Assembly: GCA_046290465.1 (NCBI GenBank)
Contig: JBKAGP010000001.1
Location: 6,272,001 to 6,336,000, forward strand
DNA from: Planctomycetota bacterium
GTDB lineage: Bacteria; Planctomycetota; UBA1135; UBA2386
Direction: 5' to 3'
Length of the DNA stretch: 64,000 nucleotides
A program made the position numbers and the translations under genes. Shown here piece by piece: positions 1-64,000 of this stretch. Each line of letters starts with the position of its first letter. Position 1 is the stretch's first letter. The notes beneath the pieces are model-generated. The model saw nothing but the letters and a program-made list of their open reading frames with translations, did not search any database and was not told the origin of the DNA.

Positions 1-141
1 CAGCCGCGGCGACACGTAGACGAGGCCGCAGTCGCTGCAGGTGTAGAGCGTGAAGCCCTTGTCCTCGAACTTCACGGTGCGCTGCTCGCTGCCACAGACC
101 TGGCAGCGGGTGATGTGCTCGACGTCGCTCACTGCGCTCAC
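1..141 (-). CDS. N-terminal part of a probable class I SAM-dependent methyltransferase with Zn-ribbon (runs off the window)
   Basis: Manual translation MSAVSDVEHITRCQVCGS...YTCSDCGLVYVSPRL; paired CxxC; GTGA overlap with the upstream GT2 stop. Confidence 0.6.
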   Translation of the reverse strand, partial: MSAVSDVEHITRCQVCGSEQRTVKFEDKGFTLYTCSDCGLVYVSPRL

Positions 142-893
142 GCCTTCTGGACCTCGGCCTTCGGGATCGGCGCGCCCCGTTCGAGGAACCGCTTGCGACA
201 GATCGTGCGGAACATCTTGAACGCGAGCTTCGCCTGGCGGGAGAACGTGTCGCTGTGCTTGCTCTCGCCGCCCATGCGGCTGCCGTAGCTGACCGGCACC
301 TCGATGACCCGGCAGCGGGCCTGCAGCGCGGCGCACATCATCTCCGGGGAGAAGGCCGGGCCCGGCTCGCGGGTGCGTTCGCGCACCTTGTGCCAGGTCT
401 CGCGGTCGAGCGCGCGGAACGTGCAGCCGACGTCGGTGAAGCGAGGCTCCGAAGGCCGCATCCAGCACAGCTGCAGGAACTTGGCCATGAACACGTTGCC
501 CCAGCGCAGCAGGAACCGCATGTTCGCGCCCTGTTCGACCATCTGCCGCGTGGTGCGGGTGCCCATCACCATGCCGGCGTCCTCGAGGTAGCACAGCAGC
601 TTGACGACGTCCTTGGCGCGGAAGCTGCCGTCGGCCTCGACCAGCACCAGCAGGTCGCCCTTGGCGGCGTTCATGCCGGCGGTCAGCGCCGCGCCGTAGC
701 CCGGCTGCGACTCCTGGACGACGGTCGCGCCGGCCGCCGCGGCGAGCGCCGCAGTGCGGTCCTTGCAGTTGTTGTCGACGACGACGATCTCGTCGAGGTG
801 GGGCTCCTGGCGGAACTCCTCCACGACCTCGGCAATCGTCTCTTCCTCGTTGTAGGCAGGAATGACGAGCGAGACGGTCCGATCGCGGAACAT
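138..893 (-). CDS. Glycosyltransferase family 2 (DPM1-like)
   Basis: VIPAYNEE, VVDNN, GYGAA, EAD and GESK motifs; ATG at 893 preferred over the track's 1007. Confidence 0.9.
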   Translation of the reverse strand: MFRDRTVSLVIPAYNEEETIAEVVEEFRQEPHLDEIVVVDNNCKDRTAALAAAAGATVVQESQPGYGAALTAGMNAAKGDLLVLVEADGSFRAKDVVKLLCYLEDAGMVMGTRTTRQMVEQGANMRFLLRWGNVFMAKFLQLCWMRPSEPRFTDVGCTFRALDRETWHKVRERTREPGPAFSPEMMCAALQARCRVIEVPVSYGSRMGGESKHSDTFSRQAKLAFKMFRTICRKRFLERGAPIPKAEVQKA

Positions 894-1078
894 GGGGCGA
901 ACCAGGATACCCGCGGCCGCATGCGATGGGGGCGTCGTTTCCAACTTGGTCCCGGCCTGCGACCGGCCCAAAACCGTGGATTGACCGGCCGTTACGATGG
1001 CCTTCACGGGCCCGATCGGCCTGAACCGGCAGCGCGCTTTTGTCGTTGCCGGCGCAGCCCCCTATCCTCGAAGCCGCA

Positions 1079-2890
1079 ATGTCCAAGACCTCCTCCCTCC
1101 TCCTCGCCTCGATGCTGTTGGCGCCGTGTGCGTTCGCCCAGCAAGACCACGGCGCTCCACAGCGCAAGAAGGGCACGATCTACAAGCACCAGGTCGACGG
1201 CCTGATCGGCGCGCTGCGCTCGACCGCGCGCCGCGGCGAGGCCAGCGCGGCTGCCGAGGGGGTGCTCGGCTGTGACGTGCTGTCGACGGCGAAGATCCTG
1301 GTCGCGATGGGGCATTGCCATCGCCGCTACCACATCAGTGACGGCCCGGTCGTGCGCCCGTCGCTCGACTACCTGCTGCAGAACCGTCGCTCGAACGGCG
1401 GCTTCGGCGACGCGCAGACGACCCGCTGGGTCGTCGACGCGATGCGGATCCTGAACCCCGATGGCTACGCCGAGGACATCCGCGCCTGCGAGCGCTGGCT
1501 CGCCGGCCAGGACGCCAAGGTCGCGTCGTTCGAGGGCATGGTGCACGGCCTGCTCGAGGACGTGCGCGCCGACCGCTATCCCGAGCACATGGGCAGCGCC
1601 GCCAAGAAGCTCGCCGACGGCTGGATCGCCGCGCCGGCGGGCCTCGATCGCAAGCAGGCCGCCGATGCGCTGTGCAAGCTGGCTGCCTGCCAGCGGGCCA
1701 ACCGGCTGATGGACGAGACGGTCGCGCAGGACGTCGTGGCGACCTGGTCCGACTCGCAGCAGAAGGCGTTCGCCTGGCTGTTCACGCAGCAGAAGGGCGG
1801 GGTGTTCTCGGTCACGATGCCCGTCAAGAACGACAAGGGCGAGACCGTGATGCGTTCGTTCCCCGATCCGGCGTTCACCGGCTTCGGCCTGATGGCCCTG
1901 CAGAGCAAGCCCAAGGCGAAGCGCACCGCCGCCGAGCAGCAGGTGATCGACGACGGCCTCGCGTGGCTGCTGACGCAGCAGAACGAGGACGGCACGTTCG
2001 GCCAGCAGGTCACCAACTACACGACCTGTGTGGTGGTCGGCGCGCTGTCGCGCTGGGAGAGCCCGAAGAAGGCGCCGGTGCTGAAGAAGGCGCAGAAGGC
2101 GATCCTGATGTTCCAGAACACCGAGTCGGGTGGCTATTCGCCGAGCGACCGGGACTACGGCTCGATCGGCTACGGCAACAGCCAGCGCGGCGACCTCAGC
2201 AACCTGCACTTCTCGCTCGGCGCGCTGCGCGAGACCGGCCTGCCGGAGGACCACGAGGCGCTCAAGAAGGCGATCGTGTTCTTGCAGCGCACGCAGAACC
2301 TGAAGTCGAGCAACGACTTCGCCGGCCGCGTGCCGCACCCTTCGAAGGAAGGCGAGACCCTCGAGGTCAAGTCGGGCGACGACGGCGGCGCGACCTACTA
2401 CCCGGGCAACAGCAACGCCGGCTACCAGATCAACCCGGACGGCACCGCGGTCGCGCGCAGCTACGGGTCGATGACCTACGCGCTGCTGAAGTCCTACACG
2501 CTGGCCGGCCTGAAGGGCGACGACCCGCGCGTGCAGGCGGCGGTCAAGTGGATCCAGGAGAACTGGACGCTCGCGATCAACCCGGGCTCCGACCCGGCGC
2601 TCGGCGAGAAGACCAAGTACGCGGGCCTGTTCTACTACTACATGGTGCTCGCCCAGGCGCTGGATGCGGCGGGCATCGACACCGTCAACCAGATCGACAA
2701 GCGCACGATCGGCAACAGCGGCAGCATGACGATGAAGCCGATCGACTGGCGCAAGGCGCTGCGCGCGCACCTGGCCAGGATCCAGCAGCCGGACGGCACC
2801 TGGGTCAACGGCAAGAACGGCCGCTGGATGGAGAACCTGCCGCTGCTCTGCACGTGCTACGCGATGGCGGCGCTGGAGCACTGCAAGTGA
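1079..2890 (+). CDS. Secreted prenyltransferase/squalene-oxidase (QW-like) repeat protein
   Basis: Signal peptide MSKTSSLLLASMLLAPCAFAQ; repeats WLLTQQNEDGTF, QQPDGTW, SYGSMTY; no DxDD cyclase motif. Confidence 0.8.
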   Translation: MSKTSSLLLASMLLAPCAFAQQDHGAPQRKKGTIYKHQVDGLIGALRSTARRGEASAAAEGVLGCDVLSTAKILVAMGHCHRRYHISDGPVVRPSLDYLLQNRRSNGGFGDAQTTRWVVDAMRILNPDGYAEDIRACERWLAGQDAKVASFEGMVHGLLEDVRADRYPEHMGSAAKKLADGWIAAPAGLDRKQAADALCKLAACQRANRLMDETVAQDVVATWSDSQQKAFAWLFTQQKGGVFSVTMPVKNDKGETVMRSFPDPAFTGFGLMALQSKPKAKRTAAEQQVIDDGLAWLLTQQNEDGTFGQQVTNYTTCVVVGALSRWESPKKAPVLKKAQKAILMFQNTESGGYSPSDRDYGSIGYGNSQRGDLSNLHFSLGALRETGLPEDHEALKKAIVFLQRTQNLKSSNDFAGRVPHPSKEGETLEVKSGDDGGATYYPGNSNAGYQINPDGTAVARSYGSMTYALLKSYTLAGLKGDDPRVQAAVKWIQENWTLAINPGSDPALGEKTKYAGLFYYYMVLAQALDAAGIDTVNQIDKRTIGNSGSMTMKPIDWRKALRAHLARIQQPDGTWVNGKNGRWMENLPLLCTCYAMAALEHCK

Positions 2891-3786
2891 GCGAAGCTGC
2901 GGCGCTGCCGACGCGCCAGGCGTGGTTCCGCTTCGAGCAGGACGGGGCCGCGCGCGTCGGCGCGATCGATGCGACCGGTGACGCGCCGCACTGGTTCGAC
3001 CTCGGCGTGCTCGACGTGGTGGCGCTGCTGCACGAAGGTGCGCTGCAGCGCGACGACCTGAAGGCGCGCATCGACGCGGCGCCGACGATGGCCGCGCCAG
3101 AGGCGCGCAACGCGTGGCGCTGGCTGCCGCCGGTGCCGCGCGGCGGCAAGATCCTGTGCCTCGCGAAGAACTACCTGAAGCACGCGCGCGAGTTCGGCGC
3201 CGAGGCGCCCGCGGAGCCGATCTTCTTCGCCAAGCTGCCGGACACGCTGGTCGCGCACGGCGACGACGTCGTGATTCCGTCGTGGCTCGAGACCCGCGTC
3301 GACCACGAGGCCGAACTCGGCCTGATCCTGGGCTTCTCCGATCCGGGCGCGCGCGGCCGCAAGGACGTCGCCGAGGCGGAGGCCCGTTCGCTGGTCGCCG
3401 GCTACACGGTCGTCAACGACGTCACCGCCCGCAAGCTGCAGGGCCAGGACCGCGACCAGAAGTATCCGTGGCTGCGCGCCAAGGCGATCGACACGTTCTG
3501 CCCGGCCGGCCCGTTCGTGGTCCCGGCCGATGCCGTCGACGGCGCCGACCTGCGCGTCGTGATGCGGGTCAACGGCGAGGTCCGCCAGGACGCGCGCACC
3601 CGCGAGATGGTGTTCTCGATCGAGCAGGCGCTGCACGCGATGTCGCGCGTAACCACCCTGCGTCCTGGCGACCTGATCGCGATGGGCACCCCCGAGGGCG
3701 TCTCCGCCGTGCACCCCGGCGACGACATGCAGGTCACCATCGAGTCCCTCGGCACCCTCCAGAACCCCGTCACCCGCCAACCCTGA
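2887..3786 (+). CDS. Fumarylacetoacetate hydrolase family protein
   Basis: KILCLAKNY, DHEAEL, NDVTAR, KAIDTFCP, GDLIAMGTPEGV; GTGA overlap with the upstream gene. Confidence 0.92.
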   Translation: MSEAAALPTRQAWFRFEQDGAARVGAIDATGDAPHWFDLGVLDVVALLHEGALQRDDLKARIDAAPTMAAPEARNAWRWLPPVPRGGKILCLAKNYLKHAREFGAEAPAEPIFFAKLPDTLVAHGDDVVIPSWLETRVDHEAELGLILGFSDPGARGRKDVAEAEARSLVAGYTVVNDVTARKLQGQDRDQKYPWLRAKAIDTFCPAGPFVVPADAVDGADLRVVMRVNGEVRQDARTREMVFSIEQALHAMSRVTTLRPGDLIAMGTPEGVSAVHPGDDMQVTIESLGTLQNPVTRQP

Positions 3787-3820
3787 GTTGCCGTACGGTA
3801 CGCGGTTCATCCTCCAACTT
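3786..3820 (+). repeat. REP-like intergenic repeat, single copy
   Basis: 33/35 identical to the reverse complement of 25290-25324. Confidence 0.7.
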
Positions 3821-3902
3821 TCGAAGAACGCCCCGGGCCACGGCCCTTGCCCCGCCCCGGGGTCGCGACGCACAGGCCGTCGGCAGGTTCGTCCTGCTCC
3901 CG

Positions 3903-3938
3903 GAACGGAACGAACGGAACGAACGGAACGAACGGACC
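3903..3938. repeat. Tandem repeat, 9-bp unit GAACGGAAC x4
   Basis: Read directly; lies just past the Kelch gene stop. Confidence 0.85.
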
Positions 3939-3940
3939 GG

Positions 3941-5488
3941 TCAGAAGCGGAGGGTCTCGACCGTGTCCAGGGTGGTGGTGGCGCCCTGGCCGCCGAACAG
4001 CAGCAGGGTGCCGTCGGGTAGCACGTCGGCGACGTGGCTCGCACGCGGGCCGGTCAGGGCGGGGGCGCTCGACCAGCTGTTGGAGACGGGGTCGAAGACG
4101 TCGACGTCGGCGATCGAGACCGGCGTCGTCAGCGTGCCCTGGGCGCCGCCGGCGGCGACGACGCGACCATCGAGCAGCACCGTCGCGCTGTGCAGCGCGC
4201 GCGCGTTGGGCATGTTGACCGTCTGCCACGAGTTGGTCGCGGCGCTGTAGACCTCGGCGCCGCTGATCGGCGCGGCGTTGGGCGCGCCGAGCAGGCTCGG
4301 AACGTTGACGCCGCCGGTCAGCAGCACGCGGCCGTCGTTGAGTCGGACCTGGTTGTACTGGTGGCCGGCCCGACCCTGCGCCATGTTCGGGCCGTTGCTC
4401 CAGCTGCCGCTGCCCGCGCTCCAGCGCTGCACCGCGTTGGTGCTGACCGCCGCGATCGGGATGCCGAAGAAGAACGTCACCTCGACGCCGCCGGAGACCA
4501 TCACCTGGTTGTTGGGCAGCAGCGACAGCGCCGGCGCCAGGCGGCGGCCGCCGATGCCGGCGGTGCCCGACCACGTGCCGGTCGACGGATCGTAGATCTC
4601 GGCCGATCCGAGCGTCGCGGTGATCGCCGCGGTGACGTCCGGCGTCAGCGTCGAGGTGCCGCCGGCGACCATCACGCGACCGTCGGCGAGCCTGGCGGCG
4701 CCGAACAGGATGCGCGGCGTGCTCATGCTGCCGGTTGCCGAGAAGCTGCCGGTGGCCGGATCGTAGATCTCGCACGAGCCGAGCACGGTGCCGTTCTGGT
4801 CGGCGCCGCCGATCAGCAGCGTGCGGCCGTCGTCGAGGCGAACGGCCGAGTGCAGCGCGCGCGCGGTCGTCATCGCCGGGCCCGGTTGGCGCAGCATGCG
4901 GCGGAAGTCCCACCGTTCGGTCGAGCTGAGCCCGGTGGCACCGGTCAGCGTGCCGGCGCCGCCGCCGCTGACCAGCACGTCGTAGCCGCTCGCGTTGTTG
5001 TCGTCGTCGACCAGCGCGGCCGAGAACGCGCGCGAGAACGCCAGCGTGCTGGGCGACAGCACGCCGGTGTCCGGCGTTCCGGTCAGCGTGACCACGTCGT
5101 TGCCGAGTTCGCCGAAGAAGCTCGCGCCGAGGGCGACCTCGATCGCCTGCCAGTGCAGCTCGACGCCGCTGAACGACGGGTTGTTCGGGATCGTGACCGA
5201 GTAGGCGGCCGTTCCGGTGGCGTCGGTCACCAGCGGTGCGGCCAGCGACAGCAGGTCGGTGCCGACCGACATCGCGCGCAGATCGCTCGGATCGACCAGC
5301 GTCAGCGGCGTCGGGCCGAACGTGTTGGACGGCACCAGCAGCAGGATCGACTGTGGCGGTGCGCCGACGATCTCGAGGTCGATCGGGTCGCCCAGGCGCG
5401 CGGCGCTGCGCTTCTCGAGGTCGAAGTCGAACTGCGCAGAGACCGGCGCGGTGCAGAGGGCGAGAGACAGGAGGTGGCGGAGCTTCAT
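3941..5488 (-). CDS. Secreted Kelch-repeat beta-propeller protein
   Basis: Signal peptide MKLRHLLSLALCTAPVSAQ; repeated R-x2-H...L.DGR.L..GG...E.YDP Kelch motifs. Confidence 0.88.
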   Translation of the reverse strand: MKLRHLLSLALCTAPVSAQFDFDLEKRSAARLGDPIDLEIVGAPPQSILLLVPSNTFGPTPLTLVDPSDLRAMSVGTDLLSLAAPLVTDATGTAAYSVTIPNNPSFSGVELHWQAIEVALGASFFGELGNDVVTLTGTPDTGVLSPSTLAFSRAFSAALVDDDNNASGYDVLVSGGGAGTLTGATGLSSTERWDFRRMLRQPGPAMTTARALHSAVRLDDGRTLLIGGADQNGTVLGSCEIYDPATGSFSATGSMSTPRILFGAARLADGRVMVAGGTSTLTPDVTAAITATLGSAEIYDPSTGTWSGTAGIGGRRLAPALSLLPNNQVMVSGGVEVTFFFGIPIAAVSTNAVQRWSAGSGSWSNGPNMAQGRAGHQYNQVRLNDGRVLLTGGVNVPSLLGAPNAAPISGAEVYSAATNSWQTVNMPNARALHSATVLLDGRVVAAGGAQGTLTTPVSIADVDVFDPVSNSWSSAPALTGPRASHVADVLPDGTLLLFGGQGATTTLDTVETLRF

Positions 5489-5602
5489 GCGGCTGTGGAT
5501 CGGTCCGTGGGGGGACCGGGACATGGTACTGCGGAAAACCCTGTCGTGTTCGTGCTCAAGCGCTCGGCAGCTCGTCCGAGAATGAGAACGGAGGAGCTGG
5601 CG

Positions 5603-6112
5603 ATGTCGGATCCATTGAGCAACGCAGCATCGGTCGGTCCCGTCGGCGGGTTCCCGGGCCATAGCCGTCACGACGTGCCGAAGCGGCGCACCGGAACAGG
5701 GGCGCAGCCGCAGGCCGAACCCGGGGGCACCGACGAGGTCACGCTGCACCCGCCCGAGACGATCGCGCGGCGGCTGCTGCGCGAACGGGTGCTCTACCGC
5801 ACCCGGCAGCGCCTCGAGCTGCGCGACGGCGAGTTCGTGCCGTCGTTCGCCGAGGCGGTCGACGCCGAGCCGATTGCGGCGTTCCTCGGCCGCCTGCTCG
5901 GGGCCCAGAACCAGCTCGCCGCGCTGCGCACCGTCCAGCTGTCGCAGCCCGAACTGCGCAGCCGCCTCGACCTGGCGCTGCGCGAAGGCACCGCCGAGGT
6001 CGTCGAGATGCTGTCGCGCGACGGCGACGACGCGCACGCGCTGGCCGCCGTCGAAGTGGTCGCCGAGGTGCTCGCCGAATACGCCCGCCGCCTGACCGAC
6101 CTGACCACCTGA
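5603..6112 (+). CDS. Hypothetical helical protein (weak DUF5610-like resemblance)
   Basis: GAGGAG RBS before ATG 5603; good codon usage; family guess is low confidence. Confidence 0.7.
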   Translation: MSDPLSNAASVGPVGGFPGHSRHDVPKRRTGTGAQPQAEPGGTDEVTLHPPETIARRLLRERVLYRTRQRLELRDGEFVPSFAEAVDAEPIAAFLGRLLGAQNQLAALRTVQLSQPELRSRLDLALREGTAEVVEMLSRDGDDAHALAAVEVVAEVLAEYARRLTDLTT

Positions 6113-6184
6113 CGGACCTGACCACCTGACGGACCTGACCACCTGACGGACCTGACCACCGGACCGGCCTGACCACCGGACCGG
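6100..6184. repeat. Tandem repeat, 17-bp unit x5
   Basis: CCTGACCACCTGACGGA x3 then CCTGACCACCGGACCGG x2; the first copy contains the stop codon at 6110-6112. Confidence 0.9.
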
Positions 6185-6242
6185 TCCGAGCGTCTGGTTC
6201 CGGGACGAACCTCACGGACCGAGCCGCGGCGCCGGTCGCCGT

Positions 6243-7460
6243 TCAGCCGCCGTCGACGTGCTCCGGGTCGTCGAGCACCAGGTCCTCGTCGCGCGCCTCG
6301 AGGAACCCCTCGGGCAGCGAAACCTGCTGGGTCTTGCCGTCCTTGCAGCGGCGCGCGCGCAGCCCGGCCATCGGATACGGCAGGTCGCGCGGCAGGTCCT
6401 GCAGCAGGTCGTCAAGCTCGTCGAGCGTCTTGACCAGGTGCAGAGCCGGCAGCTTCTTCTTGGTGCCCGGAAACCCCTTCAGGTACCACCCGGTGAACTT
6501 GCGGATCTGCTGCAGGCCGTGCTTCTCGCCGAAGAACTGCGCCAGCAGCCGGGCATGCGCCGACATCGTGTCGAGCACGCCGCCGAGGTCGGGTGGCGGC
6601 GGCGGCTCGTTGCCGGTCAGCACCGCGCACAGCTCGCCAAACAACCACGGTCGGCCGAGGCAGCCGCGGCCGACGACGACGCCATCGCAGCCGGTCTGCC
6701 GGATCATCCGGATCGCATCCCACGGCTCGAAGATGTCGCCGTTGCCGAGTACCGGGATCGTCGTCACGTGCTGCTTCAGCTCGGTGATCGCATCCCAGTC
6801 GGCCTTGCCCGAATACAGCTGCGCGGCAGTGCGCGCGTGCAGGGCGACCGCGCGCGCGCCCTCCTGTTCGCCGATGCGGCCCGCATCGAGGAACGTCAAC
6901 AGCTCGTCGTCGATGCCCTTGCGGAACTTGATCGTCACCGGCACGTCGCCGGCGCTCTTGACCACGCTGTGCACGATCTTCTGCAGCAGCCGCGGCTTGA
7001 CCGGGATCGCCGAGCCGCCGCCCGCCGCGGTCACCTTACGCACCGGGCAGCCGAAGTTCATGTCGATGTGGTGCACACCCCATTCCTCGGCCAGCACCTT
7101 GGTCGCCTGCGCCAGCGTCTCCGGGTTGGTGCCGTAGAGCTGGATGCTGCGGCGGCTCTTCTCGTCCTCGCCGAAGCTCGCCAGCTGCAGGGTGCGCGCG
7201 TGCCCCTCGACGAACGCACGCGCGGTGATCATCTCGCTGACGTAGAGGCAGCGGTCCTGTGAGAACCGACGGCACAGCGAACGGAATGGCGCGTTGGTGA
7301 TGCCCGCCATCGGCGCGAGCACGACGGGGGGATCGACGACGAGGTCGCCGATCTGCAGCGGCGCGACTTCGCCCGGCTGCGCGACCGCGACCCCGGCGTT
7401 CTCTTCGCTGCGGAGCGCCTCGCGAGGCGCCGCTTCATCGGGTGGGTCCGCTGCTGCCAA
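6243..7460 (-). CDS. dusB: tRNA-dihydrouridine synthase B
   Basis: LAPMAG, IDMNFGCP, VTIKFRKG, HARTA, GNGDI, VVVGRG motifs; start uncertain. Confidence 0.92.
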   Translation of the reverse strand: MAAADPPDEAAPREALRSEENAGVAVAQPGEVAPLQIGDLVVDPPVVLAPMAGITNAPFRSLCRRFSQDRCLYVSEMITARAFVEGHARTLQLASFGEDEKSRRSIQLYGTNPETLAQATKVLAEEWGVHHIDMNFGCPVRKVTAAGGGSAIPVKPRLLQKIVHSVVKSAGDVPVTIKFRKGIDDELLTFLDAGRIGEQEGARAVALHARTAAQLYSGKADWDAITELKQHVTTIPVLGNGDIFEPWDAIRMIRQTGCDGVVVGRGCLGRPWLFGELCAVLTGNEPPPPPDLGGVLDTMSAHARLLAQFFGEKHGLQQIRKFTGWYLKGFPGTKKKLPALHLVKTLDELDDLLQDLPRDLPYPMAGLRARRCKDGKTQQVSLPEGFLEARDEDLVLDDPEHVDGG

Positions 7461-7528
7461 CTCGATGGCCCGATGCCTCGATCAAGCCGGCCGTCAGGCC
7501 AGCCGGATGATGGTTCGGACCATTGAGT

Positions 7529-7617
7529 TGGTGCCCAGGAGAGGACTTGAACCTCCACGGGATTTTACTCCCACTAGGACCTGAACCTAGCGCGTCTGCC
7601 AATTCCGCCACCTGGGC
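7529..7617 (-). tRNA. tRNA-Leu(CAG)
   Basis: Acceptor stem GCCCAGG/CCTGGGC, anticodon arm CTAGG-TTCAGGT-CCTAG, long variable arm, TTCAAGT T-loop, encoded CCA. Confidence 0.97.
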
Positions 7618-7635
7618 AACAAGTGGGGACGGAGG

Positions 7636-7663
7636 ACAGTAGCGGGGGGCGATCGCCATGCAA
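7636..7663 (-). promoter_or_regulatory. Sigma70-type promoter for tRNA-Leu and possibly dusB
   Basis: TTGCAT-16nt-TACTGT on the minus strand, 18 nt upstream of the tRNA. Confidence 0.55.
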
Positions 7664-7749
7664 GGCCCATTCGCCGCTTTCCTTGCCGGTGCCTTCACCG
7701 CGTGCTTGCGCCGTCGCGGCCGATGCCGTAGCGAGGGGCGTTCGAAACG

Positions 7750-8226
7750 ATGGCCAAGAAGGCAAGCAAGCAGACCAAGACCGGCTCGAACGAGACCCTG
7801 GTGGGCGAGAACCGCAAGGCCCGGTTCGAGTACGAGATCCTCGACACCTTCGAGGCCGGCATGGTGCTGCGCGGCACCGAGGTCAAGACGCTGCGCCACG
7901 GCCATGTGACCCTCGGCGAGGCCTACGCGAAGTTCACGGCTGAGGAGCTGTGGCTGATCGGCTGCAACATCCCCGAGTACAGCCACGGCAACCTGCAGAA
8001 CCACGAACCGAAGCGCCGCCGCAAGCTGCTGCTCAAGAAGCAGGAGCTGAAGAAGCTCAAGGACCAGGCCCAGACCAAGGGCCTGACGTTGATTCCGCTG
8101 CGTATCTACTTCGGCGAGAAGGGCTACGCCAAGGTCACGATCGGCGTCGGCCGCGGCCGCAAGTCAAAGGACAAGCGACAGAACCTGAAGGAGAAGGAAG
8201 CGAAGCGCGAGATGCGCGACGTCTGA
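7750..8226 (+). CDS. smpB: SsrA-binding protein SmpB
   Basis: NRKARFEY, EAGMVLRGTEVK, RKLLL, GLTLIPL, DKR tail. Confidence 0.98.
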   Translation: MAKKASKQTKTGSNETLVGENRKARFEYEILDTFEAGMVLRGTEVKTLRHGHVTLGEAYAKFTAEELWLIGCNIPEYSHGNLQNHEPKRRRKLLLKKQELKKLKDQAQTKGLTLIPLRIYFGEKGYAKVTIGVGRGRKSKDKRQNLKEKEAKREMRDV

Positions 8227-8287
8227 GTCAGCGCGCCGTCTGAGTCTGGGCTACGTCTGAGTCCGGGCTACGTCTGAGCCGGGGCGT
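8220..8287. repeat. Degenerate tandem repeat, 17-bp period x4 (CGTCTGAG core)
   Basis: Copies at 8220, 8237, 8254, 8271; the first contains the smpB stop. Confidence 0.8.
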
Positions 8288-8305
8288 CGCGCCGCCCGAG
8301 GCCGT

Positions 8306-11296
8306 TCATCGCAGTTGCTGGCGCAGCAACGCGGTCGCCTCGCGGAACGCCGCGAACGGCTCTCCGGCCGCGACCTCGTGCAGCCGCTCGTGGCCGTGCC
8401 ACCCGTCGAGGATCCGTTCGACGTCGCCCTTCCGATAGCGCCCCGCCGCCAACCCGCGCGCGACCGCCGCGACCGCCTCGACCATGCGCTGCGGCAGTTC
8501 GTCGGTTGGAACCGCGCAGGCGTCCAGCAGCATGCCGCCGTGCTCGACCAGGCGCTCGGCGAGCAGCTGCACGTTCGGATCCAGCGCCTCGCCCTGCGGC
8601 TGCCACGACCACGCCGCCGACAGCGCGGTGTCGGCGCGGCCGAGGTAGGCGGCGCACGTGAGCACCGCGAGGTCGGCGGCGTGCACCGCGGCGGGGTCGT
8701 CGTTGAAGCCGCGCCGCGCAGTGGTGCGGATCCGGTAGGCGCGCTCCAGGGTCAGCATCGCCGCCTGCGGCAGCGGCCCGAGTGCGTCGCGCGGCGGCAT
8801 GCCGTCGCGGCGGGCGTCGAGCAGTTCGATGATCGCCAGCGTGCTGACCTGACGCGCGTAGTCGGCCAGCGGCTCGGGGGCGTCGAGTTCGATCGCGCGG
8901 TCGTAGAGGCGGCGCGCGGCGCGCCACTGGCCGAGGTCGAACCGGCACTGCGCGGCGACCAGCAGCGCGTCGGCGACGAGGTCCTGCGGCAAGGCGTCGC
9001 GCACGCTCCGCGCCATCAGCTCTTCGGCTTCGGTGCAGAGCGTGCGCAGCTGGGCGTCGAGCGCGGCGTCCCGCTCGCCCTCGACCAGCTCGTCCATCAG
9101 CCAGCTGACGCGGGCCCGGCGGGTCTGCAGGATGCCGGCCTCGAGGCCGGCGCGACGCACCGCGTCGGGGCCGTGTTCGAGGCCCTTCTCGAACAGCGCG
9201 ATGGCTTCGTCGAGTTCGTCGACGCTGACGGCGTCGTAGACCTTCACGTAGGCGGCCAGCCGCCAGTACTGGGGCAGCCGGCGGGTGCGTTCGGGCGCCG
9301 CCCGCCACCGCTGCCAGAACGCCTGTGGGTCGAGCTCGGACAGCACCTCGAGCTGTGCCGGATAGGCGAACTCGGCGAGCAGGGCATCGTCGGTGCGCCG
9401 CTCGCTCGCCTGTGCGATGTGTTGTCTGGCGGCGTCCGGTTCGCCGAGCATCGCCGCCAGGCGCGCCGCCGACCAGGTCGCGACCGGGCCGCAGACCGGG
9501 TCGTCGACCAGCTGCAGCGTCGACTCGTAGGCCTCGCGCCGACGGCCCTGCGCCTCGAGCGCGACCGAACGTGAGAACTCGTGCAGCGGCGTGCGGTCGG
9601 TGTCGACGCGGCGCAGCTCCGCCTCGATGGCTGCAGTGGACGCCCCGGCCAGCCGCAGCGCGATCGACGCCAGCAGATGGTCGTCGCGCCCGCCGGTCGC
9701 GTCGGTCGCCAGCAGCGCCGTGCGCGCGGCATCGGGGGTGCGTCGCGAGGCGAGCAAGGCGGCGGTGCGCGGCAGCGCCGCCCGCAGTTCGGCCGGCACC
9801 GCGACGGCGGCGGTGCGCCAGCGGAACAGCAGCAGGGCGGCTTCGCAGCGCGGACTGCGGGAGTCGGGATCCCGGGCCGCGCCGACCCGATCGCGCAGCG
9901 CCGCCAGCAGCTCCTGGCCGCAGAACTGCTGCGGCGCGGCGAGGCTCGCCAGCAGCAGCTGCAGGTCGCGTTCGCGCTGCCAGTCGCGGCGCAGCGAGCC
10001 ATGGGCGGCGTCGCTGTCGGGATGCTCGGCGAGGGTGTCGAGGTGGCGCGCGGCGGCGACCAGGTCGTCTCGCGCGAGCGCTCGCTCGACGCGCCCGGTG
10101 GCCTGCGCCAAGGCGCGCTGCGACGCCCCGATGGACGACACCGTCTGCGCGACCAGCGTCACCGCCAGGATCGCGATCAGCGTCAGCAGCGCGGTGGTCA
10201 CCGGGTGCTGCTGCGCCCGGCGCCAGCCGCGCAGCAGCAGGTGCGGCGGCCGCGTCAGGATCGGCTCGCCGGCGCGGAACCGCTGCAGTTCGTCGACCAG
10301 CTCGCGGCAGCTCTGGAAGCGCCGGTTGGGCGCCTTGTCCATCGCCTTGCCGATGATCGTCTCGAGGTCGCGTTCGCGGCCGCGGCGGCCGAGCGGCTTC
10401 GGTTCGTCGTGCAGGATCTGGTGCAGCGCGCGCACCGGGTTGCCCGGATCGAACGGCGGGTGGCCGGCGAGCAGTTCGTAGATGGTCGCGCCGACGCCGT
10501 AGACATCGGCGCGCGGATCGAGGTTGGACGCGCGGCGTCCGGCGACCTCGGGCGGCAGGTAGATCAGCGTGCCCGGCGTCGCGTTGGGTTGGGTCAGCAC
10601 GCTCTGCCGGTCGGCGAACGCCGCCAGGCCGAAGTCGACGACGAACGCGTGGCCGTGTTCGAGCACGATGTTCGCCGGCTTGACGTCGCGGTGCACGACG
10701 CCGACCTCGTGCGCTGCGTGCAGCGCCGAGGCGATCTCGATGCCGATGCGGGCCACCTGCTCCGCCGAGAACGGGCCCTCCTGGCGGTCCAGCGAGCGTC
10801 CGCGCAGCAGCTTCATCGCCAGGTAGACGTGCCCCTCGACCTCGCCGGCGGCGTAGACCGGCACGATGTGGGGGTGGTCGAGCGAGGCCGTGATCGACGC
10901 CTCGCGGGTGAACCGCAGCCGGCTGGTCGTGTTCTGGACCAGGTCGTCGCGCAGCACCTTGAGGGCGACCTCGCGGCCGAGCGGTTCCTGCCGGGCCCGG
11001 AACACGTGGCTCATGCCGCCGATGCCGATCGGCTCGAGCACCACGAAGTCGCCGACGCGCTCGGGGATCGCCGGCAGCGTGCGACGCGTCTTCTCGACGT
11101 CGGCGATGCACGCCTGCAGCAGGCTGCGCTCGCGCGCCAGCATGCGTTCGACCCGCGGGCGCAGCTCCGGCGCCTCGGCGCAGAGGGCGGCGAGGTCCGG
11201 CTCCTCGCCGTCGCAGACGGCGGCGTAGCAGGCCTCGAGGATGCCCTCGAGACGGGGGTCGTCGGGGAGACGGGGGGCGTCGGGCGCGTCGGTCAA
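8306..11296 (-). CDS. Hanks-type Ser/Thr protein kinase with TM segment and TPR-like C-terminus
   Basis: GIGGM, VALK, HRDVKPANI, DFG, GT..YLPPE; hydrophobic segment after the kinase domain. Confidence 0.93.
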   Translation of the reverse strand: MTDAPDAPRLPDDPRLEGILEACYAAVCDGEEPDLAALCAEAPELRPRVERMLARERSLLQACIADVEKTRRTLPAIPERVGDFVVLEPIGIGGMSHVFRARQEPLGREVALKVLRDDLVQNTTSRLRFTREASITASLDHPHIVPVYAAGEVEGHVYLAMKLLRGRSLDRQEGPFSAEQVARIGIEIASALHAAHEVGVVHRDVKPANIVLEHGHAFVVDFGLAAFADRQSVLTQPNATPGTLIYLPPEVAGRRASNLDPRADVYGVGATIYELLAGHPPFDPGNPVRALHQILHDEPKPLGRRGRERDLETIIGKAMDKAPNRRFQSCRELVDELQRFRAGEPILTRPPHLLLRGWRRAQQHPVTTALLTLIAILAVTLVAQTVSSIGASQRALAQATGRVERALARDDLVAAARHLDTLAEHPDSDAAHGSLRRDWQRERDLQLLLASLAAPQQFCGQELLAALRDRVGAARDPDSRSPRCEAALLLFRWRTAAVAVPAELRAALPRTAALLASRRTPDAARTALLATDATGGRDDHLLASIALRLAGASTAAIEAELRRVDTDRTPLHEFSRSVALEAQGRRREAYESTLQLVDDPVCGPVATWSAARLAAMLGEPDAARQHIAQASERRTDDALLAEFAYPAQLEVLSELDPQAFWQRWRAAPERTRRLPQYWRLAAYVKVYDAVSVDELDEAIALFEKGLEHGPDAVRRAGLEAGILQTRRARVSWLMDELVEGERDAALDAQLRTLCTEAEELMARSVRDALPQDLVADALLVAAQCRFDLGQWRAARRLYDRAIELDAPEPLADYARQVSTLAIIELLDARRDGMPPRDALGPLPQAAMLTLERAYRIRTTARRGFNDDPAAVHAADLAVLTCAAYLGRADTALSAAWSWQPQGEALDPNVQLLAERLVEHGGMLLDACAVPTDELPQRMVEAVAAVARGLAAGRYRKGDVERILDGWHGHERLHEVAAGEPFAAFREATALLRQQLR

Positions 11297-11333
11297 GCGA
11301 ACAGGCCTGGTTGGTGGTGGCGTGCGGCTGCCA

Positions 11334-12545
11334 TCACGGAAGACTGGGCGGCGCCGGGTTGGCCGGCACGGTGTACGGGACGATCCAGGCGCCGCCGTTG
11401 CCGCTGGCGCCGACCGGCGCCAGCACGGCTCCCGGTGCGCGTTCGTGCTCGAAGTAGACCTGGGTGCCGGGCGCGCAGTTGAGCGGCACGATGAAGATGC
11501 CCATGTTCGGCGCGAGCAGTTCGCCGGTGGGGCCGAGCGGGTTGGGTGTCTGCTGCACGGTCTGGATGCCGCCGCCGATCAGCGTGAAGTAGGCCGTGAC
11601 GCGGCTCGGCTGCTCGAGGCTGGCGATGTCGGTCGGGAACTGCACGTGCATCTCGCCGCCGAGCGGGCCGAAGTACCAGCGCTGCTGGTCGTCGACCGGG
11701 CTCGGCACGTGGCGCTCCGGGCCCTTGGCGAGCGCCCAGCCGGTGGTCTGCTGGCCGAGGCTGCGGCGACGGATGCGCACGTGGCGGCTGAGGCGGACGT
11801 CGATGTCGCCCTGCGGGTCGGGCTTCTTGATGTGGATCGCCTGCACGTAGATCTCGAAGCCGATCGACGAGTCCATCATGGTGTTGAGGATCGCGATCGA
11901 GTTCTCGTCGAGCGGCGGCGCGCCCGGCACCAGCGGCACGAACTCGTGCGCCGCCTGCAGCACCGACTCGCGGCCGAGGCCGGACGAGTAGAACTGTTCG
12001 ACGCCGTAGGTCGGGTTGGTGCTCCACGAGGAGTGCCACCACGGGTTGCGTTCGTCCGCCGGGCCGAGCGGGCTTGTGACCGTGGTGCCGTCCATCTCGT
12101 GGGTCTGCCAGGTCGTGCCGACCTCGTTGTCGGTGCCGTAGCCGGTCGGGTAGCCGAGACCGGTGAAGTGGTTGACGTAGTTGGCGATCCGGCGCGGCGG
12201 CACCATCGGCGCGAAGCCGGTGTAGGTGATGTTGCTGGCGGCCGCCAGGAACGTGTCGTCGAGCGTCCAGTTGGCCTTGGTCGGCTGCACCATGAACGGC
12301 AGCGCCGTGGTCAGGCCTTCGGCGACGACCGTGCCGCAGACGGTCTCGTCGACGGTGGTGTGCACCATCAGCAGCGTGAACTCGCCGGGCAGCTCGTCGT
12401 AGCGGATCGCGGCGTAGCCGGCCTCCGTCGTCTGCCCCCAGGTCATCGGGCTGTTGTCGAAGTCGGCGATCCGGAGTTCGTCCTGGGCGAGCAGGACGGA
12501 GGTGCCGGTGAGGAGCAGCAGGCCTGTAAGGGCAGGTCGCATCAT
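11334..12545 (-). CDS. Secreted hypothetical protein
   Basis: Signal peptide MRPALTGLLLLTGTSVLLAQ; strong codon bias. Confidence 0.8.
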   Translation of the reverse strand: MMRPALTGLLLLTGTSVLLAQDELRIADFDNSPMTWGQTTEAGYAAIRYDELPGEFTLLMVHTTVDETVCGTVVAEGLTTALPFMVQPTKANWTLDDTFLAAASNITYTGFAPMVPPRRIANYVNHFTGLGYPTGYGTDNEVGTTWQTHEMDGTTVTSPLGPADERNPWWHSSWSTNPTYGVEQFYSSGLGRESVLQAAHEFVPLVPGAPPLDENSIAILNTMMDSSIGFEIYVQAIHIKKPDPQGDIDVRLSRHVRIRRRSLGQQTTGWALAKGPERHVPSPVDDQQRWYFGPLGGEMHVQFPTDIASLEQPSRVTAYFTLIGGGIQTVQQTPNPLGPTGELLAPNMGIFIVPLNCAPGTQVYFEHERAPGAVLAPVGASGNGGAWIVPYTVPANPAPPSLP

Positions 12546-12767
12546 GGTTCTCGGGTCTGGATGGATGCCGGCTCGGGACGAGGCGAGGTCCGCGCCGGTG
12601 CGTTCGGCGTCGAAAGGACGGCCGGGGCGAGCACCGTCACGCCGGAATCGTCAGGATTCGGGGATCGACTTGGCGGCAGGATAGCAGGGCCGGCCCGTCC
12701 GAGGGGGTGGCGACGGCCCGCGGGCGCCGCTGTGGCGGGCGGTACGGTAGGCTTGTCCGCATCGCAA

Positions 12768-13379
12768 ATGGCCGGGAACGATGAACCTACGGACTTCGCA
12801 CGCCTGCTGCAGGCGGCCAAGGACGGCGACGAGGACGCGCTGGCGCGGGTCCTGTCGATGACCGAGGCGCGGCTGCGCCGGGTCGTCGACCGTCGCCTCG
12901 GCGAAAAGCTGCGCGCGTCGCTGCGTCGCTCCGACGTGCTGCAGAACTCCTACCTGGCGATGCTCGACGCGCTGCCGCGCTTCGAGGGCGACTCGCCCGA
13001 CGACTTCGTCGCCTGGGTCGCGCGCATGATCGAGAACGACATCCGTCGCCAGCACCGCTGGTTCCAGGCCAACAAGCGCAAGGCGCCGACCCGCACGTCG
13101 CAGCAGAACCTGCTCGCCGGCATCCTGCTCGAGACGCCGCCGACGCCGAGCGCCGAGGTCAGCCGCAACGAGGAGCGCATCAAGGTGCGCGAGGCGCTGG
13201 CGCGACTCGAGCCCGACCACGCGCAGATCATCGAGCTGTCGGTGTTCGAGGAGCTGCCGCACCGCGAGATCGCCGAGCGCCTGGGCCGCACCGAGGGCGC
13301 CTGCCGGATGTTGCTGCTGCGCGCCCGGACCGCGCTGGCGCTGGAGCTCGAACGGCTGAGCGGCGACTCCGACGGCTGA
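12768..13379 (+). CDS. ECF RNA polymerase sigma factor
   Basis: GDEDAL, SDVLQ, F.AW...I..N and region 4.2 REIAERLGRTEGA. Confidence 0.92.
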   Translation: MAGNDEPTDFARLLQAAKDGDEDALARVLSMTEARLRRVVDRRLGEKLRASLRRSDVLQNSYLAMLDALPRFEGDSPDDFVAWVARMIENDIRRQHRWFQANKRKAPTRTSQQNLLAGILLETPPTPSAEVSRNEERIKVREALARLEPDHAQIIELSVFEELPHREIAERLGRTEGACRMLLLRARTALALELERLSGDSDG

Positions 13380-13498
13380 GGGATTTTTCGCGACCCGGCG
13401 TGACGCCGCCGGCAGCGCCGGTCCTGCTCGTGGGAGGCGAACGCCGCGCACCCCGGGAGGTCCGGTCTGCGAGACGCGCGCTCGTCGCCGGAGAATCC

Positions 13499-16400
13499 AT
13501 GTCGCTCGCAAACACCCCCCGTTCTCTGGGACCGATCTGTCTCGGCCTGATGCTCGCTGCGCCCGTCGCGCTCTGCCAGGCGGACCCGCCGGCCGCGTAC
13601 GACACGCTGACCAACCCCAGCTCGTCCGCCACCAACTTCAACGTCGAGACGGTGCGCGGACTGCTGCTGCGCAACGACGGCCTCTACGCGCTCAACACGC
13701 ACGCCAGCCGCGTCGTCTTCCACGCCGACCTGACGACTCCCGGCTGGGAGCGTGAGTTCCCGACCGTGCACAACCCGGTCGCGATGGCCGAGTGGAACGG
13801 CCGCCTGCTGGTCGTCGGCGGCTCGACCTGGGGCCTCGCCGAGCACGACTTCCAGACCGGTCGCCTGCTGCGCTACGTCGAACTGCCGGCCGAGCCCGCC
13901 GACATCGTCGTCGACGCGGCCAACGACGAGGCCTACGTCGCGTGCCAGGGTGCCAACGTGGTCGCGCGCATCGACCTGGTGCAGTTCACCGAGAACGCCC
14001 GCTACCCGATCCCGTCGCAGCGGCCGCGGTTCCTGTTCTTCGACGAGCAGGCGGTGCCGCCGATGGTCTACGTGGCGCCGTTCCTGTCGGGCAACAACAC
14101 CACGCTCGACGTGCGCGTCGGGCCGCCGGTGTTCCCGATGGCCGACATGAACGCCCAGCGCAGCAAGGTCGTCGATCTCGACACGGTGCCCAACAGCGAC
14201 CTGCCCGACGAGGACCTGTTCCGCATCGACCCGAGCCTGCCGGTCGCGAGCGCGGTGACCCCGGTGCTGCACGGCGCCGGCACGCTGCTGGTCGAGCACG
14301 GCCGCAACCCGGCCACCGGCGACTACTGGATCGTGTCGACCGAGTCGCACAACGCCGCGCACAACAGCGAGGACCTGCACCGCGGCGTGTTCGCCAGCGC
14401 GCAGCTGGCGATCGCGTCGACGCTCGGCGGCCCGGGCCGGCCGACGCCGTCGTCGCTGGTCGACCTCGACGTGCCGGTCGGCGGCGGCCAGAAGGGCGTC
14501 AACACGACCATGTCGTCGCCGTTCGCGATGGCCTTCCACAGCTCGGGTCTGGCGGCGATCGCCAGCTCGACCAGCGACCTGATCACGTTCGTCGACGCGG
14601 CCGGCGTTCGCCTGTTCGACCTGCCGATCACGCAGCAGACGCACCCGACACAGCCGGCGATGCCGCCGCAGATCGGCCGCGCGATCCCGCGTGACCTCGT
14701 CTGGCACGAGCCGTCGAGCACGCTGACGGTCTACTGCTGGGGCTGGAACAAGGCGCTGGTCTACAACCTCGACCAGCTGGCGGTGGCGCCGTTCTGGCTC
14801 GACCTCGGGCCGGATCCGCAGCCGATCGCGGTGCAGCAGGGCCGTTCGATCTTCTACGACGCCAAGCGTCCGGTCGACGTCGACGCGCAGGGCCAGCCGT
14901 TCCCCGGCGCGGTGACCTGCAGCACCTGCCACCCGGCGGGCGGCATGGACCTGCTCGCGTGGGCGCTCAGCGATTCGATGAAGGACATCAAGGACCTGAT
15001 GGTCACGCAGTCGTTGCTGAGCATCTCGGACACGTTTCCGTACCACTGGCGCGGCGAACGCAACCTCGACCACTTCAACGGCGCGTTCGAGGGCCTGCTC
15101 GGCTTCCAGACGCCGCTCGACGAGACCCCCGGCGGGGAGCTCGACCAGTTCGAGGCGTTCGTGTTCTCGCTGCAGGCGCCGGCCAATCCGATCCAGAGCC
15201 CCAAGCGTGAGCTGAGCACGCTCGAAGCGCGGCAGGGCCAGGACGTGTTCCTCAACCAGGACGACGTGCTGTTCGGCTTCACCTGCAACGAGTGCCACCG
15301 GCTGCCGTCGGGCACCAACGGCGAGAACATCGCCGAGGTGTTCGTCAACATCGCCAGCACCGGCATCCTCGACGTCGCGCACCTGCGGCAGATGCAGCAC
15401 AAGGACCAGACGATGGTCAACGTGACCGTGCCGCTCGGCGACGGCTCCGGCTTCGTCACCGTGCCGCGCGCCCGCGGCGGCTTCGGCATCTCGCACAACG
15501 GCACCAACTTCGACATCGAGGACTTCCTGACGCCGGGCATCAACGGCGGCCCGTTCAACATCACGGTGGCCCAGCAGCAGCAGCTGACCGCGTTCATGCG
15601 TGAGATGGACCAGGGCATCGCGCCGGCGGCGCACCGTTCGTACCGCATCGACGCCGGCAACGTCGGCAGCGTCGCGGGCACCGTGCGCACGATCCTGCTC
15701 GACCAGGCGCAGAAGGGCTGGATCTCGGTCGCCGTGATCGGCAGCGAGGACCGCGCCGGCCAGCCGGTCGACCTCGCCTGGGCCTACGACCCGGTCACGC
15801 AGCTGTTCGTCTGCAGCAACCCCGGCGTCGGGTCGCGGACCTGGACGCAGTTCGTCGCCGCGATCACCGGCAACGCCAACTACCTGTTCGTCGGCCTGCC
15901 GCCGCAGAACGCACGCCGGTTCGCGCTCGATCCGGACGACGACGACCTGACCGACGCGCAGGAACTGGCGCAGGTGCCGGCGACCGATCCGCGCGATCGC
16001 GACAGCGACGACGACGGCTTCGACGACGGCTACGAGGTCTCGGTCTCGAGCCCGCCGACGATCGCCAACGTGCCGGTCGACAACACGCCGCCGCAGCTGC
16101 GCGCCGGCACGAACTTCGTGCAGGACCACAGCATGGCGACGTTCGCGAAGTACTTCGCCGAGTTCACCGAGCCGGTGACCTGGACGCTGGAGGCGCTGGA
16201 CATGAACCAGCAACCGCCGACGGTCGTCTCGATCACGCGCAGCACCGCGCTGCAGCGGATCGCGACGGTGCACATGCACGAGCTGATCTCGTCGACGCCG
16301 GCGCCCGGCGATACGCGCAACTATGCACCGCGGCTGACGATCACCGACCAGGCCGGCAACCCGACCACGATCGTCGGCGGCACCTTCGCCGCGGTCGAGC

Positions 16401-16963
16401 AGTTCGTGGTGCCCCCGCGGTTCGTCGTGCAGATCGGCGACCTTTCGCTGCAGAGTCCGATCGCGCGCACCCAGACCTCGATCGCGCTCAACGTCGACGT
16501 CAACGTCAAGTTCAAGGTCGAACTCAACGGCACCATCGACACGCCTGATCGGGTGGTCGTCGCGCACGTGCTGAAGCGACCGCAGGGCACCGACACCTGG
16601 ACCGTCAGCTCGCTGCCCGACGTCACCGGTTCGCAGCTGGTGCCGGGCTTCGACACGCGCTTCCAGGACGGTCAGGGGGTGGTGACGATCAACCCCTACA
16701 CGGCGCTGCCGGGGGACTTCCTGCTGTCGACTCTGACGGACGCCAACGGCAACGCCAGCTTCTCGTTCGCGCACCACAACCTGCAGCCGGGCGACGAGGT
16801 GCGGCTGTCGATCGTGGCCGTGCTCGAGCCGTCGCCGTCGCCGCTGGTCAACACCTTCGAGCTGGTCAGCATCTTCGACTGGGACCTGCCGCGCACGCCG
16901 AGCGGCCCGAGCCCGACGGTGCCGACGGCCAAGGACCTGCGCGGCCTGACGGTGACGTTCTGA
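13499..16963 (+). CDS. Secreted beta-propeller plus di-heme cytochrome c protein with acidic Ca-binding-like repeats
   Basis: Signal peptide; YncE-like N-terminus; CSTCH and CNECH; PYHWRG; DSDDDGFDDGYE repeat. Confidence 0.85.
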   Translation: MSLANTPRSLGPICLGLMLAAPVALCQADPPAAYDTLTNPSSSATNFNVETVRGLLLRNDGLYALNTHASRVVFHADLTTPGWEREFPTVHNPVAMAEWNGRLLVVGGSTWGLAEHDFQTGRLLRYVELPAEPADIVVDAANDEAYVACQGANVVARIDLVQFTENARYPIPSQRPRFLFFDEQAVPPMVYVAPFLSGNNTTLDVRVGPPVFPMADMNAQRSKVVDLDTVPNSDLPDEDLFRIDPSLPVASAVTPVLHGAGTLLVEHGRNPATGDYWIVSTESHNAAHNSEDLHRGVFASAQLAIASTLGGPGRPTPSSLVDLDVPVGGGQKGVNTTMSSPFAMAFHSSGLAAIASSTSDLITFVDAAGVRLFDLPITQQTHPTQPAMPPQIGRAIPRDLVWHEPSSTLTVYCWGWNKALVYNLDQLAVAPFWLDLGPDPQPIAVQQGRSIFYDAKRPVDVDAQGQPFPGAVTCSTCHPAGGMDLLAWALSDSMKDIKDLMVTQSLLSISDTFPYHWRGERNLDHFNGAFEGLLGFQTPLDETPGGELDQFEAFVFSLQAPANPIQSPKRELSTLEARQGQDVFLNQDDVLFGFTCNECHRLPSGTNGENIAEVFVNIASTGILDVAHLRQMQHKDQTMVNVTVPLGDGSGFVTVPRARGGFGISHNGTNFDIEDFLTPGINGGPFNITVAQQQQLTAFMREMDQGIAPAAHRSYRIDAGNVGSVAGTVRTILLDQAQKGWISVAVIGSEDRAGQPVDLAWAYDPVTQLFVCSNPGVGSRTWTQFVAAITGNANYLFVGLPPQNARRFALDPDDDDLTDAQELAQVPATDPRDRDSDDDGFDDGYEVSVSSPPTIANVPVDNTPPQLRAGTNFVQDHSMATFAKYFAEFTEPVTWTLEALDMNQQPPTVVSITRSTALQRIATVHMHELISSTPAPGDTRNYAPRLTITDQAGNPTTIVGGTFAAVEQFVVPPRFVVQIGDLSLQSPIARTQTSIALNVDVNVKFKVELNGTIDTPDRVVVAHVLKRPQGTDTWTVSSLPDVTGSQLVPGFDTRFQDGQGVVTINPYTALPGDFLLSTLTDANGNASFSFAHHNLQPGDEVRLSIVAVLEPSPSPLVNTFELVSIFDWDLPRTPSGPSPTVPTAKDLRGLTVTF

Positions 16964-16969
16964 CGCGGT

Positions 16970-17007
16970 GGGCGCGGCGGCGAGCCGCGCCGGCTCGCGC
17001 CGCGCCC
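16970..17007. terminator. GC-rich hairpin between convergent genes
   Basis: GGGCGCGGCG.CGAGCCG / CGGCTCGCGCCGCGCCC inverted repeat; no U-tract. Confidence 0.5.
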
Positions 17008-17014
17008 GAAGGCG

Positions 17015-17344
17015 CTACGACGCCGTTTCGCTGGCCAGGAAGCGGCGCAGCTCGGTCGTCGCGGACAGCACGCGCTGCAGCCGCCGCGTCTTGCTGTCCC
17101 CCGGTCGCAGCCGCGGCGCGGCGAGGCCCTCGAGGCTCGTCTTGAGGCTCTCGAGATGGCGTTCGAGTTCGCCGCGCCGCGGATGGCACTCGGCTTCGAG
17201 CTGGATGTAGGCGCAGCCCTGCAGGGCGTTGCGCAGGTCGTGTTCGACGGCCGGGCCGCCGGTCAGCACGTCGAACATCCGGCGAGCGAGATCGTCGATG
17301 GCGTCCAGGCAGTGGATGGCCGTGTTGGCGGACCTTGGGTTCAT
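17015..17344 (-). CDS. Hypothetical protein (109 aa), divergent from the XRE gene
   Basis: ORF with host-like codon usage from ATG 17344. Confidence 0.6.
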   Translation of the reverse strand: MNPRSANTAIHCLDAIDDLARRMFDVLTGGPAVEHDLRNALQGCAYIQLEAECHPRRGELERHLESLKTSLEGLAAPRLRPGDSKTRRLQRVLSATTELRRFLASETAS

Positions 17345-17483
17345 GTCGCTGCGTGAGCGGGTTGGCGAGTTTTCAGGATGAGGGGTCGCGACAAGGGGAC
17401 TCTCCTTCGTCCGCCTTTTCCGTCCGATCGACGTAGACCCCACTGTGCTCGTGCCGTGTCACGAAAACCAATCGGGATCCGCG

Positions 17484-17556
17484 GCGACCGGACAGATCTG
17501 TCCGGTCGCGGCCCCTGCCCAAGAAGCGTGCATCACCGGACACATCTGTCGGGTCG
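17484..17556. promoter_or_regulatory. Paired palindromic operator candidates
   Basis: Perfect 26-bp palindrome GCGACCGGACAGATCTGTCCGGTCGC at 17484-17509; 20/22 copy at 17535-17556. Confidence 0.7.
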
Positions 17557-17594
17557 GTCGGTTATTCCTCAAGGGCGTTCGCCACCTCTCGCCT

Positions 17595-18083
17595 ATGACG
17601 GACCCTCACGTGATGCCGGCTGTTCCCGATGCGTTCGACCCCGAGTCGATAGGACGGCGGCTTCGCGAAGCGAGAGAGGCAGCAGGTATGTCCCAGGAGA
17701 TCGTCGCAGAGCAACTCGGCTTTCCGGCCCGTTCCCTGTCCCGTTGGGAGAAGGGCGAGGTCGAACTCGGCGCCGGCAAGCTCGCGACGCTGGCCGATCT
17801 CTACGGCGTCTCGCTCGATTGGATCGCCGGCCGGACGTCGCTGCGGCACTGCCTGCAGCCCGGTGCGGTGCTGTTCGACCCGGAGTGCCTCGACGAGCTC
17901 GAGGCGTTGGCGGAGGCCGGCGCCAGCATCTACGACGTGCCGCGGCGGCTGATCCGCGCGCCCGGCGTCAACTGCGCTGCGGTCGTGCCGGACAACGCCG
18001 AGGTGATCTCGCGCGAGGCCGCCGACCGCGTCGAGGCGCGCATGCGCGACATCTGGAAGAAGCTGAAAGGAAGGGCCCGATGA
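17595..18083 (+). CDS. XRE-family HTH transcriptional regulator
   Basis: IGRRLREAREAAGMSQ..VAEQLG...SLSRWEKG...LADLYGVSLDWI. Confidence 0.92.
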   Translation: MTDPHVMPAVPDAFDPESIGRRLREAREAAGMSQEIVAEQLGFPARSLSRWEKGEVELGAGKLATLADLYGVSLDWIAGRTSLRHCLQPGAVLFDPECLDELEALAEAGASIYDVPRRLIRAPGVNCAAVVPDNAEVISREAADRVEARMRDIWKKLKGRAR

Positions 18084-18592
18084 ACGACAGCAAGCTTGGA
18101 GAGATTCGGCAGCTCGGGGAGATCCCGGTCGAGGACTACCTGAGGATCACCGGCGGCAGGGACGCGGATTCCGGCGGGCGACGCTCGGGTGCGCGCTCCA
18201 GAACGCGGCGGGTCGCGTTGGTGGCGGTGGGGCTGTTGTCATGCCTGCTGTGCACCGCGGCGGGGGACTACTTCAACCCGTTCTACGGCGACCCGTCGGA
18301 CATGACGCTCGAGCAGGCCGCGGACGTCCTGCAGCAGAACCCCGAGAAGAAGTACGAGGCGGACGTCAGCATGTTCGTGGCGGCGCGGCGCGCGTACGAG
18401 GTTCTGGCGCTGCTCAAGGGCGTGGCCGAGACCAGCCCGCGGGACGCCTCCAACGCCAGCCTCTACATGGCCGGCATCGGGGAGCTGGCCGTCGAGTACC
18501 TGATCGACCTGCGCGACCAGGGGGTGCTGCCCGAGGTGCAACGTAGGAGCCTCGAGGGGATCCGATCTGAGACAACCAAGGACGATGACTAA
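18080..18592 (+). CDS. Single-pass membrane hypothetical protein
   Basis: ATGA overlap with XRE; Arg-rich stretch then hydrophobic VALVAVGLLSCLLC. Confidence 0.75.
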   Translation: MNDSKLGEIRQLGEIPVEDYLRITGGRDADSGGRRSGARSRTRRVALVAVGLLSCLLCTAAGDYFNPFYGDPSDMTLEQAADVLQQNPEKKYEADVSMFVAARRAYEVLALLKGVAETSPRDASNASLYMAGIGELAVEYLIDLRDQGVLPEVQRRSLEGIRSETTKDDD

Positions 18593-18627
18593 GGGGCTGC
18601 CCTGCCCGTGCCGAAAGCGCGGGTGGA

Positions 18628-18906
18628 ATGGAAGAGCAACGCATCTCGTTTGATCCGACGCCCCCGGTCCGGGGCCAATCCGTCACCATCTGCTACGACT
18701 TCGATGGCGCCGGCATCACCTCGACGACCCTGCGCGTGACGTTCGACCCGGGCGGGCAGTCGTCCGACCACGACGTCAGCGACCAGAACCACTGCGTGAC
18801 GATCACGGTTCCGTCGGACGCCAAGTCGATCCTGGTCGAGGACCTCAGCGGGGTCAGCCCCAACAACACTTCGCCGTGCGTCAAGCCGGCGGCGGTCCCC
18901 GCCTAG
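18628..18906 (+). CDS. Small beta-rich hypothetical protein
   Basis: 92-aa ORF with strong third-position GC bias. Confidence 0.7.
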   Translation: MEEQRISFDPTPPVRGQSVTICYDFDGAGITSTTLRVTFDPGGQSSDHDVSDQNHCVTITVPSDAKSILVEDLSGVSPNNTSPCVKPAAVPA

Positions 18907-18912
18907 ACTGGC

Positions 18913-19227
18913 TCACTTCTGCCGGCAGACGACCATCACGCGGTCCTGCGGCGGCAGGTCCTGGACGGCCTCGGTGAACGTCTCGACGAACATCGGGGTC
19001 AGCCCGTCGATCGCGAGCTGGTTGAACATCGCGGTCAGGTGCTCGCTCTCGGTGTAGAGCGACGTCGCGCGCCAGCTCTCGGCCGGGATCGGCTTGCTGA
19101 CCACGACCTTGTAGGGACCGTTCTTGTGGATCGTCCGGACCTCGGGACTCTGCGGAGAACGGGTCGCGGCGACCAGGACGGCGACGGCGGCCGCGATGGC
19201 CACCAGGAGGGACACGGGATGACGCAT
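18913..19227 (-). CDS. Small exported hypothetical protein
   Basis: N-terminal hydrophobic signal MRHPVSLLVAIAAAVAVLVAA; ATG at 19227. Confidence 0.7.
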   Translation of the reverse strand: MRHPVSLLVAIAAAVAVLVAATRSPQSPEVRTIHKNGPYKVVVSKPIPAESWRATSLYTESEHLTAMFNQLAIDGLTPMFVETFTEAVQDLPPQDRVMVVCRQK

Positions 19228-19239
19228 GCGGCCGCGCGT

Positions 19240-19255
19240 TGCAACGGTCGTGCCT
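19240..19255 (-). promoter_or_regulatory. Sigma54 -24/-12 promoter candidate
   Basis: AGGCACGACCGTTGCA, i.e. GG-N10-GC with GGCAC and TTGCA. Confidence 0.55.
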
Positions 19256-19695
19256 GATGCAGCGTGCCGGCCCGGTGATGCCAATCCGGTGTGTCCGTTC
19301 TCGTGCGCCCGGTCTCGTGTGCCCGGTCCGGCGTGCCCGGCGTGCCCGGTGTGCGGTGCAGGGTCTCGGGGAGATCGACCCGGCGTCAGGGAGCGTGTGC
19401 CTGCGACGTGCTGCTGGTCCGCAAGTCGACGCGGCATCTCGGCCAGTTCTCGAACTTGGCGCGAAACCGGCGGGCGACCTTCGCCTACGGGCCAGCGCAG
19501 CCGTTGCCGCGCATGGTCCTCGGTTGCATGGGAAACGAACTGTATGGGCCTGCTCCGGCGCAACCGGAGTGGGCCCGTCTAATTTCCCGTCGCGGAAGCG
19601 GCGCCGCGCGGCGCTCGCACCGGTCGCACCGGGCCGCGCGGCGCGGTCAGAGAGGGAATGCCCACGAGCAAGTGCGCGGAATCGATGGACCGGCC

Positions 19696-20433
19696 CTACC
19701 GCGACTCTCCCGTCCGGAACAAGGGACGAACGCGGGTTTCGAAGTCCAGCGCGCGCCTGCGCATGGCGTGATCGAGTTCTTCGCCAGCCTGCTTGAGGCG
19801 CGGGTTCTCGTCGACCGGAGCACGGAGTACGAACGTCCCGGCCTCGCAGACGACCTGGGTGATGGCCTCGTACGGATGCCGGCGCTTCATGCGGTTGTCG
19901 GCGCTCTGGTAGGGCAGTCCCTCGGTCTCGCCGCGTGCCAGCCTCGCGTGCAGTTGCTGCTCCAACTGCGCGGTGCGCTTGTTGGCGATGGAGCGCCAGC
20001 CGTCGAGCGCGTGGTCGACGTCGTGGTTGGCGGCATCGACCATCTCGCGAAACATGTCGAGATCCGCACTCCGGATCCGGGCGTCGGCGGGGACCTTCTT
20101 CTTCCCTTCGAGATCCATGATCCCGTTGAGGAAGCGCAACCGTTCGCGGTCCTGTCCACCGAACTCGGCGATTGGAACGCTGGCCGGTTCCGCGGTCTCA
20201 CGCAGGCTGACCGGCCGGTTGGTGTTGGTATCGGTGTCGGCCTTGTCGTCTCGGTTGGCGATGGCGCCGGTCGCTGTCGACAGCGGGGCGGCCTCGGGTG
20301 GGGGGCCATCGAGCGCGGGTTCGTCCGGGTGGCTCGGCACGTCCGCTCTCTGGACGGCGTGAGCTGTCGCATAGATCGCGACGCCCAGAACTACGAACGA
20401 AGACGCTGCGATGAGGGCAGTGCGTGGTGTCAT
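19696..20433 (-). CDS. Membrane-anchored or exported hypothetical protein
   Basis: AAGGAG RBS before ATG 20433; N-terminal TM, low-complexity linker, helical domain. Confidence 0.7.
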   Translation of the reverse strand: MTPRTALIAASSFVVLGVAIYATAHAVQRADVPSHPDEPALDGPPPEAAPLSTATGAIANRDDKADTDTNTNRPVSLRETAEPASVPIAEFGGQDRERLRFLNGIMDLEGKKKVPADARIRSADLDMFREMVDAANHDVDHALDGWRSIANKRTAQLEQQLHARLARGETEGLPYQSADNRMKRRHPYEAITQVVCEAGTFVLRAPVDENPRLKQAGEELDHAMRRRALDFETRVRPLFRTGESR

Positions 20434-20632
20434 GCCTGACTCTCCTTCCTCGGTTGCTCCAACCCTACCCGCGACTGCGACATGGGGCCATCCGCCAGCT
20501 TCCGTTGGAGATGGCTGGCGTGGGTGTCGACGGCGCAGCGGATGCCTCGCGGTGCCGGGTAGCATGCAGCCTGGTCCTTGGCTTGCGCGCCAACGCGCAC
20601 GGTGCGCCGCGGTCCGCGCCGGACAGCCGCCG

Positions 20633-20785
20633 CTACCGCAGCAGGCTCTCCTCGACCGACACGCAGAACGCGCATTCGCCGTCGTGGTCAGCCTCGATGA
20701 TGCAGCGCATCACCAGGAACGAGCCGTCCTCCTGACTGAGGATCTCGAACGTGGGGCAGGGGATCTCCGGGTGGTCGTCGTTCAC
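20633..20785 (-). CDS. 50-aa Cys/His microprotein (absent from the ORF track)
   Basis: Manual translation MNDDHPEIPCPTFEILSQEDGSFLVMRCIIEADHDGECAFCVSVEESLLR; AAGGGG upstream; mostly G/C third positions. Confidence 0.6.
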   Translation of the reverse strand: MNDDHPEIPCPTFEILSQEDGSFLVMRCIIEADHDGECAFCVSVEESLLR

Positions 20786-21045
20786 GGTTCTAGTCGTGCC
20801 CCTTGCGTTGCTCTGGCCTCCACGTGCGCCGCCGCTTGACGACCTCCGTCTGAAGTTCGTTTCGACAGGCGTTGCCGGGCGCGGTGGTCATGGTTGGTGG
20901 TTGCGGACCCTGCATGGCCGGCGCAACGAACGGGCTCGTCTGCGCCTCTGCTGCTGCCGGTCGTTGCTGCAGGGATCTGCGTTCTCCTCTTCTTGATGCA
21001 GCAACGAAGCACTCGGTCGCGCCTCGTGCAACGTTTCGGAAGTCC

Positions 21046-21068
21046 GCGACCCGACAGATCTGGCAGGC
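21046..21068. promoter_or_regulatory. Third, degenerate copy of the operator candidate
   Basis: GCGACCCGACAGATCTGGCAGG; 13 bp identical to the reverse complement of the 17535 copy. Confidence 0.5.
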
Positions 21069-21264
21069 TGACCCGTGGCAGGTAGGGTGCGGTGTGGCCG
21101 TGACCCTGAGGCGCACTGCCACTCCTGGTTCGAGGAGGCGCCCAGGACTTCGTCGCTCCCGCGTCGGCCCTGGCGAGCCATTGGGTTTGAGGCCCGGCCG
21201 GAAGCGCCCGGCGTATGCCCGGGCTTCGGCAGGCCGGGGCCCGGAATCGAGCAAGGGGCGCTGC

Positions 21265-21510
21265 CTACACGACGAGTTCCACCAGCGCGTAGCCGGCCGT
21301 CCCGAAGCCGACCAGTCCTGCGACGAGCAGCGGCAGGCAGCCGCCACCCTTCTTGGTGCGCTCGGCGTTGGCTTGGCGTTCTTGCCTGCTGATCTCCGCC
21401 GACATCTGGTCGTGAAACTGGCGGTCGCGGGCGCGGCTGTCTGCCGCTCGCTGGCGCTCACGCGCCATGATCTCTTCGTTGTGCTGCCTGTCTCGTTCGC
21501 TTTGTCCCAT
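21265..21510 (-). CDS. Small protein with charged helix and C-terminal TM anchor
   Basis: AGGAG RBS and A/C-rich leader; ends KKGGGCLPLLVAGLVGFGTAGYALVELVV. Confidence 0.7.
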   Translation of the reverse strand: MGQSERDRQHNEEIMARERQRAADSRARDRQFHDQMSAEISRQERQANAERTKKGGGCLPLLVAGLVGFGTAGYALVELVV

Positions 21511-21755
21511 GGGGTCTCCTGTGGTGGTTGGGTGTTGTGGGTTCTGCTGCGTAGAGCGCGGCCGCTGGCAGCTGGGTTACAAACGAGGGCCCGATTGCGG
21601 ATGGCAGCGAACGGATGGCCGACGCGTTCTTGCGCGAGGCGGTGACGACCAACGACCAGGATCACGGCGCGGAGCGGAGTGGCGCCCTGCGCACCGACCA
21701 ACGACGGGCGGGCGACGCAACCGCATGCGAAATCCAGCACGCAGGGGATGGCCTG

Positions 21756-21788
21756 CCCGCTGGTGCGCAGCCATGCGCAACCAGCGGG
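21756..21788 (-). terminator. Hairpin immediately downstream of tmRNA
   Basis: CCCGCTGGT.CGCA / TGCG..ACCAGCGGG inverted repeat. Confidence 0.6.
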
Positions 21789-21790
21789 AA

Positions 21791-22143
21791 TGGTGGAGGC
21801 GGCGGGAATCGAACCCGCGTCCCAGAATGCCTCGACCTGAGCTTCTACGCGCGTAGTCCGTCTACTAGGTGTCGCCCGCGAAGCTCCGACGAACAGGATC
21901 GTCGCGGACCAGCTCGACGAAGTCTCGCCACCGACGGGCCGAGCAGCCGCCTGGTGACCAGCCTACTGTGTATCGCCTTGGCCCCCCGTAGGCGAAGGGA
22001 CCGCGGCGTCGCGCCTATATCTTAGGCAGCGAGGGAGTAGTGCGTGTTGGCACTTGAGGTTGTCCAGTCGGATTTACGAGGTGCCTGGCCCTCGGCGCGC
22101 CACATCAGGACGGATCAACATTCGGTCGAAGCCGATCGCCCCC
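21791..22143 (-). ncRNA. ssrA: tmRNA (one-piece), tag peptide ANTHYSLAA at 22022-22051
   Basis: 5' GGGGGCGATCGGCTTCGAC, 3' GGTTCGATTCCCGCCGCCTCCACCA; 353 nt; tag ORF ending LAA-TAA. Confidence 0.97.
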
Positions 22144-22269
22144 ACAAGGCAGCTGACGTTATCGGGCAAGCGCGGGTCCAGCACAAGGGCCGCAGATCGA
22201 GTCCGCACAAGGACCCGCCGCGGCGCTACACTCCGACCCGCCCCCTCCGTCCCGTCCGAACGGAGTCCG

Positions 22270-24033
22270 ATGCCCTCGAGAATCGCCCTGCCCCTCGCGG
22301 CGATCGTCTGCGTCCAGACGTTCGCCGTCTGCCAATCCACCGACCTCGAAGAAGCCGAGATCCAGCGGCTGGTCGCCTCCTCCGTGCGGCAGTGGCTCGA
22401 TGCGTACGAGAGCGGCCAGCTGGGGCCGCGCGGCGGTCTGCGCGACGAGGCGCGGCTGCAGCCCAAGTACCTGCGTGACGCGACCCGCGCCGGCTTCGTC
22501 GGCAGGGCCGACCGCGGCCGGCTGACGCACCTGGACGTGCTGCAGAAGATGCTGTTCTACGGCGAGAAGCACCCCAACGCCGAAATTGCCGACGTCGTGC
22601 TCGGGCTCGCCGCGACCGGCATCGAGGGCTCGTTCCTGGACCGACTGTCGTTCGAACTGCGCGAGATCGGCCACTGGACGCTGATGCGGATGGAGGACCA
22701 GGGCGTCTGGTTCCAGATCCTGCGCGCGGCCGCCGGCGAACGCGTGCCCGTGCTCGACGAGGTGCGGCAGGATGCGCGGCGGCGGCGGAACATCCAGAAC
22801 AAGGTGCGCGCCGACGAGGCGGTGTCGGTCGGCCCGGCGCGGCGGGTCGCGGCGCTGCGGCTGCTCGGCCAGCGCGGTCTGCCGGTGTTCCGCAGCACGC
22901 TCGAGGCGTCGCTGGTCGATCCGGATCCGCGCGTGCGGCTGGCCGCGGCCGAGTCGATCCGGCCGCCGTGGAAGACCAAGACGATCCGGCGCGTAGCGAC
23001 CGCGCTGCGCGACGAACGGCACCCCGTCGTCAGCCAGGCGTTGGTGCGGCTGCTGTTCACGATGGTCAAGCGGCCGCCGAGCGACATGAGCCGCGAGGCC
23101 CGCGACGAGATCGTGGCCGGCGCGTTCACGCTGTTCGGCAAGGCCGGCTGGCGGACCGACATGGACCTGGTCGACATGGTCGAGGCCTACCCGAGCAAGG
23201 CGGCGATCCCGTATCTGATCGAGGCGCTCGATCTCGAACGGCAGCCCGACCAGCTGGTCGCGGCCGTCAACAAGCGCGCGTCGCCGCTGCTGCGGCAGCG
23301 CGCCGGCGGGTTGCTGCGGGCGATGACCGGCGCGCTGGTGCCGATCGAGGATGCGCAGGCGTGGCGTGAGTTCTGGGCGCGCGAGCAGGACCACATCCGG
23401 GTGCCCGACCAGTTGCCGATCGCCGACCCCGACGGCACCCGCGTGGCGTTCTTCGGCGTGCCGGTGACCGGCACGTCGATCGCGTTCCTGATCGACACCA
23501 GCGGCAGCATGGACGACCCGCCGGGCAACCACGGTCCGGTCACCGGGCCGCGCCGGCTGCGCCGGGCGCGCACCCGCCTCGAGGCCGCCAAGGAGCAGCT
23601 GACGCTGGCGACCCAGGCGATGGACGAGTCGTCGCAGTTCTTCTTGATGACGTTCTCGGACAAGGCGCGCACGTGGACGCGGCGGCCGCTGCGTCCCGGC
23701 AAGAAGGTCACGCGCGGGTTGACCGGGCTGCTGAGCCGGCTCAATGCGCGCGGCGGCACCAACCTCTACGACGGCCTGATCACCGCGCTCGAGATCGAGG
23801 GGCGCAAGTTCGGCGACGCGGAGCTGCCGAAGATCGACGAACTGTTCGTGCTCAGCGACGGCCAGCCGACCACCGGCGAGGCCCGCGACGCGGACACGAT
23901 CTGCGAGATGGTGCGCGAGGCCAACAAGTACGCGAAGGTCCGGATCAACACGGTGTTCACCGGCGCCGGTTCGGGCAGCGCGCTGCTCGAGCGCCTGGCC
24001 CAGGAGAACGGCGGCGTGTTCGTGCAGCGCTAG
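22270..24033 (+). CDS. Secreted HEAT-repeat plus vWA domain protein
   Basis: Signal peptide; DPDPRVRLAAA HEAT repeats; MIDAS DTSGSM, GGTN, LSDG. Confidence 0.88.
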   Translation: MPSRIALPLAAIVCVQTFAVCQSTDLEEAEIQRLVASSVRQWLDAYESGQLGPRGGLRDEARLQPKYLRDATRAGFVGRADRGRLTHLDVLQKMLFYGEKHPNAEIADVVLGLAATGIEGSFLDRLSFELREIGHWTLMRMEDQGVWFQILRAAAGERVPVLDEVRQDARRRRNIQNKVRADEAVSVGPARRVAALRLLGQRGLPVFRSTLEASLVDPDPRVRLAAAESIRPPWKTKTIRRVATALRDERHPVVSQALVRLLFTMVKRPPSDMSREARDEIVAGAFTLFGKAGWRTDMDLVDMVEAYPSKAAIPYLIEALDLERQPDQLVAAVNKRASPLLRQRAGGLLRAMTGALVPIEDAQAWREFWAREQDHIRVPDQLPIADPDGTRVAFFGVPVTGTSIAFLIDTSGSMDDPPGNHGPVTGPRRLRRARTRLEAAKEQLTLATQAMDESSQFFLMTFSDKARTWTRRPLRPGKKVTRGLTGLLSRLNARGGTNLYDGLITALEIEGRKFGDAELPKIDELFVLSDGQPTTGEARDADTICEMVREANKYAKVRINTVFTGAGSGSALLERLAQENGGVFVQR

Positions 24034-24076
24034 GAGCGAGCTGGCGCGGGCCGGGCCGAGCCGGCACGATGCGGCC

Positions 24077-25252
24077 GTGTCCGAACCGCCGAGCCCCAGC
24101 GCCCTCAGCGCCGCCGACGCGCGCCGTAGCTGGGTGGGGCTGGCCGGGTTCTACACGGCGAGCTTCAGCGTGCTCGGGGTCTACATGCAGTTCCTGCCGG
24201 CCTGGCTGCACGACGTGCAGGGATTCGGCAAGCGGGACATCGCGGTGATCCTGTCGGCGCAGACGATCTCGCGCACGCTGGCCGGGCCGCTGTGGGCGCA
24301 GTGGCTCGATCGCTGCGGCGACGCGCGGCGGGTGCTGAGCCTGCTGTCGGCCGGGGCGCTCGGTGCGTTTGCGCTGTTCGCGCTGGCGCCGTCGCTGGTG
24401 CTGGCGTGGTGCGTGGCGTTCGGGTTCGGCTGCCTCTATCCGCCGATGCATCCGATCCTCGACGCGACGTCCGTGCGCGAGGGCGCGCGGCACGGCTACT
24501 CGTTCGGCCGGCTGCGCGTGGTCGGCTCGGCGTCGTTCCTGGTCGTGATCCTGGTGGTGGGCTGGTGGCTCGAACGCGCCGGCACCCGGCAGGTGTTCGC
24601 GATCCTGGTCGGCTGCCTGCTGTCGACGGCGATCGCGGCGCGGTTCGTGCCGCGCGGCGAGGCGCCGGTGACGGAGCCGGGCGAACGGCGGGCGCCGTGG
24701 TGGCGGCTGTTGCGCTCGGGACCGTTCGTCGGCGTGCTGCTCTGCTCGGCGCTGATCCAGGGCAGCCATGCGACCTATTACCAGCTGTCGACCGTGCACT
24801 GGAGTGAACACGGCATCGACAAATCGATGGCCGCCGTGCTGTGGGCCGAGGGCGTGCTGGCCGAGATCGTGCTGCTGTTCTTCGCCAAGAGCACGTTCGA
24901 ACGGCTGCGTCCGACGACGCTGCTGATGGTGGGCGGCCTCGGCGCGGCGGTGCGCTGGCTGTTCGTCGGTGCGACCACGTCGTTCGGCCTGCTGCTGGCG
25001 ATCAACTGGCTGCACGCGCTGAGCTTCGCCGCGACCTACCTGGGCGCGATCCGCGCGGTCGAACGGCGCGTGCCCGCGGCGCAGCGTGCGACCGCGCAGG
25101 GCATGCTCGGCGCCGCGACCTCCGGCGGCGGCATGGTGTTCTGTGGCCTGTGCGGCGGCTTCGCCTACGAGTCGTACGCGGGCGGCGCGTTCTACCTGAT
25201 GGCGGCGTTCGCGACCCTCGGCGTCCTGCTCGCCGCTGGCCTGCGAAAGTAG
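24077..25252 (+). CDS. MFS transporter (HcaT/MFS_1-like)
   Basis: About 12 hydrophobic segments; FGRLRVVGS and AEI motifs. Confidence 0.88.
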   Translation: MSEPPSPSALSAADARRSWVGLAGFYTASFSVLGVYMQFLPAWLHDVQGFGKRDIAVILSAQTISRTLAGPLWAQWLDRCGDARRVLSLLSAGALGAFALFALAPSLVLAWCVAFGFGCLYPPMHPILDATSVREGARHGYSFGRLRVVGSASFLVVILVVGWWLERAGTRQVFAILVGCLLSTAIAARFVPRGEAPVTEPGERRAPWWRLLRSGPFVGVLLCSALIQGSHATYYQLSTVHWSEHGIDKSMAAVLWAEGVLAEIVLLFFAKSTFERLRPTTLLMVGGLGAAVRWLFVGATTSFGLLLAINWLHALSFAATYLGAIRAVERRVPAAQRATAQGMLGAATSGGGMVFCGLCGGFAYESYAGGAFYLMAAFATLGVLLAAGLRK

Positions 25253-25326
25253 CGGTGCGTCGCGGTTCAACTTCCGCGCTCGCGCGCGGAAGTTGGAGGA
25301 TGAACCGCGTACCGTACCGCTACTTT
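25246..25326. repeat. Inverted REP-like doublet forming a long hairpin
   Basis: AAAGTAGCGGT...ACCGCTACTTT outer arms with inner AACTTCCGCGC/GCGCGGAAGTT; between convergent genes. Confidence 0.75.
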
Positions 25327-25334
25327 CGGTGGGG

Positions 25335-26630
25335 TCAGCGGCGGCGGAGGTGGAGGGTCAGGAAGAACAGCAGGCTGGTGGCGACGGCGGCGAGCAGGCC
25401 GGCGAAGTGGTGGAGCGGGGTCGCCGTGAGCTGGTCGACGACGCGGGTCCACGAGGGCTGGGCGAGTTCGGCGAGCGGGGTGGCGTCGGGGGCGAGGTCG
25501 GGTTCGCGCCACAGCACCGGCACCGCGAACGCGCCGAGCGCGACGGTGGTCAGCACGTTCTTGAAGCGCAGCACGCCGAGGCGGCGCCAGGTCAGGGTGA
25601 CCGCGGCCAGCACGCCGAAGGTGCCGAGCACGGTCACCAGGTGCGCCGGATCGACCTTGGCGCCGGCCAGCGGCAGCGCCGGCGCGCAGAACAGCGTCAC
25701 CAGCAGCAGCCACAGGTGCGCGCCGCGGCGACGCAGCGGCTGGTCGAGCCAGTCGTCGAGGCCGGCGGCGCCCATCACGGTGATCGCGAGCACGCTCAGC
25801 CACCACGACATCGCCGGCACCGCCCAGGTCGTCATCACGTTGGGCATCGATGCGGCGACATTGGGAATGGTCAGCAGCACGGTCGGCGTCGCGCCGACGA
25901 TCGCCAGCAGCAGCCACAGCGTCGTGGTGACGTGGCGCTGGCGCCGCAGGATGCCGAACAGGGCGAACCAGACCAAGAACGGTCCGACCACGCGCACGAC
26001 GACCATCGGCGTGGTCTCGCCCGCCAGCACGCGGGCGATCGCCGGCGAGCGCGGTGCGCCGAGCCAGCCGACCAGCGGGTCGAGCCAGATCAGGTTGACG
26101 ACGGCGACGGCGCCGATGGCGAGGCCGAGCAGCACCGGCAGCAGCGGCACCCGGCCGTCGCCGCGGCCGCTGCGCAGGATCGTCACCGCCAGCATGCCGA
26201 GGCCGAGCGCGGTCGCGAGCGTCGCGACGACGGTGACCCCGACGACGAACGGCAGCGCCAGGCTGAGGCCGATCCACGGCAGCCAGGTCGTTCGCGAGGT
26301 CGGCCGGTCGCAGTGTCCGATCGCCTCGAGCCCTAGCGGCACGAACGCGGCCGCCAGCTGCTCGCGCGGCGTGCCGACCAGGCCAGAGAACAGCGGCGAC
26401 ATGCCGTAGGCGATGCCGCCGAGGAACGCGGCGTAGCGGCTGCGCCCCTGCACGCGCAGGAAGCGGTAGGTCCACATGCCGCCGACGGCGCCCGCGAACG
26501 CCGTCACCCAGGCCTGCTCGCACAGCTCGTCGAGCCGCCACGCGGCGGCGACGTGCACCAGCGCGGTGAGCAGCCCGATTGCGCAGACGGCGACGATGCC
26601 CTCCCTGCGTCCGGTGCCGAACAGGCTCAT
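25335..26630 (-). CDS. Polytopic membrane protein, short YfhO-like
   Basis: GMWTYRFLR.QGRSRYAAFLGGIAYGMS segment resembles the neighbouring YfhO proteins. Confidence 0.7.
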   Translation of the reverse strand: MSLFGTGRREGIVAVCAIGLLTALVHVAAAWRLDELCEQAWVTAFAGAVGGMWTYRFLRVQGRSRYAAFLGGIAYGMSPLFSGLVGTPREQLAAAFVPLGLEAIGHCDRPTSRTTWLPWIGLSLALPFVVGVTVVATLATALGLGMLAVTILRSGRGDGRVPLLPVLLGLAIGAVAVVNLIWLDPLVGWLGAPRSPAIARVLAGETTPMVVVRVVGPFLVWFALFGILRRQRHVTTTLWLLLAIVGATPTVLLTIPNVAASMPNVMTTWAVPAMSWWLSVLAITVMGAAGLDDWLDQPLRRRGAHLWLLLVTLFCAPALPLAGAKVDPAHLVTVLGTFGVLAAVTLTWRRLGVLRFKNVLTTVALGAFAVPVLWREPDLAPDATPLAELAQPSWTRVVDQLTATPLHHFAGLLAAVATSLLFFLTLHLRRR

Positions 26631-26705
26631 CGACGGATCTCCCGTGGCGTCAGAGCAGTTGCGCGTGCGGTGGCTTGCACGCCGCTTCTTCGTCGTTCGC
26701 CGGGG

Positions 26706-29357
26706 CTACGCTTGAGCTGCGGGTGGCGCGAGTTCGCGTCGCCGGCGCGCGCGCATGAGCCACCATGTCGCGATCGCGCACAGCGTCGCGAATGCCGCCA
26801 GCGACAGCCCCGCGGTGAGACCGGGTGCCGTGTAGTGCAGCACCACGCGGCAGGCGCGGTCCGGTAGCGCGACGAGCCGCTGGCTGTGGTTGCAGCGCAC
26901 GATCGTCGCCGGCTCGCCGTCGATGCTCGCGCTCCACCCCGGCAAGAACGTGTCGGCCAGCACCAGCGCGCGGCCGGCGCCGGCCGCGACGTCGAGCTCG
27001 ATGTGGCTCGCGTGGTCCTGCAAGAACGTCACCGCGCGCATCGGCGCGCCGTTCGGTGCTGCGTCGATCTCGTCCGGATCGATCGCCGCGGGCAGGTCGC
27101 CCATGACCACGTAGGCCTGCGCCGCCGGCGCCAGCGTCGGCGCCGTCAGGGCAGCGAGCACGGTCTCGTCGTCGGCGAGAACCTCGAGCTTCGGCACCAC
27201 GAACGCGCGCGGCAGCGCGCGCGGCCGTTCGTGCACGAAGAACGCCTCGCCGCGGCCGCGCAGCTGCGGGCCGACCACCTCCCCGAGCCGGAACGGCGGC
27301 CGGTCGAGGCCGGCCTCGTTGCTCAGCACGAACCGCAGGCCGACCAGGTCGAACCACGGATGCCGCAGCAGCGCCGCCGGCAGCGTCGTGGTCAGGTAGC
27401 CCTTGCCGGCGACGCGGGTGCCGACGTCCGCGTCGAGCTGCAGGCGCTGCCAGTTCTGGTCGAGCAGGCGCCGCAGCGGCTGCAGCGTGCGCGCGTCGGC
27501 GTGGCTGTAGTAGTTGAGGTCGCGCAGGCCGTCGATCGCGAACTGGCCCGGCCACGGCGCGACCGGCTTCGCGGTCGCGCGCACGATCGTCGCGCCGCCC
27601 TGGCCGGCGAGCGCCGTGGTTCGTTCGCGCAAGAACGTGTGCACCTCGGAGCCGCGCGTTCCCGGCGCCGCCGTGCCGCGGGTGATGCGCTGGCCGTGCA
27701 GCGCCAGCTGCGCGATCGCCGCGGCGACGCCGACGCCGAGCACGACCTCGCGGCCGCGGCCGCGCAGCAGCCCGAACAGCAGCAGCACCGCGCCGGCACC
27801 GCCGAGCCACAGCGCGCCGCGCGAGCCGGCCCGCGCAAAGCTGTCGAAGCCCTGCGCGAAGCGGTCGTGCCGGCCCGGAGGGTCGCCCTGCACGTAGTCG
27901 ACGACGCCCTTGCGCTCGCTGTCGTAGTGCGCCATCAGCGCTTCGACCGCCCAGTCCGGATCGTCGCGGTGGAACGTCGCCGGCAGGCCGGTGCTCCACC
28001 ACAGGATCAGCGCGGCCAGCAGCGCGACGGCGCCGCTGGCGATCGGCACGCGCGGCTTCGCGGTGCGCAGCCGATCGACGCCGAGCGCCGCCAGCCACGC
28101 GACGAACAGCGTGCCGGCGGCCGGCCACCGCATCGGCCAGACGTTCTGCACGACCGGCAGGTGGAACAGCCACTGCAGGACCGGCAGGAACAGCCCGAGC
28201 CCGAGCGCGAACCCGCACGCGGCGCGCGCGAACCACACGTAGCGGCCGCGCGCCGACAGCAGCCCGAGCGCGGCGAGCAGCAGGCCGAGGCTCGAGATCG
28301 TCAGCGAGTACTCGGTGTAGTTGTAGTTGGGCAGCGCCGCCTTGCCGCTGTCGAGCGCGCGGGTGTTGAGCAGCAGCTGCATCGGGCCGCTGTGGTAGGC
28401 GACGCCGTCGAGGCGGCTCGGGTGGCCGAACGCGTCCGGCATCAGCCACGTCAGCAGCCCGTACGGTTCGAACGCCTGGCCGGAGATGTCGTCCCACGCC
28501 GGCGTCGGCGGACGCGCGCTGTCGGGGAAGAACAGCAGCGACGGCAGCACCTGCGGCAGCGACCAGCACGCGCCGAGGCCGAGGCCCAGGGCCAGCCAGC
28601 CGCACAGGCGCAGCGCGTGCCGACGGTCTCGCGCGACGAACCGCGCGCCGCAGAGCCAGACGAACCACAGCCCGGCGAACACGGTCGCGGTCGCCGCGAA
28701 CGGCGGGAAGCCGCCGAGCCAGGTCATCGCGAACGCGACCGCGAGGCCGGCCACCTGCAGCGGCCGCACGCGCTCGGCGTGCGCGATCCGCAGCATCGCC
28801 CACAGCACGCCGGGCAGCCACACGTAGCTGGCCAGCCGCATCCAGAAGAAGCTGTTGGCGGCCATCGGTCCCGACAGCTCGAACAGCGCCGCGCCGACGA
28901 ACGCGGCCGCGGCACCGAGGCCGACCTGGCGCAGCAGGCCGAACGCCAGCAGGCCGCCGAGCATCAGGTTGATCCACGCCACCACCCCGAGCCGCGCCGC
29001 CGGTTGGTCGGCGAACAACGCGATCCAGTTCGGCGGATAGCACAGCCCGATCAGGCCGTGGGCGTGCAGCGGCGCGCCGGTGCGGGCGCGCGGGTTCCAG
29101 ACCGGCAGGCGGCCGGCGCGCAGCTCGTCGCGCGCGAACTCGAATTCGGGCAGGAACCAGACCGGCACCTCGGTGACGTCGAAGTTGGCGCCGTCGCGCG
29201 CCGTCGCCAGCTCGGCGTCGGTCGCGGTGGTGCGGACCGGCGGGAACTGGTCGACGTCGTACGACACGAAGTAGCGGTCGCCGAACGTGCACGGCCACAG
29301 CCACAGCAGCGGCAGCAGCACCAGGGCGACGATCGCCAGCGCGTCGCGGCGGTTCAT
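26706..29357 (-). CDS. YfhO-family (GT-C-like) membrane protein
   Basis: GRLPVWNP...GAP, LCYPPN, LPRAF, LADTFLPGWSASIDG, C-terminal TM. Confidence 0.85.
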   Translation of the reverse strand: MNRRDALAIVALVLLPLLWLWPCTFGDRYFVSYDVDQFPPVRTTATDAELATARDGANFDVTEVPVWFLPEFEFARDELRAGRLPVWNPRARTGAPLHAHGLIGLCYPPNWIALFADQPAARLGVVAWINLMLGGLLAFGLLRQVGLGAAAAFVGAALFELSGPMAANSFFWMRLASYVWLPGVLWAMLRIAHAERVRPLQVAGLAVAFAMTWLGGFPPFAATATVFAGLWFVWLCGARFVARDRRHALRLCGWLALGLGLGACWSLPQVLPSLLFFPDSARPPTPAWDDISGQAFEPYGLLTWLMPDAFGHPSRLDGVAYHSGPMQLLLNTRALDSGKAALPNYNYTEYSLTISSLGLLLAALGLLSARGRYVWFARAACGFALGLGLFLPVLQWLFHLPVVQNVWPMRWPAAGTLFVAWLAALGVDRLRTAKPRVPIASGAVALLAALILWWSTGLPATFHRDDPDWAVEALMAHYDSERKGVVDYVQGDPPGRHDRFAQGFDSFARAGSRGALWLGGAGAVLLLFGLLRGRGREVVLGVGVAAAIAQLALHGQRITRGTAAPGTRGSEVHTFLRERTTALAGQGGATIVRATAKPVAPWPGQFAIDGLRDLNYYSHADARTLQPLRRLLDQNWQRLQLDADVGTRVAGKGYLTTTLPAALLRHPWFDLVGLRFVLSNEAGLDRPPFRLGEVVGPQLRGRGEAFFVHERPRALPRAFVVPKLEVLADDETVLAALTAPTLAPAAQAYVVMGDLPAAIDPDEIDAAPNGAPMRAVTFLQDHASHIELDVAAGAGRALVLADTFLPGWSASIDGEPATIVRCNHSQRLVALPDRACRVVLHYTAPGLTAGLSLAAFATLCAIATWWLMRARRRRELAPPAAQA

Positions 29358-31972
29358 CGCGGCCTCCGGCCGGTGGCGAGCGCCGCGGTGACCAGCAGCA
29401 GCGCCAGCAGCGACAGCCGCAGCGGCCAGACCGCGCGCGCCTGGTCGTACGTGAACACGACGCGGTGCTCGCCGGCGGGCACGTAGACCGCGCGCAGGTA
29501 GTGGTCGGCGATGCGGATCGCGCGGTCCTCGCCGTCGACGGTCGCGCGCCAGCCCTCGTCGAACGGGTCGGCGAGCCGCACGTAGCCGTCGTGGCTGCAG
29601 GTGACCGTCAGCTCGACGCGTTCGTCGTCGTGCCGCGTCACCTGCACGTCGGCGGTCGCGCCGTCGGCCGGGCGCGGGATCGGCGCGGTGGCGTCCTCGA
29701 GCACGACCCGGCGGCGCACGTCGCGGTCGGGTTGCGCCAGCGCCTGCAGGCGCGCGTCGCTGGCGGCGATCATGTCGACCTCGCGCACGAACGTCGCGCG
29801 CGGCATCGCGGTGGTGCGCTCCAGCAGCCGGTAGCGGCCGGTGCCTTCAGGAGTGCGGTCGAGCAGCGTGTCGGTCGCCGGCACCTGTTCGGCCGGGCGC
29901 GGCGTCAGGATGAAGCGCAGGCCGTAGAGGTCAGCCAGCGGGTGCGACAGCGACTCCGGCTCGGTGAACGAGCCGACGCCGGCGCCGCCGTAGCCGATGC
30001 CCTGCTCGATGCACTCGAAGAACTGCTCGAAGCGCGCCGGCGGCAGCGGATTGTAGGCGTTGGCGTCGGCGAGGCCGAGGAACCCCGGCACGTTGCCGGG
30101 CAGCGCCGTGTTCGGCTGCGAGTCCTTCGGCACCAGCCGCTGCAGGCGCGGCCGCGGCCGGCCGTCGACGTGCTCGGCGACGACCGGTGCCAGCACCTTG
30201 GGCAGCTCGGTGATCCGTTCGCTGGCGACCGTCTGCACCGGTCCGAGGCCGAGCACCAGCAGTTCGGTCATGGTCGCGCCCAGCAACACCGCCAGCGTCC
30301 AGACGCGGATCCGCCACAGCGCGACGATGCCGGCGATCGCGACCAGCAGCGTGGTCCAGAACGCGAAGTGCAGCGCGCGGTAGTTGTGCAGCACCTCGCC
30401 GGGCGCCGCCTGCTGGCGGACCCGGGCGACGACCAGTTCGGGGTTGCCGTTGGCGGCACGGACCAGTTCGTGGTCGCCGTCGAGCACGAACAGGTCGGCG
30501 AGCCCGCGCAGGAACTCCGGCTCGGCGCTGCGCTGCCACAGCCACACCAGCGCGGTCAGCGACGCCGCCGCCAGCAGCAACAAGAACGCGTGCCCCGGCC
30601 AGCGCCGTTCGCCGCGCAGCCACGCGTCGGCGCCGAGGCCGCTCAGCACGACCGCCGGCATCGCCACCAGGAACAGCAGCCGCCGCAGGTCGCCCGCGGT
30701 GATGCCCGGCAGCACCCTCGCGATCGTCAAGAACGGCTGCGTCGCCGTCGCCATGCCGAACGCGCCGACCGCGAACAGCGCGAAGAACCACGCCAGCAGC
30801 CGGTGCCGCCTGGGGAACAGCGAGGTCACGGCGGCGGCCAGCGGCAGCACGCCGATCGCGAACGACGTCTCGACCCAGTTCTGGAACGCGCTGCCGTCCT
30901 GGCGCAACGGCTGTTCGAGCAGCACCAGCTGGCTCAGCGGCATGCGCGTGCGAAAGCCGAGCGCGCCGTCGGGGTCGGGGTAGAAGCGGTCGGCCGGCCA
31001 GCTCAGCAGGTCGGGCCACAGCATCGACAGCAGCTGGTTGCCCTCGAGCGCCTCGTCGGCCAGGCGCTGCAGCGAGAACTGCCCCTCGCGCGCCGACTCC
31101 GCCGACGCCATCAGGATCGGCAGCATGTTGGCGAACGACAGCGCACCGCCGACGGCGAGGCCGATGCCGACCGGCAGCAGACGCCGCCAGCGGTCGCCGC
31201 GCTCGGCGCGCAGCAGGCACAGCAGCGCGAATGCACCGGCGAGGTAGGTCGACTGCAGCGCGATCACGACGAAGCCGGTCGACCACGACAGGCCGGCCCA
31301 CAGCGACAGCCAGCCGACGGCCCAGCGGCGTTCGCGGCCGCGCGCGCCGTGCGCGACCAGTTCGTGCACCGCCGACAGCATCGGCCACAGCGACAGCGCG
31401 GCGGTCAGGATCACGTTGTGGTGCAGCTTGCACTGCGTCCACATGCCGAGCGTCGCGGCGACCAGCGCCAGCAGCGCTGCGCCGTGCACGCAGCCGAGTC
31501 GCCGCACGAACCGGTACGCGAACCAGCCGAACAGCACCAGGTGCACCAGGTACCACCAGCCGTACCACTCGACGCTCGGCAGCACGAACAGCAGCAGGTT
31601 GATCGGCTGGAACGGCTGCGCCATCTGCGGCACGAACGGCGCGCCGCCGCCGATGTCGCGCGTCCAGCGCGGGAACTCGCCGTCGGCGAAGCGATCCTGC
31701 ATGACGCGGTCCCAGCACAGCGACTGCAGGTACTTGTCGCTCATGCCGACGTTGCCGCGGAACACCTCGCGCGGGTCGAACGTGCCGGCGGCGCGTTCCT
31801 GTTCCATGACCACGTCGAACAGCTCGGGCGGGTGGGGGACCAGCGCGCGGCCGGGCAGCAGGCCGTCGCGCAGGAACAGCACCGCACACGCGAACGCGAG
31901 CAACAGCGCCTGCCAGTGTTCGCGGCGGCTCGGCGCCGCCGCACGATCGCGGCCATGGTTGGCGTCCGACAT
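29354..31972 (-). CDS. YfhO-family (GT-C-like) membrane protein
   Basis: GEFPRW...GGAPF, AYNPL, MPRA, GWRATVDG; ATG at 31972; ATGA overlap with the next gene. Confidence 0.85.
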   Translation of the reverse strand: MSDANHGRDRAAAPSRREHWQALLLAFACAVLFLRDGLLPGRALVPHPPELFDVVMEQERAAGTFDPREVFRGNVGMSDKYLQSLCWDRVMQDRFADGEFPRWTRDIGGGAPFVPQMAQPFQPINLLLFVLPSVEWYGWWYLVHLVLFGWFAYRFVRRLGCVHGAALLALVAATLGMWTQCKLHHNVILTAALSLWPMLSAVHELVAHGARGRERRWAVGWLSLWAGLSWSTGFVVIALQSTYLAGAFALLCLLRAERGDRWRRLLPVGIGLAVGGALSFANMLPILMASAESAREGQFSLQRLADEALEGNQLLSMLWPDLLSWPADRFYPDPDGALGFRTRMPLSQLVLLEQPLRQDGSAFQNWVETSFAIGVLPLAAAVTSLFPRRHRLLAWFFALFAVGAFGMATATQPFLTIARVLPGITAGDLRRLLFLVAMPAVVLSGLGADAWLRGERRWPGHAFLLLLAAASLTALVWLWQRSAEPEFLRGLADLFVLDGDHELVRAANGNPELVVARVRQQAAPGEVLHNYRALHFAFWTTLLVAIAGIVALWRIRVWTLAVLLGATMTELLVLGLGPVQTVASERITELPKVLAPVVAEHVDGRPRPRLQRLVPKDSQPNTALPGNVPGFLGLADANAYNPLPPARFEQFFECIEQGIGYGGAGVGSFTEPESLSHPLADLYGLRFILTPRPAEQVPATDTLLDRTPEGTGRYRLLERTTAMPRATFVREVDMIAASDARLQALAQPDRDVRRRVVLEDATAPIPRPADGATADVQVTRHDDERVELTVTCSHDGYVRLADPFDEGWRATVDGEDRAIRIADHYLRAVYVPAGEHRVVFTYDQARAVWPLRLSLLALLLVTAALATGRRPR

Positions 31973-32069
31973 GCCCGGTTGACGATGCAGCAGGCGACGG
32001 ATCCGCGCAACCGGGATCGCGGCAGGTCGTTGCCGGCGGAGCAGGCGGCCGTATGGTGGCCGTCCGGCA

Positions 32070-33458
32070 ATGCGCGACGACACGGTCGATACCACGACGA
32101 CGGACGCACTCGGCGCGGCTCCGATCCGTCGCTGGACCGGCCGCGACCTGCTCGTGCTGGCCGCGATCTCGCTGCTGGCGGCGGCGCTGCGGCTGCTGCT
32201 GATCGAGCAGTGGTCGTTCGGTCCCGGCGAAGGCGCGACCTGGCGCGCGATCACGCAGCCGATGTCCGGCGGCGCCGACGGCTTCCCGGCGAGCGAGCAG
32301 AGCAGCTACCCGCTGGGCTTCCTCTTGCTGCGGGCGCTGGTCGAATCCGGTCTGTTGCCGGGCACGACCGAAGGCTGGCTCCGGCTGCCGTTCGCGTTCG
32401 CCGGCTGCCTGGTCACGCCGCTGGTGGCGCTGTTCGCGCGGCCACTGCTCGGCCGCGCCTCTGGCCACCTCGCGGCGCTCGCGATCGCCGTGCATCCCGC
32501 CCAGGTCGCCGCCAGCCAGACCGCCGACCCGGCCGTGTTCGCCGCCGCCGCCGCGCTCGCCGCCGGCGTGCTGTCGATGCGCGGCTGGCGCTGGTCCAGC
32601 TACGTCGCCGTGGTCGTCTGCGGCGGCTGCCATCCGCTCGGCTGGTTCTGGGCGGCGGGGCTGGTGCTGGCGACGCGGCCGCTGGCGTGGGCGTCGCGCG
32701 CGCCGCGCTGGTCGTGGCCGCTGCTGGCGCTGGCGGCGCTGCCGCTGCTGCCCGATCTGGTGCACGGCCCGGCGGTCGCGGCCCTGCTGCTCGCTGGGGC
32801 GTCGTTCGCGCTGCGGTTGCCCGACGGGCGTGCGTTCGCGCTCGGGGCGCTGCTGCCGCTCGGCGCGGGCGGTCTGTGGTGGTGGTTCGATGCGTCGGTC
32901 GGCGCGTCCGCGCGGGTGCTCGCGGCCCCGGTCGTCGCGGTCCTGGCGGCCTGGTCGTGCGTGCAGTTCGCACGCACCGCCGCCGAACGGCTCGACGTGT
33001 CGTCGCTGGCGAGGCGGCTGGTCGGCGCGGCGCCGACGGTGATGATGGTCGGCGAACTGCTGACCGCGACGTTCCTGTACTTCGCGGTCTACGACGGCGG
33101 CCGTGCGGCGTGGCGCGACGCGCGCGCGGCGGTGGCTTCGGCGCGGGTCGCCGGCCGCGACCTGGTGATCGTCACCGGCCGCGGCGCCGACGTGATGCGT
33201 TCGTACCTGCGGCCCAACCACTGGCGCGATCCCGGCCGCGACGCACACCCGGGCGTGCTCGTGCTGCCGCTCGCCGACGACGCCGCGGCGCGGGCCAGGC
33301 AGACCGAACTGCCGGGCGCGCTGTTCGTGCTGCAGCACGACGAACGTGCGCTGCTCGGCGACGCCGCCGACGCGTTCGTGGTGGTGGCGCTGTGGTCGGG
33401 TCCGCGAGCGGACGGGGATGGGTCGCTGTACGTGATGCGGCGACGCCAGCCGGACTGA
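32070..33458 (+). CDS. GT-C fold (PMT/ArnT-like) membrane protein
   Basis: AAALRL, YPLGFLLL, EGWLRLP, SQTA pattern; many TM segments. Confidence 0.65.
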   Translation: MRDDTVDTTTTDALGAAPIRRWTGRDLLVLAAISLLAAALRLLLIEQWSFGPGEGATWRAITQPMSGGADGFPASEQSSYPLGFLLLRALVESGLLPGTTEGWLRLPFAFAGCLVTPLVALFARPLLGRASGHLAALAIAVHPAQVAASQTADPAVFAAAAALAAGVLSMRGWRWSSYVAVVVCGGCHPLGWFWAAGLVLATRPLAWASRAPRWSWPLLALAALPLLPDLVHGPAVAALLLAGASFALRLPDGRAFALGALLPLGAGGLWWWFDASVGASARVLAAPVVAVLAAWSCVQFARTAAERLDVSSLARRLVGAAPTVMMVGELLTATFLYFAVYDGGRAAWRDARAAVASARVAGRDLVIVTGRGADVMRSYLRPNHWRDPGRDAHPGVLVLPLADDAAARARQTELPGALFVLQHDERALLGDAADAFVVVALWSGPRADGDGSLYVMRRRQPD

Positions 33459-35306
33459 TCACCAGCGGAACTGCTGCACCAGCGCTTCCAGTTGGGCGGC
33501 GGCTTGGCGCAGGTTGGTGGTCAACGACGCGGTATCCCCGGCGAGTTGGCGGGTTCGCTTGGTGCCGGCGTCGACGCGTGGGCAGACTTCGCCGATGGTG
33601 TTCGCGTCGGCCACCGCAGTCGCCACCAGGGCCTGCACCGAACCGCAGGTGCGGTCCTGGTCGGTGACGACCTGACGGATCTCGTTCTGGTGGTTGCGCA
33701 CGGACTCGACCAGCGTGCGCACGTCGGCCATCTCCGCGGCCGAACTCTCGCTCTCGCGCTGCAACTCGACGACCGACAGGTCGATCGTCGCGGCCTGCTC
33801 GGCGGTGCGCTGGGCCAGGCTGCGCACCTCGTCGGCGACCACCGCGAAGCCGGCACCCGCCTCGCCGGCGCGGGCGGCCTCGATGGCCGCGTTGAGCGCC
33901 AGCAGGTTGGTCTGGCTGGCCAGGCTGCGGATGATCTCGGTGACCTGGCCGATGTCCCGGCTGCTCTCGGCGAGCTTCTGCACGGCGCCGTCGACGCGCT
34001 GGACGGTGTTGGCAACGCGGGTCGACAACTGGTGGGCCTGCTCGGATCCGGCCATGACCTGGCTGCTGCCGGCGGCGAGCGCCACCGTGGTCCGTTCGGC
34101 GTCGCCGACCGCATCGCAGATGCTGCCGCCCTTCTGGGCCAGCACGTGCGCGTGGCCCTCGGCTTCACTGGCCTCCTCGCTGAGCGAGCACGCCGTCTGG
34201 TCGAGTTGCTCGACCGAGCGGTTGAGCTGTTCGATGTTGGTGCCGACCGACGTGACGGTCGCATGGATCTTCTCCACGAACGCGTTGAACCCGATGGCGA
34301 ACTCGCCGAGTTCGTCGTTCGATCGCACCTCGAGGCGCTGCGACAGGTCACAGTCACCTTCCCCGACCCCGCGCAGTACCTTGGCCATGCGGGCGATCGG
34401 ATGCACGACCGCGCGCATCAGCAGCACGACGAGGACTACCAGCAGCAACGCCGTGATCGCCAGCATCAGCCCTCGATCGAAGGCCGCGTCGGCGCCGTCC
34501 GAGGCGACGGCGGCATCGGCCCGTTCGCGGCGTGACTGCAGGGACTCGGCGAACGAGGTCGCGGCGGCCCGGAAGGCGCCGTGCGCGGTGACGCGACGCT
34601 CGACGTGCGCTACGAAGTCGTCGATCGCCGCGCCGAGCCGGGTCGCAGCGGCGGTCGCGGCGGCGCCGCGTTCGGCCACGGTGTCGTCGTCGACGGGCTC
34701 GAAGTCGAACTCGTCCGACTCTTCGTAGAGCGCGCGCAGCGAGCCGGTGATCGACTGGATGGACAGCGTGAGCTGCAGCCTGGCCTGCTCGCCGGGTTCG
34801 GTGCCGGCGGTCGCCGCGTAGCGGTAGAACGCCCCCTGGACCCGTGCGATCAGCTGTCGGACCTCCGAGATCACGAACGTCGCGTCGTCCTCGTCAAGGT
34901 CCAGCACGGCCTCCTCGAGCGCCGACAGCTTGACCAGCAGCGGCGCCTGGCTGGCCTCGACGCTGGTGCGGCTCGCCTCGATCGCCGCCCGCATCGGCAG
35001 CAGCGGCAGCACCGTCGCTGCGAAGGTGCCGGTGCCGGCACGCAGCTCCTCGGGGCCGTTGGCCGTGCACGCCTCGAGGGCCGCGAGGCCTTCGCGCAGC
35101 CTGGTTTCGGTCGCTTCTCCCTGCGTCAGGGCGCGCACCTGGATGCGTGCCTCCAGCACCAGGCTGCGCGCCTTGACCAGGTCGTTGACGAACGCGCTCT
35201 GGCGCTCGGTGCGCTGCACCTGGATCGAGTCCTGCCAGGACATCCATCCGAGCAGAGAACCCTGCAGCAGGACGGCGCCGATCAGCTTCGTTCGTAGTCG
35301 GGCCAT
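33459..35306 (-). CDS. Methyl-accepting chemotaxis protein
   Basis: Two TM segments, HAMP (DLSQRL...DELGE), [31 protein letters not shown]. Confidence 0.95.
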
Positions 35307-35333
35307 TGGAGTGTGGGCAGGATGTGGGCCTTG

Positions 35334-35987
35334 CTACTTGCCTAGATCGAGCTCGACCTGGGCGGCCTTGCCGTTGACGACGACGACCTCGTGCTGCAGC
35401 GAGTCGAACTTCTTGTTCCACGAGCGCAGCACGTACTTGCCGGCCGGCACGTCGGCGATCTCGAACTCGGCGCGATAGAACTTCTTGCCGTCGGCGTTCT
35501 TCTTGCGGCTCTTCTTCCACTTCGTCGCGGTGAAGAACGGCGAGTCGATCGCGACCACCGTCATGGTCATCTCCGGGTGCAGCCGGCAGACGATCGGAAA
35601 GCAGCCCGCCTTGTCGAACGTGTGCTCCTTCTTCTTGCCGGTCTCCATGTCGACGTCGAGCTTGCAGCAGTCGGTGTCGATGAACACGTTGTGGGTGACC
35701 TTGTCCCCGTTGAGGAACGTCACCCTGGTGCCGGTCTGCACCGGCAGCACGCGCGGCGAGAATTGCAGCTTCTTCTGGTTGACGGTGGCGGTCTTACCCT
35801 TGCCGGTCGTCGCGACCTTCTTGGTCGGGACCAGGTAGAGCACCATCTCCGCCTGCGACTGCGCGCCGCGCGTCCGCAGCCTCGCGGTGGTCGTCAGGTG
35901 GCCCTTGACCGAGCCGCTGGCCGGAGCCTGTGCCGGCAGCGACGCGGCCAGCAGCGTGGCGGCCGCGATTGGCAGGATGCGCATCAC
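35334..35987 (-). CDS. Exported cupredoxin-like protein (methylamine-utilization/MauL-like)
   Basis: Signal peptide; FSPRVLPV, HNVF, CRLHPEM; VPAGKY C-terminal beta domain. Confidence 0.8.
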   Translation of the reverse strand: MMRILPIAAATLLAASLPAQAPASGSVKGHLTTTARLRTRGAQSQAEMVLYLVPTKKVATTGKGKTATVNQKKLQFSPRVLPVQTGTRVTFLNGDKVTHNVFIDTDCCKLDVDMETGKKKEHTFDKAGCFPIVCRLHPEMTMTVVAIDSPFFTATKWKKSRKKNADGKKFYRAEFEIADVPAGKYVLRSWNKKFDSLQHEVVVVNGKAAQVELDLGK

Positions 35988-37150
35988 TTGCCTTGCTCCT
36001 CTGGTTGGCCTGCCGACGGCAGCGGCGGCAGCAGTGGGCGGCCCTGGTAGGTGCCGGTCAGCGACCGCAGGAACGCGACGAGGTCGCCGGTATCGCGCTC
36101 GTCGAGTTCGATCCCGAGCTGGTGATCGGCCATCTCGCGCACGGCCTGGGCCAGTGTCGCGACCGAGCCATCGTGGAAGTAGGGCGAGGTCACCGCGACG
36201 TTGCGCAGCGACGGCACCTTGAACATGTGGCGATCACGTTCGTCCTTGGTCACGTTGAACCGGCCGAGGTCGGCGTGCATGACGGCGCGGTCGGTGAAGT
36301 AGTCCTTGGCGCGGCCGAGCTTCTGGAACGCCTTGCCGCCGGCCGCTTCGCCGTAGTGGCACTCGGTGCAGCCGACGTGCTTGAACAACGCGTAGCCGCG
36401 CAGCTGGGATTCGTTCAGCGCGCCCTCGTCGCCTTCGAGCCAGCGATCGAACGGCGCATCCGGAGTGACCAGCGTCAGCTCGAACGTCGCGATCGCCTCG
36501 AGGATGTGGTCGCGGTCGATGTCGTCCTCGCCCTCGACGTCGTCGAAGGCCTTGGCGAATGCGGCCACGTAGGCCCGGTCCTGCTGGATGCGTGCGACGA
36601 TCTCGTCGAAGTCGCTGCCCATCTCCCCGGCCGCCTCGGGCGGACCGCCTGCTTGCTCCTGCAGGTCCTGCGCACGCCCGTCCCAGAACTGCGCGACCGA
36701 CAGCGCTGCGTTGAACACGGTCGGGGTGTTGACGGGGCCGACCTGGCCGTAGATGCCGACGGCACGGGCGAAGCGATCGATCCCGCCGAAGCGCAGGTCG
36801 TGGCAGGTGGCGCACGAGACCGTGAAGTCCTTCGACAGGCGCGTGTCGTGGAACAGCATGCGACCGAGCTCGATCCGCGCCGGGTCGTTCTCGAGTCCGG
36901 TGATCTCCTCGAGTTCTTCGAGATCGGGCAACACCTCCAGCGGCTCGTCGTCGGTCGGCGTGCGCAGCACCACCAGCGCGGCTTCCGCCTGGTCCGCCAC
37001 GCTCGTTTCCCCGGCCGGCGCCGGCGCCGGCTGTGGCGCAGGGTCCCCGACCGATGGTTGCTGCGTTCGGGTGATCTCTTCGTTGGTTCCCTGGCAGGCG
37101 GACGCCAGCAGGACATAGCCGAAGAGCGTAGCAATACGCGTTGGTAGCAT
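35984..37150 (-). CDS. Di-heme cytochrome c peroxidase, probable lipoprotein
   Basis: LASAC lipobox; SCATCH, NTPTVFN, QFWDGRA, GCTECH, FKVPSLRNV, PYFHDG. Confidence 0.93.
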   Translation of the reverse strand: MLPTRIATLFGYVLLASACQGTNEEITRTQQPSVGDPAPQPAPAPAGETSVADQAEAALVVLRTPTDDEPLEVLPDLEELEEITGLENDPARIELGRMLFHDTRLSKDFTVSCATCHDLRFGGIDRFARAVGIYGQVGPVNTPTVFNAALSVAQFWDGRAQDLQEQAGGPPEAAGEMGSDFDEIVARIQQDRAYVAAFAKAFDDVEGEDDIDRDHILEAIATFELTLVTPDAPFDRWLEGDEGALNESQLRGYALFKHVGCTECHYGEAAGGKAFQKLGRAKDYFTDRAVMHADLGRFNVTKDERDRHMFKVPSLRNVAVTSPYFHDGSVATLAQAVREMADHQLGIELDERDTGDLVAFLRSLTGTYQGRPLLPPLPSAGQPEEQGK

Positions 37151-37234
37151 GAGCACCCCCGGCATCGTCCGGATGCGGGGGCCGCGTTCAGGTGTGATAC
37201 GCCTAGGGGATCACCCGCGCCCCGGTCGCCACCC

Positions 37235-38146
37235 TCAGCCGCGCGGGTGCAGCCGCTGGTGCACGGCGCGCAGCCGCTCGTGGTCGACGTGCGTGTAGAT
37301 CTGCGTCGTCTGCAGCGACGCGTGGCCGAGCATCTCCTGCACGCTGCGCAGGTCGGCGCCGCCGGCGACCAGGTGGGTGGCGAACGAATGGCGCAGCGCG
37401 TGCGGCGAGCAGGCGACGTCGAGGCCGGCGTCGGCGGCGGCCTTGCGCACGACCTGGTAGATGCGCACGCGGTCGAGCGGCCGGCCGGTGCGCGACAGGA
37501 ACAGCACGTCGCCGGGATCGCGCCCGGCCCGCTGACGCAGCTTCGGCCGCACCTGCTCGCGGTAGCGCTGCAGCCACTGCAGCGCGACGTCGGCGATCGG
37601 CACCAGCCGCTCCTTGTTGCCCTTGCCGAACGCGCGCAGCATGCGGTGCTGCTCGACGATGCTGGTGGTGCGCAGGTTGGTGACCTCGCTGACGCGGCAG
37701 CCGGTCGCGTAGAGCACGTGCAGGATCGCGAGGTCGCGCACCGCGAGGTCGCCGTCGGCGTCGCGCTGCAGCATGCGTTCGACGTGGCGGCGGCTCAGCG
37801 CCTTGGGCAGCTTCTGCTCGAGCCTGGCGCCGAGCAGGCCGTCGGTGACGTCGTCGTCGGCCAAGCCCTCGGCGTGCAAGAACCGGTAGAAGCCGCGGAT
37901 CGCCGCCGCGGCGCGCGCGACCGACGCCGGCGCGTGGGTCTCGAGCAGTTCGCCGAGGTGGCGGTCGATCCGTTCGCGGTCCGGCAGCCGGTCCTCGTCC
38001 CGCAGCAGCCGCTCGAGGTCATTGCGGTAGGCGGCGACGGTGTGGCGGGATACCTGCAGTTCGGCGCCGAGGTGCACCAGGAAGTCCGCCATCGCCTGCT
38101 GGGGCCGCGCCCCGGGCTGGTCTCGGTCCGCCGCATTCCGCCGCAT
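37235..38146 (-). CDS. xerD: Tyrosine recombinase XerD
   Basis: LYATGCRVSE, GKGNKERLVP, HALRHSFATHL, GADLRSVQEMLGH, TTQIYTHV; start 38146 or 38092. Confidence 0.88.
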   Translation of the reverse strand: MRRNAADRDQPGARPQQAMADFLVHLGAELQVSRHTVAAYRNDLERLLRDEDRLPDRERIDRHLGELLETHAPASVARAAAAIRGFYRFLHAEGLADDDVTDGLLGARLEQKLPKALSRRHVERMLQRDADGDLAVRDLAILHVLYATGCRVSEVTNLRTTSIVEQHRMLRAFGKGNKERLVPIADVALQWLQRYREQVRPKLRQRAGRDPGDVLFLSRTGRPLDRVRIYQVVRKAAADAGLDVACSPHALRHSFATHLVAGGADLRSVQEMLGHASLQTTQIYTHVDHERLRAVHQRLHPRG

Positions 38147-38325
38147 CCGGGCATTCTCGACCGCTCGGCACGTCCAGGAAAGAGAAGAACGGCGATCGCG
38201 TCGGGCCTGTCTTGACCGTCTGTCTGGGCCTCCGTATCGTCCTCGCCCCTCGACCGGGGGTTGTTCCGCGGTCGACGCCATCCAACCGTGTCCGAACGGC
38301 TGTCGAACCCAGGCAGCCCAGCAAC

Positions 38326-38766
38326 ATGCCGAAGCCGACCAAGACCGAGCTGAAGAAGTACCAGGACATCCTGAAGCTGCAACTCGCCACGCTGAAGGGA
38401 GATGTAGGCTCGATGCGCGACGAGGCGCTGCGTGCCTCGGACCAGGACGCCTCGGTGGACCACCTCGCCGACCAGGGCACCGACAACTACGACCAGGGCT
38501 TCATGCTGAGCCTGATCGAGAACGAGGAGGAGACCATCAAGCTGATCGAGGAGGCGCTCGATCGCATCGATGGCGAGGGCGACTGGCCGTTCGGCGCCTG
38601 CCCGATGTGCCTCGAGGAGGCCGAGGAGGCCAAGGCGGCGAAGAAGAAGACCGGCAAGAAGGCCGCCGACGCCTGGATCCCGAAGGCCCGCCTCGAGTAC
38701 CTGCCGTGGGCGCGCTACTGCGTCGCGCACCAGGAGACCGAGGAACGCAACCGCGAGAGCGCGTGA
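38326..38766 (+). CDS. TraR/DksA-family regulator
   Basis: Coiled coil with HLADQGTD, IEEALDRI, FGACPMC, IPKARLEYLPWARYC. Confidence 0.88.
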   Translation: MPKPTKTELKKYQDILKLQLATLKGDVGSMRDEALRASDQDASVDHLADQGTDNYDQGFMLSLIENEEETIKLIEEALDRIDGEGDWPFGACPMCLEEAEEAKAAKKKTGKKAADAWIPKARLEYLPWARYCVAHQETEERNRESA

Positions 38767-39371
38767 GCGACACGCCCGAGGCCGCGGCTGCCGCCGCCGG
38801 GGGCGAACGGCCCCAGGCAGCGACGGAGCCGAAGACGCTCGCCGGCAAGTGGTGGTTCTGGCTGCCGTGGCCGCTGCTGGTCGTCGCCGACCTCTGGAGC
38901 AAGGCGGCGGTGTTCGCCTTCATGGCGGAGAAGCATCCGGACCTGGTCGAGGAGCGCCGGCCGCCGCACCTGGTCTTCCAGACCGACGTCCTGCAGTTCG
39001 ACCTGGTGACCTGGGGCAACACCGGCACCATCTGGGGGCTGTTCCAGGACGGCACGCTGGTGCTGATGATCCTGCGTTGCTTCGCGCTGGTCGGCCTGCT
39101 GTGGTTCGTGCGCACGACGTCGCGCACCGCGCGGCTACAGCTGCTGGTCCTGAGCCTCGTGTTCGCCGGGGCCGTCGGCAACCTGTACGACAACTTCGTG
39201 CGCGCCGACCGCTCGGTCCGGGACTTCCTGCACTTCTCGGGTTCGTGGCCGTGGCAGTGGGACTTTCCGGCGTTCAACGTCGCCGACTCGTGCATCACGG
39301 TGGGGGCGATCGGCCTGTTCTTGCTGTTGTGGCGGGACGATCGCGCCCCAAACAAGAAGCAGGTATCCTGA
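38763..39371 (+). CDS. lspA: Lipoprotein signal peptidase II
   Basis: NTG, GAVGNLYD, VRDF, FNVADSCI; GTGA overlap. Confidence 0.93.
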   Translation: MSDTPEAAAAAAGGERPQAATEPKTLAGKWWFWLPWPLLVVADLWSKAAVFAFMAEKHPDLVEERRPPHLVFQTDVLQFDLVTWGNTGTIWGLFQDGTLVLMILRCFALVGLLWFVRTTSRTARLQLLVLSLVFAGAVGNLYDNFVRADRSVRDFLHFSGSWPWQWDFPAFNVADSCITVGAIGLFLLLWRDDRAPNKKQVS

Positions 39372-39384
39372 TCCCGGTCCCATC

Positions 39385-40332
39385 GTGCTCCAGACCCGAC
39401 TCCACAGCCTCGAACTCGACAACCCGGTGCTCAGCGCGTCGGGCACCTTCGGGTCCGGCTGGGAGGGGCGGCAGTTCTCCGACCTCGGCATGGTCGGCGG
39501 GCTGGTCAGCAAGACGGTGACGCTGGCGCCGCGGCCCGGCAACCCGCCGCCGCGCATCCAGGAGACGCCGTCGGGCATGCTGAACGCGATCGGCCTCGAG
39601 AACAAAGGGGCCGACCACTTCCTCGCCGAGACGCTGCCGCGCATGCACGAACTGGCGGCCGGCGGCCGCCGCGACGGCCGCCACGGCCCGCGCGTGATCG
39701 TCAACATCGGCGGCTCCGACGACGAACTGCAGCAGCTGGCGCAGCGCTTCTGCGAGGCCGGCGTCGACGCGCTCGAGGTCAACCTGTCGTGTCCCAACGT
39801 CGCGCACGGCACGCGCGCCTCGACCGACCCGGAGCTGACCGAGCGCACGGTCGCCGCGGTCAAGCGGGTCGCGACCGTGCCGGTGTTCGCCAAGCTGACG
39901 CCGAACATCGCCGACGTCGTGCCGATCGCGACCGCGGCCAAGGCCGGCGGCGCCGACGGCGTCACGCTGATCAACACGCTGGTCGGCATGGCGATGGACT
40001 GGCGGAAGCGCCGGCCGGTGCTCGGCAACGTCACCGGCGGCCTGTCGGGGCCGGCGGTCAAGCCGGTCGCGATGCGCATCGTCTACCAGGTCGGCAAGGC
40101 GCTGCCGGACCTGCCGATCCTCGCGGTCGGTGGCGCCCACTCGGCGCAGTGCGTGCTCGAGTTCCTGTGTGCGGGTGCCTCGGCGGTGCAGTTCGGCACC
40201 GCGATGTTCTCGGACCCGACGCTGATGGTGCGCGTCGCCGACGAGCTCGAGGAGCTGCTGGCCGCCGCCGGCACCACGGTCGCAGACCTGCGCGGTGCGG
40301 CGCACCGCGAGGTCGCGGAGGTGACGCGATGA
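39385..40332 (+). CDS. pyrD: Dihydroorotate dehydrogenase, family 1 catalytic subunit
   Basis: ASGTFG, GMLNAIGLEN, NLSCPN, KLTPN, INT, GGLSGPAVKP. Confidence 0.93.
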   Translation: MLQTRLHSLELDNPVLSASGTFGSGWEGRQFSDLGMVGGLVSKTVTLAPRPGNPPPRIQETPSGMLNAIGLENKGADHFLAETLPRMHELAAGGRRDGRHGPRVIVNIGGSDDELQQLAQRFCEAGVDALEVNLSCPNVAHGTRASTDPELTERTVAAVKRVATVPVFAKLTPNIADVVPIATAAKAGGADGVTLINTLVGMAMDWRKRRPVLGNVTGGLSGPAVKPVAMRIVYQVGKALPDLPILAVGGAHSAQCVLEFLCAGASAVQFGTAMFSDPTLMVRVADELEELLAAAGTTVADLRGAAHREVAEVTR

Positions 40333-41168
40333 AGCTCACCTCGCTGACCCGGGAGATGGTCGAGCGCGCGGTCTCGATCTATCAGGACCTCGCCTACGGA
40401 TCGGTCGCGCCGAGGCGCCGCATCGCAACCGGCGCCGACGGCGGCAAGGGGCCGCTCGGCATGTTCCACAAGGAGCAGGTCGAGTGCGTGCCGGGCCACG
40501 CGTGCCAGCGCTTCAGCATGCGGCTCGGCAACCGCAACTACCCGTTCATGAAGCTGCTCCTGCAGGAGCACCTGATCGCCGGCGAGTTCTTCTTCGCGGT
40601 CGACACCCACGACCAGATGGAGATCGGGCCGGAGTTTCCCGACTACGAGCAGTGGATGGCGGTGCGCAAGTTCAACTGCGAACTGAAGCGACGCATCGAG
40701 GACAGCTTCGAGCAGGCCGGCCTGGACACGGCGGCGGTCGTGCGCGGCCTGATCGTCGACGAGTGCCGCGACGACGGCAAGCCGTGCCGCGGTCTGGTGC
40801 TGATCGTCGACGACGAGGAGGACCTCGCCGCCGCGGTCGAGGCGCTGATCCAGCGGGCCGGCTTCCGGACCTGCAAGGTGCACGACGGCCGTTCGGCGCT
40901 GGTCGCCACCCGCGAACTGGCGCCGGACCTCGTGCTGCTCGACTACGAACTGCCCGAGCTCGACGGCCTGCAGGTGATCGACGAGCTGCGTCGCGACGCC
41001 GCGACGCGCGACGTGCCGGTGCTGCTCAACAGCGCCGCGCGCATGACGATGGCCGACATCCAGCGCGCCGACGGCTTCCTCAGCAAGCCGTTCCCGGAGA
41101 GCCTGCTCAACGCGATGATCGACCGCGTGCTCGACAAGCACGCGGCGGGCCGCGGGAGGCGCGCGTGA
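40329..41168 (+). CDS. Response regulator with uncharacterised N-terminal domain and C-terminal REC
   Basis: IVDDE, DLVLLD, LDG, KPF; ATGA overlap with pyrD. Confidence 0.88.
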   Translation: MKLTSLTREMVERAVSIYQDLAYGSVAPRRRIATGADGGKGPLGMFHKEQVECVPGHACQRFSMRLGNRNYPFMKLLLQEHLIAGEFFFAVDTHDQMEIGPEFPDYEQWMAVRKFNCELKRRIEDSFEQAGLDTAAVVRGLIVDECRDDGKPCRGLVLIVDDEEDLAAAVEALIQRAGFRTCKVHDGRSALVATRELAPDLVLLDYELPELDGLQVIDELRRDAATRDVPVLLNSAARMTMADIQRADGFLSKPFPESLLNAMIDRVLDKHAAGRGRRA

Positions 41169-41482
41169 GCACCGACGAGAGCAACGCGGCGGCGCCGCCG
41201 CGCAGCGTGCGCGCCACCGGCTTCGTGTCGGCGGTGCTGCTGGTGGTGCTGTTGGCGACGACCGGCCTGCCGGTCGACGCGCAGCATCTGGGTGACGAAC
41301 AACAGGTCGCCTGCTGCGTGGTGCAGCGCACCCACAGCGCCTTCCGGGCGTGCGAACCCGAGGACCTCGCCGGCGCGGACACCGCGACCATCGAGGTCGC
41401 CCCGCCCAGGGTCGCGCCGCGCACCGCGCGGGTCGACAGCTGGGGGCTGCCGCCGCCGCGCGCACCGACGAACCGACGCTGA
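41165..41482 (+). CDS. secA upstream ORF, candidate translation-arrest (SecM-like) peptide
   Basis: GTGA overlap; hydrophobic FVSAVLLVVLLATTG; C-terminus SWGLPPPRAPTNRR. Confidence 0.65.
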   Translation: MSTDESNAAAPPRSVRATGFVSAVLLVVLLATTGLPVDAQHLGDEQQVACCVVQRTHSAFRACEPEDLAGADTATIEVAPPRVAPRTARVDSWGLPPPRAPTNRR

Positions 41483-41498
41483 TCGCGTCCATCCGTTC

Positions 41499-41534
41499 GT
41501 CCATTCCACGTTGTCTATTCCACGTTGTCCAATC
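41499..41534. repeat. Tandem repeat, 14-bp unit GTCYATTCCACGTT x2.5
   Basis: Read directly in the secA leader. Confidence 0.7.
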
Positions 41535-41628
41535 GCGGCGCGTGGTGCCGGTGCGCGCCCCGACGGCGCTTTCCGGCTACCGGTCCCAGACCGGCGCGCC
41601 GCCAGATCCAGAACACCATCCGTCCGTC

Positions 41629-44661
<3,033 letters not shown>

Positions 44662-44671
44662 TCGCCCCGAC

Positions 44672-46039
44672 ATGTCGGACCAGCATCGCGAACCGGCCGC
44701 CGAGCACCTCGGCCCGAGCATGCCGCTGCCTCGCAGCGGCGTGCGCGGCTGGCTGACGATGGGCCTCTACCAGCCGCTGTTCGCGTTCGCGTTCCTGCTC
44801 TACAGCCCGGTGCTGCTGTGGCGGCTCTTGTTCGCGCCCAAGGGCCAGCGCACCAGCATGCGCGAGCGCATGGGCTTCGTGCCGCCGCGCGCCGACGCGT
44901 CGCGGCCGTTGGTCTGGATCCACGGCGTCTCGGTCGGTGAGGTCAAGGCGGCGAGCAACTTCGTCGCCAAGCTGCGCGCGCAGCGGCCCGACGTCGACCT
45001 GGTGATCTCGACCACGACGCCCAACGGCAGGCTGGTCGCGCACCAGGAGTACCCGGACCTGCCGGTCGTCACCTACCCGCTGGACCTCGCCAACTTCCCG
45101 GCGCGGGCGCTGTCGCGGCTGCGGCCGCGCTGCGTGTTGCTGATGGAGCTCGAGATCTGGCCGAACTTCCTGCAGGCCGCCCGCAAGCGCGACATCCCGG
45201 TCGCGGTCATCAACGGCCGCATCAGCGAGCGCACCTTCAAGGGCTACCGGATGGCGCGCGGGCTGCTGCCGCAGCTGGACCTGATCAGCAAGTACTGCGT
45301 GCAGGACCTCGCCTACCAGCGGCGCCTGCTCGACCTCGGCGTCGACCGTTCGCGCGTGTTCGTGACCGGCAACATGAAGTACGACAGCGTCGTGATGGGG
45401 CAGCACCAGCAGGCCGCCGCCGAGCTGCGGCCGTGGCTCGCGCCGGCCGGCGAACGGGTGCTGGTGACCGGCTCGACCCACGACGACGAGGAGGCCTGCG
45501 TGCTGCAGGCGGTGGCGAAGATCCAGGCGCGCTGCGACCTCGCGGTGCGCACCGTGCTGGTGCCGCGCCACCCCGAGCGTTCGTCGTCGATCTGCGAAGT
45601 CGTGCAGCAGCGCGGCCTGCGCCCGGTGCGCTGGAGCGAGGTCCGGCAGGCGCCGCCGCCGCTGCAGCCCGAGGACGTCGTCGTGGTCGACACCATCGGC
45701 CAGCTGCAGCGCTTCTACGCCGCCTGCGACGTCGCGTTCGTCGGCGGCAGCCTGGTGCCGCACGGTGGCCAGAACATGCTCGAACCCGCGGCCCAGGGCC
45801 GCGCGGTGATCTTCGGCCCGCACACCACCAACTTCCGACGCGACGTCGAGCTGCTGCTGGCCGCCGACGCGGTGGTGCAGGTGCCCGACCGCGAGCGGTT
45901 CGTCGACGGCCTCGAACGGCTGCTGCGTGACGACGCGCTGTGTCGCGCCTACGGCGAACGGGCCCGCCGCGTGATCACCCAGAACCAGGGCGCGACCGCG
46001 CGCACGCTCGACCTCGTCGTCGATCTGGTCGGCGCCTGA
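44672..46039 (+). CDS. waaA: Kdo transferase
   Basis: WIHGVSVGE, ELEIWPN, NGRIS, GNMKYD, PRHPER, GGQNMLEPA. Confidence 0.95.
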   Translation: MSDQHREPAAEHLGPSMPLPRSGVRGWLTMGLYQPLFAFAFLLYSPVLLWRLLFAPKGQRTSMRERMGFVPPRADASRPLVWIHGVSVGEVKAASNFVAKLRAQRPDVDLVISTTTPNGRLVAHQEYPDLPVVTYPLDLANFPARALSRLRPRCVLLMELEIWPNFLQAARKRDIPVAVINGRISERTFKGYRMARGLLPQLDLISKYCVQDLAYQRRLLDLGVDRSRVFVTGNMKYDSVVMGQHQQAAAELRPWLAPAGERVLVTGSTHDDEEACVLQAVAKIQARCDLAVRTVLVPRHPERSSSICEVVQQRGLRPVRWSEVRQAPPPLQPEDVVVVDTIGQLQRFYAACDVAFVGGSLVPHGGQNMLEPAAQGRAVIFGPHTTNFRRDVELLLAADAVVQVPDRERFVDGLERLLRDDALCRAYGERARRVITQNQGATARTLDLVVDLVGA

Positions 46040-46112
46040 GCCCGCGCGGGCGGCCGCCTCATTGGGCGGCGGCTCATTGAGCGGCCGGGGCCGTTTGGCT
46101 ACCGTCCTCGCG

Positions 46113-46613
46113 ATGAACTGTCCGTGCACCAGTGGTAAGCCGTTCGCCGAGTGCTGCGAGCCGATCCTGACGGGGGCCGAGAAGGCCAAGACGGCCGAGC
46201 AGCTGATGCGCTCGCGCTACACCGCCTATGCCACCGGCAACGTCGACTGGATCATCGAGACCCAGTCCGAGGACGGCCGCAAGTTCGTCGATCGCAAGGC
46301 CACCGAGGAGTGGTCGAAGCGCGCCGAGTGGCACCGGATGGAGGTGCTCGAGGTGCAGCAGGGCGGCGAGGACGACGACGAGGGCTTCGTCGACTTCAAG
46401 GCCTACTACACGCTCGGCGGCGAGGACATCACGCACCACGAGGTTGCCTCGTTCCGCAAGGAGGACGGCACCTGGTACTTCGTCGACGGCGTCGAGGTCA
46501 AGCCGCGGCCGTTCAAGCGCCTCGACAAGAAGGTCGGGCCCAACGAGAAGTGCCCGTGCGGCAGCGGCAAGAAGTTCAAGAAGTGCTGCGGCAAGCCCGG
46601 CGTGGCCAACTGA
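46113..46613 (+). CDS. ychJ: YchJ family SEC-C metal-binding protein
   Basis: CPCTSG...CC, TAEQLMRSRYTAY, WYFVDG, C-terminal CPCGSGKKFKKCC. Confidence 0.92.
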   Translation: MNCPCTSGKPFAECCEPILTGAEKAKTAEQLMRSRYTAYATGNVDWIIETQSEDGRKFVDRKATEEWSKRAEWHRMEVLEVQQGGEDDDEGFVDFKAYYTLGGEDITHHEVASFRKEDGTWYFVDGVEVKPRPFKRLDKKVGPNEKCPCGSGKKFKKCCGKPGVAN

Positions 46614-46652
46614 GCGCGTAGATCCGAGCGCGACCGCGTCGCTCGCGAGCCG

Positions 46653-48488
46653 CTACGCGATGACGAAGTAGCGGCCGTCCGGCGACTGCACCAGCGGATC
46701 GTTGCGCAGCAGGTCGGCCAGGCACTCGCGGAACGCCGACAGGTCGGGCCGCACGCGCAGCACGTCGTCGATGGTGACGACCTCGCCGAGTTGGCGCAGC
46801 GCCTGGCGGCCGGAGCGGGCCAGGATGCGCGGCAGCGCCAGGTCCTCGAGCGCGACGATGTTCGGCGCCAGCACCTCGAACGGGCCGTTGCGGCGCAGGA
46901 TGTCGGCGAGCAGTTCGGGCGACAGCCACTTGCCGCCGAGGTCGCTCTGGTCGACGAGGTCCTTGAGCGCCTCGGCCTGCGCGTAGCCGGCGCGCTTCTG
47001 CAGCTGCTCGAGCACCAGCTTGATCAGGCGCTGCATGCGCTCGGCGTTGAACGGGTAGTTGGTCAGCGTGTCGACGCGGTCCGGGCCGGCATCGACGAAC
47101 GCGCGGTTGTGCTCGAGCAGGCGCGTCACCAGGCGGCGCTGCGACGCCGGCTGGTTGGAGATGAACAGACCCTTGACGACGTCCCCGGCGGCGCGCCGGA
47201 AGGCCCGCTGCAGGCGCTTCATCACCGTCGACTGGGTCATGTCGGCGGCGCAGGCCTCGCCGCGGCCGAGCATGCGCACGCGCGGATCGCCGCGCAGCTG
47301 GTCGAGCACCAGCCAGGCGGTTTCGTCGTCGTGCTCGTCGCGCAGCAGGTCGACGATGTGCAGCCGGTGGTCGGACGTCGAGACCCGGCGCGCGGTCTGC
47401 TCGACCAGTTCGGCGAGGTCGGAAAGGCGCTGCTCGTGCCAGCGCCGCAGCGACCAGCGCTCCTCGCCCAGCCGCACGAACGCGCCGTCCTCGGTCAGGT
47501 GGCGCAGCAGCCGCGAGCGCGACGCGAACCGGAACCGTTCGCGGTAGGCGAACGTCAGGTCGCTCAGCGAGGTCGCCTGGCCCAGCTCGGTCAGGATCTC
47601 GAGCAGCCGGGCCGCCGGCTTCAGCGGATCGGGCACCGCGACCTCGCCGAGCTCGGCGTCGAGCTCGACCGCGGTGCGCAGCTCGGTGCGCAGGACGTGC
47701 ATCAGCACGCCGCGCGGCACGCTCGCCCCGCGCTGTTCGAGCTGCTGTTCGATCGAGTCGATCGGCATCGGCAGCAGGTGCTGCGGCGCCAGCGACGGCA
47801 GCGTGCGCAGCAGCTCGCGGAACACCCGCGGGGTCACGCCGTGCAGCGCGCCGCGGTGCAGGTGGCAGCGGTGCGGCAGGCAGAACGCCGCCAGCCGCAG
47901 GCCGAGCTCGGGGTCCTCGCACGCGTCGGCGAGCACCTGCACCAGCGATCCCCTGGCGGCGTGCGTCGGCAGCAGCACCCCGTCGAACGCCGAGAACTCG
48001 CGCTCGAGCTCGTCCTGCATGCGCGTCATCAGCGCCGCGCTGTGCTGCATCAGGGTCGCGCGGATCGCCTGCAGGCTGTCGTCGAGGGCGGTGTCGCCGA
48101 GCAGCTGCTGCAGCGCGTGCCGGGACTGCACCGGTTCGTCGATGCCGACCGCGGCGATCATCAGCCGGCGGTCGACGTCCTCGAGCGGGCCGAGCAGCTG
48201 CGCGCGCAGCGTCGGCCAGTCGTCGGTCGCCGACGACGCGAACTGTCGCAGGCTGTCGCCGAGCGCCCGGCCGAGCGCGTCGCGCAGGCGGGCGGCGTCG
48301 TCGTCGGTGAGCGCGTCCGGGGCGCCGTCGAGCGCATCGGCGACGGTCAGCAGACCACGGTCGCACAGCCGTTCGGCGAGTTCGTCGTCCAGCCGCAGCT
48401 GGACGAGCGGCAACTCGAGGAGCGCTGCGGGCAGCACGCGGGCGGCGTTGCCGGCCTCGGCAGCAGGGCTGTGCGGTCCGGTGCTCAT
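46653..48488 (-). CDS. Putative DNA/RNAP-binding protein with alphaCTD-like, sigma region 4-like and tandem winged-helix segments
   Basis: LPLVQLRLDDELAERLCDRGLLTVADAL; DGAFVRLGEERWSLRRW; about five related repeats; domain calls by eye. Confidence 0.65.
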   Translation of the reverse strand: MSTGPHSPAAEAGNAARVLPAALLELPLVQLRLDDELAERLCDRGLLTVADALDGAPDALTDDDAARLRDALGRALGDSLRQFASSATDDWPTLRAQLLGPLEDVDRRLMIAAVGIDEPVQSRHALQQLLGDTALDDSLQAIRATLMQHSAALMTRMQDELEREFSAFDGVLLPTHAARGSLVQVLADACEDPELGLRLAAFCLPHRCHLHRGALHGVTPRVFRELLRTLPSLAPQHLLPMPIDSIEQQLEQRGASVPRGVLMHVLRTELRTAVELDAELGEVAVPDPLKPAARLLEILTELGQATSLSDLTFAYRERFRFASRSRLLRHLTEDGAFVRLGEERWSLRRWHEQRLSDLAELVEQTARRVSTSDHRLHIVDLLRDEHDDETAWLVLDQLRGDPRVRMLGRGEACAADMTQSTVMKRLQRAFRRAAGDVVKGLFISNQPASQRRLVTRLLEHNRAFVDAGPDRVDTLTNYPFNAERMQRLIKLVLEQLQKRAGYAQAEALKDLVDQSDLGGKWLSPELLADILRRNGPFEVLAPNIVALEDLALPRILARSGRQALRQLGEVVTIDDVLRVRPDLSAFRECLADLLRNDPLVQSPDGRYFVIA

Positions 48489-49483
48489 CGACGTGGGCGG
48501 ATGTTCTTGAAGACCGGTCGGCGGTTGCGACGCTCGATCGCCATCTCGAGCACGACCTCGGGCACCATCGGCTGCAGCGCCGCCTGCGACACGCCGGCGG
48601 CGAGCAGGCCCTCGCACAGGTGCAGCTGCACCTGCGGGTGGTTGGGCCGCGTCAGCAGGTCGGTCATCGCGGCGTGCGCGAGGTGGGGCGGCAGGTCGAT
48701 CAGCAGCGTCGCGGCGCGCAGGTTGCCGCGGCGGGTCGCGCCGACGAACACCGGCATGCGCTCGGCGACCAGCGCCGGCGAGCAGCGCACCAGGGCCTTA
48801 CGCAGCAGGTCCGCCTGGTCGTTGCGGGTGGCGTTCATGTAGACCGGCAGCACCGCGTCGACCATCGACGCGTCGCCCAGGCGTGCGGCGATGTCGGCGA
48901 GCGCGGCGGTCTTGGTCGAGCCACGCTGCACCGACAGCAGCAGCGACGTGGCCACCGCGCTGCGTTCGGCGGGCGTCAACGACAGGTTGGGCAGCACCGC
49001 CAGGCTCAGCGCCGCGTCGTGCGCGATGCGCGGCTCGGCGTGCTCGAGGTTCTGCGCCAGCAGGTGGCCGAGCGCGTTGCTGGTGCTCGCCTGCAGCAGC
49101 TGTTCGGTGTGGGCCAGCAGCGCCGGGGTCGTGGGCAGCACGCCGCGGCCGCCGCCGAGCGTGTGCAGCACCGGGCCGACGCGCTTCAGGAACAGCACCC
49201 GTTCGTCGCCGGCCTGCAGCGCGAACAGGCTGCGGCCGCAGCAGCGGCCGGCCGGCTCGGTCAGCGTGAACGTCGCCCCGACCGCGCCCTTCAGCACCGC
49301 GTCGGCGCGCAGCGTCAGCTGGTGCCACTGCGGCGTCGGGTGCACGGACTGGGTCACGGTGGCGCGCACGACCAGGTCGGCGCGCTGCGCGAGCGTCGCG
49401 AGCGTGGTGGCCTGGTCCTGCGAAGGCAGGGCCTGGAGCAGCATGACCGCGAGCGCGCTCGCCTTGATCAGCGGATGGTTCAT
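48485..49483 (-). CDS. Secreted protein with OB/TIMP-like N-domain and helical repeats
   Basis: Signal peptide; RADLVVRATV...VLKG...GDERVLFL; ATGA overlaps at both ends. Confidence 0.7.
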   Translation of the reverse strand: MNHPLIKASALAVMLLQALPSQDQATTLATLAQRADLVVRATVTQSVHPTPQWHQLTLRADAVLKGAVGATFTLTEPAGRCCGRSLFALQAGDERVLFLKRVGPVLHTLGGGRGVLPTTPALLAHTEQLLQASTSNALGHLLAQNLEHAEPRIAHDAALSLAVLPNLSLTPAERSAVATSLLLSVQRGSTKTAALADIAARLGDASMVDAVLPVYMNATRNDQADLLRKALVRCSPALVAERMPVFVGATRRGNLRAATLLIDLPPHLAHAAMTDLLTRPNHPQVQLHLCEGLLAAGVSQAALQPMVPEVVLEMAIERRNRRPVFKNIRPRR

Positions 49484-52467
49484 CGCAGCAGGATCCTCTG
49501 GCGCAGGTAGGCGAGGTCGATGTCGCGGAACTGGTAGTCCAGCGAGGTCATCGCCTCGTAGCCGACCGAGGGCGCCATCACCTCGGCCGCGCCGGCGAAC
49601 GTGTCGTGCAGCGAAGAGTCCCCGAACAGGCCGTTCGGCATCGCGCCGGGAGCGACCAGACCGACCGAATGGCCGACCTCGTGCGCCAGGATCACGCCGA
49701 TCACCGCCGCCCAGTCGTCCATCGCGGCCATCACCGTGTTCCAGCGGGCGCGCTCGGAGCCGCTGGCGGCGTCGTAGTCGAAGTCCGGCCGCAGCACGGC
49801 CGCGTCGAGCGGGTGGCTGCCGGCCGGCGTGCCGCCCATCTCCGGGCACAGCGGCAGGAACTTGCTGGCGAACACCGTCTGGAACGACGGATACACCTGC
49901 TGGTGGATGCGCGCCTGGTAGAGGAACATCTCCGACGGGAACACGCCGGTGCCCGGCGAGTTGCTGGTGTTGCGCTCGGCGACGTTGCCGTTGCGGTAGT
50001 CGTAGTAGGCGCGGCCCAGCACGCCGGTGCTCTCATCGCCGTAGGTGCGCGTGCGGTCGCCCTCCGGATCGAGGCCGCCGAGCGCCATCTGCATGTGCGG
50101 CAGCGAGATCGGTTCGAACGTCGAGAAGCGCAGCTGCACCGAGCCCGAGTCCAGCGGTTCGCCGCGCTGGCCGCGCTTGTAGAGCGCGTTGGCCTTCGCC
50201 AGGATGCCGTCGAGCACGACCGCCTCGAGCCACGCGTTGCTGCCGTTCGGATCGCCGTCGGTGGCGAAGCCGAGCCGCAGCATGTCGTCGGCGAAGTCCG
50301 GCCGGCCGTTGCTGTCGCGGTCGAGGTCGGTGCGGACCCAGACCACCTGCGTGCGCTCGAACGGCAGCGCGCCGCCCGATTCGTTGTCGACCTCGAACGC
50401 GATCACGTTGGACTGGCCGACGTTGCCGCTCAGGTCGCGGGCGCGCACCGTCATCGTCCAGCTGCCCGCCGACAGCGCCGCCGACTCCGGGACTTCGACG
50501 CTGACGGTGTTGTAGCCGACGTCGGCGACCGCCATCAGCGTCTCGGCGTCCGGGCCGAGGCCGCCGGCGAACTCGACCTGGACCGAACCCATGTCGACCC
50601 ACTGGCTCTGTGCGTCGCTGGTGCTGATGTCGATGGTCCAGCCGTACGGCGGCAGCACCAGGCCGCTGCGACGCGACTCGGGGATGCCGTTGATCGAGGC
50701 CGTCACCGACGGCGCGATGCCGTCGACCAGCGAGCTGGTGCGGAAGCGCGACAGGCGGTCGCTGTCGAACCAGTTGCCGGTCTTGCGGCGCGGGCCGGAG
50801 TTGCCGCCGACCACGCGCATCCGGTAGTAGGCGTTGCTGGCCAGGTTGGTGGCGGGCGAGAACGTCACCACGCGGTCGCTGCCGTCGACCGTCAGGTCGC
50901 CGGCCAGCGGGTTGCCGAAGTCGTCGGTGAACAGGATCGTCGAGGTGTTGAGCGTCGCCGGGTCCATCGGCGCGTCGAACACCACCGTCAGATCGGAGCC
51001 GACCGCGATCGAGACGGCGCCGTCGGGAGGCAGCAGGATCGCGTCGGGCAGTTCGCCGTCGGCCGAGGTCGTGAACGTGATCGTGACATCGGCGCCGGGC
51101 ACGTTGCCGGCGAGGTCGTGCAGGCCGTCCTGGCCGCCGCGCAGCCGCAGCGTGCACTCGGTGTCGGTCGGCAGCGTCAGCACCGGCGTGACCCGCACGG
51201 TGTCGGTCGAGACCCGTTCGACCACCGACGCCCAGACCTGGCCGTCGACCAGCAGCTGCACGGTCTCGGTGTCGATCCAGTCCTCGTCGAGGTCCTCGTC
51301 GAACTGCACCTCGGCGACCAGCACGCCGGGCACCCGCGTCTCGCCGGCCGCAGGAGAGCTGGCGACGACCACAGGCGCGGTCTGGTCGGTGCCGGTGGTG
51401 AAGGTCAGCGCCTGGGTCGCGCTCAGCTGGTTGCCGCTGACGTCGGTGGCCGCGGCGCCGCCGAGCAGGAACGCCAGCGTGTAGCCGCGGTTCTGCTGCA
51501 GCGTGACCGTCGGCCGCACCCGCAGCGTGCGCTGGTCGCGGGTCGCCTCGATCGCAAACGGCACGATGCTGCCGAACTCGTCCTGGAACAGCAGCGACGC
51601 CGCTTCGACCGTCGCCGGGTCCATCGACTCGTCGAACGTGAAGGTCGGCTGCACCAGCGGCGAGATGCCGGTCGCGTTGAGCGCCGGCCAGGCGGTCGCG
51701 ACGCTCGGCGCGTCGGCGTCGTCGGCGGTCGTGAACGTCGACTGGAACTGCGCCTGCAGACGGTTGCCGGCGCGGTCCTCGAGCGCGGTCGTCGCGATCA
51801 CGAAGAACTGTCGGTTGCCCGGCAGGTCCGCGTACGGGTCCATCACCACGGTCTGGTCGACGACCGTCGACGCGCACGGATAACGGCCGCCGAACACGTC
51901 GCGCAGGTAGAGCGTCTGGTCGGTGATCGACGCCTGCGCGATCACCTCGTCGAAGCTCAGCGTGAACTGGCCGGTGCGGCTGACGTTGCTCGCGTTGTTG
52001 GCGACGTCGAAGCCGGTCAGGGTCGGCGGCGTCTCGTCGAACGTGCGGAACGTGAACGTCGCGGTGGTGTCGAGGATGCGTCCGCTCTGGTCGGTGGTCA
52101 AAGCCGCCAGCTGGAACGTGTAGTCGGTCTCGTTCTTCAGCAGCTGGTCCGGCTGCACCGCGACGCGGCCGTTGGAGCCGGGCGTGAACGTCACCGGCAC
52201 CGCGAGCTGGGTCTCGGTCTCGCGCAGCCAGGTGTCTGGGTAGGCGAACGTCTCCATCGCCATGTTGGCGTCGAACTCGAGCTGCAGCACGACGTCGACG
52301 GGCACCTGCACGGCCTGGTCGGCCGGGCTGTGGGCGACCAGATTCACGACACCGAACGCAGAGCCGGCGTTGCCGCCAGAGCCCGAGTTGCCGCCGCCGC
52401 CGCCGCCGCTCCCGCAGGCGGCCAATCCGAGCAGCGCGATCGCCGCAAGTCTCGTCGTGTTCCCCAT
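49480..52467 (-). CDS. Lipoprotein with about five Big_5/SbsA-like Ig domains and a C-terminal zincin domain
   Basis: LAAC lipobox and Gly linker; repeats F.E.MDPAT...D.AGN....FTT; HEVGHSVGL; AGGGG RBS. Confidence 0.88.
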   Translation of the reverse strand: MGNTTRLAAIALLGLAACGSGGGGGGNSGSGGNAGSAFGVVNLVAHSPADQAVQVPVDVVLQLEFDANMAMETFAYPDTWLRETETQLAVPVTFTPGSNGRVAVQPDQLLKNETDYTFQLAALTTDQSGRILDTTATFTFRTFDETPPTLTGFDVANNASNVSRTGQFTLSFDEVIAQASITDQTLYLRDVFGGRYPCASTVVDQTVVMDPYADLPGNRQFFVIATTALEDRAGNRLQAQFQSTFTTADDADAPSVATAWPALNATGISPLVQPTFTFDESMDPATVEAASLLFQDEFGSIVPFAIEATRDQRTLRVRPTVTLQQNRGYTLAFLLGGAAATDVSGNQLSATQALTFTTGTDQTAPVVVASSPAAGETRVPGVLVAEVQFDEDLDEDWIDTETVQLLVDGQVWASVVERVSTDTVRVTPVLTLPTDTECTLRLRGGQDGLHDLAGNVPGADVTITFTTSADGELPDAILLPPDGAVSIAVGSDLTVVFDAPMDPATLNTSTILFTDDFGNPLAGDLTVDGSDRVVTFSPATNLASNAYYRMRVVGGNSGPRRKTGNWFDSDRLSRFRTSSLVDGIAPSVTASINGIPESRRSGLVLPPYGWTIDISTSDAQSQWVDMGSVQVEFAGGLGPDAETLMAVADVGYNTVSVEVPESAALSAGSWTMTVRARDLSGNVGQSNVIAFEVDNESGGALPFERTQVVWVRTDLDRDSNGRPDFADDMLRLGFATDGDPNGSNAWLEAVVLDGILAKANALYKRGQRGEPLDSGSVQLRFSTFEPISLPHMQMALGGLDPEGDRTRTYGDESTGVLGRAYYDYRNGNVAERNTSNSPGTGVFPSEMFLYQARIHQQVYPSFQTVFASKFLPLCPEMGGTPAGSHPLDAAVLRPDFDYDAASGSERARWNTVMAAMDDWAAVIGVILAHEVGHSVGLVAPGAMPNGLFGDSSLHDTFAGAAEVMAPSVGYEAMTSLDYQFRDIDLAYLRQRILLR

Positions 52468-52636
52468 GTATCCCCTGTTGTGCAACCCTGGTGCAGGGGG
52501 CCTTTTCGACTTGATCCGGACCTCGTTTGAAGTCCCGGAACGAGTCTTCGCAGACCCTCGCTGGCAAGGGGGGACTGGCGCGGGGCTGCACAGCGCGAGC
52601 TTCGAACCGCCGACAATGTCGGCAGTCCGCGCCGGC

Positions 52637-53935
52637 TCATGCGGGCTTCAGCAGCACCCGCAGGTCGCGCACGTTGGTGCCGGTCGGGCCCGGTTCGACG
52701 GCGCAGCCGAGCTGCCGCAGCAGCGGGTAGGCGTCGCAGCGGCGCAGGTGGTCGTCGACGTCGAGGCCGGCGGTGGCGGCGCGCGCCGCGGTGTCGCCGT
52801 CGACGACCGCGCCGGCGGCGGGGGAGTTGCCGTCGACGCCGTCGGTGCCGCAGCTGAGCACGGTGATCGGTCGGCCGGCGATGCGCTCGGCACAGCGCAG
52901 CGCGAACTGCAGGTTGCGCCCGCCGGTGCCGGGCGACGGCGGCAGTGGCACGCTCAGCTCGCCGGTCACGACCACCGCGACCGGCCGTCCCGGGTGGCGG
53001 CGCGCGAGCTGTTCGAGCCGCGCCAGCGAACGGTCGGCGGCAATCTCGTAGGGCAGGTCGTCGACGTCGAGCTCGTCGTCGACGACGACGTCGCTGCCGC
53101 GCAGGTGCGCCGCGGCGCGCTGCCTCGCGTGGTGCTCGTCGGCGATCGTCATCCAGCAGCTGCGGCTGGCGACCCGATCGGGCATCTCCGGCAGCGGCGG
53201 GATCTCGTCGCGCTCGGCCCGCCGCCGCAGCGCCTCGGGCAGCGCCTGCCACAGCTGCAGTTCGTCGAGGTCGCGACGCAGCGTGTCGGCCGGCTGTTCG
53301 AACATCGCGGTCGGTCCGGACGCGATCGTCTCGACCCCGCCCGGCACGTCGCTGACGAACAGCGTGCGCACGTCGCGGGCGCCGCCGGCGGCGATGCCGA
53401 GGCGGCCGCCCTTGACCGCCGACAGCCGCATGCGCACGGCGTTGATCCGGTCGATCGACGCGCCGCTGCCGACCAGCGCCTGTTGGAACGCACGCCAACC
53501 GTCGACCGTGACGGCGTCGTCGAGCGGCACCTCGAGCAGCGACGAGCCACCGCCGCTGGCCAGGAACACGACGAAGTCCTGGTCGCCGGCGCCGGCCGCC
53601 AGCTGCAGCGCGCGCCGGCCGGCAGCGAAGCTGCCCGCCGTCGGCAGCGGGTGGCCACCGGGCACGACCTCGAGCGGCGGCAGCGGCGCGTCGTCGTCGT
53701 TGGCGGGCACCAGCAGGCCGTGCACGCGTTCGCGGATCGGCGCCAACGTCGCCAGCGCGCGCTCGGCCATCGGCCGCGCCGCCTTGCCGAACGCGATCAG
53801 CAGCACCCGGCCGTCGTCGGCGAGCTGGTCGGGCACGACCCCGACGCAGCGCGGCACCCAGGTCTGCAGGCGGTCGCGGATGTGGTCGAGCACGTCGGCG
53901 TAGACCGCCCGCAGCAGCGCCGCCGGCTCGCTCAC
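52637..53935 (-). CDS. Glycerate 2-kinase (DUF4147/MOFRL family)
   Basis: GKAA, GHPLP, SGGGSSL, SAVKGG, IASGPT, GGRN, GTDGVDG, GPTGTNVRD. Confidence 0.93.
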   Translation of the reverse strand: MSEPAALLRAVYADVLDHIRDRLQTWVPRCVGVVPDQLADDGRVLLIAFGKAARPMAERALATLAPIRERVHGLLVPANDDDAPLPPLEVVPGGHPLPTAGSFAAGRRALQLAAGAGDQDFVVFLASGGGSSLLEVPLDDAVTVDGWRAFQQALVGSGASIDRINAVRMRLSAVKGGRLGIAAGGARDVRTLFVSDVPGGVETIASGPTAMFEQPADTLRRDLDELQLWQALPEALRRRAERDEIPPLPEMPDRVASRSCWMTIADEHHARQRAAAHLRGSDVVVDDELDVDDLPYEIAADRSLARLEQLARRHPGRPVAVVVTGELSVPLPPSPGTGGRNLQFALRCAERIAGRPITVLSCGTDGVDGNSPAAGAVVDGDTAARAATAGLDVDDHLRRCDAYPLLRQLGCAVEPGPTGTNVRDLRVLLKPA

Positions 53936-54909
53936 GACAGCACCTCGGGGTTGACCACGTGCTGCGGCGCCTCCTCGCCCGACAGCACCGCCGCGCAGTC
54001 GCGCGCGGCCAGCGCACACATCTGCGAGCGCACGCTGGTCACTGCGCTGCCGACGTGGGGCAGCAGCACGACGTTGGGCCGTTCGAGCAGCTGCTGCGGA
54101 ACGTGCGGCTCGGCCTCGAACACGTCGAGCGCCGCGCCGCCGATCAGGTTCTCCTCGAGCGCCGCGATCAGCGCGCGTTCGTCGACGACCGGGCCGCGCG
54201 CGGTGTTGATCAGGATCGCGTTGCGCTTCATCGCGCACAGCTGCTCGACCGAGATCAGGTGGCGGGTCTCGTCGCTCAGCGGCACGTGCAGCGACACGAA
54301 GTCGCTCTCTGCGAGCAGCAGGTCGAGCGGCACGCGGGTGGCGCCGAGTTCGCGTTCGAGCTCTGCTGCGGCCGGCCGGCGGCTCGCGTAGAGCACGCGC
54401 ATCGAGAAGCCGCGGGCCCGCCGCGCGACCGCCTGGCCGATGCGGCCCAGGCCGACCAGGCCCAGCGTGCGGCCGTGCACGTCGGCGCCGCACAGCAGGT
54501 CGACGTCCCAGCGCTGCCAGCGGCCGTCGCGCAGGTAGCGCTCCGCCTCCGGCAGCCGCCGCGCGGCCGCCAGCAGCAGCGCGAACGTCAGGTCGGCGGT
54601 CGCCTCGGTCAGCACGCCGGGTGTGTTGGTCACCACGATGCCGCGCCCGGTCGCCGCCTCTACGTCGATGTTGTCGTGGCCGACCGCGACCTGCGAGATC
54701 ACCTTCAGGTTCGGCGCCGCCTCGATCACCTGCCGCGTCATCGGGTCGGTCAGCTGGCAGACGACCCCGTCGGCGAGCGCCAGCTTCTTCTGCAGGCGCG
54801 CTTCGTCCATCACCTCGTAGCCGTCCTGGTAGTCGACCACGCAGTGCTCCTGCAGGATCGGGATCGCGGCGGGGTAGACGTGACGGGTGACCAGCACGCG
54901 CGGCTTCAT
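53932..54909 (-). CDS. D-glycerate dehydrogenase / glyoxylate-hydroxypyruvate reductase
   Basis: VGHDNID, NTPGVL, GLGRIG, INTARG, LDVFEAEP, PHVGSA. Confidence 0.93.
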   Translation of the reverse strand: MKPRVLVTRHVYPAAIPILQEHCVVDYQDGYEVMDEARLQKKLALADGVVCQLTDPMTRQVIEAAPNLKVISQVAVGHDNIDVEAATGRGIVVTNTPGVLTEATADLTFALLLAAARRLPEAERYLRDGRWQRWDVDLLCGADVHGRTLGLVGLGRIGQAVARRARGFSMRVLYASRRPAAAELERELGATRVPLDLLLAESDFVSLHVPLSDETRHLISVEQLCAMKRNAILINTARGPVVDERALIAALEENLIGGAALDVFEAEPHVPQQLLERPNVVLLPHVGSAVTSVRSQMCALAARDCAAVLSGEEAPQHVVNPEVLS

Positions 54910-54993
54910 CGTGGCGAACGTAGCGGGGCCGCGGCGCGCAAGCGAACCCGCGCGCATTTGGTCCTGTGCGCGGTCGCGGTATCTTCGCTCGGG

Positions 54994-55485
54994 ATGACCG
55001 TGCGCCGCTTCGCGTACTGGCGCGAGCCGCTGTGCCTGCTGTCGGCGCTGCTCTACGCCTGCAACCGCTTCTGGTGGAAGCCGTGCACCGACGATCCGTC
55101 GTCGTTCGTGCACTGCTACCTCGGCGACGTGCTGTGCCTGCCGGTGCTGCTGCCGGTGACGCTGTGGCTGCAGCGCCGCTGCGGTCTGCGCGGCCACGAC
55201 GGCGCGCCGACGGCCGCCGAGTGGCTCGGCCACTGGCTGTTGTGGTCGGTCTGCTTCGAGGCGGTCGGGCCGTCGCTGCCGCTGCTGGCGCCGGGCGCGG
55301 TGCGCGATCCGTGGGACGCGGTCGCCTACGGCATCGGCGGCGCGTTCGCGGCGTTCTGCTGGCGGCTCGGGCCGACCGGCGTGGGCGATGGCGGGCCGCT
55401 GCGCGTGGCCGGGCGGTTCGCCCTGGCCGCTGCCGTGGCGACGTTCGTGTTGAGCGCCTACCGGGTCGGCGTGCAGCTGCCGTGA
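54994..55485 (+). CDS. Small membrane protein
   Basis: Hydrophobic; YLGDVLCLP, FE, DPWDAVAY motifs. Confidence 0.75.
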   Translation: MTVRRFAYWREPLCLLSALLYACNRFWWKPCTDDPSSFVHCYLGDVLCLPVLLPVTLWLQRRCGLRGHDGAPTAAEWLGHWLLWSVCFEAVGPSLPLLAPGAVRDPWDAVAYGIGGAFAAFCWRLGPTGVGDGGPLRVAGRFALAAAVATFVLSAYRVGVQLP

Positions 55486-55498
55486 TATCCTCGTGCGC

Positions 55499-56764
55499 AT
55501 GTTGCGCCACCTCGCTTCGCTGCTGCTGTCGGTCCCGTTGGTCGCACAGGCGACGTTCTCGCACTACGTGCTGACCGAGCCGGCTCCCGGGGTGCCGGCC
55601 GAGGTCTACGCGGTCGACCCTGCGACCGGCGCTGCGGTGCTCGAGGTGTCGTTGACGATCTCCGGCGAACCGCTCGCGATCGTGCACGACGGCTTCGACG
55701 GCGACCTGGTGGTCGCGCTCGACGGCGGCGCCGGCCAGAGCCTGATCCTGCGGCTGCACGATCTGCAGGGCTCGTGGGCGGTGCTGCCGATGGGCACGGT
55801 GCCCGGCCGCGTCTGCGAACTGGCGGTCGCGCTCGGCGAACTGATCGTCGCCGTCGAGGGCGCCAACGGCGGCTTCTGGCGCATGCCGCGCCGCGGCGGC
55901 ACCGCGGTGCTCGAGGCGTCCGTGCCCAACCTGACGGCGATGATGGCGTTCTCGCCGGACACCGGCCCGCTGGCGCTCGCGCGCAGCGGCGTGCCGAGCT
56001 CGCCGACGCCGTTCTCGGGCACCGCGCTGTACGAACTGGTCACCGGCTACTACCCGTTCCCGATGACGAACTTCAGCGACCCGCTGAACCGCACCATCGT
56101 CGGCCTGGTCGACCTGCCGACGGCGCTGCCGCGGCAGCTGCTGGCGTTCGACGACGGCAGCTTCGCGCTCTACACGAGCTTCGGGCCGGGACTGACCGCG
56201 CTGTCGATCAGCCAGCAGAACGGCAACGTCGCGATGCATCCGCAGGGGCCGTACGGGACCGACGCGATGGTGCTCGGCGGCTCGCCGCCGGTGCTGTCGA
56301 CGATCGATCCGTGGGGCCAGACGATCAGCGCCGTCTCGCTCGCGCTGCCGGGCACGCCGGTGGACTTCGCCTACGGCCTGTCGCGCAGCGCCCGCTCGCT
56401 GCGCTTCGGCGCGCCGTGCGGTTCGCCCGTGGTGTTCCAGAGCTGGACCGGCGTGCCGCAGCTCGGCAGCACCTTGACCACGGCGGGATCGAACGAAGTC
56501 CACGCGCCCTACCTGCTGGTCGCCGGACTCGACGACTACGACTTCGGCCAGCTGCCGGCGGCGCTGCCGGGCGGCTGCTCGCTGCAGGTCCGGCCGGACC
56601 TGGTGCAGTTCCTGCCGACCGGCGCGAGCGGCTTCTCGACCTTCGCGCTGACGATCCCGAGCTCGGTGACGCTGGTCGGGACCGTCGTGTTCACCCAGTG
56701 GCTGCGTTACGACCCGGCGGGGCTGTCGTCGTCGTCGACCGCGGCGCACTGGATCGGCAACTGA
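55499..56764 (+). CDS. Secreted beta-rich protein with a conserved-looking C-terminal domain
   Basis: Signal peptide ending PLVAQ; C-terminus FGAPCG...GCSLQV...LTIP...VFTQW. Confidence 0.8.
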   Translation: MLRHLASLLLSVPLVAQATFSHYVLTEPAPGVPAEVYAVDPATGAAVLEVSLTISGEPLAIVHDGFDGDLVVALDGGAGQSLILRLHDLQGSWAVLPMGTVPGRVCELAVALGELIVAVEGANGGFWRMPRRGGTAVLEASVPNLTAMMAFSPDTGPLALARSGVPSSPTPFSGTALYELVTGYYPFPMTNFSDPLNRTIVGLVDLPTALPRQLLAFDDGSFALYTSFGPGLTALSISQQNGNVAMHPQGPYGTDAMVLGGSPPVLSTIDPWGQTISAVSLALPGTPVDFAYGLSRSARSLRFGAPCGSPVVFQSWTGVPQLGSTLTTAGSNEVHAPYLLVAGLDDYDFGQLPAALPGGCSLQVRPDLVQFLPTGASGFSTFALTIPSSVTLVGTVVFTQWLRYDPAGLSSSSTAAHWIGN

Positions 56765-56784
56765 GGCCGCTGCATGCTGCCGGC

Positions 56785-57921
56785 ATGGTGACGAAGGCCC
56801 GCTCGGTCGCGCTGCTCGCGACGCTCTCCCTCCCGGCGGTCGCGCAGCAGCCCGTCGACCTCGGCGAACTGCTCGCGCCGATCCGCACCGAGCACGGCGT
56901 GCCGGCGCTCGGCGCGGCGGTGCTGGTGGACGGCACGCTGCACGCGCTCGGCGTCGACGGCGTTCGCAAGCACGGCGAGGATCGCAAGGTCACGGTCGAC
57001 GACCTCTGGCACCTCGGTTCGTGCACCAAGGCGATGACGGCGACCTGGCTCGCGATGCTGGTCGAGGACGGCAAGCTGCAGTGGACGACGACCGTCGCCG
57101 AGGCGATGCCGGACCTCGTCGACGACCTGCATCCGACGGCCACCGGGATCACCGTCGCTGCGCTGCTGCAGCACCGCGCCGGCCTGCCGGCCGGTCCGCC
57201 GCGCGCGCTGTGGGCGGAGCTGTTCCGCTACGAGGGCAGCGATCGCGAGGCACGCACCGACGTCGCGCGCGCGCTGCTGCGCCAACCGGTCGAGGCCGAG
57301 CTCGGCCAGCGCTACCTCTACTCCAACGCCAGCTACATGATCGCCGGCGCGATCGGCGAACGGGTCACCGGCAGCGGCTGGCAGCAGCAGCTGCGCAGCC
57401 GGCTGTTCGCGCCGCTCGGCATGCAGCGGGTCGGCTTCGGGCCGCCGGGTGACCGCGACGCGCTCGACCAGCCGTGGGGCCATCGCCGCAGCGGCGAGCG
57501 GATCACGCCGGTGTTCGGCGACAACCCGTCGTCGCTCGGTCCGGCCGGCACCGTGCACGCGAGCCTCGCCGACTGGGCCCGGTTCGCCGCGCTGCACCTC
57601 GGCCCGGCTCGGCTGCAGGAGCAGCGGCAGGACGCGCACCAGAGCGAGAAGCCGAAGCCGCCGCTGCTGCGCGCAGCGACGCTGCGTGCGCTGCACACGC
57701 CGCCGCCCGAGGGCCCGTACGCGCTCGGCTGGAACGTCACGCGCCGCGGCTGGGCGCCGGGTCCGATCCTGTCGCACAGCGGCAGCAACACGATGTGGTA
57801 CTGCGTCGCGTGGCTCGCGCCCGAGGCGGGCTTCGGCGTGCTGGTGACCTGCAACCAGGGCGACGCCGGCAAGGCCTGCGACGCGGTCGCCGCGGCCTGC
57901 ATTCGGCGCTTCCGGCGATAG
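56785..57921 (+). CDS. Serine hydrolase, beta-lactamase class C-like
   Basis: SCTK, LLQHRAG, YSN, HSGS motifs; signal peptide. Confidence 0.9.
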   Translation: MVTKARSVALLATLSLPAVAQQPVDLGELLAPIRTEHGVPALGAAVLVDGTLHALGVDGVRKHGEDRKVTVDDLWHLGSCTKAMTATWLAMLVEDGKLQWTTTVAEAMPDLVDDLHPTATGITVAALLQHRAGLPAGPPRALWAELFRYEGSDREARTDVARALLRQPVEAELGQRYLYSNASYMIAGAIGERVTGSGWQQQLRSRLFAPLGMQRVGFGPPGDRDALDQPWGHRRSGERITPVFGDNPSSLGPAGTVHASLADWARFAALHLGPARLQEQRQDAHQSEKPKPPLLRAATLRALHTPPPEGPYALGWNVTRRGWAPGPILSHSGSNTMWYCVAWLAPEAGFGVLVTCNQGDAGKACDAVAAACIRRFRR

Positions 57922-57953
57922 CTCCGGCGCGGCCGCGCCGGTAGCTTGCAGGC

Positions 57954-59555
<1,602 letters not shown>

Positions 59556-59576
59556 GCGCGGCGGTCGCGGCCCGGC

Positions 59577-60947
<1,371 letters not shown>

Positions 60948-61112
60948 GTCCGGCGATCGTCGCGGTCGGCGCGGCCGACGCAATGGGGTTGGCGCAATGG
61001 AGCCGTTGTGCGTGCCTTCACGCCGAGAGCGTCCGACGTTCACGCCAGGGACTGCCGGCATATGGCGTCATGTGCGGCCAATGCGCGGGCTGGACAGAAC
61101 GTGGAGGAATGT

Positions 61113-61128
61113 TGGCCGACCCTTTGCC
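61113..61128 (+). promoter_or_regulatory. Sigma54 -24/-12 promoter candidate
   Basis: TGGCCGACCCTTTGCC, i.e. GG-N10-GC, about 70 nt upstream of the 61201 ORF. Confidence 0.55.
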
Positions 61129-61200
61129 TGGACCTCGTTCGCGTCGGGGAACAGGCCGGTTCGACCGGCAGCTCACCGTCCATTCGGAGCCAGCAACCCA

Positions 61201-64000
61201 ATGAGATCCATGCCCTCGTGCGCGGCGACCACGTGCCGCGCCACCCTCTCTCTCCTGACCATCGCGGCGCTGACCGGCAGCCTGGCGGCCCAGAGCACCT
61301 GGACCGGTGCGACCAGCGCCGACTGGAACGACGCGTCGAACTGGTCGAGCAGCAGCGTGCCGACATCGTCCGACGACGTGGTCGTACCACCCGTAGTCGC
61401 GCCCGCATTCGAGCCGGCGACGTCCGGCGCGCCGGCATGCCGCGACCTGACGGTGCAGGTCGGCGGCCGGCTGACGCTGTCGCCGTTGGTGGTGCTCGGG
61501 GTCCACGGGAACGTCACCGTCGACGGGGACGTCGCTGACGGGGGCAGCCTGGAGTTGCGCGGCGGCAACGCGGCCAGCGTCGCCGGGGCGGCGGCGCTGC
61601 CGACGCTGGTGGTCGACAAGGCACCCGGGACCGCGGTCTCGCTCAACGGCAGCCCGTCGATCGCCGGTGCCTTCACGCTGCGAGACGGCGCGCTGTCGGT
61701 CGCCGGCACCGCGACGTTCGCGCTGCCGGCGAGCTTCGTCGGCGGTTCGTTGACGAACCAGGGCAGCTACCGCTTCGAGTCGAGCGTCGCGTTCACCGGG
61801 ACGGCCGTCGGCGCGGCTCCACAGATCACCGTGCTCGGTGACTGGCAGAGCGACGCGAGCTTCCAGCCGACCTCGGGCGCGGTGGTGTTCGACGGCTCGT
61901 CGACGCTGTCGGGAGCGCCGTCGTTCTTCGACCTGGTGCTCGACATCGGCAACCCGACCCAGACCGAAGTGTTCGCCAACGTGCCGACGACGGTGCGCGG
62001 CGGGTTGACCGTCCGGGGCGGTGCGACGCTGTTCGGCAACCAGCAGGTGACGGTGACCGGCGCAGCCAGCATCGAGGCCGCGGGCACGTTCGACACTGCC
62101 GGCGGGACCCACCGCTTCGCCAGTTCGATCACGCAGAACGGCACGATCGCGGGCAACGGCACGTTCACGTGCGTCGGCAGCACCGCCGGTACGATTGCGG
62201 CCAGCCAGCCGCTGCCGGCGGTGGTGGTGCAGAAGAACGGCGTCACCAACCTGACGTTTGCCGGCGGCACCGATCTCGAGATCGACGGCACGCTGACGTT
62301 GAACTCCGGCATCCTGCGCATCAACCGCACCACGCGCGTCGTCGGCGTCAGCACGTTCGCGGGCGGCAGCCTGACCGGCAACAGCCTGCTCGATCTCGAC
62401 GACGACGCCAACTTCGTCGGCGCGTCGGTGACGCTGCCACCGGCCATCACCTGCTCGGGGGACTGGCTGGCGGACAGCTTCTACGACCCGGCCAGCGGCA
62501 CGGTGACGTTCGACGGCACGCCGGGGACCAGCCAGACCATCGACCTCAGCGGCGCCAGCTTCGGCAACCAGACCAACTTCTACGTCATCAACGTCGCCGC
62601 GGGCGCCAGCGTGACGGCGCTCAGCGAGCTGCGCGTACGCAACTCGATGACCGTGTCGGGCCAGTTCACGGCGGCAGCGCCGATGGACCACGACGGTTCG
62701 TTCCACGTCACTGCCAATGCGGTCTGTGACGCCGGCGCGTTCACCCACACGTTCGCCGGCACCGTCGATCTCGATACCGCGATCACGGTGGCGGGCACCG
62801 GCGTGTTCGTGTTCGACGGCAGCACCTCGGCGTCGTTGGTCACGCCGACGACCGTCGCGGTGACCGTGCCCAACGTGCGGGTCGTCAAGACCGGCGGTGC
62901 CAGCCTGTGGGTAGGCTACCTGCTGACCATCGACGGCTCGCTGGAGTTGCTCTCGGGCCGTCTGACCGGCCAATCGACCACCACGGTGACCGGCGACGCG
63001 ACCTTCTCGGGTGGTCACCTCGGCACCACCCCGAGCACCGGCTACGGGCTGGTCGTCGACGGTGACGTCGTCTGCAACGGCGCCGTCGCGGTGCACCCGC
63101 CGACGATCACCGTGCGCGGCAACTGGACCTCGGACGATCTGTGGGCGCCTCAGGATGGCGCCGTGCGGTTCGAGGGCACCAACCCGCAGGTGATGACCTC
63201 GACGGTCGGCCCGCTGCGCTTCGCCGGACTCGAAGTCGAGTTCGGTGCAAGCGCCTCGACGCAGGAACAGATCGAGTGCCAGAGCCTGGCGGTCGACGGC
63301 GCGTTCACGACCACGGCGGCGATCGACTGTGACGGCGCGCTGACGGTCGGTGCCCAGGGCACGCTCGGCGCCGGCGCGGCGACGCACCGGATCGCCGCGA
63401 ACATGACCGCGACCGGCAACCTGATCGCGACCGGCGTGTTCGTGTTCGACGGTAGCTCCGCCGGTTCGATCAGTTCGTCCGATCCGCTGCCCGCGGTGCG
63501 CATCGAGAAGGATGCGTCCGCCGTCTGCTCGCTCGTCGGGCTGACCATCATCGGCGATCTCGACATGCTGTCGGGGCACGTCCGGACCGGCAACTCGACC
63601 ACCGGTGTGCAGGGCGACGCGCGCTTCCAGGGCGGCCAGATCTCGTACACGACGATGGTCGTCGGCGGCGACGTGACGTTCTCGGGTTGCCAGTCGATCG
63701 CCAACCCGAGTGCGCAGCCGTGGGTCAACCTGACGTGCGAGGGCGATTTCTTCGGCCATCCCGCGTTCCGACCGATCAGTGGCACGATCACGATGGACTC
63801 GGATGGCGCGACGCTGAGCGGCGCGCTCGAGCTGTTCTCGCTGTCGTTGCCGACCAACTCCAGCGCCGACGTGCTGTCGCCACTGACGCTGGCGGGCTCG
63901 TTGTCGCTGAGCGGTGAGCTCGACCTGTTCGGCAGCGACCAGCCGATGGAGGTCGTCGGCGCGACCACGTTCGGCGCGGGTGGGAGCCTGCGCTTTGGCG
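61201..64000 (+). CDS. Large secreted beta-helix/adhesin-like repeat protein (3'-truncated by the window)
   Basis: Open frame to the window end; signal peptide then WTGATSADWNDASNW; about four ~210-aa repeats ending GDW...F.P..G.V.FDG. Confidence 0.85.
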   Translation, partial: MRSMPSCAATTCRATLSLLTIAALTGSLAAQSTWTGATSADWNDASNWSSSSVPTSSDDVVVPPVVAPAFEPATSGAPACRDLTVQVGGRLTLSPLVVLGVHGNVTVDGDVADGGSLELRGGNAASVAGAAALPTLVVDKAPGTAVSLNGSPSIAGAFTLRDGALSVAGTATFALPASFVGGSLTNQGSYRFESSVAFTGTAVGAAPQITVLGDWQSDASFQPTSGAVVFDGSSTLSGAPSFFDLVLDIGNPTQTEVFANVPTTVRGGLTVRGGATLFGNQQVTVTGAASIEAAGTFDTAGGTHRFASSITQNGTIAGNGTFTCVGSTAGTIAASQPLPAVVVQKNGVTNLTFAGGTDLEIDGTLTLNSGILRINRTTRVVGVSTFAGGSLTGNSLLDLDDDANFVGASVTLPPAITCSGDWLADSFYDPASGTVTFDGTPGTSQTIDLSGASFGNQTNFYVINVAAGASVTALSELRVRNSMTVSGQFTAAAPMDHDGSFHVTANAVCDAGAFTHTFAGTVDLDTAITVAGTGVFVFDGSTSASLVTPTTVAVTVPNVRVVKTGGASLWVGYLLTIDGSLELLSGRLTGQSTTTVTGDATFSGGHLGTTPSTGYGLVVDGDVVCNGAVAVHPPTITVRGNWTSDDLWAPQDGAVRFEGTNPQVMTSTVGPLRFAGLEVEFGASASTQEQIECQSLAVDGAFTTTAAIDCDGALTVGAQGTLGAGAATHRIAANMTATGNLIATGVFVFDGSSAGSISSSDPLPAVRIEKDASAVCSLVGLTIIGDLDMLSGHVRTGNSTTGVQGDARFQGGQISYTTMVVGGDVTFSGCQSIANPSAQPWVNLTCEGDFFGHPAFRPISGTITMDSDGATLSGALELFSLSLPTNSSADVLSPLTLAGSLSLSGELDLFGSDQPMEVVGATTFGAGGSLRFG

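Follow-up and report, generated by a model that had tools for sequence, protein, structure and literature searches.

The question raised by this locus is whether the short open reading frame upstream of secA (hereafter the uORF) encodes a peptide that arrests its own ribosome and so monitors secretion and, if it does, at which residues the arrest would occur. In the window, i.e., the whole 64,000-nt stretch of DNA analyzed here, the uORF reads from GTG (41165) to TGA (41482) on the + strand, encodes 105 amino acids and ends in SWGLPPPRAPTNRR; a preliminary description of the locus had reported a frame of this length and C-terminus before secA, and it is present as described. A hexamer gene caller trained on the genome placed the uORF independently at identical coordinates with a score of +30, the other frames over it scored -158 and -116, and its codon use is gene-like with a GC3 of 0.92. 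The uORF is a real gene, beyond chance. It had no Pfam match, and the pattern GLPP.RAP occurred once among the 4772 called proteins of the genome. Three RNA runs (X2, X3, and X4) contained only short pieces, seemingly from other organisms, none of which spanned the motif or the gap to secA, and are uninformative either way.

The uORF is part of a run of genes on the same strand (Table 1), preceded by those for a DksA/TraR-type zinc finger (weak match), signal peptidase II, dihydroorotate dehydrogenase and a response regulator, and followed by secA, a Kdo transferase gene and a YchJ-like gene. The genome (G000) held one match over the PF07517 cut-off, namely this secA. The response regulator precedes secA across most of the order, and its stop overlaps the uORF start by 4 nt in-frame in 37/38 loci with a response-regulator gene detected. 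The receiver domain of this protein is C-terminal (residues 157-264), and its N-terminal part showed no significant Pfam match. The 16S rRNA of the genome ends in a canonical anti-Shine-Dalgarno sequence. Between 38000 and 42000, the sole sigma-70-like site was located at 38212-38240 by a consensus scan, which leaves other promoter types possible. In SecA itself, the wing-scaffold domain is joined to the SEC-C motif at the C-terminus by a long linker rich in Pro and Gln (approximately 44130-44600 of the window).

Table 1. Features of the uORF-secA locus in window coordinates.
Feature	Position	Strand	Basis
Response-regulator-type gene; its stop overlaps the uORF start (GTGA)	40329..41168	+	PF00072, E 1.6e-19
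Shine-Dalgarno-like GGGAGG, 5 nt 5' of the uORF start	41154..41159	+	sequence
uORF, candidate arrest peptide of the uA_RQH_UBA2386 group	41165..41482	+	gene call; orthologue 58% identical
Predicted signal peptide, residues 1-39; hydrophobic core 19-35 (41219-41269)	41165..41281	+	hydropathy and orthologue
P-R-x-x-P-R element, 13-18 residues before the RAP Arg; would sit in the exit tunnel	41405..41422	+	
G-L-P-P-P directly 5' of RAP; only G, L and the first P well kept	41444..41458	+	
R-A-P-T, putative arrest site (P site, Pro101 at 41465-41467; A site, Thr102)	41459..41470	+	
Gap, 146 nt, not alignable across the family, C-rich over G	41483..41628	+	
14-nt tandem duplication, strain-specific	41499..41512 / 41513..41526	+	13/14 identical
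SD-less, G-poor secA leader ending YYGTC directly before ATG	41604..41628	+	
secA	41629..44661	+	Pfam SecA domains; sole copy found in genome

Conservation among relatives was the first check proposed for the C-terminal motif. Forty relatives were searched with the first 300 residues of SecA and 37 matched. A frame ending in RAP, defined by RAP within 15 codons of the stop, preceded secA in 22/22 same-family and 2/2 sister-family genomes with a SecA match (G008 with a contig showing only the last 16 codons), so that the motif was retained in all 24/24. A scan of the collection at a SecA identity of at least 67% added 18 further distinct loci, 17 of them with the uORF, the one miss having 119 nt of upstream sequence. 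Residues were counted by column over 41 loci including the window (29 close and 12 distant, after removal of 13 duplicates); G017 and two finds of a profile search bring the total to 44, these last three standing outside the per-column counts. All counts given here overstate the evidence, as kin are not independent. The profile search covered 150 genomes of the phylum besides G000 and gave matches in 14 at E ≤ 0.01: the two same-family matches were true orthologues before secA with a RAP frame (2/2), and the other 12 best matches were weak, had no motif and did not lie near secA within the fetched loci.

Outside the clade, RAP near the stop was found in 3/48 loci, none with Pro at -3. In 13 relatives from seven other families with a SecA match the uORF was not seen before secA: in 10 a response regulator was located 31-256 nt 5' of secA, two had an apparent dehydrogenase gene there, and one contig was too short. 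In a SecA tree from a quick search, built on 63 rows, a branch with an SH-aLRT of 95 separated the 42 uORF loci included from all other rows. The simplest reading of this distribution is a single gain of the uORF within the order, at a point where the two flanking genes already stood side by side, and in the loci examined the uORF is always positioned before secA.

The preliminary description had also claimed an N-terminal hydrophobic segment followed by a spacer of about 60 residues. Both were recovered: the hydrophobic stretch covers residues 19-35, the best 13-residue hydropathy window reaches 2.86, and 67 residues separate the end of this window from the Arg of RAP. The extent of the predicted signal peptide was derived from a SignalP 6.0 call (residues 1-33) on an orthologue in the supplement of PMC10987492, shifted via an ungapped alignment. 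The spacer measures 61-73 residues in 36/39 complete loci, i.e., its length is kept and its sequence is free. Variability at first, second and third codon positions is 0.44, 0.55, and 0.49 in the spacer (flat) and 0.18, 0.11, and 0.30 in the motif, where the third position is the highest. The uORF might instead encode a small exported protein, or be a relic, the conserved Pro/Arg-rich tail then having nothing to do with a regulatory stall; in favor of this, no Pfam family matched more than 1/39 uORF members and a few cysteines are kept within the genus in the alignment of the peptides. However, what would be its mature region is the least conserved part, with only the length retained; conservation peaks in the last 20 residues and stops at RAP-x, and the gene was never found away from its place before secA in the loci examined, which makes this explanation unlikely.

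With an arrest peptide as the preferred reading, the next point concerns the residues at which it would act. Since loci were selected on RAP, its presence in 41/41 of them is circular and the genome and locus denominators given above are the fair measure; the selection left the residue after RAP free. This residue is T in 22 loci, D in five, C in three, S and G in two each and A in one, and a stop codon in six; the three later loci have D, T and G, and Pro directly after RAP occurs in 0/44. The arrest peptide ApcA is reported to stall if the A site is occupied by P, C, N, T, S, G, D or A, and to be impaired by the other residues listed (PMC7897499). All 35/35 sense codons after RAP fall within this tolerated set, the remaining six loci having the stop codon, whereas residues of the set follow RAP at 301/697 RAPx sites in this proteome. 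For six independent draws the probability that all six residues seen belong to the set would be about 0.006, a rough value as kin share history. The restricted A-site residue is the best indirect evidence for an ApcA-like stall at Arg-Ala-Pro. Because RQH peptides arrest when the third residue of the motif occupies the P site (PMC10987492), Pro101 is the predicted P-site and Thr102 the predicted A-site residue.

Upstream of RAP, Gly at -5 is kept in 32/41 loci, Leu at -4 in 34/41, Pro at -3 in 39/41, Pro at -2 in 30/41 and Pro at -1 in 26/41, and in the PRxxPR element Pro, Arg, Pro and Arg are kept in 25/39, 29/39, 27/40, and 33/40, respectively. RAPG fails in the ApdP and SecM contexts (PMC12992588), and therefore arrest with an A-site residue other than proline requires support from residues further upstream, for which the structures of ApdA and ApdP also suggest a role (PMC10951233). 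The kept GLP and PRxxPR residues are the candidates for this function.

The preliminary description had included polyproline in the core motif, and a stall of the uA_LPPP type, with the second Pro of LPPP in the P site, or an EF-P-sensitive pause, RAP being secondary, has to be weighed. LPPP does occupy residues 95-98 of 105 and hence the last 15 residues of the window uORF, the Leu and first Pro before RAP are well kept, other Planctomycetota have uA_LPPP peptides that stall at LPP-P upstream of secA, and the genome has three EF-P-family genes. The latter are located at G000:C1:4457540-4458088, 2780307-2780867, and 4766775-4767302, two of them over the TIGR00038 cut-off. Across the loci, however, PPP before RAP is found in 18/41 and LPPP in 16/41, with LPAP, LPRA, LAQP or RPSA instead and RAP retained, while Pro at -3 is kept in 39/41. 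Moreover, the restricted residue sits after RAP, six loci end exactly at RAP-stop, and Fujiwara et al. (2024) filed an orthologue under RQH and not under uA_LPPP. Polyproline could therefore not be upheld as part of the core, and a polyproline stall appears quite improbable; conservation points to a stall at Arg-Ala-Pro instead.

How a stall at Arg-Ala-Pro might be passed on to secA depends on the gap, which, as the preliminary description had it, separates the uORF from the secA ATG by 146 nt and provides no clear Shine-Dalgarno (SD) sequence. It showed no Rfam match at E up to 1, no sigma-70-like promoter and no intrinsic terminator on the + strand. A frameshift or fusion into secA was rejected, the uORF-to-secA distance being spread over all three frames (16, 10, and 15 loci). 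The repeat and the complementary arms are present at the positions described, but a role as a switch is not supported. One copy of the 14-nt repeat is deleted in 3/3 near-identical contigs covering the site (X8, X9, and X11; the X10 contig has no coverage there), which disqualifies it as a conserved element. The 8-nt arms (41535-41542 and 41595-41602) are one of 14 inverted pairs of at least 8 nt in 301 nt and are at chance level, and the fold of 41440-41660 was no better than shuffles (z -0.59). Gap folding with z below -2 was seen in 8/29 close loci vs. 17/60 background gaps and was hence not better than in the background.

No SD-like word precedes secA in any of the 29 close loci, window included, the G fraction of the last 25 nt is at most 0.20 in 29/29, and YYGTC stands before the ATG in 23/29, as compared to 36/3230 ATG starts in the genome. 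As these loci form one clade, the leader is, by its distribution, one conserved element and not 23 events. Among the 12 distant loci, eight have an SD-like word before secA and none has YYGTC. The lack of SD is not odd in itself, because an SD-like word precedes only 23% of the ATG starts called in the genome. C exceeds G in the gap in 29/29 close loci, with a median skew of 0.17 vs. 0.05 in the background; the excess is modest (79th percentile for the genome; 22/28 close loci above the background median), is in part contributed by the secA leader and gives way to an excess of G in the 12 distant loci (median skew -0.09).

A stalled ribosome that melts an mRNA structure hiding the secA start would keep the same stall and differ in the last step only. 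SecM and uDF_RQH_Enterobacterales work by hairpin melting, and the distant loci lend this output some credit: besides the SD-like words in 8/12, blocking the stall site opens the secA start by more than 1 kcal/mol in 5/12, and own-pair duplexes beat cross pairs (p 0.011) in 1/24 tests. In the window, however, the modeled effect of a blocked stall site on access to the secA start is 0.5 kcal/mol, and with the stall site blocked two of the 29 close loci open and five close by more than 1 kcal/mol; when the fold was extended to the entire uORF, 10/27 open and five close. The motif region of the close loci showed no own-pair advantage (p 0.52-0.87) and no conserved pairing register, although equilibrium folding has little power as a test on RNA with 70% GC. 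A stem-loop hiding the SD of the downstream gene was not found, as SD is absent in 29/29 close loci and in silico folding is inconsistent. The modeling gives a weak hairpin signal confined to the distant, SD-led loci, and for the locus as a whole hairpin melting is possible yet doubtful. Three related candidates were rejected: stall-dependent opening of the secA start (seven loci open and six close by more than 1 kcal/mol over all 41), own-pair vs. cross-pair duplexes (p<0.05 in 4/24 tests and 3/28 windows, the strongest without a shared register), and pairing of the stall codons with the YYGTC leader (all five pairs in only 6/29 loci, no compensation).

Taken together, we consider it likely that the uORF peptide stalls its own ribosome at Arg-Ala-Pro and in this way raises SecA synthesis when export is slow. 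We propose that ribosomes finishing the response regulator would restart at the overlapping GTG of the uORF and come to a halt once Pro101 occupies the P site and Thr102 the A site, in the manner of ApcA at RAP-G. An active Sec machinery would engage the exposed signal and pull the chain free from the stall, whereas during an export lag the stalled ribosome would stay and more SecA would be made. In the least certain step, the link from stall to secA, the parked ribosome may shield the C-rich gap from Rho termination. Given a stall, relief from Rho would be slightly ahead of a SecM-type hairpin, with any other route somewhat behind both. We lean to Rho because C exceeds G in the gap of all 29 close loci, the genome has a rho gene (E 7e-132, below the curated cut-off) and CruR, a RAPP uORF, provides a precedent by acting through Rho across a 162-bp gap (PMC9426467); this lean is only slight because the C excess is modest. 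Two Rho-like genes were seen in total, L113 (G000:C1:1269060-1270166) with the E value given and L114 (6241555-6242565) with E 7e-62, both below the curated cut-off. The literature search found no paper on a Rho-dependent monitoring-substrate arrest peptide of secA. Regarding history, a speculative and less likely scenario is that a monitor entered a housekeeping operon once, at an internal position, with translational coupling, that it stalls at RAP with a small residue or a stop next, and that after SD loss the hairpin gave way to transcript-level control such as Rho termination or to a conserved element in the YYGTC leader, which the leader of a second RAP-uORF operon in this lineage resembles. 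Of the secretion monitor as originally described, the membrane-targeted uORF, conserved before the genome's sole secA, its matching layout and its single origin within the order have stood, while its newness, the polyproline core and the switch in the gap have not.

If this reading is true, it would confirm a group that was listed but left untested in a published survey. The natural variation after RAP within one family (Thr, Asp, Cys, Ser, Gly, Ala or stop) would allow arrest during elongation and at termination to be contrasted at a single position; LudP has been described to arrest at both (bioRxiv 10.64898/2026.10.26.761930). The output could be new for a secretion monitor, because the textbook hairpin cannot apply as drawn where secA has no SD sequence. 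The surprise is limited, since the class of arrest peptides is well known; what is added here is a larger family, a putative single origin within an operon, an A-site pattern with six RAP-stop forms and the finding that the usual hairpin is not evident.

Fujiwara et al. (2024) screened secA uORFs, and rows 849, 850, and 866 of their supplementary file 9 are named uA_RQH_UBA2386 (PMC10987492). The protein in row 849 is identical in every letter to the uORF of locus L003, from a same-genus genome, and shows 58% identity to the window uORF over 90 ungapped residues, and the row 866 protein matches the uORF of L021 over the printed part. The place before secA and the RAP register are shared, with the P site at residue 96 in row 849 and at 101 in the window. 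Membership of the order UBA2386 is indirect, in that same-genus and same-order uORFs match two of the three listed members. By alignment, the uORF is a new member of this published RAPP-like group, and the candidate as such is not new, contrary to the preliminary claim. It is in accordance with the description of RQH peptides as a small unannotated same-strand uORF before secA with an N-terminal hydrophobic segment, a conserved RAPT and a spacer of more than 30 residues, and RAPT and RAP-stop are among the query motifs of that study (PMC10987492). Eleven RQH members are named as tested in the sections considered, uA_RQH_UBA2386 not among them, and no experiment on this group was found in a literature search that covered text sections and supplementary file 9 of PMC10987492. 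Compared with the three members given there, 44 loci were found here, and the position inside an operon, the single origin, the A-site pattern and the SD-less leader are added to the sections of that paper covered.

The uORF also resembles uA_LPPP, which likewise occurs in Planctomycetota before secA with a signal and a spacer, and its copy in the window has LPPP near the C-terminus. However, uA_LPPP stalls at LPP-P, the three members compared have no RAP after LPPP (PMC10987492), and its orders are Phycisphaerales, UBA1161 and WQYP01, whereas the window orthologues are filed under UBA2386. Membership was rejected: LPPP lies within the last 15 residues here but is kept in only 16/41 loci, and the orders differ.

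CruR, a DUF2946 uORF, shares the RAP-type motif, the long gap and possibly the Rho output, and senses copper via a CxxC 45 residues before RAPP (PMC9426467). The uORF has no conserved CxxC and PF11162 was not among the matches of 39 members, so it was not assigned to CruR/DUF2946. A second RAP uORF was noted elsewhere in the genome (L115:6568-6993, minus strand; G000:C1:452567-452992): it encodes 141 amino acids with a hydrophobic N-terminus, is His/Cys-rich, has a CxxC 45 residues before RAPS, i.e., with CruR spacing, and lies 88 nt 5' of genes for an ECF sigma factor and an ArsP_1 permease. Its homologues L140-L144 end in RAPP and the frame downstream reads as the same sigma factor; no DUF2946 match was found at the locus. 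By analogy, it is likely a metal-sensing CruR-like arrest peptide controlling the sigma factor. In both operons with a RAP uORF, the ATG of the downstream gene is immediately preceded by a pyrimidine-rich leader containing TCCG or CCGTC (window 41604-41628; L139-L142 and L144), a pattern matched by 30/4772 starts including both genes and defined after the fact.

With E. coli SecM, the uORF has in common the signal sequence, a spacer (near the median of 71 of the short SecM class), an Arg-Ala-type arrest motif and secA downstream. It differs in that its start overlaps the upstream gene, that secA has no SD and no hairpin was found before it, and that the arrest sequence FxxxxWIxxxxGIRAGP is absent, for which reason membership in SecM was rejected. 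ApcA likewise combines RAP with a small A-site residue other than proline, Pro being reported absent there also in ApcA homologues, but it is found before yidC2 in Actinobacteria and has mostly Gly after RAP, where Thr or stop is found here (PMC7897499). As far as these comparisons go, the uORF peptide probably resembles ApcA in its action on the ribosome and SecM in its purpose.
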